A stretch of 64,000 bases of DNA from Eledone cirrhosa (taxonomy: Eukaryota): the NCBI GenBank assembly GCA_964016885.1, contig OZ024742.1:314154001-314218000 (forward strand). The letters are read 5' to 3'. Of the stretch, positions 1-64,000 are shown in pieces; position 1 is the first letter of the stretch, and the number at the start of each line of letters is the position of its first letter. The translations under genes were made by a program, and so were the position numbers. The notes beneath the pieces were generated by a model, which had not been told where the DNA came from, did no database searches, and saw only the letters and a list, made by a program, of their open reading frames with translations.

Positions 1-558
1 GATGCTCATTTTAACCTCTATTAAATGCACACGAAACAAATAATGCGATGGGAAAAATTCCTGCTGTTAATACACAGTTATTCTATATGTTAATACAGAG
101 TTATTCTATATGTTAATACAGAGTTATTCTATAGCCCAGCTTACGTGACCGATTTATTAATTCCAATAATAACTGTTAATTATAAAAGCAAAATAATACT
201 GGTTTGATGTCTGTTGTTGCTATATTGAAAATCTTTTAATATAAAATATATTTTTCTTATATAATAATTTTATAATAGCAACTAATTCTGGTCAAATTAT
301 AAACTCTTTATTGTTGCATTGAAGTTAGCTTCATATTTCTATATTGATTGCTCTTTTCATTCGTATTTACAAACGTGAGTATATATAATTATTCTAATCA
401 TGGTCATTCAGTGTTTAATATGAAATCAGTGTGTGAAAATCTTACCCATTATATATTTTGCTGGATATTTGTGAGTATGTGTTTGTAAGTGAGAGCAAAT
501 GTATGTGGTTCTATGTCCGTCGCAATGCTTAGGTTTACCCGGTTGTTTAAATGTTAAT

Positions 559-752
559 AATTGTTTCTACTTTTGGCACAAGGCCAGCAATTATCCCAGT
601 GTATTACTGGTGCTTTATTTTATCGACCCCGTAAGGATGAAAGGCAAAGTTAACCTCGGCGGGATTTGAACTCAGAATGGCAAGGGCCGTAACTCTATGC
701 GCCAAAGCATGGTGTCCGACCCTCTACCGATACTGCCAATCCTCCACCCTTA
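559..752 (-). mobile_element. tRNA-derived SINE (dominant family, short variant)
   Basis: Reverse complement of the consensus ggattggcagtatcggtagagggtcgga...gagttcaaatcccgccgagg...tttcatccttacggggtcgataaaataaagtaccag...ggccttgtgccaaaagtagaaacaatt. It has A-box-like and B-box (GTTCAAATCC) motifs and recurs about 30 times in the window. Confidence 0.9.
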
Positions 753-1577
753 AATGTTTATAATGAGACTATTTATGACCCATAACTTTGGTTCTCGACA
801 AATAGAGAGCAATAATGTAAGAACAGACTGAAATATGGAGAGTTTTCTATAGAAAACATAAGTTCTCGCGAAAATCAGTTGATTCCAACTGTTTCCTTTT
901 AATTAAGACACATTAAGTTAATGCTTTAGCCGTGATTGTTCTATAAACATTCGGCATGCCATACCCTTGAAATAGTCTGTAACCGCATTAAAAAGAAAAC
1001 TGGCTCCGTTTTTTGACAGTGTATATTCATTTTCGAACCGATCCACTGTAAATCTCAGGAATTCTCCGTATCGTTTTAAAGTTAGTACTGCCAAAGTAAT
1101 TACAAAAATCCGAGCGAAAAGCCATTGGAACTTATACCTCACATGTTACATAAGTTTACACATTGGACATATTTGTATAAACAATTCCACAGAATTACTT
1201 ATTTTTTAAGAAAGTACAAAATTTCATGTAAGCCGATTAACAATAAATATTTAAATTGTGAAACAAAATGACTGTTACAGAGAAAATATAAAGAAAAATA
1301 TAGTGTGTGGAAAATGTAGACTGAAAATTGTATTATATCTTACATATTCGTTTTGAAATAAATATGTCTGCTCAACAGATACTCTCGTTTTCATATACAG
1401 AGATTAAGATTTAGGTTTATGAAACTATTCAATCTCGATGAAATACCTCGACAATAACTAGATCATTTACGTTAATCATGACAACTCTATATGACTCAGT
1501 TACGATGCTAATCAGTATGTTTGTGTCTTCAAATGTTCAGCTTTCTGACTAAAATATTTGCATTATATTGTACAGCA

Positions 1578-1802
1578 GATTGGCAATATCGGCAGAGCGC
1601 TGGACAACATGCTTCGTGGCATAGAATAAAATAATAATGAATATATATGATATGTTCCATTCTGAGTTCGAATCCCATCGAGGTCAACTTTGCCTTTCAT
1701 CCTTGCGGGGTCGATAAAATAAAGCACCAGTAAGTACTGGGAGCGATTTAATCGAACCCTCCCCTACAAATTGTTGGCCTTGTTTCAAAAGTAGAACCAA
1801 TT
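1578..1802 (+). mobile_element. SINE, diverged long variant
   Basis: gagttcgaatccc B box, the shared central domain, an extra cgatttaatcga segment and the shared tail. Confidence 0.8.
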
Positions 1803-2146
1803 ATATTGTACTATCTCATGTAACACGCAGGCCGCTTTATATCACATTTTAAATTGTTGCTTTATGCAAAATATCTGAGGACAACTTACTTCATATTTGA
1901 TGAAACGTGAACTATGAACAACAGAAAACTGATTATCTCCGACTATAAATGTCACATGTCAATCTGTAAAAAGAAAAAAAAAGGAATTGTATTGCTTATT
2001 TGTTTACAAAGTTCAAGGATTTATGTTGTAGTCATAGATTTAGCCAATCAGCTGAATTATAGAATGATATGATAAAACAATTGACTAATCATGATTGCCG
2101 TATTATATGGTTGAAAATTACAAAATGTCTTCTGAATTACATATCA

Positions 2147-2476
2147 CAGGGGCTTGCAACAGGCGGCCCGCGGGCCATAATCCGGCCCACCAGACCAGTC
2201 AGAGTGGTCCGCGATGACCGTTTTTAATTTTACCTTGTAGGCTTATTTAGAATTTTTTCGTAACCGTAATACAATTTTCTGTTAGTTGACCTAAAGGGCT
2301 TTATTGATGGGGTTATGTATGTTATAATTTCCCAGTTCCATGTTATGGAAAGAAGTTGTGCTGAATCTTTGGATTAGTGGTTTTTCTATAGATTACATAT
2401 TTTTGACAGTGACTGGTCCTAATAGTTATTCCAATTTTCAAAAGTGGCCCACCATTATGATATGACAGGGATCCTG
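2147..2476. mobile_element. hAT-type MITE
   Basis: Ends CAGG...CCTG, subterminal cggcccgcgggcc motifs, and an 8-bp target duplication ACATATCA at 2139-2146 and 2477-2484. Confidence 0.75.
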
Positions 2477-2585
2477 ACATATCATAATGGTTTCTCATAG
2501 TCACAAGTCACAAGGCTAGCAATTGTTGGGGAGGAAAATCTGCGATTAAATCGACCTCAGTCCATTACTGGCATATTATTTTATC

Positions 2586-2775
2586 AAGGCGGTGGATTGG
2601 CAGTATCGGTAGAGGGTCGGACGCCATGCTTTGCAGCATAGTTACGTCCCTTTACGATCTGAGTTCAAATCCCGCCGAGGTTGACTTTGCATTTCATCCT
2701 TACGGGGTCGATAGAATAAAGTACCAGTAATGCACTGGGTAATTGCTGGCCTTGTGCCTGAAGTAGAAACAATTA
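2586..2775 (+). mobile_element. SINE, near-complete copy nested in an older minus-strand SINE (~2513-2902)
   Basis: Full consensus aaggcggtggattggcag...agtagaaacaatt. The older copy is split at ttttatcaag. Confidence 0.9.
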
Positions 2776-3358
2776 TTTTATCAAGACTGAAAGGCAGAGC
2801 TAACATTGGCAGGATTTGAACACAGAATGTAAAGGGCCGTTACTCTATACTGCAAAGCATGGCGTCCGACCATCTACCGATACTTCCAATCCACCTCCCT
2901 TGAATTACATATAATTGTTTCTACTTTTGGCACAAGGCCAGCAATTATCCCAGCGCATTACTGGTACTTTATTTTATCGACCCCGTAAGGATGAAAGGCA
3001 AAGTTAACAAGCTAGAAATGATATGTCGACCTTTCAACAATGTGACTCAAATTCGCTTGCAAAGAGAGCAAAATTGTCACCGCGACCGCAACGCCAACAA
3101 ATACGGAAACTATATTAGCATAACAAACGACAAAAATAAAAATTTTATACACACAAACGCACATATACCAACAACCCAAGCATACATATAAACACACATA
3201 CATCAACACATTAACACATCCACACATACAAACACGCATAGTCAGTCCATTTGGTATTGAGGACTTCTTCCATCTATCTTTAGGTGCTGTTACCTCTGGA
3301 AATCTGAAGTAAAACTTGTTTGAAGTAGAAGTTGGTGTCATAATATTACATCATGTAA

Positions 3359-3544
3359 TAATTGTTTCTACTTTAGGCACAAGGCCAGCAATTACCCAGT
3401 GCATTACTGGTACTTTATTTTATCGACCCCGTAAGGATGAAAGGCAAAGTCAACCTCGGAGGGATTTGAACTTAGATCGTAAAGGGAGGTAACTATGCTG
3501 GAAAGCATGGCGTCCGACCCTCTACCGATACTGCCAATCCACCA
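3359..3544 (-). mobile_element. SINE, complete short variant
   Basis: Matches the consensus on the minus strand. Confidence 0.9.
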
Positions 3545-5860
3545 ATTGCAACAGGAAAGCAATGATTTCTTCAACCTGGAGCACACTCTGTTGCAAGCTG
3601 TCGGATAAGGTCCCCAACTTTCTCACTGCTCAATGTTTGCTGCTGCAGTTCAGGCTTGGCATCACCGTAACAACATCCCTAATCTCGAAGGGTCTATGAC
3701 AGTTATATCCAGCGCTCCTTCTTCCCTGGTTATTTACAACCAACACTAGTCTGTTCAGTTATACTAACTGTAAAGTTTGCGCTCTAGATTACGAGTATAT
3801 CAGTTATGAGAGTATTTTCTTTTGTAGCAATGTTTATCAACTTGATAAAACACGACTAAGAAAACGATGGAAATATTTTAGATTTGAAAGTGAAATGACA
3901 TCGAAATGTACATCTTTGTTGCACTGAGAATAGCAAATACTGGATACATTAAGTACAAGGAAATAACCTTGAAAGTAAGATTTTAATAGGCTTAAAGATA
4001 AAATCAGGAATACATATTGGGATTTCACTATGAAAAATGTATTGAATGAGGCCAAGCCATTAATGCACGTACGATTTTGAAGTAAAATCTCTTTTATCTA
4101 TGCATTGTAAAGCAACTATGATCTTGAACAAATCTACAAACATACGCATCTACGTGACTACCACTATGACGACGGATTTCAACATAGCCAAAACCATATC
4201 CATAAATAAACCTTCACAATGGAAGTGAAGAAAACTACAAAGAGATCTGTGTTGGCATTAATGGTCAAAACTATGACAATGATGGAAATGATAATATCAT
4301 AAGAGAACCTTAACGATATTTCATCTACAGTTTAGCTTTTTGATTTATCCATTTTATTATAAGGAGGTTTTGTAGTCCAGTAACTTCATCCGTATGAATA
4401 ATGCAATGATCTGTGAATGAGATCAGAGGTTGAAACAACAACGAATTAAAAAGAAACTTTAGAAAGCTATCTTACAAAAACGTATTGTAGTCATATTGGA
4501 ATTCATTAGTAATTCTTCTTCTCACTAATTTTATAGTACTCCGTTCTGTACTAAGATTGTTTTTTCGAAAATCACAAAAACAAAAACAAAAAGAATCATG
4601 ATAGTTAAATGCATTACGTGAGGACTTCATTTGATATCAATAATAGAATCAACTGCGAGATATATTAGAGAGCATATAGTTGACTGAAAGCTTTGACCTT
4701 GATTCGAAGCAATTGCAATGGTATTTGACGTACAGATACTGACCACGTACTCATAGTTCAAAGTCCATATAGTATTAAAAAAAAGTACATACAGGACATA
4801 CAGGTCACAGCACAATCAATCTTATAAATTACAAATATCAAAACCAAACAAAAAAACAAATCCGATAATTTGATGTAATATACTCTTTGCATTATAGTTA
4901 AAGTTTAGTGTAACAACCAAACTCTTAAGCTGTCTCATTGTATAGAAGTTCTATTGGAAAATAATTGGACAGCTTGGAAAATTAATAGTCATGAAGTGAT
5001 GTTTGAAACAAAATATCAATAATGATATATAAAAACTAAGATAAAAATATATTAAGCAATTAATAACAATAAAATTCTTCATATTTCTGCCTATTGAATA
5101 ATTTCAGAGCCGGAATTATACGGTAAATGAAAGAAAGGTTTCGAAATTCGTTAAGTGTATAATTTGTTACAGAATTAGCAGTTGTTAAACGTAAATTACA
5201 TTGTTTATGCTAAATGTTTTTGACGTAAAATAGACAATGCGGAATTGAAACGCAAACACACATGCAAACATATACCTATACACACACATTTCATTGTTTT
5301 TTTCTCATCGAATCATTTGTGATATTGGTATCGATTCAATTAAAAATAGTTTACTCTCACTCCCCAAGCAATTTATTCCACTTTATTTCTAGGTAGATTA
5401 TATCATATTTTGTGTTTGTTCATTTTTGTACTTTCATACTACCTTCCAGTAAAATATCCTAATAATTTCTAACAGATCAGAATCTCTCGTCGGCCTCTCT
5501 ATTCGCCATTGCTTCATCAATTCCCGATAGTCTCCAGAACACACAAACAATATTTAGCTTTCAATAGTCTTTTATAAAATAATTTTACCACTTACAACAA
5601 CTTTAAATGCTTCTATATAATAACCACTTAGAAATTCTGCTTGCAGTCACCGCAGTCATATCCATTATGTTAATATTACAAAGCGACATTTTTAATATTT
5701 AATGATCATCATTTAAATATAACTTCCCATCATCATACATCCGTATCTTTTAAGTGATATATTGTTATTCTCTTCAGATATGCGAATAATTTCACTGGAA
5801 AAAGCGTAAGTCCGACATGTTCTATCGAGAAGGAATGCAGTCAAGTAAGCTAAGACTGCA

Positions 5861-5861
<1 letters not shown>

Positions 5862-5935
<74 letters not shown>

Positions 5936-6080
5936 ATCATGAATCTGCCTGTCTGCTTGCTTCTATCTCGCTCACCCCCTCTCTTTCTCTCTCTCTCTAT
6001 ATATATATATATAGATATATGAGCGTCTGTGTTTACGTGGGTGTTTGTGTGTTTGTGAATGTGTGGTGTGTGAGTGATAG

Positions 6081-6118
<38 letters not shown>

Positions 6119-6175
6119 ATAGAGTGAGAGAGAGAGAGAGCGAGAGCGTGAGAGAGAGAAAGAGAGAGATAGAGA
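5862..6175. repeat. compound microsatellite (TATC)n / (TA)n / (GA)n
   Basis: Visible simple repeats. They explain ORFs 5932..6243 and 5972..6292. Confidence 0.95.
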
Positions 6176-8247
6176 AATAGCGTGTGTCCGTATTCTGCTG
6201 ATGTACAATGTATCGTTTTTAAAGGAATGAATGATATTATCAATGTAGTGGGTTAAGATAAAAACAAAAGTATAAAATGTGAAGTGTGACATAACCCAGC
6301 TTAGCTGACCTCGGTAAACCGTTTCTATTTCATTATAACCCTAAATAATTACACATTAACATAAATCTGTTGGAGTAAATATATTTCATTTATCAAATGT
6401 TTTAGCTGTGAATGATGTAATGTTTATCAGTCCATTGATGTTAACAGCGTCGTAGTTACTCAGATATCTATGGGCCTAGCTCTGTAGTCGATAAGCAATT
6501 AAGGTTTTCCTGATTAACTTCTGTTCAACTTCAATGTTAAGAAATCGATACCATTTCTCTCACGGTATTTCACTGAAGTCTAATGCAGAATAATTTTTAA
6601 AAGGTTACGTTTCACTAAGCCTTAGTAACATTTGCGTGCATAACTATGATTTCCGAGTCATTATAACAACTCCATAAAAGCAACATATATGTTCAGATGG
6701 AGCTGAATGCTTTTATACGTAAGAATTACTACAATGGAGATGGACGTCAGTCAGTTCAAGATATCAATTTTGATTACTTTATTCTGTGTCGATAATGCTA
6801 GACACAATAACATCAACAACCGTATAATAGGGACGTGAAAGTAATTGCCAAGAAATCGTTGGTTTAGTGTACAAGTGTGGAATGTTTCTAGAGCAGAGCA
6901 AACTCAAACTTTATTTAATCCAGAACCTTTAGGAACTGCCATCCATATTTTGAAGACTTAGGATGTATTTTTGCACGGAACAGTTGCTCAAACTGATTTA
7001 CCTATAACGTCTAAACTTAATCCTTTGTATGATCGTATGATTCCGTCTCAATTAAAGTCCCTCATATGGGTTCATGTTTATGCTAGGTTAACTGAAAAAT
7101 TACAAGACTAAGCATATGCATCAATAATTTGTTTCTCATAACTTCCAATGTTGTTCTCTATTATTTTGACTCTTTTCCGGGCCAAGATGTCCACGTTTCC
7201 TGTTGTTTTGCAGCTCGTAGATCTTAATTCTTAACAGCAGACTTCAAATGTAAAAAAATTATAGAAATATATAACAAAAAATAATTAAATTCATAAATAA
7301 ACGAACGAAAGAAAAAGGGCCGGGATATTGGTAAATACCTGTACCGATAATAAACCATTAAACAAGCAAACACGCAGTAAAGCATTTGAAAAGAAATTGG
7401 CAGAATTAACAACTTGAATAATGACAATTCCACATCACACGTCACAATAATTATTTCTACTTTTGGCACAAGGCCAGCAATTACACCAGTGCATTACTGG
7501 TACTTTATTTTATCGATCCCGTAAGAATGAATGGCAAAGTTAACCTCAGCGGGATTTGTTATGTAATATACTCGTATTATAACAACAAATAAGCTACAAA
7601 TAACACATACAACGCAAAGTATGGGGCTTCTATCTAGAATATAACTTCGTTCTCTTCGTTTTCATATACACAATAAAGCATTAAATAAATAACTGTGATT
7701 ACCTTTTCTGTTTAAAGTCACCGCAGTTGTATTAATGTAAGGAGAGAGAAAATAAAGCCATTTCTGGATGTCTATGGGACGTGCTTTTTATATATTATGT
7801 TCGATTATGTAATCCATTGTTTTCTGTGTATATGTGTATGTGTGTATTGTTGGGTCCTATTTATCTTTCGAATTATTTAATTTAATTTGGTATAGATCTA
7901 CCACTTTCAGGTTGCTGCCATGCACGATGTCATTCTGTTCACCTGTTATAGCTTTTCGTAATGAAAATTGATCGTCCTGTCGCTGACCTAGCCATGAACA
8001 CCATATCTTTTTCCTGGCATATAATATCAACACTGAGCTATCCAGTATATTCAGCTATATTTAAGAAGATAGATTAAAATATACAGGATTTTTGCTGTTA
8101 TTTTTAGCAACTTGAAAGACCATGTAGCGGCTTCACTAATAACTTCATGACTTTGCAGTTTTAATCACTATTTTATATTGTAGTATAATAGAATAATTGT
8201 TATCCTACTAATCGAATCATTGTACCCGGAAGATGGGGGATAATAAA

Positions 8248-8730
8248 GATTTCTACTTTTGGCACAAGGCCAGAAATTACCCCAGTGCATTACTGGTATT
8301 TTATTTTATCTATCCCGTAAGGATGAAAGGCAAAGTTAACCTCGGCGGGTTTTGAACTCAGTAGTAAAGGCCCGTAACTCCATGTTGCAAAGCATGGCGT
8401 GCGACCCTCTAACGATACTGCAAATCCACATAATAATTGTTTCTACTTTTGGCACAAGGCCAGCAATTACCCAGTACATTACTGGTACTTTATTTTATCG
8501 ACCCTGTAAGGATGAAAGACAAAATTAACCTCGGCGGGATTTGAACTCAGTTCGTAAACGGACGTAACGGTGGTGCTGCAAAGCATGGCGTCTGACTTTC
8601 TACCGATACTGCCAATCCACATAATAATTGTTTCTACTTTTGACACAAGTCCTAGTACATTACTAGTGCATTACTGGTACTTTATTTTATCGACCCCGTA
8701 AGGATGAAAGGCAAAGTTAACCAATCCACA
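8248..8730 (-). mobile_element. three head-to-tail SINE copies
   Basis: Copies at ~8248-8430, 8434-8620 and 8624-8730 (the last internally deleted). Each ends in aatccacataataat. Confidence 0.85.
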
Positions 8731-10141
8731 TAATAATGCTTTCTGATTCAGGCCCCACGGCCAGCACATTTTGCGAGAGAGCAAAGTCGATAAAATTAGT
8801 CCCAGTACCAGAACCCCTACTTTATTTTATAGACCTCTGAAAAGTGAAACGCGAAGTTGACCTCGACGCGATTTTAAGTGTAAATATAAAGAGCTAGAAC
8901 AAATACCACAATGACATTATATCGGACTCTCTACTTATATTGCCTCTCAATCACCATAAATGATTCTATCTCTTCTTAGAAGTACGTCACTGGTTTTCTT
9001 TTGTCAATTTCTCATCATATTACCTGTACCACTGTCATAGGTTTGAACTATAGAACAATAACGACCGCCACAACTTGACACTATCCCTTGAAATATACTT
9101 AAGCTCCATGTATATATTGTTAACAATATTTATTTGTTTCCTTCTGTTCATATGCTGTATATTTACGACTTAGGCCTTTTGACTAATTGAGACATAATTT
9201 TGAGTTTATTAGGAATACAGTTTTTGTTATGTAAATTAATGAACAAAATGATGATATCAAGACAAAATACACCCACTCGCTAAAGAGGAAGACAAATATA
9301 AGAGTAACCCTGAGGAAAACAACAATTGCTGTGTCAGAAGTTAAATAAATCAATCAACATCGTTGTCATCATCGTAGTCAACATAATTACAATTGTTATC
9401 TTTCCCAATGCTATCTACAACATAAATCTTTAATTTCAAGAGAGATATCAGTATCATCAACACAGCCATCGTCTACATATTTCCTTTCGTTTCGCCTTTG
9501 ATCATCGCCATCATTGTCATAGATAATCAATTTACAAATCAAAAAAATAAAACGATTGATTCTTTATTGTATTGTTTTTTTTATTGATTCTTTATGTATT
9601 GTTTTCCTTCTTCGGTGTATCACTATCAGAAATATCCTATGTGACAACTATGGTAATAAACATTTCAGAAGCAGTAACAGTTATGGCGACAACAACGCCA
9701 ACAGCATTGAAAGATAACGCAAAGAAAATAATTCAGATGTCTCAACAATTTATAGCTGTGATATATGTGACATCTAATAAATATATATCCATAAGAAAAC
9801 GTGATGCTTGTGTCAAGGCAGTTTGCCATTTTATCGCTGATTTTCTTTTATTTTCTATTTTCTTTTATTATTGTATGAACAGCTATGTTAAATTATTCTG
9901 TAAGCTACTCTGTCAGCGTGACCTTAGCAAGATTGTTTTAAAAGAATGTTGAAACAAGAAGCACAGTCAATGTTATTGTGAATACCACACGAGTTTGATG
10001 TCTAGTTAAAATCCTTACTCTATCTAACCTTTATTAATATTGAAGAACCGGCACACTATAAATCATATTTTGAAAAGAGCAATACTGGTCAGATCAATTA
10101 AGAGGAATATAGACTAAACAATAATTAATATTTAGTCTTAC

Positions 10142-10361
10142 AAGGGCGGTGGATTGGCAGTATCGGTGGAGCGTCGGACAGCATATTTATGGCATAGATT
10201 TACGGCCCATTACGATCTGAGTTCAAATACTACCGAGGTTAGCTTTACCTTTCGTCCTTACGGGGTGGATAAAATAAAGTACCTGTAAGGAACTGGGGTC
10301 GATTTAACCGACTTTCTCCTCGCCCATAATTGTTGGCCTGGTATTTAAATCAGAAACCATT
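10142..10361 (+). mobile_element. SINE, long variant
   Basis: Consensus head, plus the gtcgatttaaccgactttctcctc insert and the tail. Confidence 0.85.
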
Positions 10362-10611
10362 AATTTACCCAAAGAGAAAGGGGTTACGTCTGTCATTTTC
10401 GCAGGCCTTCAAAAAACCTAACAGAATGGTGATGTTAAACAGTTGCAAATCGATGTAAACTAGAAAGTCATATGCATAGAGGTCGACGTTAAGAAAATAA
10501 ATAGTACGGGATTAAGTATAGATGGACTTAAAATGGGTGGTGAGTGGTGAAGCAATCACTAAAGTCATTTCTATATTAATAAATATATATATATATAGAG
10601 AGAGAGAGGTA

Positions 10612-10754
10612 GTACACTGGAAGGTAATATCCGTAGTGGTAGAGCACTCAGTTCATGGGGCGAGTTAGGTAGAAGTGGTTACACAACAGTTAGTTCACCA
10701 TACCGAGAACAATTGTTTCACCTTAGCGGATCCTCAGCTCGTAATGGACATGGG

Positions 10755-10756
<2 letters not shown>
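10612..10756 (-). mobile_element. solo PLE pseudo-LTR fragment with hammerhead
   Basis: Reverse-complement homologue of the PLE 3' end at ~52025-52172, lying between (TA)n/(GA)n tracts. Confidence 0.8.
10704..10741 (-). ncRNA. minimal type I hammerhead motif
   Basis: cgag CTGAGGA tccgctaaggt GAAA caattg TT ctcg. Stem I is cgag/ctcg and stem III is palindromic. Confidence 0.7.
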
Positions 10757-10804
<48 letters not shown>

Positions 10805-10809
10805 GAAAA

Positions 10810-11014
10810 AAATGGTGTAGGAGGAGAAACACACAAAATATAAACCTAGTGACCGAGGTGGTCACAGAACGTGTGACGAAAGGGCTTTGACAATATATAA
10901 ACAACCTTCCGGTTATCGAACCAACAAACCAACCTGAAACTTATAATAAACTGAAGTGAAAATCAACAGGTGCGCGTGTTTTTATGGGCAACATGACCCT
11001 CCCAAATTATAACA
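10810..11014 (+). mobile_element. PLE pseudo-LTR fragment with decayed hammerhead (10849-10891)
   Basis: Homologous to 55530-55781 (ends ggcaacatgaccctcccaaa). The motif reads gtga CCGAGGT g gtcaca-gaacg-tgtgac GAAA gggc TT tgac. Confidence 0.65.
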
Positions 11015-11141
11015 ATATTTGTTTCAACACACGTTTTCAAATAAGAAATCTCGCAAAACAAATTCAAAAGTGAATATATCATATGTACTTATATATGATA
11101 TATATATATACATATATAATAAATACATATGCAAACATACA

Positions 11142-11178
<37 letters not shown>

Positions 11179-11244
11179 ATACATGTATGCACACACACAC
11201 ACACACACACGCGCGCACACACATACACGCACACACACACACAC

Positions 11245-11277
<33 letters not shown>

Positions 11278-11747
11278 CCAACGAACGTACAATGTTTATT
11301 AAAAGGTATAATCAGTTTGAGTTATATATATTTCAAAAAGTATCATGTATAGATTAATTTGCCCTTAGATACGTTACACAATACAACTTAGAATTCTATG
11401 TACATCGACCTAAATATTTTAAGTTCACCTATTATTATAACGTCCGATGTGTAGCTAGCCGTGTCAGTGAGAATATCCTGTGGCTTGTCTTTATTAATAT
11501 TAACGACTTCCACTTCGGTGGATTAACTAAAGACAAAACAATGTGATTTCTATAAAAATTCCTTCTAACTCTATGGTATCATTGAAATGAATGATGTTTT
11601 CACCAATCACCAGACTGGTAAGATAAACTGTTACCCTATGGCAGTTCACGATAATTTTCGTGGTGTTAAGGATGTGGTGTGTCTTCTGTTCAAGCTTCGT
11701 TATTGTTACTGATTTGAAATGCTCCTGTTACTGTTTTAATCGTATTT

Positions 11748-11931
11748 GGTGGCTTGGCAGTATCGGTAGAGGGTCGGACGCCTTGCTTTCCAGCATAGTT
11801 ACGTCCCTTTGCGGTCTGAGTTCAAATCCCACCGAGGTTAACTTTGCCTTTCATCCTTACGGGGTCGATAAAATAAAGTACCAGTAATGCACTGGGTAAT
11901 TGATGGCCTTGTGCCAAAAGTAGAAACAATT
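11748..11931 (+). mobile_element. SINE, complete short variant
   Basis: Consensus match. Confidence 0.9.
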
Positions 11932-12187
11932 AATTTGTTTTATATAATTTCTTCATTTTCCTGAAAGCTGGATTGCAATTCTCCCTGTGAAAATATTTGT
12001 TTCGAGGTAAGGTAACAAAACTAACTCTGCCTTTTCTTAATTTAATTTTATTTATTTGGTGTATTGGTAGTTTCTATTATTGGGGTATACATAAAACACA
12101 ACTGTATCAAATGATATATACAAATGTAAACTATTGAGTCTATACATAAACAGATTCAGTAACTGCTTAATGAACACAACCACAAGG

Positions 12188-12334
12188 ATATGGTCCGAAC
12201 GTGGAAGAGCGGAACACCCACTGTCATCGCCTCCATCTATCTCCCCCCCCCATCCCTCCGTATGGTGATCAAATGGGGTCCCACGAGCTAGCCTCCTCAC
12301 AGCCCCGGCGGACAGAATGGAGAAGGCGTTTCCA
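12188..12334 (-). mobile_element. 3' end fragment of a CRE-like non-LTR retrotransposon
   Basis: Encodes GNAFSILSA plus 3' UTR. Homologous to 37750-37890 and 39075-39210. Confidence 0.6.
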
Positions 12335-12997
12335 CATATATGTAAATTGATAATAGATATAATTGAAATTAGATACGGGCATAGAGACAGAGGAATAAAG
12401 GACGAGATGGTATGGAGACGATACAAAAATAGGAAAATAAAAAAAAGTAACTACTTAGTCATAGGCTGACGTTATTGCTGGTCGATTGTGGACACATAAT
12501 TATCAAACACTGTCCTGGACTATTTCCGAGGCTGTCGACAATTCATTGTAAAATGCAGTCATGAACGATAAATTAATCAGAGCAAACGAATCATAATTTA
12601 CATGAAATAGCAATGCATATTGTTCGACATTTAATTCGAACGCTGTCCTGAAGGACGTATTTCATCATTACGGAGACAAAAAACAAAATACACAGAGTAA
12701 TGACGCGGAGAGGAGAAATGCCTACGCAAAAATGAGGGGAGTTAATAGCAACCATGTCGGACATTAATGTCTAGAAAAGACAAGACACTAGAGTCACGTG
12801 ATAAAAATGGAGATAGCTGGCGGTAAAAAGTAGTAAACGAGTGAACAATAGGAGTCTGTAGATGTGTTTGGGTTTTATATTAATTGTGACTGTTGAAAGT
12901 TTTGCAAAATTTTCTCAGACACACACTGTTCCTTTCTCATATTACACACACACACACACACACGCACACACACACATACACACACACACACACGCAT

Positions 12998-13051
<54 letters not shown>

Positions 13052-13192
13052 TTGTGTGTGTGTGTGTGTGTATATATGTGTATATGTATATAATATGACA
13101 TTACGTATGTACACACATATACACGCTCACGTACGCCAACAGACATACTTACATACACACACACACATACATTCATACATACAGAAACAAAC

Positions 13193-13278
<86 letters not shown>

Positions 13279-14148
13279 GTATGTCTGTTGCTGTACGTGA
13301 GCGTGTATATGTGTGTACATATCTAATGTCACGTAATTATTATACCCTCTACAAAGGTCATGGTGCATATACAATTGCGACAGACTATGCTATATACCAC
13401 AAAACAAAGTTGGATAGAAAAATTTAACGGATAATACATCTGAATCACAGAGAACTTCCAACAACATGGATGTTTAATTGTGGAGGCTTTCTTTATATCA
13501 TAATAAAACTCTAAATCTACGATATCACGCACGCATCATAAGCAAGTAACTGATAACTTGTAAGTATAACGATCAAACGTCAAATTTGAAATTCCGGTAG
13601 TGTATACATTTAAAATTCTGACATAAGAAATGTTATAGAAACTTTCATTAAATACATTTTCCTACCGTAAAAGAAGAGAAACATTGATTCGAGTATAGAT
13701 CTAGGGATTTATTAATTCAAACGTGCTGCAAATGTCTAATGAGAAAATATGAGAAAACTGATAAAAACGTTAAAACTCAAAAGTTTTCTGTCTTCAGAAA
13801 ACACACACACACACACAGACACACACGCCCCCTCCCACACATACATACACAAGCGCACACACACACTCACACGGGCTGGTATAAATTAATTTGAGAAATG
13901 TAAATAAATTAAAGAAATATTTTCATTGAGCAAAACTCAACATGAGCTGCTCCCAAATTAATTTTTATTAAGATCTTAATAATTGTTTTTATTAATTCCT
14001 TCATCGAACCAAATTGGTATTTGTCAGACTCCCTCACATATATGTCTATTCTTGTGTGTATATATATATATAAATATACATATATATAAATGTAAGTATG
14101 TATGTATACGTACATACATATATGTATACAGACGTACAGTAGCATGCA

Positions 14149-14186
<38 letters not shown>

Positions 14187-14342
14187 TACATACAGGTACA
14201 CATGCATATATGCACGCATCAGTTTAGCGGAGGGTTATTATAACGCCGCTTTGTTCGTTTGTAAACAAACTGAACAGCCTGAATTTATGCCATACGGTGT
14301 TAAGGCAACCACGTCACCTTTTTGTTCAACACTGACACAGGA

Positions 14343-14385
14343 ACGATGTACTAGTTTCAAGCTTGTTAGCTATCATCAGCACCGT
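14343..14385 (-). ncRNA. type I hammerhead (family A)
   Basis: acggtg CTGATGA t agct-aaca-agct t GAAA ctag TA catcgt. Stem I is 6 bp, and the base of stem II is a T.T mismatch. Confidence 0.75.
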
Positions 14386-14459
14386 ATACATATCTGCCAG
14401 ATAGTTGAACGTTCGAAAGTATATACTTTCCTTATGAAAATTAACGGCTGAGCAGCCTA

Positions 14460-14467
14460 ATTTGCAT
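14460..14467 (-). promoter_or_regulatory. octamer motif ATGCAAAT within a block conserved with family C
   Basis: Exact octamer about 88 nt upstream of the HHR core. Function is inferred only. Confidence 0.45.
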
Positions 14468-14621
14468 ATTGAGTGAGTTAAATCGGTCAGGCATACCGAA
14501 AACAATAGGTTGAAATAAAATGAAAACGAAATTTCATTTCTCACTCTTAGTATGGCACTTACTTAAATGTAAGTATGTATGTATACGTACATACATATAT
14601 GTATACAGCCGTACAGTAGCA

Positions 14622-14680
<59 letters not shown>

Positions 14681-14741
14681 CGTAAAATAAGAAAATTAAA
14701 AAAAAAAATTTTTTTTTAAATTTTAACTTACTTAAATTTTC

Positions 14742-14823
14742 ACTCCAACTAATTAGTTTCTGCAATGGGATAAAGACAGTTACGTAATCCAACTGTCGAG
14801 AATTCATTGCGTCATCAGGGAGT
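14742..14823 (-). ncRNA. type I hammerhead (family B, copy 1)
   Basis: actcc CTGATGA c gcaatg...gacagtt...aactgtc...cattgc a GAAA ctaattag TT ggagt. Confidence 0.8.
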
Positions 14824-15291
14824 CTATTCTCAGCTAAGTCTTCAGGCAATGCGCGGACACCGGGGACTCATAAAAATAATAATAATTCGGTAGATGGAAC
14901 AGCTAGCGGGGGCTGAATTCCATGCACTGAAATCCTCGCTGCCTCTGGTCAAATGGTCGATTCTAAAGAATCAATCACGTGACACAGAGGCTAGTCAGTA
15001 GGAATGGGATGGTAAGATGACAGACGCCTACTAACACCCCCCAAAAAAAATTTAGAAGTGGTTTTGGCAGGTTTGCTCGACAAATCAGTGATTTGGAGAT
15101 AAATATAGATAATTTAATATATCTACTAACATAAGCGCACATATGTACGCAAATGCCAGCAAATACACAGGTTATGTCATAGTATCTAGGTGGTTCAATG
15201 CAGGAGGATGCAGAACAATAATATAAAAGACGTAAAATAAGAAAATTTTTAAAAACATTTTAAAAAAAAATGTTAACTTACTTAAATTTTC

Positions 15292-15373
15292 ACTCCAACT
15301 AATTAGTTTCTACAATGGGATAAAGACAGTTACGTAATCCAACTGTCGAGAATTCATTGTGTCATCAGGGAGT
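15292..15373 (-). ncRNA. type I hammerhead (family B, copy 2)
   Basis: As copy 1, with a stem II G-C pair replaced by A-T (15312/15360). Confidence 0.8.
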
Positions 15374-15842
15374 CTATTCTCAGCTAAGTCTCCAGGCAAT
15401 GCGCGGACACCGGGGACTCATATAAAAATAATAATAATTCGGTAGATGGAACAGCTAGCGGGGCTGAATTCCATGCACTGAAATCCTCGCTGCCTCTGGT
15501 CAAATGGCCGATTCTAAAGAATCAATCACGTGACACAGAGGCTAGTCAGTAGGAATGGGATGGTAAGATGACAGACGCCTACTAACACCCCCCCAAAAAA
15601 ATTTAGAAGTGGTTTTGGCAGGTTTGCTCGACAAATCAGTGATTTAGAGATAAATATAGATAATTTAATATATCTACTAACATAAGCGCATTGATGTACG
15701 CAAATGCCAGCAAATACACAGGTTATGTCATAGTACCTAGGTGGTTCAATGCAGGAGGATGCAGAACAATAATATAAAAGACGTAAATTAAGAAAATTTA
15801 AAAAAAAATTTCTTAAAAAAATTTTAACTTACTTAAATTTTC

Positions 15843-15924
15843 ACTCCAACTAATTAGTTTCTGCAATGGGATAAAGACAGTTACGTAATCCAACTGTCGA
15901 GAATTCATTGCGTCATCAGGGAGT
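15843..15924 (-). ncRNA. type I hammerhead (family B, copy 3)
   Basis: Same motif as copy 1. Confidence 0.8.
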
Positions 15925-16395
15925 CTAATCTCAGCTAAGTCTCCAGGCAATGCGCGGACACCGGGGACTCATATAAAAATAATAATAATTCGGTAGATGG
16001 AACAGCTAGCGGGGGCTGAATTCCATGCACTGAAATCCTCGCTGCCTCTGGTCAAATGGCCGATTCTAAAGAATCAATCACGTGACACAGAGGCTAGTCA
16101 GTAGGAATGGGATGGTAAGATGACAGACGCCTACTAACACCCCCCAAAAAAAAATTTAGAAGTGGTTTTGGCAGGTTTGCTCGACAAATCAGTGATTTGG
16201 AGAGAAATATAGATAATTTAATATATCTACTAACATAAGCGCATTGATGTACGCAAATGCCAGCAAATACACAGGTTATGTCATAGTACCTAGGTGGTTC
16301 AATGCAGGAGGATGCAGAACAATAATATAAAAGACGTAAAATAAGAAAATTTTTAAAAAAATTAAAAAAAAAAATGTTAACTTACTGAAATTTTC

Positions 16396-16477
16396 ACTCC
16401 AACTAATTAGTTTCTGCAATGGGATAAAGACAGTTACGTAATCCAACTGTCGAGAATTCATTGCGTCATCAGGGAGT
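16396..16477 (-). ncRNA. type I hammerhead (family B, copy 4)
   Basis: Same motif as copy 1. Confidence 0.8.
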
Positions 16478-16905
16478 CTATTCTCAGCTAAGTCTCCAGG
16501 CAATGCGCGGACACCGGGGACTCATATAAAAATAATAATAATTCGGTAGATGGAACAGCTAGCGGGGGCTGATTCCATGCACTGAAATCCTAGCTGCCTC
16601 TGGTCAAATGGCCGATTCTAAAGAATCAATCACGTGACACAGAGGCTAGTCAGTAGGAATGGGATGGTAAGATGACAGACGCCTACTAACACCCCCCCCA
16701 AAAAAAAAAATTTAGAAGTGGTTTTGGCAGGTTTGCTCGACAAATCAGTGATTTGGAGATAAATATAGATAATTTAATATATCTACTAACATAAGCGCAC
16801 AGATGTACGCAAATGCCAGCAAATACACAGGTTATGTCATAGTACCTAGGTGGTTCAATGCAGGAGGATGCAGAACAATAATATAAAAGACGTAAAATAA
16901 GAAAA

Positions 16906-17538
<633 letters not shown>

Positions 17539-17767
17539 CAATATCGGAGAAAGCTTTCTAGCGATACTCCGGCCAAATTCCAACTCACTCAACAAACATT
17601 AGGAAATAAGTGATTATATTCCCAATTATGTGTTCGGGGTGCTAACTAAAAGTATTGCGTGGAAAGTTGGCTGTATTATTTCAAATGAGATATATCTAAT
17701 ATAATATATATATATATATATAGTGACGAAACATAAGTCAATTGCAGTAACTCATAATCCTTTATTT

Positions 17768-17823
17768 ACTGCTATATATATTTCGATGATAGCCATTGAA
17801 TGGCTATGACCTCATCAGGCAGT
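17768..17823 (-). ncRNA. type I hammerhead in a (TA)n-embedded fragment
   Basis: actgc CTGATGA ggtcatagcca-ttcaa-tggctatcatc GAAA tatata TA gcagt. Confidence 0.8.
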
Positions 17824-17864
17824 TAGTCAGTTCTTAGATATGCCAGCTCTGTGTATATAGCCTT

Positions 17865-17900
<36 letters not shown>

Positions 17901-17903
<3 letters not shown>

Positions 17904-18034
17904 TTATTAAAATAACAGATTAAAGTTTAAGCAAAAAATCGCTGCTTGCACTTTTAACGGATCTTCAGAAGATCCCGTTAAGTGTGAAAGCAGCGATTCT
18001 TTGCTTAAACTTTAATCTGTTATTTTAATAAATA
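17901..18034. repeat. ~134-bp imperfect palindrome
   Basis: Arms tatttattaaaataacagattaaagtttaagcaaa... and ...tttgcttaaactttaatctgttattttaataaata, with the axis near 17967. Confidence 0.9.
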
Positions 18035-18256
18035 TTTACTCTAGGGTTCTTATATATTTGATATATATTTATCCTTATCGAGCCCTCTTTTAGTCTTCAC
18101 ATTTATTATTATTACTCTATATATATATATATAGGTAGGGAAACATTTACAGCTGACGATGGAAACTTGTTTCTTCCTTTCTTCTCATTTTCCGTCCTAA
18201 CCACCATCCTAAACCTTGTTTTTAGTAACCACACAGCTCCTTTCGTTTCATAACTT

Positions 18257-18327
<71 letters not shown>

Positions 18328-18504
18328 CTTTAATATATTTATTTAATATCGTGGTCGAGTAAAGCAGTTGGCTATACTAAGCAGCCTTTTTAATTACCAT
18401 TTCCCACATACCTCTGCCCGTCTGTAGGACGCTAATTATTCTCCAGTTTGAATTTAATCGCAACTAGCGGACAATTCAGTCGAATTTGTTTCTTCCCTGA
18501 AAGT

Positions 18505-18570
18505 TTCCCTGACGATTTAAGATTTTCACAGCCCATGCTGAGGTTTGGCTCACTGAAACTGGAGTAGGGA
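18505..18570 (+). ncRNA. decayed type I hammerhead motif
   Basis: ttcc CTGACGA ... GAAA ctggag TA ggga. Stem II is poorly paired. Confidence 0.5.
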
Positions 18571-18774
18571 CACTAAGTAAATAGGTAAATATTTCTTTAA
18601 CTTATGCTTCCCAAATTGATTTGTATATATATATATATATATTTGATTTGCAAAGCTGTCTAAACGTAATGTTATAACTTTGGGGTAATATTCTCCTTTG
18701 AGTGCTTAGCTGCACACCGAATCTGCACTCGTTAGCTTGGCTGCTGCCAAAAGCTTCGTTGATGCTGTACTAAA

Positions 18775-18852
<78 letters not shown>

Positions 18853-18954
18853 TGATTATTTATGTGGTTGATTTATACGGACTAGAGATAGGAAATACTG
18901 TATATATTTTATCTAATAATTCTTCAAACTTGCAATTTTATATATATATATATA

Positions 18955-19698
18955 TAGTAGAATAATCGAGAATCGGGAATATCAGCCCACGAAATCACAA
19001 TAAACAATATCCGATATATGTGGCAGAGGGCTCAATAATTTGGAAAAATCAGAGCTATAACTATCGTTAAAATACCAACACATAAAGGTCATGCCTAAAA
19101 TCCCCCATGCAGCCGAAAATAAATGACCAGGAAGATTCGAGTCACTCAAATAAAATATCAATAAATTAATAAATTAAATGAATGTAAAACTACCCGGACC
19201 CGCTAGAATGATGTTAAATCTAGCTTCTTGGGTTTCTGCAATTCCTTAATCTGAACACTATCAGTCCAATAAAATATATATAAGGCTTATAGAGAAGAGA
19301 GGAACAAGGAAAGCTTTATCAACGAGTCTTTAGTTCCACAGTATAGAAGGGCCCCGAAGCCAAATGACGCACATGGTATTCAGCAAGGGAGGGAACCCTT
19401 ATATTAGCGAAAGAATTCGGTGATGTGTAAATTATGTAATAATACAAATTATCACATATCGAATCAGAGTGCTCAACAGACATGTTAAAATAAACAAGAG
19501 CTATTCATCAGTCAATAAGATCAACAAAGAAATCATCAATAAAATTAACTGGTCAATAGCTAGGGTCTAGAGCTAAATATAGTAGAATAATCGAGAATCG
19601 GAATATCAGCCCACGAAATCACGATAAACAATATCCGATATATGTGGCAGAGGGCTCAATAATTTGGAAAAATCAGAGCTATAACTATCGTTAAAATA
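18955..19698. repeat. 625-bp-period partial tandem element (~120-bp terminal direct repeat) within (TA)n
   Basis: tagtagaataatcgagaatcgg...ctataactatcgttaaaata at 18955-19074 and 19580-19698. Confidence 0.85.
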
Positions 19699-19801
19699 TA
19701 TATATATATATATGTGTATGTTTATCCCGGTTTCAATAGGGGGTAACCACAGTAAGTAAGGTATTCAATACATAGCAGAGTATAAATATTTAATATATAA
19801 T

Positions 19802-19852
19802 GGCTTCTACAGGACTAGGACTGTTCCATTCGGGAGAAATCATCAGGAAGCC
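19802..19852 (-). ncRNA. decayed type I hammerhead motif
   Basis: ggcttc CTGATGA t ttc-tccc-gaa t GGAA cagtcctagtcctg TA gaagcc. GAAA has mutated to GGAA. Confidence 0.55.
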
Positions 19853-19892
19853 CATATATATATATTTTTTTTCTTCCCATAATTCATTTTCA

Positions 19893-20043
<151 letters not shown>

Positions 20044-20589
20044 TATACACACACAGAGTCATATACGCACGCATATATTGAAAATGAATTATGGTAAAAA
20101 TTGCAATATTGCGAGCTGCTCTGATGGTAAACAGTAGGAAATTGAATTAAATGAAAATTGGGAATAACAAAAGCACAAGTAGTAATCAGAGTGTGTGAAA
20201 TACGTCGACATATTCTGAGAGAAAGATATATATATAGAGAGAGAACGACATATCGATAGAAAGAGGAGAGTGGTACAGAGGAAGATGGTGAGCTGGAGGT
20301 AAATGTTTGGTTAAAAGATTGCCAAACTAAGTGCTACAAATTATCACTACAGAGTCTTTTAGTAATATTCGCTGCAGGGAGGACGTTAGTTGAAATATAA
20401 TGGCGAAAAACAGACATTGACAAACTACCCATTTCCTTCTTAAAATTCTATCTCTCAGTTGAAATAGAAAATATCTTTGATTATCTGTTATATACAAAAT
20501 GAAAATTATTTTTAGACATCACTGCAGGGAACACACATGCAGAACGCAAACACACAACCACAGTCTTTCTTTCATTCGTTCTGTATTTC

Positions 20590-20615
20590 GTTCTCTCTTT
20601 CTTTCTTTCTACTCT

Positions 20616-20675
<60 letters not shown>

Positions 20676-20860
20676 TCCTTGTTACCTTCTTTCTTTCTTA
20701 TTTTCTTTCTCTCTCCTCTCTCACACAATAAATACAATGAAACACATAAACACACACTTTCTTCTCTGTCTTTCTCTGCCTCTCTCTCTCTCTCTCCCCC
20801 CTCTCTCTCTCTCTCTCTCTCTTACTCTCTCTCTCTCTTTCTCTCTCTCTCACACACACA
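20590..20860. repeat. (CTTT)n / (CT)n microsatellites
   Basis: Visible simple repeats. Confidence 0.95.
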
Positions 20861-21194
20861 GAAACACGATACATTTATTTTACTCATGCGTGCCTCAATT
20901 TATTGAACTGCTGTTAATAAGTAGGAAAGTATTTGAGAACGTTACTTTGTATATAAAATTGCACTCCGTACAGAGAAGATTAATTCTCACGATTCACGCC
21001 ATGAAATCAACTACAGCAAAGTACTAAATTCATGTAATAGAGTTTTAAAGGAGTCAATATTAAAATAGATTGACCAGTAATCGTTAATGTGTTCAGCGTG
21101 ACGCAATATAGCGTTCATAGTCTATGTTAATGATGGAAACAGAGCTCAGCGTAATATATCATATGGATTTTGGTAATGGGCAGTTTATAGTTGT

Positions 21195-22565
21195 TCAATT
21201 TGACAGCAGAGCGTCAGACACCATGCTTTACAGCATAGAGTTATGACCCTTTATCTTCTGAGTTCAAATCCCTTCGAGGTTAACTTTGCCTTTCATCCTT
21301 ACGGGGTCGATAAAATAAAGTACCAGTAATGCTCTGGGATAATTGCTGGCCTTGTGCCAAAAGTAGAAACAATTATAATAAATAGCTGTGTTATGTATAA
21401 TTATTCATACAGTGCATAATAAAATAAGGATATGCAATTGAACAAAAGTCTGATGTATTGAGAAAAGTTGGATGCCATATTTGAAATTAGCACCTCAAAA
21501 TTAGCTAAAACCAACCACAAAACCTAAGTCAGCAAAACGTGTTGACCAGTATTATTATTAACTCTGAGTTCAAATCCCGCCGAGGTTAACTTTGCCTTTC
21601 ATCCTTACGGGGTCGATAAAATAAAGTACCAGTAATGTACTGGGATAATTGCTGGCCTTGTGCCAAAAGTAGAAACAATTATTATACCATTAAATGATCA
21701 ATTTCTAATGATTTGGTTTTTGTAAAGTATATTCATTATATAAATGATTGTTTCTACTTTTGGCACAAGGCTAGCAATTACCCAGTGTATTACTGGTACT
21801 TTATTTTATCGACCCCGTAAGGATGAAAGGCAAAGTTAACCTCGGCGGGATTTGAACTCAGAATGGCAAGGGCGTAACTCTATGCCTCAGAGCATGGCGT
21901 CCGACCCTCTACCAATACTGTCAATTCACCGCCCTTATATAAACAATGATTTCTAGTATAGGCACAAGGCCAGTAATTTGGGGAGAGGGGAAAGTCGATT
22001 AAATCGACCCCAGTACGTTTCTGGTACTTTCTTTTATCGACTCCGTAAGGATGAAAGGCAAAGTTAACTTCAGGGGGATTTGAACTCAGACCGTAAAGGA
22101 ACGTAACTCTATGCTGCAGAGCATGGTGCCTGACTCTCTAGCGATACTGCCAATCTACAAATAATAATATTCTAATGAAACAAAAAGAAATGAAGGAAAT
22201 GAAGAAAAATAAAAAATGAAAAAAAATGAAGCGGTGAAGGAAAGGGAGAGCGGGTGGCAGGGACAGGCACTACATCCCTATCTGAGGGTTTATTCGGCCA
22301 TGCCCAGTAGAACATCTCTTTAGAAATTGTGCTTCGGTAGTTATATCAATTGATAACGTTTTCTTTTACGTGACATTATTTTAGTTATCAATTATATTTA
22401 TATTATTGCTGTTGCGGATTGGCAGTATTAATAATATGATTTGTGACATAGAGTTCAAATCTCACCAAGTTTAGCTTTGCCTTTCACCCTTATGGGGTCG
22501 ATAAAATAAAGCACATGTAATGCACTGGGATCGATTTAATCCACTTTCCCCTCTCCCCAAATTAC
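21195..22565. mobile_element. cluster of five SINE copies
   Basis: + 21195-21375, + 21561-21682 (5' truncated), - 21746-21936, - 21946-22160 (long variant), + ~22410-22565. Confidence 0.85.
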
Positions 22566-22599
22566 TGTTGCTTCATGGTCCCTGTTCACAGAATGGTTA

Positions 22600-23100
22600 A
22601 AGCGTTTTCACGGTGGATAGCCCAGGAGATGCGCTGAAAGTCCAACAGAGCTCATTCTTGTGGTTAGTTATCTAGTTCACAGGGCAGTGGGTGGGCGACT
22701 CAAGACAGCAGTTGTTTCTACCGATATATGTTCGACAGGAAACCTACTGGAAAGCTGCCGGTACTTTGTCACTCTGCGATATTCAACCTGTCAGGCTATA
22801 TTGCCTGGTTCTAACGCTGATTTCACAAGGTTGTTGCTGGGGAATATATCGCGTGACACCTATCAAATCTGTTGCCAATAAAGTAGTTGTCACTACAATA
22901 TATTCAGCTGTAATTGATTTTATATTGCATCTGTTATTGTTTAGTCCTATATCAACCCGGATATGATCTAAGGCATTTTGTGATAATCTCGTCTTTGAAG
23001 AGGTATCTAGAACAACCACACCCAATGTCGTTTCTCTCCTTAATACAATAAATACGATACGGTGAAGATATGGCTACAACATCTAGTAGGCCAAATACAG
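22600..23100 (-). pseudogene. degenerate PLE GIY-YIG-like fragment
   Basis: Minus-strand translation includes SCRTYIGRNNCCL, which resembles the PLE CxxxYIGRTxRxL motif. It is broken by stops. Confidence 0.35.
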
Positions 23101-23497
23101 CTTCTAGTTTGTTAGCCCGAGTTCGACGAGGTATATGTGGGTAGTGGCGTAATATTTTCTTATCAAGGTTAAGAAGTTTCTAGAGATATTAAATGCTACG
23201 TTCATATTAAAGGGGATAGTTGAACCATGAAATGCTTATATTTGTATTTTTGTTAGTTATTTTTGCGTATTATATATTCGCATGTACTTAAATATTATTA
23301 TAAATATAATATAAAGGGTGGTGTGCTCAAGTGCGGAGATGCTATAAAATAATTTATAAAATAGGATGAAGACCCTTAAAAACGGAAAAACAAAATGCCA
23401 CCAGCCGCTCCGAGGAATCAAACACAGTATCTCCCAGATACGGGCTATAAGCTATTTCATAGCATATCCGTGCATGAGCTCACCATATGATATATAT

Positions 23498-23621
<124 letters not shown>

Positions 23622-23707
23622 CCCATTCTATTACCCACTCTACTACCTCAAGTATTGAGTACTTTGGTGCGTTATGGTCCACCTGGTTCCTTACCACATT
23701 TCCTTCG

Positions 23708-23751
<44 letters not shown>

Positions 23752-23799
23752 GCATGCAAGAATGTGATGCAAGACGAGGTATCAAATATTGTGTTAAAT

Positions 23800-24480
23800 T
23801 TGTAATATTCAATAATCCTTGTATATTTCGTATAACCTACTATTTTCATTGTATCTGTTGGAAACATCTGAGAATATCCGAGAGGACCTCTTTTATACCT
23901 CCATAGATCTTGTGCTGGAGTTATACATATTTCCAGTATTATCATGTCCATGTTCATATCCGTCTCCATGATGTTTGTTTGATTCACTGACACGTGTCCT
24001 GAGATGATTATATAGATCCAACATTGTTTCATTTCTGTATTTATGAATAACGTGGCATGGAATTTGGTGAATGACATCAACACAGTCTACACCTTTCAGT
24101 ATTCGCCTAAAATAGATTTTTCACCCGGTAATTGATATATATATTCACACCTGAGAACACGGTGGGCAGCAGGGCGTGGATAGCTCTGGCGAGATTACAT
24201 CACAAAACCCTTTTGTGTTTTACTTTCAAAAATGCGAGGTCTGTCTCTGTAATAAAATCATTGCCAATAGCATATTCTATACTCATATGAATCATACGAT
24301 CACGTTGTTGTGTATACAAGCAAGCCATGCTAAGATAAGGTGTTGTTGAAATTCAGTGATATAGTCATATGACACTCTCATGTTTATCTCCTGAAAGGTG
24401 ATCTCTTATGAGTATCTAGACCAGCATTTGTAAGTGGAATACGACCGCAGAGAACACAGCTGAAATAAGCTCGAGACAGT
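23800..24480 (-). pseudogene. highly degenerate LINE reverse transcriptase remnant
   Basis: Minus strand near 24185-24215 reads KG..DVISPEL, resembling the RT motif GVRQGDxxSPxLF. Confidence 0.3.
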
Positions 24481-27400
24481 CTATTATACGGAACTTCAAC
24501 TGTATATATATCCCTATATGTGTGTGTGTGTATGAGTATGTATGTATATATATATGTTTTATTTATCTATTTATATATATATATATATGCATGCACACAC
24601 AGACACACACTCACATAAATATGTTTGAATATATATAAAAACATATATATATTTATATATATATATGCATATGTGTGTGTGTGTGTATGTATGTGTGCAT
24701 GTATGTATTCGTTCATATGTGGATGTATACATTCATGTGTGTATGCATGTATGCATGCATGTATGTATGTATGTTTGTATATATGTATGTATGTGTGTAT
24801 GTATGTACTGACATAAGTCATGGTTAAGTAAAATTTACTCGCCTTAATAGTTGCATAACCTCAGGCACTTCTCATTAAATGTTAGATTAATTTAACAGAA
24901 AACGTTTTTTATTGCTTTCCCTCATTGGATTCATTTTTTATTCTTCTGACACCTGATACATTAAACGTACGAGAGAAGCAAATGTGTATTATTGATAGTA
25001 ATAATGAAATTCAATTAAACAAGAAGCCTCAAGCAATTATAATTAAGTATTTTACTTAAGGGCTTAAAGACAAAAACCTCTGTGAACTCACTTAACCTAA
25101 ACAGCTAGTATTTGATACCTTATTCAGTCAAATTTTTTATTCTCTGAAGAAATATTGTTTTCTAATTCAAGTACAAGTCTAACAGTTTGGGGTTGTGGAT
25201 GGAGATTGAGAAAAGTTGGTAATATCGATCACAGTATTTTACTTGTACTAATTATAATGACTCCGAAAAGATGAACGCTAAAGTTGAGTACGAATGGATT
25301 TGAAGCTAGTATGGATTTGAAGGTCGTAACGAAATAATGTAATGCATTTCATCCGACGCACTACCGATTCTGCCAATCTATCGATATATGCCTTCATATG
25401 ATAATAGAGATATTGAGAGAATGGAAGTGAGAAAGAGATATAGAGGAAGAATCAAACTCAGTACTAGACTGGTACATATTTACGGACGTCGAATGGATGA
25501 AAGGCAAAGTTGACATTGGGAGGCTTTGAAATCAGAGAGCAAAGTATCGAAACGATGCTTTAACGAGTCTGCCAATTTTCTGCCTCCTAGATCCCAAAAT
25601 TCGAAATAAATATGCTTTTTCTATACCAGATTTTGTGTTCTTGCTAATATGTTTAGCGCCAAATTGAATATACTATAACTATAAATTGTTACTGAGATAG
25701 CTAGTGTATTGATACATATTACATTATATTTTACATTTGGCTATCTCAAATACAGTATTAGCTGAATCTATCTATAATATTACTACCTGTTGTTTTCTAT
25801 AATTAGTATGTGATATACTATTTCTTTTTAATTGATTCCTACGTATCAGTAAGTGACTGATCTAATCCTCTTATACTTGTCTCCTTATCTAACATGATGT
25901 TTGTGTTACTAATTAATTTCACTCTTTTATGATAGCTTTGACGTATCCTTATAATCTGTATCATGTATAATTTCTAGTAAATCCGAGTACTGTAAAACAT
26001 ATAGATTCTAATTGTTTTTCACCTGCAGCATGCAACTAAAAGCTGTTCATGAACAATATACGGTTGATTGTTCTACTATATAATTTGTATTTGAGTACAT
26101 TAAGTTTTAATATGCTGGTTAACATTGTGGGTAAGTGGTAGGAAAGAAGTTGAGAGAAAGAATCGCTTTGAATATTCCCCCTCAAGTAGACACATGATTA
26201 TGTTTTATATTTCCAACTGTAGTCAGTACCAAGAGAGACTTTAGCTCTTACTTATGTCTTATTCAATTTATCTGCTTATTATGTTGGCTGCCATCGATAC
26301 CATCAAGCATCGATACCATCAATGTACTGAGGTCGATTTAATCGACTTTTTCCACCCCAAAGTTAGATTTTTCTCGGGTATTTATTTGCGCTATGTGACA
26401 TTGCCCTTACAGCGTCTTAATTTCTTGCTTGTGTCTGCAGCGTTTGGGGTTTTCACTTTCTTGGGGACTAAATTGCTTTATTACTCAGTGAGTCAGTTTT
26501 ATGTTGTCACTGATTCTTTCAGTATCTTGTTAAACGCCCAATGTAGCACCTTATATACACCCGTTAGATACTTAAACCGGAATATCTTTTTCTCTTACGT
26601 GTTGCTGCTTTTTATTGTTAATGTTTCGAGTTGAAATAGTGCCCTTAAGATTGTCCGGTGCACTGTTCTTTGTCTTGAACAATCTCATTCATAGCAATAA
26701 TTTCACTTCCCACAGTGTTTTTATTGCTTCTCTTATTGTTTCCGTTGTTTCCCTTGATATTGATACTGCTTTGATTTATATTTGAATCATACCTCTTTCT
26801 TAATTAAAATAGCATGAATTGGGGGTAGAATCGCTTGTGTTACCGAAAAAAACATTCGTTGTTTCTCTTACCAATGAATTAATTACTATTTGCTCTTCCA
26901 TTTCGAGGTCTTCTGTTTTGCTGTCTAATTTTTGTAGTATTTGTTTCTTTTTCTCGATCATGTCTGTCCTTTATTCCGTTATTGATTCATTTAACGATTG
27001 AAATATTTCTCTTATTTTCTAAATCCTTTTCGTGTCTGCGTAAGGTTTGATATTCCTGACTGGGTAGACTTGAGTGAGTACTTCTTTTCCGTTGTAGTTA
27101 CCATCACTGCTACATATATTATTTAATTTAACCAAGTGATATTGCTATTTGTGACAGCTTTTATCTCGTCTTTGATGATCAGCTTTAGCGCATTTATAAT
27201 TGTTGCCATTTCATCACACATGCAATTTCGTTAGTTCATAGGAAGTTTTCTATTTATTTTAATCTGTTTTGGTAATTTAAACTTTTATTTTTGTTCACAA
27301 CTTTTGTCTTTATGTCTTCCCTAATCTTAAATTTTACTCATATTCTTTTAATTCACATTTTGGTGGTATTGTTCTGGTTCTGTTACTGGTGATCCACATT

Positions 27401-29084
27401 CTATAGCGTAAAGTAAATAAAACCCAACAAAATAATTTCTTAGATTTTTTTTATTTACCTTGTTTTGTCCACCGAGGTCTACTTTGCTTTTTACTCTCCC
27501 GTGGTCGATAAACTAAAGTATAAGTCTAATATTCTGGTCGATACAATTGCCGGTCTCTTCTCTTCAATATTGCTAGCCTTGTGCGAACATTAGAAACTGT
27601 TATTTATATTGTTTTTCAGATACTCAAACAATCACCAAAGTATATGTATTCACTGTTGTTCTTTTACTCTTATGCGGCATTTATTTGTATTTTCGCTATA
27701 TATTCTTTATTGTAATGGTTTTATTTCGATTCTGGCATTGTTTAGTATTTGACAATCAGTTTCTTAACTTATTTTTTTTTATATTTCAAAACTTTCAAAT
27801 CTTTAAGAAACGATTGTATTCTCTGAGCATTTGTCTATAGTTAAATGTTGGCAGGAAAATCTCAAATATATTTGTAAATTATTATAAGAGAACATTGTAA
27901 TGTTAGAAAGAAAATATTTAGATGAAATAAAAATGGAAAAGTAAAGAAGAAAAAGAAAAAAGAAAGGGGATAGGTAGGAAAGGATTGGCTCTATTTGTGT
28001 CTAAAGACACGTTTTGATCAGATATATGTTCTATTCATATGTTTTACAAAAATATTATCGTAGTTTAATTTTTGTCGACAGAGGGGTGCTATTTTAAAAA
28101 TCTTTACATAGAGAATAAAGGGCAATGCTCATAGATCTATTATGGGTATGTGAAAGGACATTATCCTCAAATTATCGGACTGGTTTGAATACTTACAACA
28201 GAATGGGCTTTATTGTATTCACTCAAGTCCCATGCGATGGTGTTATACTGGCCGACGAATTAGGTACATTGTTCAAGTGGTCACCAACGGAACTTTAAAT
28301 TTGAAAACAAAGATCTGTAAAATGCTACAAGCATCTCATCTGACTCTCTTGCAATTCCACTAATCACTGCGCTGCTATTCCATTTTTGTCGACCTCGAAA
28401 GTATTAAAGCAAATGTTGACCTCGGTGGGATTTGAACTTAAAGTGCAGAGAACCAGAACAAATGCCGTAGTGCCTTTTGTCTTACGCTCTAACGAATAAT
28501 CAAAACGCTTAGAATATAAACATATCCCTTCCATGTCTTTTTATACTCTTACTGTTATTTGTGAGAGTAAAAGAGTAAAGTACGACTATTTATGAAAATT
28601 GCCCTCTTTTTCGTCGAGTACCAGTTCATTAGTGTCTATTGGTGCACATTTTATATCTTGGAATATTTAGGTATTAATTCAAAGTACCCTTTTAGCCCAG
28701 GGCTGAATTCTATGGTTTGTATTTCTATTGTTTGTCATTTTGTGTGTATGTGTGAGGAGTGGAGACTCACTGAATCAGTGTAGTACTATTTTGACTCATG
28801 TTTTGTTAGTTTCTTTTAACGCGGTATCTTGTCGCCCACAAATAATGAGCATATCCAATACATTAATTATATTAGACATAATCGATAAATATTAAGTAAA
28901 TCAATTTATTACTTTTCTAGTAATCCTTCAACAATTTATAAGTAAATCAATGTACTACTTATATAGTTGTCCTTCAACATCATTTTCTCTTTGATGCATT
29001 TGATATTTAATCACTGTTAATGGATATTTTAGCAGTCAAGTAGCATCTACATCTGGCGATTTTATTCTTATTTATTAATATATT

Positions 29085-29193
29085 TATCATTATTATTGTT
29101 ATTGCTGTTATTATTATCGCCATCGTCATCATCATCATCGTCATCTCATTATTATTATTATTATTATTATTATTGTTATTATTGTTATTATTG

Positions 29194-29225
<32 letters not shown>

Positions 29226-29238
29226 GTTGTTGTTGTTA
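29085..29238. repeat. compound trinucleotide microsatellite (ATC/TTA/TTG/GTG)
   Basis: Visible simple repeats. They explain the poly-N ORF 29007..29264. Confidence 0.9.
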
Positions 29239-29599
29239 ATGTCAGATTGAAAGCAAGCGTTCAAGAAGTATCTTCGTTTTAACTATTTTAGTTCTAATAA
29301 GATTTTCCAGGAAGAAGATGGCATTTTTACATATATGTTTTATATAAATCTTTCTTTTTATATTGCAGGTGATTTTTAATTAATTGACATTCGAAAAAAA
29401 AACAAAGCAAAAAAAAAAAAGACGCAAAATTTATTCGACTGCAATCATAATAGTGCTTAGTCAGCAAAACAACATTCACTGGAAGACGGGATAGACGAGT
29501 ATTTTAATAGACTCAAAGTAGAAAGACAAACTGGCATCCTTCTCAGTCGAATATAAATTCCGAAGCGACAATTAAGCAAATACATGTTATTCAAAACCC

Positions 29600-29853
29600 T
29601 CTTGGTCAGGCTCTGCTGCACTTCGGGCCGAGGAGGGTAAACTCTCCAAATATCGGTCGCTCTCCGACAGGTTTGCGGTCGAGCCCGAAGCAGTGCAGAC
29701 CTAGGACTACCTCCCTACTCACCACCATCGGTACAGAGTTGGTTACTCGCAGGTGTGAGTCTCGTGAGCTTGAATGGCTCTTCCAGCGCGTTTCCCTCGC
29801 CATCCTTCGGGGAATCGCCTTGTCTATTCTGTCCACCGGGGCCACGGGGCGGG
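29600..29853 (+). mobile_element. CRE-like (restriction-like endonuclease) non-LTR 3' fragment
   Basis: Encodes ...LLTTIGTELVTRRCESRELEWLFQRVSLAILRGIALSILST, matching the FQRxSxAIxRGNA C-terminal motif. Confidence 0.65.
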
Positions 29854-32218
29854 ATATATATGTTTCACAGACACACACATTGAGGTAGTTATTTATCTTT
29901 TTGATTTATCCTTTACAGCGATGTAAAACCAGAGGTTTCTATATTTACACAATGCCATATCTTAACTACAACATTAATAAAACATTAACAATCACACAGA
30001 CACCAACTTTGCCAAGTGTGAAATCTAGTATTCGAGACAATTTCGCGTGCATAGCTCCCAAATTTCAAAATCGGAACCGACTCGGTATCAAATAGACTAC
30101 GAAGAGTTGATCTTTTATTGGATTGATTTATTGATGGAAGAAATAGAAAAGTAGAAAACTGTATTGACCTCAAAGGATGGACTGTGTTAAAAGCAACAAT
30201 TACAGCCTAAAATAGAATGATATATTTGAAGAGGAGGTGGGAATTTATTCCTTCAACGTCATCTGTATGTTATTTTATCACAAAATGTATACTTTAATGA
30301 ACAGGTATTATATTCTACACAAACACAACTACATAGTGTAATAACACATCTTCCACAACACATGCACAGCACAATTATATTGAGTAAAATACTAAAACTC
30401 ACAGATCACACATTACACACAACAAACAGATGAAAATCTTAAGAAGCATTTGTATCATTAGAAACATACATAATATATATTCACAACAACGTATTCGTAA
30501 TTTAGAAAAAAAAACATCTTCAATTCCCAAATGGCAATGATATACACATTCCAAGAACACGGAAGAGAACTTGGTGGTACATTTGAAGCCTGGAGGAATA
30601 TAGTGAAAAATAAGGATGGACGAAGTATGTGTTTAAGAAAAGCACTAACCTTACTAAAGTAAAAGCGATAAACTATAAAGAGAAAAAGGAGACAAAATGG
30701 AAAGAAAACATTTATCATAACCAGGGATTGTAAATTATAGTATCCTTCAACATATTGCAGGAATGATAAGACTAGATTTAAAAAGAATTGAAGTATCAAA
30801 GAAGAATTCCTTGTATTAAGGCAAATATATCTATGATTTAATATTTGCTTATGGTAATGTTTTCTTTTATTCGGTGTAATAATATCCTGAAAATGTTTCG
30901 AGTAAATAATGCTACTGATACATAGTTTGCTTTGGTGTATATTATGTAAGCTCATATAATGTGAACGTAGAGTTGTTGAAGTATTATTACGTATTGGGAT
31001 TACAAGAAAATAAATATAGCAACTACAGTGGGAAAAACGACTAAAGAGACAAACATAAAACCAGAAAACAGAGGCGAGATAGTTTTTCCAAATTTCAGCA
31101 GAAACAAACAAATATAAATTAAGATAAAATTTTACATAGATTCTAGTAGAAGAAATAAAACAGAGAGCGAAGGCAATGATAGAAAACAAAGAATGTCTGT
31201 AAGTGATAAAGCAATATAAACAAAATAAAATGTTTAGAAATGGTGAAATAAAATTCTAGCTATAATTCAGCTGTGTTGAAGAACAAACAAAGCAGGAAAT
31301 GATAAATACATGTAAATCAAACTGGAACCTAAACAGAACACGCTCTAGACACATGAATCGTACAGGGAATTTTAAACTGAAACAAAGAAAGAGGAAATAA
31401 TGAGGAATCTAAAGAAATATCCAACAGAAAAGAACGCAGCGCTGATGGCCAGGAACTTTTCCGGCTAAAAAAGAAAGTAATCACATGTATACATTCAAAC
31501 ATGATAAGTTGTCTTTCCAATACCTTTAAAAATGTTACCACCGTAGTAGAGAATACTTTCAAAAGAAATAGAAGAAAGTGAATTGAGGAACTACAGAGGT
31601 ATCATATGATTACCGTTTATATTGAAACTAATGACAGTGCTGAAAGCTGATGACACATAGTTATTTGTAGCAATACAACACGTGGAATACACTGGAAGTC
31701 GAAAAATATCCTGGGTTATTGCTGGCATATTTCAGAAAGTAAAATAGTAAACAAGAACATAACAATGGGGCGTATTAACGCCTCCAAAACCAACATGTGA
31801 TAAAACACATGGTAGTCGTTGACAGTGGTGAATCCTCGCCTCCTTAAACGAGTTAATGGCAGTAGTAATAATAATAACAATCGTAAGCAGTGTTGTCCGT
31901 AGAAGCAACAATAGTAACAACCCTGACAACCCTCAAAACGCCATCAATGCTACAAACATACTTCACTGTCCTCGTCGAAAGATTGTTTCCAAAGTGCCTA
32001 AAAAGACGTTTCACTTATAAAGACAAGCTTTGGTAGGTTAAGTCGATAGTCGTTCAAATGTCAATTGGTGAAATCGCGATTTGTTTTCCTAGTTCCTTTT
32101 GTCCTCCTGATTTTCGTTAATGTTTAATAAAAACAGAAGTACACAACTTTGAGGGTGATTTATTAGATTTAATAAACCTATAAACACGTGTAAAAGTTGA
32201 ACTGATTGCCAGACTATG

Positions 32219-32431
32219 CGAGGGTGGGCTGAAAAGTTCACAGGCTGACTATAAAAGAATGACGCTAGGCCTATGAAATCTTACATACACCGATTTCCAC
32301 CCTTCGTATAAATAACTGCATCGTTTCTTCCGGGGACAATGTTGAAAAATAAACCTCATTTCATCATTCCATGAGAGGATCTTGGTCAGCCTATGAAACT
32401 TTCAGCCGGTGGATTTTTCAGCCGACTCTCG
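32219..32431. mobile_element. mariner-type MITE
   Basis: Terminal inverted repeats cgagggtgggctgaaaagttcacaggctgac / gtcagcctatgaaactttcagcc...gactctcg, followed by TA. Confidence 0.65.
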
Positions 32432-33180
32432 TATTTCAGGTATCGTCTATAACACGGATACTTTTAATGAAACGATGAACTTTCAATGTGCAACACAAAA
32501 TACTATATATGTGGCAGAAGATGAAACGAAGAGAATCAAGTGATTTATATTGGTAATATATAGGATCTAGTTAATTATATACAAAATAATGCTGTCATTA
32601 TTTTTTCCTACACTAATTACCTACAGTAATTGCAGTACTTCTTTGAACATGAATTTGGAAATTTGTAGCAGGTTTAGTAAACGCATAATAACGTTAGGGA
32701 TGTGGGTTTATTTCCTTGACAAAACATTTATACACGAGATAATTCTGTTATCAGCAAAAGTTGATGTTATCAGGGAAAATCAGGGTCGAGTTTTACACGA
32801 AATACATAGCACATATCAAGTGCTTAGCATCGTAAAAGGGGGTCGAGATGTGCTGTAGCTTTTCTTCAGTAGACACAAAAGGAACAGCGTAGAGGCACTG
32901 AAAAATGAGAACAATATACAATCATTTATTTACTAGAAATAGTGTTGGTAGACTGTATATATGAAGATAAGAGGATGGAAGAGGGTCAAACAGTGTAACA
33001 GATAAATGCTATTGGCAATAACAGAACTAAAAAGAGTTTTGCAAAGCAGTGAAGTTTAAATGAGAAGGTAGGATGATCAATCAGACGTTCATAGAAGCAG
33101 AAAATGATTAAAATCTAATAAAATGTAGAAGAGAAAAGGTAAAAGAAAATGACTTTTATTGTCAGTTGCTTAAATAACAG

Positions 33181-33280
<100 letters not shown>

Positions 33281-33786
33281 TTATATATATAGAGAGAGAG
33301 AGAGAAAAGAAAGAAAGAGAAAGATCGTGGGAGATAGAGAGTGGTAGAAAGAGGAAACCCTAATGACGGCTGCAGCAGTATATCAGTTTTCAAGCTCTTT
33401 CTTAAAGCAACGATAGCCACACACCAGAACTAATTACAACTGTCCCTTATATGCATTATACATATACACAGACAAACACACACAAATAAAACAAAAAGAA
33501 CCGATAGAAGGACGAAAGAATACAAATAAAATAAAATAACGGGATAGTGGTGTCTGTTCTAAACAGAAAGCTAATCATAGCTATGATAATGTTATATGAA
33601 TAATTTAGGTCCAATTTTTCTGGCCCTCCCCCCTTTTCAGTTTTTTCTATGCCTGTTGCCCACCACTGGTTGTTAATTTCTGTCCTCTGAGACATTTTTG
33701 CCCATCGCTGTAATTGACAGCGATGAGTTTTCTTTTTGTATGAACTCAAATACACTGTCGCTTAGTTTCGATCAGCTACAACACTG

Positions 33787-33857
<71 letters not shown>

Positions 33858-33921
33858 AGAGTCACGACCCCGACGGCTGAGCACCGGACGTTTCGACAGC
33901 TAGATCCGAACTAAGCCACCA

Positions 33922-33969
<48 letters not shown>

Positions 33970-34147
33970 GTGTGTGTCTGTATATATGGATATATGTGTT
34001 TGTACATATATGTGTGTAAGTGCGTGATTGTGTGTGTGTGTGTGACTGTGAGTGACTATATCAAGATAAAGCAAAACGACCATAAAAGAGGACACAGCAT
34101 TATTGAGAGTGGAATAAAAAGGGAGGTTACTAAGATGTTCAGATTAA

Positions 34148-35465
34148 TAATTGTTTCTACTTTAGGCACAAGGCCAGTAATGACCCAGTTCATTACTGGT
34201 ACTTAATTTTATCGACCCCGTAAGGATGAAAGGCAAAGTCAACCTCGGCGGGATTGTTCAGATTAATAATGGATGAAACATGGTATTATTACCCACAACA
34301 AACTGATATTGAAAATTATTGTTGTTACATTTCGGTGGAGTGAATTGTGTGTAAATTGATTATAGAGTAATTATAGATATAATCTTAATAGAAGAAAGAA
34401 TGCAATATGATATTAATATCCCATTGTAGAAATATCCTATTGTATGATATAAATTGTATGATATAAATATCCTATTGCAATATGATATAAATATTCCATT
34501 ATAGAAATACAACATTGTCCACTATATTTAGGCCCTTGTGGCCAATAAAGAAACATTTATTACAGGAGGTTATAAAATAAAATTAAATACCAGTAACGCA
34601 CTGGGGTCGATTTTCCCCTTCCCTTCAAATTGCTGGCTTTGTGCTGAAATAGAAAAAAAGCATTCAAATACTACCGAGGTTAGCTTTCCCTTTCACCCTA
34701 GGGGCTCAATAAAATAATGTACCAGGAACGCACAATTTAATCGCCTTTCCCCTCACCCCAAAACGGTTGGCCTTATGCCTAAATCAGAAACCATTATTAC
34801 ACGGCCGAGGTTAACTTTGCCTTTCATCCATACGGGGTCAATAAAATAAAGTACCAGTAATGTACTGGTTAATTGCTGGCCTTGTGCCAAAAGTAGAAAC
34901 CATTATTACACGAGGTTGTGAAATAATATAAACTGCCTCTAATGCAGTGGGGCGAATTAATCTATTTCCATCTTTCCTTCAAATTGCAGGCCTTGTAGAA
35001 ACAATTATTTCACATGGTTTAGCAACGGTTTGTTAGAAAGGGCCGTCTCTCTGGTATTCCGAAGGGTCTCTTTTCATTCTGAGTTGAAATATTACCCGGT
35101 TAGACTTTAGATTAGATAACTCATTATAATACTTGTCTAATACCTGTAATAATTGTTTCTACTTTTGGCACAAGGCCAGCAATTATCCCGGTGTATTACT
35201 GGTACTTATTTTATCGACCCCGTAAGGATGAAAGGCAAAGTTAACGTCGACGTGATTTAAACTCAGATCATAAAGGGCCGTAACTCTTTGCTGCAAAGAA
35301 TGGCGTCCGACCCTCTACCGATACTGCCATTCCACCGCCGTAATACCTGTAATAATGGTTTCTGATTTAAGCAACAATGTTTAGGTGGGAAAAGTCGATT
35401 AAATCGACTCCAAAGCATTACTGGTTCTTTATATTAACGACCTCGTAAGGATGAAAGGCAAAGCA
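34148..35465. mobile_element. cluster of SINE copies and fragments
   Basis: - 34148-34255, + fragments at 34580-34910, complete - 35150-35340, partial - 35355-35465. Confidence 0.8.
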
Positions 35466-37278
35466 AATGTAGTAAGTGATTATTGAATCCAGAATGTGGA
35501 TGAGGTAACCGTAAGCCTATTGGTATTTCATATCAACATAAAGGGGTGTTATACAAATCCTGTATAACATAAAGGGGTGTTATACAAATATTTTTTGTTT
35601 ACATTGGGAACAATGGATATTTTGTGACAGCATAACTATACACCTGCTTAAACATTTCTAAGAATATCACAAGGATGCCTTTCATGGACTCCAATGAATT
35701 AGAACGCATAGCGGCAATTCACAGAACTAAATGCTGCAGGCAACTATGCATATTTTATACAGTCTGGGCTTGAGAGAAGCCATTACGCATCAAAACACAA
35801 TAGAAACAATATACAAAATAAAATCGAATTAAATATAGTAAACAAAATACAATAGCAAATGAATATTGAAATTTCAATTAAAAACTACTTCAGAATTAGG
35901 CAAACAATGGAACTAAGAGAAAAAGATTTGACTTCCAATGTGAGAAGACGATGTCTAATAAAAGTGATCAATCACAAAACAAACGACAGGTTGCTTTTGT
36001 AAAAATATAATAATAAAAGCGAAATAAAATCTTGCCAGCTAATCAATACCAATCGGACAGTGATGTAATATTGGTGGTGAATAACGACTTTTATAGTATT
36101 CCCATTAAATGTAGAAACATATTTAAAGAAAACAGTTGAGTGCACCGAAGTATGTTTGTATTTCTAAGAACACCATCAACACACTCATTCCACTAGAACA
36201 ACCACAGCTGCCATTTTCTAACACCACCAAGTCATCATCATCAGCGATTATATAAAGGATGATATAATAAGAGCTCTTCATACTAGTCGTTTACCCTACA
36301 AGATATAATGGCCAAATCTTCCTCAAATCATATCATACCGTTTTTACAATATAATGGGGGAAATATTGGGTAAAATAACCTGAGGTAAACTGTAGCTTTG
36401 ATCATAGGTTTCCTGGATCAATGTTGATCTAGGGTTAAACATCAACTACAATCATTTGAAGGCAAAAAAGCCATCAATTTAAAAAGAATACAGTACTTAA
36501 CTGATATTAACTTATTTCATTGACCTGTGAACGATAAGCAGCAACGTTCCTCTCGGCGACATTTAAACTTAAAATGTAAAGAGCCCTAGATAAATGCCTA
36601 AAATGTATCTTCTCTGGCGCCGTAACTATTCTGCCAATCTGTGATATTAATAACACCAACAAAATTAACATTACTATTAACAGAAATATCAACAACAACA
36701 GCAACAACAAGAAAAACAACAATAACAACGCGACAACCTTGACAAAATAATTCTCGTAGTCACTAAAAAAAAAAATGTTGAAATAAAATTATGGTCCAGC
36801 GGAAGTGTCACAACTATTTGTGGGAAATGTCCACAAGCACCGAAGTATTATGTGTAATACTTTATCTGTAACAAGTACATATCATCTCTAATATCATTCT
36901 GCTTATCTCAAGATGTGTGCACGTGTTACATTTTCAACTGCCTTAACTATGGAACGAAATCTATGTCATAATTGAAATATTCAACGGATACTTCAAACAC
37001 CTCTAAATATGACAAAATCTTAAACGAGAAAGAACATTTGGAAGATTTCTAAATTCATATATCAAAACAGAAATGATCGGTTATAAAACGCGTAAGTTTC
37101 ACGGGTCCTTCTAGTAAATAGTATTTTTCAGTTGATAGATAATAATTTTTTAGTACACATTAGTTATACCAGATAGACTTAAGATTTATCAAATAAAACA
37201 CGAAAACTAGCTATAGATGTTGTAGAAATAAAACTCAAACTTTATTTGCAATATAAACATTCAATATTTACTATTTAA

Positions 37279-37492
37279 GAAGGCGGTGGATTGGCAGTAT
37301 CGTAGAGCGTTGGACTACATGGTATAGGGTTACTCTCTTCTACGATCTGAGTTCAAATCCCGCCGAAGTTAGCTTTGCCTTTCATTCTTCCGGGGTCGAT
37401 AAAATAAAGTACCAGTAATGCACTAGAGTCGATTTAATTGACTTTCCTCTCCCAGAAAATTGTTGCCTTTGTGCTTAAATCAGAAATCATTA
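37279..37492 (+). mobile_element. SINE, long variant
   Basis: Consensus match including the gtcgatttaattgac insert. Confidence 0.85.
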
Positions 37493-37749
37493 TTTGCAAT
37501 AATTGTTTTGCCTCCCCACATACTAAAATCAAATGCAAGTAGTGGAATTGATTTAATTAACCTTGACCTCTTCACTTAACACGTCAAATAAAAGTGTCAC
37601 TTCCTTAAATGGTTTAAAAACACAATCTTCTCTTTCATTCATGTTTGTAATGCAATACAATCATATTGTAGTGAATTAAGGCAAAAATCTCGTGACAATC
37701 TTACCAGTTGGCCAGTAAAATCATAGTTATTACGACAGACGCTGCACAC

Positions 37750-38088
37750 CAGTTCCGAACACAGAAGAGCCGAACTCCCACTGTCATCGCCTCCATCTCT
37801 CTAGCCCTCCCAATCTCTCTCTATTATGAGCAAATGGGGTCCGACGTGCTGGCCTCGGCGGACAGAATGGAGAAGGTGTTTCCCCGGAGGATGGTAAGGG
37901 AGGTGCGCTAGAAGAGCCATTCGTACTCGCAAGGCTCACATCTGTGGCTAGTCAGCTCAGCGCCTATTGTGGTAAGTAGGGAGATAGACCTAGGGCCAAG
38001 GACACCAGAAGTCTCTACTGCTAAGGGCTCGACTGCAAACCTGTCGGAGAGCGACAGATGCTTCAGCCCGAAGTGCAACAGGACCTAA
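37750..38088 (-). mobile_element. CRE-like non-LTR 3' fragment
   Basis: Translates to SLSDRFAVEPLAVETSGVLGPRSISLLTTIGAEL...EWLF*RTSLTILRGNTFSILSA. Reverse-complement homologue of 29620-29850. Confidence 0.65.
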
Positions 38089-39041
38089 ACATTCCTGAGC
38101 TGTGATAGCACTGCGCAAAGGAAATTCTTTCGTAGCTGAATATTATTATTATTCTGTCTACAAAAGGCCTTCATAACTACTCATAATATTATAGGTCATA
38201 GTAGAGCGATAGATTGGCAGTATCAGTAGAACGCGTCGGACACTCTATTTTGCGGCATCGAGTTACGGCCCTTTGCATTCTGATTTCAAATCCCACTGAG
38301 GTTATCTTTGCCTTTCATCCTTATGGGGAAAGTTGATTACATCGACCCAGTGCGTTACTGGTGCTTTATTTTAACGACAAAAAAGAAGGTTGCAGCCGCC
38401 AGACACCATGGTATTCTCTATAGCTGAGCATCTAAAATCTCTATCAGTATTGCTAATATTACAATGGTTTTTGCCATTCTTGTACTCAATTGTATTTTGC
38501 TTCAACAATTTTCTGATATAATTATTTTATTTTATGAGGTAAACATAAGTTACTTTATGAATATAAATAAATAAATAAATAAAAAGATAGATAGATAGAT
38601 AGATAAATAGAGAGGGTAAGGGAGGGAGTTTTACATTATTTTCTAAAACCCAGACGTAATCATAAATGATTGTTTATGAGTCCAGACATGAATAGATTTG
38701 TCACAATGAAAAAGAAAATATTGATTTTTTACATAGGTGCAAAAGCAGAACTATTTTCGGAGTGTTTCGGTAGTAATGTATATTAAATCGATCCCAGTAA
38801 AAGACTGGTGATAATTTTATCTTTACAGCCACCATCTGAACTCGGCGTGGTTTGAACTCAGCACGGAATAGTACCTAAATACAAATTGCAGTTTATCTGT
38901 CGCTTTTCTAAATCTGCCCACTAGCCGCCTTCGTTTATTAAGAGCATATTAATAAACTACGAAGATTGATATATGAAAGAAATTAAAAAAAACGGTACGA
39001 TGTCAGAAAGTAGGTGTTTGTGTGTGTTTAACCGCGGTAAT

Positions 39042-39074
<33 letters not shown>

Positions 39075-39076
<2 letters not shown>

Positions 39077-39350
39077 CAGGTCCGAATATAGAGGAACCAA
39101 ACGCCTGCTGTCACTGCTTCCATCTCTCCAGCTCTCCCCATCTCGCAGTATTATGAGCAAATGGGGCCCTACGCGCTGCCCGCCACGCGCCCCCGACGGA
39201 TAGAACTGAGGTGTTTCTCTGGAAGATGGTGAAGGAGACGCACTGGAAGAGCTATTCCAGCTCATGGGGCTCACACATGCTGATAGCCAATCTTTTGTGG
39301 ATTGTGGGAGTAGGGAGGAGGACCTAGGTCCAAGGACAACAGAAGTCCCA
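39075..39350 (-). mobile_element. CRE-like non-LTR 3' fragment adjoining (TA)n
   Basis: Homologous to 37750-38020. Confidence 0.6.
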
Positions 39351-39614
39351 AGTTCTGTTTAAATGGTGCTATGTTGTTAGCACCTTTCAATTGACCCTAT
39401 TTTGGGGATTCTTTAAGAAAAGTGAAATAGTACTGGGTATGTTGCTAAAAGCTTCAATTGTTATATGTATGCTGACTAATTGGTACTCGAGTTTCACCGA
39501 AGTAATAATTAGTTCATCCATGTATTTATATAACTCACACATATCCCCCCCCCCCCCACACACACAGACACACACACAGTCACACACACACACACACACG
39601 CGCGCGCACACACA

Positions 39615-39652
<38 letters not shown>

Positions 39653-39768
39653 CAGGCACACACTCACACACATGCACACACAGATAGGTAGATCCGCCTG
39701 TAAGTTGGTGTGTGTGGGTGGTGTATAGACACATATATATGGTCCGCAACGAAAGTCCGATTAACTTA

Positions 39769-40153
<385 letters not shown>

Positions 40154-40310
40154 TTATGACCAATGTCTAATGGGAATTCAAAAGACAGATAAAATGAATC
40201 ATAAAAGTCGCGATATTAAAGAATATATATACATTCATTGCATTCTACATGAAGTTTTAACGCTTTTGTTTCGTTATATATATATGTATTATGTATGTAT
40301 GTATGTATGT

Positions 40311-43300
40311 TCTTCTGATTTTATAATTTCACAAATTTTTTCCCGAGAGAGTCGGTTTCTAACATAGACACAAGACTCTCATTGGAATTTACACAACATC
40401 AACTAGGTAGATTACGTATGCATGCATGTGTAGATATGGATGTTATTGTATCCATGGATGTGTATGTTTTGAGTTGTATGTGTGCATGTGTATATGCTTT
40501 GTATCTGTACATGTGTATATGCAGTTATTAGATGCAACATTTTTGGAATGTTTTACATATTTTTACTGTTCCATTAATGGATTTTACTTGTAATTTCCTA
40601 GCTTTTCAAGAATTGTATTGAGGCAGTTACTAACATACCCCAGTGCCACAGTAATCACAGGCATAAATCTGAAGGTGTAATCAGGGTGGAGTATCTGCAT
40701 ATTTCTCATCAGTTCTGCATAAATATTCTCCTTTTCGCTAATCTTTGATATTATATTGTCATCTGCTGGGCAGCTAATTTCCACTACTGAGCATGCTTTC
40801 TTCTCCCTATTCCATATCATAATATCTGGTCTGTTATGCCTGCATTTTATTGGGGTTTTTACTGGAACATTCCACCAGTACTCTTTCATATTATGTACAT
40901 GGATGTCTTCCACATGGCTGTAGCTTTTAATGTGTTTATTATCGGGGCTATCCTTTTTACAAACTGCATTGTACAGTGTTTTGGCCACTACATCATGCCT
41001 CATAGGTAGATAGTACCGCGATGACATCTTTGGACAGCTACTGATGACATGGGTGATATCCTCGATGTTAGTTCTGCAGAGTCTGCACTTGTTATCACAT
41101 CTAGGTGTTTTGCCTGCATCCCTATCTCTTTTATGAATCAGGTATTTCGTGTTAATCTCCTGTTCTTGGATTGCAAAAGCGTATACTTCAAAGTGGGAGC
41201 CAATATAGCGATTGTTGGTCCAAGATAGACTACTTTCCTTATCTATATTACTCTCACTCTGGAGCTTCCTGGAAACATATTCATGCATGATTTTTTGCTG
41301 ATAAGCATGCAGATTTTCATCCATGGATTCACTGCGATACTGCCGAGCGACTACCCTGGGTATGAGTTTTTGATTATCACACAGGGAATATCTCTCGAGG
41401 AGTTCCTTCCCAACTCTCATGATCGTATCTGTTTCATGCAGATAGACTTGCTCGAGAAACGGGCTCCTACGCTTCGAGGTTCGTAGATGTTGTCGGAGAG
41501 ATATGATGCGACATTCAAATGTTGTCTGGACTAATGTTAGGCCTCCGCCTTCCTGATTACGTTTCAAGTAAAGGCGGTCTATGTCACTGTTGATGTGGAA
41601 GTTTCCGGTGTTGTTTAGTATTTTTCGAGTTCCAACATCAACTGCTCGGATTTCGTCTATCGTCCAATTGAGTATTCCAAAGGTTGGTGTTAGGACAGGC
41701 ACAGCAAACACATTGTGAGCCACTGTTTTGTTTTGCGCAGAGAGTTCCGATGACCAGATCTTTCTTGATCGGGTGTAGTATTCCCTGGTTACGCGTTATC
41801 CATTATAGGATATGTTCTCATCTATCCCCAGATATCTATAGCACTCCTCATCAGATATCGCTGAGACAGTTAGGCCATTGAAGACAATGTTTCTAGATTG
41901 GGTTGTTGTTTTCCCCGCTTTACAGTCATGTATGAGCATTTATCTTGGCCAAACTCCATTCCTATATCCTTTGAGAACGTTGTAACCAGGTCAAGATTTT
42001 TCTTCATCCCATCCATGTTCTTGGCATAGAGTTTCAGATCGTCCACAAAGAAATTATGGGTTAGGTTCGTATTTCTGTCCTCCTGTGAGCCAATGATGTA
42101 TTCTTCACATTTCTTCAGCAGAAAGGACAAGGGGTTTAATGACAGGATGAATAATATCACAGAGAGACTGTCTCCCTGAAATATACCCCTGCTATATTTT
42201 ATTTTATCAGTGAAAATAGAGTCCTCCCTCTCTGTCTTTAACCTTAGGATAGTAGCCCAAGAAGAAGACAGCTTCTCTATGGCTCTGATAATAATGTCTG
42301 GGACTTTAGCAAGTCGAAGAGCCTCTATCATCCAAGAGTGTAAAGCTTTCCTGTAGTCCAGCCAGAATGTAGCCATATTCCTCCTAAGTTGTCGCACCTC
42401 TGACATCGCAGTTTTGTTGATTAGGAGTTGTTCAGCCCATCCCAAAACCCCTTTCTTTCCAGCTGCTTGTTCATCTGTGATGATGTTATTATTTTCACAG
42501 TGATCTTGGAGGAATAGGTTCAGGCAGGCTGTATACATCTTATACATCCGGTTCTGGTATGCAATGGGTCGGTAGTTTTTTGCCAAGCGGGTGTCTTTGT
42601 TCTTGGGACCAGTAATGTTTGTGCTAATGTCAACCATTCTGGTATAAGTGTATCTCCTTTAAGAACTTGTTTGTAGAGGTCAATAAGATACCTCCGATAG
42701 AATATCAGTTTTTTGTACCAGTAGTAGACAATCATGTCTCTTCCTCGTGTTTTCTTATCTTGGAGTTTTCCTATCACAGTCTCAACGGTACCCTCACTTA
42801 TTTCGTATGTTTTTGTTGTAGTGTAGGAGCAATAGTTCTTTCGGATTTCTCTTAGCCACACTGCATCTTGGTTGAAATTCTTCTTTTCACCCCATATTTT
42901 TCTCCAGAAGTAATCTGTTTTCCTGGGATGGGGCCTCAGTGACACTTATTATTTTGTTCTTCATATCTCTATAGACTGATGTTTGCTTTCGTCTGAATCT
43001 TTTATTAAGCGCTTTTCTCTCATCTACCTTCTTCAGGTATCGGCGTTTTTCGCTAACAGCTCTCAGTTCTTGTTTGAGGGTGATCAGCTTATATTGAAAA
43101 GTTCTGGTTCTACTGTTACCAAACATCGTCTCTATTTTATTTTTCACTCTTTGTTGGTGAGGAGTGAGGTTTTTTTGTGTGTGTTTGCATGTAAAGAGCA
43201 TTGTCACATATCCTATGGTTTTTCGTAGGTCAGCAATCTTCTTTTCTGTTTTAGTTATATATGATGGTATTTTTGGTGGTGTTCTGTTCTTGTTAATATC

Positions 43301-44438
43301 TCTGCTATCACCAAGATAATGCTTCACTATCTAGGCGTTGATTTGCCAAAATGTTGGTGGTTTTATCCGTCGTAAATATTCATCCCCTATTTCGTCAATA
43401 ACACGTAATATTTCATTATTTGTTTTTTTATTAAACATGGTCGTTTTAATACGTTCAGCAAGAGAGATATTTATACATGAATTAATTTCTCTCTGGAAGA
43501 TTTCGTTCAGGAAAATTTTCAATAGTTTATACTTTTGATTATTATCATTATCGATAGTATTTTCCATAACAGTCGAGGTAGACTCGGATGGTACAGGTGG
43601 TGTCAAATTTCTTCGATTATTATTATTATTTCTTCGATTATTATTATTATCGATATTATCGATATTATCGATATTATCGAAAGGCGGTGGATTGGCAGTA
43701 TCGGTAGAAGGTCGGACGCCATGCTTTGCGGCATAGAGTTACGGCCCTTGCCATTCTGAATTCAAATCCCGCCGAGGTTAACTTTGCCTTTCATCCTTAC
43801 GGGGTCGATAAAAATAAAGTACCAGTAATGCACTGGGTATTTGCTGGCCTTGTGCCACAAGTAGAAACAATTATTATTATCGATAGTGTTTTCCCCAGCA
43901 TTCGATGTAGACTTAGATGGTACAGGTGGTGTCAAGTTTCTTACAGGCATAGTTGTTTCAAGGCGCTGTTCAACCTGGCTGCTAGGAAGTCTAGTAGCAT
44001 GGCGACCTGTAGCACGTGTTGTTGATTCCATGTTTGTTGTGGGGGACTTACAATTAATAATATTTATTTTATTTTTACGTTCAACAAATGTCGCTTGTTG
44101 GCGTAATTGTTTCGCTGTGAAATAATTTAGCTCTGGGTGCATTTCGTCCCAGTGTAACTTCATTCTGTTCATATAGCCAATGGAGGGATTGTTTTTTGCC
44201 ATTTTATAACAATTAAATAAATCATTATTAAGTTCGCAACTCCAAGAGAAATGTGATTTATAATTTCGGTCTCTTCTGTAGCTACAACTGAATAAAGTGT
44301 GTTTACCTTTCTTGTTGCTTGTCTTCGATACTTGCTTAATTTTGTTTTTGATTTTGTGTTCAGCCATGCTGTTTGTAGCAAATCCTTGTAAAATGAATTA
44401 TGTATTTAGTCGGATATCTCTACGAATTCGAATAAAAG
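40311..44438 (-). mobile_element. near-full-length R4/Dong-like non-LTR retrotransposon, frameshifted
   Basis: N-terminal WSCELN..CY..GYMNRM..W..P motif (43762..44367). RT motifs NYRPI, LDYRKA, RGIFQGDSLS, FVDDLK (41870..42637). Zn knuckle CRLC..H..SSC, RHD and RPD..E restriction-like endonuclease (40584..41723). The 3' UTR ends at (CATA)n. Confidence 0.9.
43681..43875 (+). mobile_element. SINE inserted into the R4-like ORF
   Basis: Complete consensus copy flanked by TSD-like tattatcga on both sides. Confidence 0.9.
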
Positions 44439-45966
44439 GTGTATATGCAGTTATTAGATGCAAAGTTTTTGGAATGTCTTACATATTTTTACTGTTCCAT
44501 TAATTGATTGTACTTGTAATATTCCTAACTAGTTGTGTTCTTTCTGTTCCTGTGAAACCTAGCTTCTCAAGATTTGTATTGAGGCAGTTACTAACATATC
44601 CCAGTGCCCCAATAACCACAGGCATAAATCTGAAGGTGTAATCAGGGTCGAGTATCTGCATATTTCTCATCAGTTCTGCATAAATGTTCTCCTTTTCGCT
44701 AATCTTTGTTATTATATTGGCATCTGCTGGGCAGCTAATTTCCACTACTGTGCATGCTTTCTTCTCCTTGTCCCATATCATAATATCTGGTCTGTTATGC
44801 CTGCATTTTATTGGGGTTTTTACTGGAACATTCCACCAGTACTCTTTCATATTATGTACATGGATGTCTTCCACATTGCTGTAGCTTTTAATGTGTTTAT
44901 TATCGGGGCTATCTTTTTTAGGAATTGCAGTGCTTTGGCCACTACATCATGCCTCATAGGTAGATAGTACCGCGATGACATCTTTGGGCAGCTGCTCATA
45001 ACATGGGTGATATCCTCGATGTTAGTTCTGCAGAGTCTGCACTTGTTATCACATCTAGGTGTTTTGCCTGCATCCCTATCTCTTTTGTGAATCAGGTATT
45101 TCGTGCTAATCTCCTGTTCATGGATTGCAAAAGCGTATCCTTCAAAGTGGGAGCCAATATAGCGGTTGTTGGTCCAAGATAGACTACTTTCCTTATCTAT
45201 ATTACTCTCACTCTGGAGCTTCCTGGCAACATATCTATGCATGATTTTTTGCTGATAGGCATGCAGTTTTTCATCCATGGATTCACTGCGATACTGCTGA
45301 GCGACATCCTTGGGTGTAAGTTTTTGATTATCACACAGGGAATATCTCTCGAGGAGTTCCCAACTCTCATGATCTTATCTGTTTTATGCAGATAGACCTG
45401 CTCGAGAAACGGGCTCCTACGCTTCGAGGTTCGTAGATGTTGTCGGAGGGATATGATGCGACATTCAAATGTTGTCTGGACTGATGTTAGGCCTCTGCCT
45501 CCCTGCTTACGTTTCAAGTAAAGGCGGTCTATGTCACTGTTGATGTGGAAGTTTCCGGTGTTGTTCAGTATTTTTCGAGTTCCAACATCAACTGCTCGGA
45601 TTTCGTCTATCGTCCAATTGAGTATTCCAAACGTTGGTGTTAGGACAGGCACAGCAACACATTGTGAGCCACTGTTTTGTTTTGCGCAGAGAGTTCCGAT
45701 GACAGATCTTTCTTAATCGGGTGTAGTATTCCTTGGTTACGCGTTCTTTATTAAATATACCATTATAGGATATGTTCTCATCTATCCCCAGGTATCTGTA
45801 GCAGTCCTCATCAGATACCGGTGAAACAGTTAGGCCATTGATGACAATGTTGCTAGATTGGGTTGTTGTTTTTCCCCGCTTTACAGTCATGTATGAGCAT
45901 TTATCTTGGCCAAACTCCATTCCTATATCCTTTGAGAACGTTGTAACCAGTTCAAGATTTTTCTTC
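44439..45966 (-). mobile_element. second, 5'-truncated R4/Dong-like copy
   Basis: Highly similar to 40513-42006. ORFs 44500..46007 carry the RT C-terminus, Zn knuckle and endonuclease. Confidence 0.9.
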
Positions 45967-46161
45967 GGTACATCTACATATGTATACGTGTGTGTATTCA
46001 TATGCATACTAGTATTTCAGTATACATATGTGGATGTACATTTTTAACTTAATTGTTTAAGCGTCAGTCATACAAAAGTGAGTTACAAACGAAACGAAAT
46101 TTAATTTCGTTTCGTTATTTGTTTTTATCGTCTCCGTTGAACCGGTACGTACTCACGCTCT

Positions 46162-46169
46162 ATGCAAAT
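46162..46169 (+). promoter_or_regulatory. octamer motif ATGCAAAT (also at 46628-46635)
   Basis: Exact octamer 100 nt upstream of the HHR core, in a block shared with family A. Confidence 0.45.
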
Positions 46170-46254
46170 TAGTCTGCCCACTACTAATTTTCATAGAAAA
46201 AGCATATAACGATATGTGCTTTTATAATTCTCTAGAGAGGCCGTAAGATAGGTA

Positions 46255-46299
46255 AATATTGCTGATGAGATGTAACAACATCGAAACTAGTTCAATATT
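46255..46299 (+). ncRNA. type I hammerhead (family C, copy 1)
   Basis: aatattg CTGATGA gatgt-aaca-acatc GAAA ctag TT caatatt. The core is canonical and stems I and II are perfect. Predicted cut after 46292. Confidence 0.9.
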
Positions 46300-46720
46300 C
46301 CTTGTCTGGCTTTCTGGAGAATAGAGGAAAGGTGTTTCCTCAAAAACCAGTATGACTCTAAAAACCGGTTTGTCTGTGTGTTTACATACAGAATAGCTGG
46401 ACACTCACAGTAAAGTGACCAGTGAAAAACTCGGTACATCTACATATGTATACGTGTGTGTATTCATATGCATACTAGTATTTCAGTATACATATGTGGA
46501 TGTACATTTTTAACTTAATTGTTTAAGCGTCAGTCATACAAAAGTGAGTTACAAACGAAACGAAATTTAATTTCGTTTCGTTATTTGTTTTTATCGTCTC
46601 CGTTGAACCGGTACGTACTCACGCTCTATGCAAATTAGTCTGCCCACTACTAATTTTCATAGAAAAAGCATATAACGATATGTGCTTTTACGATTCTCTA
46701 GAGAGGCCGGAAGATAGGTA

Positions 46721-46765
46721 AATATTGCTGATGAGATGTAACAACATCGAAACTAGTTCAATATT
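46721..46765 (+). ncRNA. type I hammerhead (family C, copy 2)
   Basis: Identical to copy 1. Confidence 0.9.
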
Positions 46766-47131
46766 CCTTGTCTGGCTTTCTGGAGAATAGAGGAAAGGTG
46801 TTTCCTCAAAAACCAGTATGACTCTAAAAACCGGTTTGTCTGTGTGTTTACATACAGAATAGCTGGACACTCACAGTAAAGTGACCAGTGAAAAACTCGG
46901 TACATCTACATATGTATACGTGTGTGTATTCATATGCATACTAGTATTTCAGTATACATATGTGGATGTACATTTTTAACTTAATTGTTTAAGCGTCAGT
47001 CATACAAAAGTGAGTTACAAACGAAACGAAATTTAATTTCGTTTCGTTATTTGTTTTTATATATATATATATACATATATAACTGGATTACCTATAACAA
47101 TAATTTGTTATCACATATATATATGTATATA

Positions 47132-47263
<132 letters not shown>

Positions 47264-47389
47264 ATGAGGGGGTGGAACAGCGGGGCCGGGGCTGCATGTC
47301 CCCCCAATAATTATATTTTTCTCACCAAACTACCAAAACAGACATCTATTTGTGTACGCTACAATTTATGTACATGCTAAGCAGATAGT

Positions 47390-48195
47390 GAGGGGAGAGT
47401 TTGGGCTTAATTGATATAGAGAGGGGGAATGGAAGAAACTATAGTGTAGGAAATATAGAGAGGTTAAAAGTTTGGTGTTAATTTATATATATATTGGGGT
47501 ATTGGAAGAGAGTTCCGTGTGGTAGATATACAGAAGGAGAGAGTTTGGCTTTAGTTGATATATAGAGGGGGATTGGAAGAGAGTTCCGTATAGTAGATAT
47601 AGAGAGGGGGAGAATTTGGGATTAATTGATATAGAGAGGTTGAATGGAAGAGAGTTCCGTGTATTGGATATAGAGAGGGGGAGAGATTGGTGTTAATTGA
47701 TATAGGAAGGGTTATTGGAAGAGAGCTCCGTCTAGAAGATATAGAGAGGGGGAGAGTTTGGTGTCAATTGGTATAGAGAGGGGTATTAGAAGTGAGTTCT
47801 AAGTAGGAAATATTCAGATGGTGAGAGTTTGGCGTTAATTGATATAGAGAGTGGGGTTGGAAGAGACTTCCGTATAGTAGATATAGAAAGGAGGAGAGTT
47901 TGGCATTAATTGATATAAAAAGGAATATTAAAAGAACCCTCTGATATAGAGAGGGAGAGAGTTTGATGCTAATTAACATAGAGAGGGGGATTGAGACAGA
48001 GTGTTGTATAGTTGATGTAGAGAGGCGGAGAGTTTGGTGGTAATGAATAGAGTGAGAACATTGATAGAGATAGTTATTGATAGATATAGAACAGGGGAAA
48101 GTTTGGTAGTGATGAATATAGGGAGAGAGAGATTATTGTAGTGTAGATGCAGCGAGGGGATAGTTCGGTGGTAATTGATATAGAGTGGGACATTG
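47390..48195. repeat. degenerate purine-rich minisatellite, ~71-bp unit, ~12 copies
   Basis: gagagtttggtgttaattgatatagag-like anchor at ~47395, 47468, 47538, 47610, 47683, 47752, 47823, 47894 and onward. Confidence 0.8.
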
Positions 48196-48375
48196 GAATT
48201 GTGTTGGTAGAGGGTTGGACGCCATGTTTTCTAGCATAGTTACGTCCCTTTACGGTCTGAGTTGAAATCCCGTTGAGGTTAACTTTGCCTTTCATCCTTA
48301 CGGGGTCGATAAAATAAAGTACCAGTAATGTACTGAATAATTGCTGGTCTTGTGCCAAAAGTAGAAACAATTATT
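48195..48375 (+). mobile_element. SINE, short variant
   Basis: Consensus match. Confidence 0.85.
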
Positions 48376-48868
48376 AGATAGAGTATTAGATATAGGGGGT
48401 GAGATTGATGTTTATTTGTATAGTGAGGGGCATTGAAGAGAGTATAATGGCCCTCTCGGGTCGCAAATAATAGGAGCGCGTGCCAACCATGGCATGGGCG
48501 TGCTTGGGATACCAGTAATTGTATAGTGTACGTTCGTAAATATGAGATCTCTTGTAATGTTCCTCTTTTGCCATATATAATGTTTTTTTAATGTAAAATG
48601 AGATTATTATTAGTTTCTCCAACTGGTGTATCGATATGAATCACTTACAATAAAATAAATGAGATAGAATAGCAAAATTTGATAAGCGAGTAGGGGGTGG
48701 GACGGAATAGAAAACTGGGGGATGGTGGAACAAATCTGACAAATTAATAAGCGGCAGGTGGGGACGATTGTTCAAGACCTCAGGTAAAATTTGACTGTAA
48801 CAAAACTCAACAATAGCCACAATAAATGAACGTATATCTATCTATCTATATATCTATATATCTATATC

Positions 48869-49001
<133 letters not shown>

Positions 49002-49153
49002 TCATTTATTATATATATATATAAATATAGGAGATGAATAAATTGTGTATAATATCAGTTTCATACCAAATACGAAGAAGTTCGATATATTAACATCTTA
49101 GGAAAGGGCAAAGAGCATAATTAAAAAACATTATATATATATATATATATATA

Positions 49154-49388
49154 CAGTAGCGGTGTGTCTGGACCCCCCACCCCACCCCGCCTACAATAAA
49201 TGTATTTTCTCGCCAGGCTACCAAAACACACATATATTTGGAAATGCGCGACAATTTATGTACATGTTATGTTTATCACATATCCAATTTTCTGATCATT
49301 TTAGAATGTAAAGAGCTAAACTAATCACTACAATTTAATTGTCCAAATTTAGCCGCCCCTCAATCCCGAAATGCTTCCACCGCCCCTG
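49154..49388. mobile_element. hAT-like MITE remnant (partial second copy at ~47265-47378)
   Basis: Ends CAG...ttccaccgcccCTG. Shares the internal ttttctc.cca..ctaccaaaaca...acaatttatgtacatg block with 47315-47376. Confidence 0.5.
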
Positions 49389-49518
49389 AGATATATATAT
49401 ATATATATATACATGGAGAAACGCTCACACACTACCCACTCACGCACGCACACCCTCACACGCACACACACACATACACACACGCACGCATATATGTATA
49501 TATATATATATATATATA

Positions 49519-49798
49519 TTAAAATTAAGATCCGAAGGCATGGTATAAATTTCCAATCATTTTAATCACGACACATGTTTCAATAAGAGATAGATCGATC
49601 GTGTAGCCATGAACTCGTCAGGTGAAAATGAATCGTTAATTTTCTCCCTCATATCAAGGATTTGAAGACAATTCATTTTCACCTGACGAGATCAGTGGTT
49701 ATCGATCATGGCTACACAATCGATCTATCTCTTATTAAAACATGTCGTGATTAAAATGATTGTAAATTTATACCATGCCTTCGGATCTTAATTTTGAT
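49519..49798. repeat. inverted duplication with a hammerhead motif in each arm
   Basis: Arms ~49519-49633 and 49671-49798. Minus HHR 49566-49625 (tcac CTGACGA...GAAA catgtg TC gtga). Plus HHR 49679-49750 (GAAA mutated to AAAA). Confidence 0.8.
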
Positions 49799-49937
49799 AC
49801 AAATACTCCGTTTTACATCATCTAGCTGTTCCCATAAATGGAATTGGAGATATACAAAAGCATGGAGAACTTAATATTGCTAACCAAAATGTATTGGAAG
49901 TTTGACACAACCAATAATACACCTTACTCTATAACAA

Positions 49938-50007
<70 letters not shown>

Positions 50008-50280
50008 ACTAGAAATTGATTAACATATAAATAAACATGAATAATCACAGGAGATAATTTTTACAAGTGTGTGAGCACACATAGCTAGGAGATCTGCCTA
50101 TGGGTAACAAGATGGCTCTTGTTACCCATAGGCAGATCTCACACAATGCAGCCTCGACAGATGAATACGGCTTGATTATGGCTGACAGCTGATGCAACCA
50201 AGACACCATAGTATAAACCAATATATGGAACATTATATTATGTAACATTATCCCATTATTTTAATTTATATTCCTTTGAA

Positions 50281-50400
50281 GTTCCGATGAGCCACTCTGT
50301 CTTTTAAATATGTTAATTATTTTCAGCTGAACCAGATCAATTATGATATATAATCATCTGATCCAGAATTATTATATGGAGTAGCGAAACAATTGTAAAC
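50281..50400 (+). ncRNA. hammerhead-like motif with a ~95-nt stem II domain
   Basis: gtt CCGATGA gccactc...gagtagc GAAA caattg TA aac. The core has C in place of U4. Confidence 0.5.
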
Positions 50401-50503
50401 GGACATTATTATTATTAATATTATTATTATTCTCTACATTCCTTACATTAAACTAAAATATGTTGACAATGTTTTAATAATGTCTTCCTTGCGAAGTTTG
50501 TAG

Positions 50504-50608
<105 letters not shown>

Positions 50609-51115
50609 TCATTGGTTAAGCAAAACAACACCACAAACTTCGCAAGGAAGACATTATTAAAAGATTGTCAACATATTTTAGTTTGATGTAAGGAATGTAG
50701 AGAATAATAATAATATTAATAATAATATATATATATGTATATTACGTGTTAGATGCCCGGACTTCCACACGGGAATATACCGTGACGATGGACTGACTTT
50801 ATCGAGCCATAAAAGTGGTCACGACCTCGACCGGTTTAAAAAAGACTTAGCTTCTACCTTCAATGAGTTAGGCCTTAGGATAACAGTAGCTACCAACCTC
50901 TCTAGCGTATATTTCTTAGACATTAAATTAGACCTTCGCACACACACCCACAGACCCTTCCATAAGTAAACGAGAAACCTAATTACATTCACAAGGACTC
51001 ATGCCACCCTCCCACTGTTTTTAGAAACTTCGTTAAGAATATCAGTACTAAAATCTCAAACCTCTCCTCTAATAAGGCTATCTTTGACAGGGCGGCACCC
51101 TACTATAACACGGAG

Positions 51116-51856
51116 TTGGCTAACAGCGGCTTCTCACAACCTATCACCTACTCTTCCACAAGCAACAACACCATTAAGAAAAGTAAGCGCATCAATAGAC
51201 AAACTATCTGGTTCTCTCCTCCCTTCTCACTCAACGTTAAAAGCAATGTAGGAAAAACATTTCTAGCCCTCTTAGATAGACACTTCCCCATAGGTCATAA
51301 ATACCGCTCCATCTTTAACCGACACAAAGTTAAACTAGGTTACTCTTGCGCTAAGAACACGAAGGCCCACATCACCAGCAGCCCTAGGAGCAACACCCCA
51401 CTAGGGTGCTCTTGCCGTAAGCCTGAAGCTTGCTCCCTTCAACAGCAATGCAACACACCTGCTGTAATCTATGAAGCTGTGGTCACTTCCAACCGACCAA
51501 ACGAACCACAGGATGTCAAATCCTATATGGGCATGGCGGAGGGCCGATTCAAGGAGCGTTTCCTGAACCACCAGTCCACCTTCAGATACCCGGACAGACG
51601 TTCATCCACGAAACTGGCGAGCCACGTATGGTCCCTCAAGGACTCAAGTATAGGCTACTCCATTCAATGGAAAGCCATCACTAAGTCCAAGCCATACGCA
51701 ATAGGAAATCCGACGTGTGGATTATGTGTTGACGAACGAATAATTATCCTAAAGAGATTACACAATAGTGATTGCCTAAACACGAGAAGTGAATTTTTCA
51801 CACGTTGTCCACACGTCACCAAACATCTATTGCATAACTATAAGGCTCCGGACTGA
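51116..51856 (+). pseudogene. PLE GIY-YIG endonuclease domain (remnant ORF)
   Basis: VIYEAVV...SYMGMAEGRFKERFLNH...LN motifs with Cys/His zinc ligands. Confidence 0.85.
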
Positions 51857-52041
51857 TTCTTAGTAATTTTATTTTAATTTTTTTAAATTTTATTTTCAAC
51901 CTAAAAACTTTCCGGACTTTCGCAGTTATCTCCCTTACACCTCCCGCACGCAGTCTAGTATTGCCTGTGTGAAGTGACCGAGTTTCTGTGCATGCGCGTT
52001 CGTACGGTTGTCCGTACTGTTCCTATAACCATACACATCCC

Positions 52042-52077
52042 GAGCTGAAGATCCGCGAAGGTGAAACAATTGTTCTC
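52042..52077 (+). ncRNA. minimal hammerhead in the PLE pseudo-LTR
   Basis: gag CTGAAGA tccgcgaaggt GAAA caattg TT ctc. Confidence 0.7.
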
Positions 52078-52173
52078 TGTATGGTGAACTAACTGTTGTG
52101 TAACCACTTCTACCTAACTCGTCCCTTGGACTGAGTGTTCTGCTACTACGGATATTACCTTCCAGTGTTCCAC

Positions 52174-52209
<36 letters not shown>

Positions 52210-52254
52210 ACTTCATCAACCGCATGCAGAGACCTGCATGCGGTTGATGAAGTG

Positions 52255-52912
52255 CGGTGGTGTCTTTCCATTTCTGTTGATAAGTTAGAATAATATCTAA
52301 ACATAGAAATGACCCAGCAGATAGGCAAATCAGAGAGGCCAGCGAAATAGAACTTAGAAGGCCAAGGCTAAACAGAAACAATTAATGGAATAACAACAAC
52401 ACCCAAACAAACTACACTGACCTAAGAGAAGTATAAATAAATAAATAAATACATACACAATACAATAACAACAAACACATATAAACACACACTAGTAAAC
52501 TAAGATAGAATACATTAACCAATACACAGTCACCCAAACAAGAACACACATCAAACAAAACACTATACACACACGCAAACGCATGCGCAGAGAAGACAAA
52601 ACAATAAGCAAATAAATAAATAAATAAACAGATTAAATAAAGATGGCGTAAGCATACAATGCAACGGGGGGAAACATAATAGCACCACTGACGATGTTGC
52701 AGATGTGCAACGAAAGAACTTTGATAGACTATATATATGTGTTTGTGTCTATATTGTATCTATATTTTTTACCGTTGGTCAGTCAATGGCAACATTGAGG
52801 ACCGAATAAATTAAATTAATCGATATAAAAGACACAGAAGCGAAAACGAACCAAACAGTGAGTGTGTTCTGTTATTAATTCTGGCAATATTATTACACAA
52901 ATATGACCCTCC

Positions 52913-52914
<2 letters not shown>
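52255..52914 (+). mobile_element. 3' end of a second PLE family (GIY-YIG tail + pseudo-LTR)
   Basis: KVRIISKHRNDPADRQIREASEIELRRPRLN at ~52281-52373. HHR at 52684-52725 (CTGACGA t gttgca-gatg-tgcaac GAAA gaac TT). The atgaccctccc terminus is shared with 11000 and 55760. Confidence 0.7.
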
Positions 52915-52964
<50 letters not shown>

Positions 52965-54349
52965 GGAGGGTCATATTTGTGTAATAATATTGCCAGAATT
53001 ATATATATATATATTTACGTATATATATATATAATAGGGTTGTCGGTAAGCAGCCGAAGTTCGTATATGATATAGTTATATTTGTATCTACATGGAATAA
53101 ATGTTACCGAGACTATATAGACGTAAATATAAATTTACCCAGTATGTACACATATGAGACGACCATATATACGATTTGCGTGTCAAATAAAAAAAAATGT
53201 CGAATACATTTAAGCGATTTTCGAGCTTATTTAGACTATTATCAGAAAGCATGTATGTCGTATAAAAAACTTCGGCTGATTAGCGCAAATTTTCATGCAT
53301 ATTCAAATTAACTAAGGGAGGTCCCCCAGCATGACCTCAGCCGGATGGCTGGAACAGGTAAAAGAGTAAAATGGTAAAAGAGTAATGATGGTAAGTCCTT
53401 CCTTCATCTGGGACGCAACAATCAGCGATACTTTGTCCAGCAATAACCTGATTCTTTTGGTGTAACCCGATACACCTGCATTACCTATTTTCTTGTATTG
53501 TTTATATATTAGTCTTTCTAAAGCAATTCTAACGTATTGGTAATACCATCGTAATTACTCTTACTAGCCTAGACATTGCAGTTCCGTCCCTGAACGCATT
53601 TTCATTAACACCTTCATCATATCTAATTTAAGTGCTAGAATACTACAGATGGTTTCAAAGAAAAACGGCTGTGAAAAACAAGGTGCATTCGACACCTTTG
53701 GTTCAACTTAGACTGTTGTTTGATATATGTGGTGGTGTATAAACGTTGAAGCAATATCTGTATTCATGAAAATATAATTTCATTAGTGATTAATTGTTAC
53801 ATTTTTAACATGTATTGAAATTACACCGACCAGATTTCATATTTTTAACTAAAAGAAATAAGATGAACAAGAAATATTTAGGGCAGTGTGTAGCATCCAC
53901 ATCGCGTTTATACTGCTCCGCTGACTCCAGCAAAGGCAGAAAATGTAAGATTTAATTCCAGTGAAAAATGTCAGGAGACAAAACCACAATTTCAATTCAT
54001 CTTGATATCAATAGTAGTAATGAATCCTTTGATAAATCAGATTCAGCATTCTGTGTTCAACAGATTAGAATTTGCATAAAAAATAAACTAATTATGAAAT
54101 TGAACTGCAGCTTTATAGATCTCGACTATTAACGTTTTTGCATCAATCAGTGTAAAATATGTCTTGGTAACCATTTAAAATATCTGCATGGGGAGTATAA
54201 TAATCATTCTCTGTCTAAAATTAATTTTCATTGAATAGTCTTATAATTCCTGTTAGTGTCGTTTACTTTCAGGTCGTTTCGGATTAAGCATACCCATAAT
54301 AGATTTATTCCAGTTGCGCCCACTTCATACGAATTTGAGTATATAGTGA

Positions 54350-54671
54350 TTTAGTGGCACTCCGTCGTCGGTTGCGACGATGAGTGTAATACGATCCAGT
54401 TGATACGATCAACGGAACTGTCTGCTCGTGGACGTACAAGTGGTTGAGCATTCCACAAACACACGTACCTTTAATATAGTTCGCAGGGATATTCAGCGTG
54501 ACACAGTATATGACAAGGCTGGCCCTTTGAATTACATGTACGACCCATTTTAGCCAGCTGAGAGAACTGGGACAACGTGAAAGAAAGTGTCTTGCTCAAG
54601 AACAGAAAGCACCGCCCGGTCCGGGATTTGTAGTCACAATCTAACGATTGTGAGCTCAACACTCTAACCAA
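54350..54671 (-). mobile_element. second tRNA-derived SINE family with a CORE-like domain
   Basis: tggttagagtgttg...aaatcccgg head followed by cttgagcaagacactt...cagctg..aaatgggt. Confidence 0.6.
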
Positions 54672-55068
54672 TACTTTCTAATAATTCTGTAGTGATGTCG
54701 GTACAGTTGAGATTTAAGTGTTATTTATAACAGTGCGAGCAATCATGTAGAGGCTTTTTCGTTGGCTTGTTTGAAGTGTGTCACAAAGGGGGATTAGATA
54801 TTACAGACTATATTTGATCTCATAATAGTAATTGTTTGTTCATGTGTGTATGTCGTATGTATTGTATGAGTGTCTCAGTGTGTATGCGTGTGTATCTGTT
54901 TTTATTGTTCACTGGAGGAAGTTTCGGGTATCAACGTGGCACAGAGCATTATAAATAACTGATTTAAAATTAAGAAAAAACCCCTTCAAAATGCCCTATT
55001 TTGTCCGCAGTCTTCATTAAAACTGCCCCAAAGCGGCCTCAAATGAGTATACATTACTTTTGGACACC

Positions 55069-55137
<69 letters not shown>

Positions 55138-55142
<5 letters not shown>

Positions 55143-55776
55143 ATACTTTGGGAGGGTCATGTTGCCAATAAGAAACACACGCACCAGTTGCTTTCACTTC
55201 AATTTATTATAAATTAAATTTATAAATTTCCGGTTGGTTGTTTGGTTCCACAACCAGACGATTGTTCATATATTGTCAAAGTTCTTTCGTCACACATTTT
55301 GGGACCTCTTCAGTGACTGGGGGTTCTTTTCTTTGTTTTTGTGCCTTTCCTTTGTTCTGTCCTACGCCATCTTGTTTTTGTGTGTGTTGTGTGCTTAGTT
55401 TGCGCATGTGTTACATCCGGGTGTCTGTGTGTATAAGCAAATAAATACAGAAATAAATAAACAAATATAAACACGCACAGACATCCGGATGTAACACATG
55501 CGCAAACTAAGCACACAACACACACAAAAACAAGATGGCGTAGGACATAACAAAGGAGAGGCACAAAAACAAAAAAAGAATCCCAAGTCACTGAAGAGGT
55601 CCCAGAATGTGTGATGAAAGAACTTTGACAATATATGAACAATCGTCTGGTTGTGGAACCAACCAACCAACAGGAAATTTATAAATTCCTAAATTTATAA
55701 ATTTAATCTATAATAAATTGAAGTGAAACAACTGGTGCGTGTGTTTCTGATTGGCAACATGACCCTCCCAAAGCAT

Positions 55777-55781
<5 letters not shown>
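55138..55781. repeat. ~640-bp head-to-head inverted pseudo-LTR pair, one hammerhead per arm
   Basis: Arms ~55138-55433 and ~55475-55781, flanked by (TA)n. HHRs at 55275-55317 (-) and 55587-55629 (+): gtca CTGAAGA g gtc...gay GAAA gaac TT tgac. Confidence 0.85.
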
Positions 55782-55824
<43 letters not shown>

Positions 55825-55844
55825 TGAGATAGAGAAAGAGTATA

Positions 55845-56048
<204 letters not shown>

Positions 56049-56401
56049 TAACTCAATGGATTTCCTATTAATAGGATATCTAAAAATACGGATGAAACCA
56101 TGGTAGGGATATAGTTACGGTATGTACACAGTTCTTCTATGTTTGATTTTACACCGAATTGCATATGGTTAATTATGTACTTGGTCGATTTATGCATGCT
56201 GTCGAAATGTTGGATAAATAGCCTGCTGTGGATACCGCGAAGAAGCCACTCTCGTTTATTTGTCGGAGATTTCTTCATAGGAGCTTTTATCCTTATGGCT
56301 TAGTATAATTGATTTTTTATATGGTTGATTCTGCTGTTTGGCAGAGGAAATGGAGTATATATTTTGTTTATCTAATAATTCTGTAGACATGATTTATAAT
56401 A

Positions 56402-56453
<52 letters not shown>

Positions 56454-56984
56454 TGAGATAGAGAAAGAGCGAATAGAGTGAGTGGTTGAGAGGAAGTGAA
56501 AGAAAGAGTGAGAAAGAGAGAGGGCGATAGAAAGTGAGAGGGAGAAAGAGAGAAAATATAAGTTTTAAAACGGGAGAGGTCGTGGTAATATATTTCGATT
56601 GCAAATGAGTTAAAGAGATATAATACGTGATAGGATTACATTAACTGAAGAAAAGTTAACAGTAGTCTGAGTCAGTGAGAAGCATTGGTTGAAAGGACAT
56701 GTTAGAGAAGTGTGAATATATCTGTGACATGAATACTAATATCAATCTACACTGTAATGATGTAAATAAACAATCAAAATAATTATGAAACTAAAGATAA
56801 TATTAACAATAAAGTCAAGAAGCGAAAACAAGAATATAAATTCACAAAACAGATTTTCTCTATATACGGACAGTATAATATAAAATGAAGACTATATTTA
56901 TACAATATATTTATTGTGAAATAAAACATACAAAATAGAAATATATATGAAACCCAGTATATAGATAGAAACTAAGTAAGTAAA

Positions 56985-57135
56985 TAATTGTTTCTACATT
57001 TGACACAAGACCAGCAATTTGAAGTGTATGGGAGTCGACTAAATCAACCCCCAGCCTGTTACTGGTACTTTATTTTATCGACTCCGTAAGGAAGAAAGCC
57101 AAAGCTAACCTCGGCGGGATTTGAACTCAGAATGG
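56985..57135 (-). mobile_element. SINE, 5' truncated long variant
   Basis: Consensus match. Confidence 0.8.
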
Positions 57136-57592
57136 AACATATCATATATATTCATTATTATTTTAATGGTTTCAGTGAGAAGATTACGGCTATGCTGTTC
57201 TCGCTTATCCAGTTCAACTGATAAATCTTTGATCAAACCAAGGTTATCGTATATTATCGATTACCCTTACCTTGTATCCAATGCCACATGGTTTCGAAGT
57301 TTATGTGATAACCACACAGCCATGCATACGCCCGTCAGGAGGATTTTTGTGTGCTAAACTAGGAGGATAGTGGCTGTTTCAATTGATGAAATTATGAATA
57401 CTTTAACGTTTTTTTATATGTTAATCCGTTGATTCAATAATTATATTATTTTCTTAGATTCAGGCCTCTGGCCGTGGTGTTGCGTTACAATTAATCCTTT
57501 GCGTATGCTCCAAATGAATTTGTTGAGCAAATTGTATACAACAAGATTGAAATCACTGGATATAAATCTAAACCCTTATATATATATATATA

Positions 57593-58491
57593 CGAGGTGT
57601 GTCAGAAAAGTTCCAGGACTGTTGTCACAAAAGATTTATTTCAAACCCAAACTTCACACTAAGAGTTTTCTCCTTCAAAGTAATCCCCCTGGAGTATGTA
57701 ACTGTAATCTTAGCTCTCTGCAGCGATCAAACTTTTTTCTTCATAATTTTATATACATGTCCTCTGTTTCAGGTCGTCAAGCAATGAGCACAGAGCAACG
57801 AACAAACTTGAAAATTCCGTCAGAAGCACTGGGATTGCTTCAGCAAGTGTAAGGAGATGAGACAATGCCACGCTCAAGTGTTTTTGAGTGGTGCAAGAGG
57901 TTTAAAGAAGGACGCGAGGACGTGGAAGATGACCCCAGAAGCGGAAGGCCCTCAACAACCAGGACTGAGGTGAACGTTGAGCGCGTCAGGCAGATGGTGT
58001 GTAGCGATCGTCGGCTGACTGTTCCACTGATGGCAAATGAGCTGGGCATGAATCGGGACAGCGTCTGGAAGATTCTCACTGAAGATTTGGACATGCGGAA
58101 AGTCTGCGCGAAGATGGTGCCAAAACTGCTGAACGATGACAAGAAGAGTCGACGCATGCAAGTGTGCCAGGACATTCTCGAGCGTCTTGAAAACCGAACC
58201 AGACTTGCTAGGGACAATCATCACCGGTGATGAGTCATGGATCTTCGAGTACGACCCGGAGGGGACCCGTTTTGAAGACGTGGACGACATCAAAAAGGCC
58301 GTGACGACGGAACTGCGGAGGATCCCGGAAGAATCCTCCCAGGAGTGCATGCAAGCATGTCAGAAATGGATGGAGAAGTGCATTAGACTCCAGGAGAAAA
58401 GTGCATTTGAAGGAGAAAATTCTTAGTGTGAAGTTTGGGTTTGAAAAAAATGTTTGTGACATCCGTCCTGGAACTTTTCTGACACACCTCG
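57593..58491 (+). mobile_element. internally deleted mariner transposon
   Basis: ~75-bp TIRs cgaggtgtgtcagaaaagttccaggac... flanked by TA. Transposase remnant has [24 protein letters not shown], then GDESWIFEYDPE fused directly to GTRFEDVDDIKKAV. Confidence 0.93.
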
Positions 58492-59704
58492 TATATATAT
58501 TTAACAAGAGAAGTTGGAAAAAAGTTTAAAACTACTTTTGACCAGTATGGTATAGCAAGCCGTAGGGGCACTGGAATAGTTCCTTTATTTTCCTCGGAAG
58601 AAGACATATTAATCTCGAAATATCAGGACATATCAATAAATGGACTGCCTTAAAGATAAACTCGTCAGTTGCAACAGGCACCTGCGAATGGCTTGAAGTG
58701 TTCGTTATTAGAAATTACTAACCTAATTTAGAAAAATGATGAAATTAGATATAGAAATGAAGTTAGAACCTAAACAACACAACATGTTAATACATATTTA
58801 TCGGCCTTCTGGTGATTGACATATCAGCAAGATCAGTGGGCTGACACACATACGCACACACAAACATAAACACACACACACACACTCACGCACACAACGT
58901 GTACTTTAATATATATTGATAAATATATAAACATGACACACAACAAATTGCAACTGCTACACGATCCCTCACAATATATTGGGCCATATGTTACTAACAG
59001 GTGAATATCATTATGAATAAGAATTGTAATGTTACAGTCTATTAATGTTTGCTGAATGCAAAATACAATATTTCATATCAACGGATAGAGCACATAATTG
59101 AATTACTTGTAGGATGTAAACAGATCATGAAACTCTATATAGTCATTTCTGAAAAATCGTTAAAATCATAGACACGACTTAATGCTTCGTGAATATTTAT
59201 GAAATCATGTGAATCTCCTTTTGGAAGGAGATAGTAACTTGCCTGACCTCTTAAATTATTACATTATATAAGATTCCTTATTTACTTCATGGATACTGAT
59301 TCTCAATTAGCAATACCTTTAAGTTGTTTTCACCATATTTCTCATATATCTATTCACGAGTTTTCGCCTGAATAATACCGGAAAGATATGTAAACAATGT
59401 TAAAATGCCCTCTGATACACAAATGATCACTACATCAATTATTCATTGTGGTGTTGCAAAGTCGAACAGTGAAATCCGTTTCTTCGGAATAAAATAAAGA
59501 AGTAATGAAAACAGCAGCTGGAGATGGTTAAGCCACGTCCTTTGGTCTCAATCCAAAGCAAAGAGCAGCTACTAGGTCAAGCTGTATAATGGACAGCCAA
59601 ATATAGAACATGGGAAAAATATAGATGTACTTGGCTGGGATTTGTACAGGCACAAAAAGGAATCATCTCTGGCCAGAGGCAGAAACATTCCCACAAAACA
59701 AACT

Positions 59705-59779
<75 letters not shown>

Positions 59780-61049
59780 ACGGTGTCCCAAAAATGTTCA
59801 CACATATTTATTAGAATGCTGTTGAAGTGTGTATACACTTTATTAATCTATATGAAGAATCCGGATGATTGATGTGATGCTGAATATGATTAATGGTTTG
59901 TGTCATTTGACTTTGTAGTCTTCTTGCAGAATACCGTTCTTATTAGTTGAATGAAATCTATTGTCAGTACCACTGAGAAGAATGGTTTGCTATGTTATTA
60001 TTCGCCTATTGTTATGGTTTTGTGCAAAGAATGTCGATTTGTGTTAACCGCATTGCTGCCGTTTTGAATTAAAGCGTATGAGTGTCGGTTGCTCTGGAGA
60101 TGGTAATAAACATAATATCGAAGATATAGGAAGGGTTGGTGGAATTATGATATTAATGCGCTGAATGTTATGATGGACTGGTTGTTGGAAAGACGAGCGC
60201 TCCCATTCGGCTAACTATGTAGAGGTTGAGGGCGCAGACGCTAAAACGGTGCATTACTGAACATTAACACATCAGAGTGTATTACAAATTTGTATTATAC
60301 GCTTCCTGCGATAAATCGTTAAATATTTTGGTAGTGCTACTGCATGATCTGGCGTTTGGAAGTGTGAACTGTTGTAGAAAATGCAAACATAGTAATGTTC
60401 TTAGTGTGCTTGTAGCAAGAAGTTTCCAAATCTGGTTACTAAACTGTAAGTTGATGATATTTTCTCTGAGAAATGAGGTGCGTAAATGGAAGTTGTGGCA
60501 CGCGTAGTAAGATTTGACTAGGGTGCTAGATACCCATGCACAGGTACTGGGTGTGTGGAAAATCAACAGAAGGATGGAAAGGCTGTCGATTATATAATAT
60601 GATAATGACGAGGATAGCTGTCACTGATTGATTGCAATATTGCTGGTCATATGGAAGAGAATAATGTTTGGTATATTCCTTTTATTTCCATAATATCAAC
60701 GCACATACATTCTTGCACAGTCTTATAATTACGCTTATACATAAATTATAGGAGAAACAAGTCCTAAAATTTATGTATAGTTTTAAATATCTCTGAAGAC
60801 GGAAACAAGATGTGAAAATATGTGTTGAGGTAATTTTTGGTTTTATGCTTCGATTCTTCTATGTAGTAGAATCATTGTTACTGAAAATCTTCCTTTAACT
60901 ATTATTCTTCATATTTCATTTGTTTAAACGCACGAAATAGGAATATAATGATTGAATTCCTTCTAAACACGTGGATCTGTTATTCAAATGTTCCGTCTCC
61001 TTGCACTCGAACAGTATCCTGGGTATGAACATTGATGCCGTATGTTTTT

Positions 61050-61320
61050 GGTGTAATGGAAGGGCAGTAATTCGTTTGCTTCTCTTTCAACTACGTCATT
61101 TAGTTTGAATTTCTTTTCATCACACCATATATTTCTTCAGAAGATATCTATGTCTATCTAGGGTGGGGCCTCAGTGAAATTTATTAATTTTGCCCTCATA
61201 TTTCTATAGACAGATGTTTAGTTTCGGCTAATTCGATATTAATCATTTTCCGTTCAGTCACACTTTTCTTATATGAAGGTTTTTCGCCGAGAGCTCCCAG
61301 TTTTGTTTGCGGGTGATCAA
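61050..61320 (-). mobile_element. diverged R4/Dong-like internal fragment
   Basis: 61121-61230 aligns with 42889-43000 (ccatat..ttct.cagaag...ggggcctcagtga...ctatagac.gatgtt). Confidence 0.65.
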
Positions 61321-61392
61321 CTTCTGTTATGTGTGTATATATGTATGCATGCATGTATGTATGTATGTATGTATGTATGTATGTATGTATGT

Positions 61393-61958
61393 ACAACCTG
61401 TCTCATGGTCGGTCGTTGGCGACTAAACTGGCAACCCCACCAAGGTTTCTTGGTGAGGAGGGTGACTTAGGAGATCGTGCAGGACTAAAAACAAAACCTG
61501 TCAAAGGGCAAAGGAGCTCTTAAGAGTCAATGGCCATCCAAAATCACTGGGAGAGATGACCCCATAGCCTTTGTCAAGGCAGAAATCTAGGAGAAGGAAA
61601 ACTCTGATATAACACCTGCAACTCTGATGGTATCCAATGATGTTGACTTGTTCTTCTTTTTGGTAAATATCATCTTGGTTAAGAGAGTGGGATTGGCTTT
61701 GTGCAGTGCCTTTGCTCACTATAAAAGCTTCATGGCACAGGCATTGCTTTATATCTGGAGATCTCTCTGCACTTGTCGTCACATGGTACCATGGGCCCAG
61801 CACTATGTGTCAATAATTGACACAAGTGTAGTGTTTGTACCAGAGTTTTCAAGTCGCTGGATGGATTAAAAAGTCACACTGGTTCATCGCATCCGTAGGG
61901 GTTCTCCTACATGGATATAAAGTAGTGGCCGTACTCGAAAACGAGTTCGCAGCCACCG
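61393..61958 (+). mobile_element. non-autonomous RTE-related element with (TATG)n tail
   Basis: RTE 5'-UTR-like motifs (gtcgttggcgactaaa, ctaggagaaggaaaactctga) and a 3' stem-loop gtggc..ctcgaaaacgag..gccac. Homologue at 62047-62580. Confidence 0.6.
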
Positions 61959-62046
61959 TGTATGTATGTATGCATGTATGTATGTATGTATGTATGTATG
62001 TATGTATGTATGTATGTATGTATGTATGTATGTATGTATGTATGTT

Positions 62047-62580
62047 GGGTCACTCTTGAGTGCTACTGGTTACATGTAACCCAGTACAACCTGTCGCATG
62101 GTCGGGTCGTCGGCGACTAAATCGGCAACCCCACCAAGTTTACTTAGTGAGGAGGGTGATTTTGGACACCCTGCAGGACAAAAAAAAAACCTGACAAAGG
62201 GCGGAAGAACTCATAAGAGTCAACGGCCATCCGAAAGTGTGTAAATATGTATATACATGTACCGCGCGGTTAAACCACTGGGAGCGAAGGACCCCTAGCC
62301 TTTGTCAGGGCATTCTTCTAGGAGAAGGCAACTCAGGAAACTTGGATAACTCCGATATAAAACCTGCGGCTCAGTAGTTACCGATGATGTTGATCTTTTC
62401 TTTTTTTCGGGTTATAGCTACTGTCGCTCAGAGAGTGGGATTGGCTCAGTGCACAGTTTTTCCTCACTTTAAAAAATATCTTCACGCACAGGCATTGCAC
62501 GATAGAATTAATTAATAATTATTAATAATAGTTTATCGTGCAATGGCCATACTCGATAACGAGAGGGCAGCCATCGTGTA
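62047..62580 (+). mobile_element. second non-autonomous RTE-related element
   Basis: Aligns with 61393-61760 and shares the 3' stem-loop tggccatactcgataacgagagggcagcca. Confidence 0.6.
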
Positions 62581-64000
62581 TATAAGTATGTGTGGTTGTA
62601 TATACATGTGGTTCTCGTATTTTGCCAAACATAACATTAAGGTAGATTATTGTAGTATTCATTACACTTAAATGTGATCAATACTGGAATCATGAGATCA
62701 GACATGATATAATACCTACTCTGACAAGTGCCATAATCTCCTTCTCGCAATAAAGATTAGTAACTTGGCACCTTCTCGTTTTTGTATAGAAATACCATGG
62801 TAATAAAATGCATTCATCAATACCAGTTATAGGCAAAACGATATGTTTCTATTTTATGAACTTCATAAAGCATAGTGAAGTAAATGGAAAAATATACAAA
62901 AACGTTTCGGGTGTGACGCTGTGAGACTAAGATATTTTTTCTAACGTAGGCACAAAGTCAATCACTCTGGAGAAAGGCAAAATCGATTAAATCGACCCTA
63001 GTACTTTACTAGTGCTTTATTTTATCGGCAAATTTGACCACGGTGTGATTTTGAACTCAGGACGTAAAGGGTTGTAATTGAATGATGAAAAGTATTTTGT
63101 TCTACATTCTGAAGATTCTCACAATTCACCACTCTAGAAAAGTATGGAAGGCTTAACAAATTTTCGCGTCTTTCTTGCGCATGGGCTAGGCTCGACTTCT
63201 CTTTATCGTTCCAACTTTAGTTAGTGCCCAAGCTAGTTAGTGAGGTTTAAAAAATGGTTTCTGATTTAGGCACAAGGCACAATTTCCTTTCTTTTAGGCA
63301 CAATTTCTTTTCTTTTACAGCCTTGCCACCAGGAAGTCGGCCGGTCAGAAATGTACTCGAAATTAAGAGAAACGGAACATACATGCATATATATATATAT
63401 ATATAGATTTCACGGGGGTGAAATCTATATATATATATATATATGCGGCTACAAAAACCCGATGGGCTGCCTCAGGGTAAGCGAAAGAGGAAAAAGGAAA
63501 AGGAAGAGGAGAGGGACTGGAAGTAAGTGAGAAGAAGAGATAGAGAAAAAAAAAATAAGAGTATTACATCTATCTATGTAAGCTGGGGTTTCCCCTATCT
63601 TGTTCGGCAAGTGGGGAAAATAAAGATGTTACAGCCATTGTCTACCTACCCGGGTCGTGTGGGGGTTTGAAAGCAAGGTAAGTCCTACGCACGGCGTCCT
63701 CCCCAGTAGGAGTTAGCTCTGGAAAGTAAGCTCTAACTAAGATGGTATTTGATGTTATTATCTTGTTATTATCTGTATAATTCTATTTTCGCTTACTTTC
63801 TAGCTAACCTACTTTATCCACACTCCTTAGAGATTGCTGTATAGAATTTACTTTTAACGCTAGACCGGCTTCCCCTATCCCTCTTTGTTCTACAGGCAAG
63901 TTCAGCCACCCCACCCCCTACCTGCCGCCATGAAATATTTAACTGCGTTTACAAGGAACTTTGGCCACTCCTTTTGATAACTACAACCTTCATAAAAGCC

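What the first reader, a model, noticed from the sequence alone, without database searches (positions are those of the whole stretch)
14671..16908. ~551-bp x4 structured array with a long-stem-II hammerhead and a compensatory base-pair change
Each unit carries actcc-CTGATGA-(gcaatg..gacagtt/aactgtc..cattgc)-GAAA-CTAATTAG-TT-ggagt on the minus strand. In unit 2 both partners of one stem II pair changed together (G14762/C14810 to A15312/T15360), although units differ at few other positions. One of the two changes is at a CpG, so chance is possible. The rest of the unit is a chain of hairpins (agtctcc/ggggact, atggaa-cagc/gctg-ttccat, gcctctg/cagaggc, agtagg/cctact). The monomer is larger than the roughly 170-400 nt I recall for animal retrozymes.
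Basis: partly seen in the sequence, partly recalled or inferred. Interest (0 to 1): 0.75.

Follow-up and report, generated by a model that had tools for sequence, protein, structure and literature searches.

The report
Pseudoknotted long-arm hammerhead retrozyme array
Four tandem copies of an abundant animal genomic repeat each carry a hammerhead ribozyme motif with an unusually long second arm that is predicted to dock by a pseudoknot, and the repeat's insertion ends match those of a Penelope-like retrotransposon that likely copies it around the genome.

Summary
The array is real: four 550-556 bp units, each with a type I hammerhead on the minus strand. It belongs to a family with about 9,100 such motifs in this 3-Gb genome. 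The unit-2 'compensatory' change is a genome-wide singleton (1 of 3,906; 0.07 expected), so it is weak evidence. Stem II does covary across subfamilies (93% of cells paired). The C.A mismatch is a family trait (101 of 103), not a lesion, and 551 nt lies within a published size range.

New points: (1) the stem II internal loop (UUCUC) is complementary to a leader before stem I (GAGAA), with matched changes in a subfamily and in a distant family, predicting a pseudoknot; Rfam misses this hammerhead. (2) Insertions sit in (TA)n and end at +76 or about +194; 20 of 20 classable two-armed loci have one of each, as does an RT/GIY-YIG Penelope-like element here. (3) This array is fused to a second retrozyme family, and another copy is fused to a Penelope-like end.

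Verdict: a new structural variant of non-LTR retrozyme, likely mobilised by Penelope-like elements. Cleavage, expression and circularisation are untested.

The parts
14671..16908 (-). Family A array: four units plus a partial fifth. The left end is the family's short terminus (+76 from the cleavage site); the right end is 5'-truncated at about +49.
14742..14823 (-). Type I hammerhead, unit 1: stem I 14819-14823/14742-14746, core 14812-14818, extra C 14811 opposite extra A 14761, stem II 14762-14810, predicted cleavage between 14747 and 14746 after GUU
15292..15373 (-). Hammerhead, unit 2, with the singleton A10.1-U11.1 (15360/15312)
15843..15924 (-). Hammerhead, unit 3 (its leader has a private change at 15928, GAGAA to GAGAU)
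16396..16477 (-). Hammerhead, unit 4
14748..14757 (-). Palindromic stem III ACUAAUUAGU: no stable hairpin alone, 10-bp duplex of -9.0 kcal/mol between two copies
14827..14831 (-). Leader GAGAA, predicted pseudoknot partner (unit 1)
14798..14802 (-). Stem II internal-loop strand UUCUC, predicted pseudoknot partner (unit 1)
15118..15167 (-). Conserved 20-bp hairpin (+130 to +179) between the two termini; 98.9% paired, 4 pairs with two-sided change; candidate RT-binding structure
15010..15186 (-). Long-range helix 15175-15186 with 15010-15021; 97% paired, 2 pairs with two-sided change
15103..15103 (-). Position +194, the family's long terminus; internal here, not used as an end in this insertion
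14625..14675 (.). (TA)n tract inside the left family-B unit, in which the array begins
14087..14675 (-). Family B retrozyme (about 471-nt unit), left arm, ending at B's short terminus (+256); short-stem hammerhead at 14343-14385
16908..17098 (-). Family B pieces joined to the array's 5' end through a T-run: B +30 back through the hammerhead (16932-16974) to +377, then B +109 to +40
17101..17441 (+). Inverted family B arm, +31 to the long terminus +315, ending in (TA)n; abuts the other B piece at +30|+31 in RNA coordinates

Best explanation
The array is four units of a non-coding tandem repeat with a type I hammerhead motif in every unit, and it is likely a non-autonomous non-LTR retrozyme copied into (TA)n tracts by a Penelope-like element's reverse transcriptase and endonuclease. 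Inferred cycle: arrays are transcribed (minus strand here). Neighbouring hammerheads pair through the palindromic stem III and cut after GUU, while the long stem II docks on stem I through a 5-7 bp pseudoknot between its internal loop and a leader just before stem I. The 551-nt monomer would be circularised, or an uncut multimer serves as template. The PLE enzyme would nick (TA)n and prime one target strand at +76 and the other at about +194, giving tandem arms in inverted orientation. In this window the +76-primed cDNA likely ran four rounds and then jumped onto a family-B RNA being copied from its long terminus, so the insertion is chimeric. Shown: sequence, copy number, covariation, end positions, (TA)n flanks, junctions as assembled. 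Inferred: cleavage, dimer action, pseudoknot formation, expression, circularisation, PLE as the enzyme, template jump.
For: Core and stems. 9,141 motifs against 0 control. Stem II covariation. Further covarying helices outside the ribozyme, 98.3% paired, so selection acted on RNA structure. Palindromic stem III duplex, as described for dimeric metazoan hammerheads (PMC4209133). Ends: of 59 loci, 30 had two outward-facing end calls; 20 had both ends classable and all 20 were one short plus one long, almost all in (AT)n. Family D 9 of 9 (23 loci); family B 4 of 5 (25 loci). A 938-aa RT plus GIY-YIG element (L131) has hammerhead pLTRs ending at about +79 or +145 in (TA)n, 4 of 4 classable two-armed loci short plus long (30 loci). 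This matches the PLE 'tail at one end' (PMC8557442) and two internal RT start sites (PMC11167929). In L009 an A arm joins directly to that PLE's last 220 nt, which supplies the missing long end. Pseudoknot: GAGAA/UUCUC in most subfamilies, GAAAA/UUUUC in one (549 matches with a GAAAA leader; 91 of the 100 listed, counted by eye, belong to that subfamily), GGAAA/UUUCC at the same spacing in family D (860 matches). A Watson-Crick run of 5 or more occurs in 66-67% of matched leader/loop pairs against 0-5% in swaps involving A1.
Against: Nothing was assayed. The cleavage triplet is GUU in 102 of 103; U17 is a poor position (recalled; two searches gave no passage on it). The predicted fold pairs core CUGAU with AUUAG, blocking the monomer. 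Eight of nine predicted Xenopus retrozyme dimers did not cleave in vitro. No autonomous PLE with a pLTR homologous to family A was found among 50 GIY-YIG loci out of 10,596 candidates. The A-PLE fusion is one case; none more among 30 PLE-end loci. The pseudoknot rests on about three independent sequence solutions, about a third of distinct matched pairs fall below a 5-bp run, and in family A the leader can instead extend stem I through G.U-rich pairs. One B locus scored long plus long (L034). One A locus (L088) had two nominally long calls, one of them an internal alignment break; it was left unclassed with nine others.
Confidence: 0.8

Rival explanations
1. Family A is not an independent retrozyme but the pseudo-LTR of an unfound autonomous PLE; the arrays are 5'-truncated PLE ends.
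For: Same end architecture as PLEs. Only 50 of 10,596 GIY-YIG candidates were inspected. Retrozyme-pLTR homology is reported in Xenopus.
Against: Full monomers repeat head to tail with no ORF, in runs of many units (C2:312.657-312.666 Mb). Monomer length stays 521-572 nt across subfamilies down to about 70% identity. No shared non-A sequence at 21 truncated 5' junctions.
Confidence: 0.1
2. The hammerhead is catalytically silent or very slow in vivo; the structure is kept as a protein-binding or RT-recognition fold, and uncut multimeric RNA is the template.
For: GUU triplet and mismatch at the base of stem II. Core-blocking fold. Ribozyme mutants did not affect insertion by the anole PLE in vitro. 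cDNAs run across the cleavage site.
Against: Stem I, stem II and the leader/loop pairing covary across subfamilies. A U.U mismatch at the base of helix II is compatible with cleavage in axolotl HHR_Amex2, better as a dimer. Core invariance is not independent evidence, because my search patterns required it.
Confidence: 0.2
3. For this locus only: the array inserted later into the (TA)n of an older B insertion and deleted about 140 bp; no template jump took place.
For: All these families target (TA)n, B carries an internal (TA)n, and the outer ends are B-short and B-long, as a plain B insertion would have. Side-by-side insertions in one tract are common.
Against: The two right-hand B pieces abut exactly at +30|+31, as expected if the A cDNA end primed on the same B RNA. 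A-short plus B-long also satisfies the end rule. Left and right B copies carry different private changes (2 and 5 in 95 nt).
Confidence: 0.4
4. A satellite expanded at the DNA level by unequal crossing-over or slippage, with no RNA step.
For: Some long arrays show repeated variants in several units (C3:255.0 Mb; C1:156.4 Mb).
Against: Thousands of dispersed short insertions with two fixed ends, inverted arms, (TA)n flanks and RNA-level covariation.
Confidence: 0.04

Closest known systems
Metazoan non-LTR retrozymes (Cervera and de la Pena 2020, PMC7229834; coral, mussel, axolotl)
   Same: Non-coding tandem repeats, one type I hammerhead per unit, GC below 50%, predicted self-paired monomer, co-occurrence with PLEs; a mismatch at the base of helix II as in HHR_Amex2.
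   Different: Monomer of 521-572 nt against 170-400 nt; 51-nt stem II with an internal loop against the canonical 4-bp stem with a terminal loop; predicted Watson-Crick pseudoknot in place of non-canonical loop contacts; fixed short/long termini and inverted arms not mentioned in the parts read (parts 2-4 of 6).
Vertebrate non-LTR retrozymes as PLE derivatives (bioRxiv 10.64898/2026.07.22.740005)
   Same: Size within 51-972 bp; few units per locus; PLE as proposed mobiliser.
   Different: Their link is co-occurrence and pLTR homology; here it is shared end geometry and direct chimeras, and no homologous pLTR was found.
EN+ Penelope-like elements and their hammerheads (PMC4209133, PMC8557442, PMC11167929)
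   Same: [quoted passage not shown]
   Different: No ORF; tail of about 118 nt against 30-40; much longer stem II than the 7-8 bp reported.
Pseudoknot-stabilised hammerheads (Perreault et al. 2011, PMC3088659)
   Same: [quoted passage not shown]
   Different: Here the partner is an internal loop within a long stem II, in a high-copy animal retrozyme; passages read show no such example, and supplements were not seen.

Membership tests
Type I hammerhead ribozyme | CUGANGA/GAAA/UH core with three stems, stem I open | tested here: met
   two extra nucleotides (C after A9, A before G12)
Type I hammerhead ribozyme | Match to an Rfam hammerhead model | tested here: not met
   No hit at gathering or at E up to 10 over 14000-17600; only the B motifs hit HH9, at E 0.13-0.16, below gathering
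Type I hammerhead ribozyme | Stem I-II tertiary contact | tested here: inconclusive
   Predicted pseudoknot with matched changes; few independent events
Type I hammerhead ribozyme | Self-cleavage | not testable with these tools
   Needs an assay
Non-LTR retrozyme | Tandem non-coding repeats with a type I hammerhead in consecutive units | tested here: met
   no ORF of 150 aa or more within the array
Non-LTR retrozyme | Dispersed, high copy number | tested here: met
Non-LTR retrozyme | Stable self-paired monomer | tested here: met
Non-LTR retrozyme | Expression as linear and circular RNA | not testable with these tools
Non-LTR retrozyme | No LTR, PBS or PPT | tested here: inconclusive
   No LTR-like architecture in locus maps; PBS and PPT not searched
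PLE-mobilised element | Inverted/tandem insertions with a tail at one end, AT-rich targets | tested here: met
PLE-mobilised element | Autonomous EN+ PLE in the same genome | tested here: met
   L131
Autonomous PLE or its pLTR | RT-GIY-YIG ORF flanked by this sequence | tested here: not met
   0 of 50 loci; small sample of 10,596 candidates

The most novel reading that the evidence does not exclude
An undescribed animal hammerhead architecture, with a long stem II whose internal loop forms a Watson-Crick pseudoknot with a leader before stem I, is shared by two unalignable retrozyme families (about 10,000 motifs) and is invisible to Rfam. Their insertions show that a Penelope-like enzyme primes the two target strands at two different fixed RNA sites, one each, and can take the two ends from different RNAs (retrozyme plus retrozyme, retrozyme plus PLE). 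That would be direct genomic evidence for PLE mobilisation of retrozymes and a testable model for PLE tails and inverted repeats.
Probability: 0.45. Interest if true: 0.72.

Novelty: new variant of a known kind. Interest (0 to 1): 0.52.

Why it matters
The element class is known, but its mobiliser has been argued from co-occurrence and homology (PMC7229834, PMC7761336, the 2026 preprint), and how PLE tails and inverted repeats form is stated to be open (PMC8557442). A strict one-short, one-long end rule shared by three retrozyme families and an autonomous PLE, plus cross-RNA chimeras, gives exact predictions for an in vitro priming assay. The long-arm hammerhead adds a structural variant that Rfam misses, with natural compensatory pairs ready for mutant-rescue tests.

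Tried and rejected
Unit-2 double change as covariation: singleton. C.A as lesion: family-wide. Rfam: no match to the long motif. The RT in the window (41870-42658) as partner: it has a CCHC/PD-type C-terminus like restriction-endonuclease LINEs (recalled motif), no GIY-YIG hit and no similarity to the PLE. pLTR homologous to family A: none in 50 loci. More A-PLE fusions: none in 30 loci. Sequence homology of A with B or C: only a 12-mer, E 0.25. Global alignment of A with D: uninformative. RNAalifold pairing of the core with +65 to +76: short, invariant, no covariation, not claimed. Expression: no RNA holder listed; the four runs laid were contigs of unrecorded kind and no listed piece bridged the A-B junction, so neither says anything for or against. 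Earlier findings of the scan: none returned. Literature: searches listed no paper on a long-stem-II pseudoknotted animal retrozyme hammerhead or on retrozyme-PLE chimeras; the library is partial, PMC5785218 (PLE hammerhead variants) was not held, and supplements were not read.

Full report
Observation. The array is as described: units of 550, 551, 553 and 556 bp from 14673, 95-97% identical, with a partial fifth unit ending at 16908. Each has a type I hammerhead on the minus strand with 51 nt between CUGAUGA and GAAA. One unit folds far better than shuffles (z -6.6 linear; circular z -6.3 against -4.1 for the other strand). Rfam does not detect the motif. The source is an unnamed 3.0-Gb, TA-microsatellite-rich genome; I infer an animal.

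A large family. A pattern for this hammerhead has 9,141 matches and its reversed control none. Close copies are 92-98% identical over the full unit; subfamilies fall to about 70%, with monomers of 521-572 nt. Window units differ from the column majority of their subfamily at 8-10 of about 495 positions, like other copies (three units compared).

It hits G10.1-C11.1, which PMC4209133 calls highly conserved. Genome counts in this subfamily group are G-C 3,871, A.C 24, G.U 10 and A-U 1, the last being unit 2 itself. Independence predicts 0.07. It never spread, so I treat it as likely chance after insertion. The real covariation lies between subfamilies. In 43 distinct motifs (picked by me for diversity from 70 distinct stem II sequences), 93.2% of cells pair, 12 of 22 pairs have two-sided changes, and slid controls give 37-47%. 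Related sequences inflate the shuffle control, but four pair types at 10.2 with 43 of 43 paired is strong. The architecture is C.A mismatch, 6-bp helix, pyrimidine-rich internal loop, apical helix. The C.A is in 101 of 103 motifs. An extra base after A9 is known from PLE hammerheads, and a U.U at this place from an active axolotl motif. Stem III is a 10-nt palindrome with no stable hairpin alone but a -9.0 kcal/mol duplex, which suggests action as a dimer. Against efficient cleavage: the GUU triplet (102 of 103; its weakness is recalled) and a predicted core-blocking helix.

Predicted pseudoknot. The 5' strand of the internal loop (UUCUC, 14798-14802) stays constant while the flanking helices change, and it is complementary to an equally constant leader three bases before stem I (GAGAA, 14827-14831). 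One subfamily reads GAAAA/UUUUC: 549 motifs have a GAAAA leader, and 91 of the 100 listed belong to that subfamily (by eye); this is one evolutionary event, and the other nine look like sporadic mutants. A second family, D (457-459 nt, 860 motifs), found by chance beside a PLE, has a different long stem II and stem III and reads GGAAA/UUUCC at the same spacing. Among distinct leader/loop pairs (45 A1, 3 A2, 19 D), a Watson-Crick run of five or more occurs in 66-67% of matched combinations, 0-5% of swaps involving A1, and 28-70% between A2 and D, whose motifs are alike (leaders truncated into microsatellite were dropped). The rival is that the leader extends stem I through G.U-rich pairs, which RNAfold gives for family A (it cannot predict pseudoknots); by eye family D lacks that option. 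Pseudoknot contacts are common in hammerheads generally (PMC3088659, passages).

Rest of the monomer. Better supported are a 20-bp hairpin at +130 to +179 and a long-range helix, together 98.3% paired with 6 of 30 pairs changed on both sides (structure derived from the same alignment, so it leans in favour).

Insertion ends. Counting from the cleavage site, copies end at +76 or about +194, nearly always in (AT)n. Of 59 loci, 30 had two outward-facing end calls. Twenty had both ends classable, and all 20 were one short plus one long. Ten were unclassed because one alignment broke elsewhere, including L088, whose two nominally long calls include an internal break. Family D behaves alike (+86/+191; 9 of 9 among 23 loci), family B mostly (+256/+315; 4 short-long and 1 long-long among 25 loci). 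The genome has many GIY-YIG elements (10,596 candidates, 150 scored). One, L131, has a 938-aa frame with RT and GIY-YIG hits (RT just under Pfam's cut-off) between hammerhead-bearing repeats that end at about +79 or +145 in (TA)n; 4 of 4 classable two-armed loci are short plus long. This is the PLE signature of inverted arms and a tail at one end (PMC8557442, passages) and of two internal RT start sites on AT-rich targets (PMC11167929, parts 1-2 of 4). No PLE with an A-like terminal repeat appeared in 50 loci. In L009 an A arm joins directly, without a TA tract, to the last 220 nt of that PLE, which provides the long end opposite A's short end; no second case was found in 30 PLE-end loci.

This locus. 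The array is enclosed by a second retrozyme family, B, with a short-stem hammerhead at 14343-14385 and 16932-16974. From the left: B short end (14087), 1.2 B units, (TA)n, A from +76 for four rounds, a T-run junction to B +30, a short rearranged B piece, then an inverted B arm from +31 to the long end (17441) in (TA)n. The exact abutment at +30|+31 suggests that the A cDNA end primed on the B RNA that was being copied from its long end. Later insertion of A with a deletion remains possible (about 0.4). The junction rests on the assembly alone.

Comparison and verdict. It works like, and on every feature testable here qualifies as, a non-LTR retrozyme (PMC7229834, parts 2-4 of 6; PMC7761336, passages). 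Its size is within the 51-972 bp of bioRxiv 10.64898/2026.07.22.740005 (parts 1-3 of 5), which also reports that 8 of 9 tested dimers did not cleave. Cleavage and circular RNA, which define function, are untested. My eight searches of a partial library showed no description of this hammerhead architecture or of such chimeras; PMC5785218 was not held and supplements were not read, and either could contain a similar motif. I score it a new variant of a known kind, interest 0.52.

Noticed in passing
window 45965-47060 (+): A 466-bp x2.4 array (family C) with short-stem hammerheads at 46255-46299 and 46721-46765, about 65% identical to family B. B and C both carry ATGCAAAT, an octamer motif recalled from snRNA promoters.
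   Followed up: partly
window 40584-46000 (-): Broken, partly duplicated non-LTR retrotransposon frames with an RT hit and a C-terminus like restriction-endonuclease LINEs, directly beside the family C array.
   Followed up: partly
L132:5695-6233 and L151-L180: Family D retrozyme, 457-459 nt, 860 motifs, long stem II with U.U at its base; arrays of over 20 units at C1:156.4 Mb.
   Followed up: yes
L131:2419-7435 (-): PLE with a 938-aa RT-GIY-YIG frame; its terminal hammerhead has the U3-A8 core covariant; 2,580 matches to a 41-nt terminal motif.
   Followed up: partly
L182, L187, L192, L196, L200, L206: PLE terminal fragments often break at one position just upstream of their hammerhead and not at the cleavage site, suggesting a transcription start or strong stop.
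   Followed up: no
L143:2350-2399, L138:7482-7527: Further hammerhead types near PLE frames, one with an A.A mismatch at the base of stem II.
   Followed up: no
window 63138-63245 (-): Diverged U6 snRNA match, 55.5 bits, likely a pseudogene.
   Followed up: no
window 15828-16143: Low-depth contigs from two other coded organisms (runs X5, X6) align at about 93-95% over 180-320 nt; relatives may carry the family.
   Followed up: no
window 15488-15498 and equivalents: GTCACGTGATTG and TTTGTYGAGCAAA motifs are nearly invariant across subfamilies; possible internal promoter elements.
   Followed up: no
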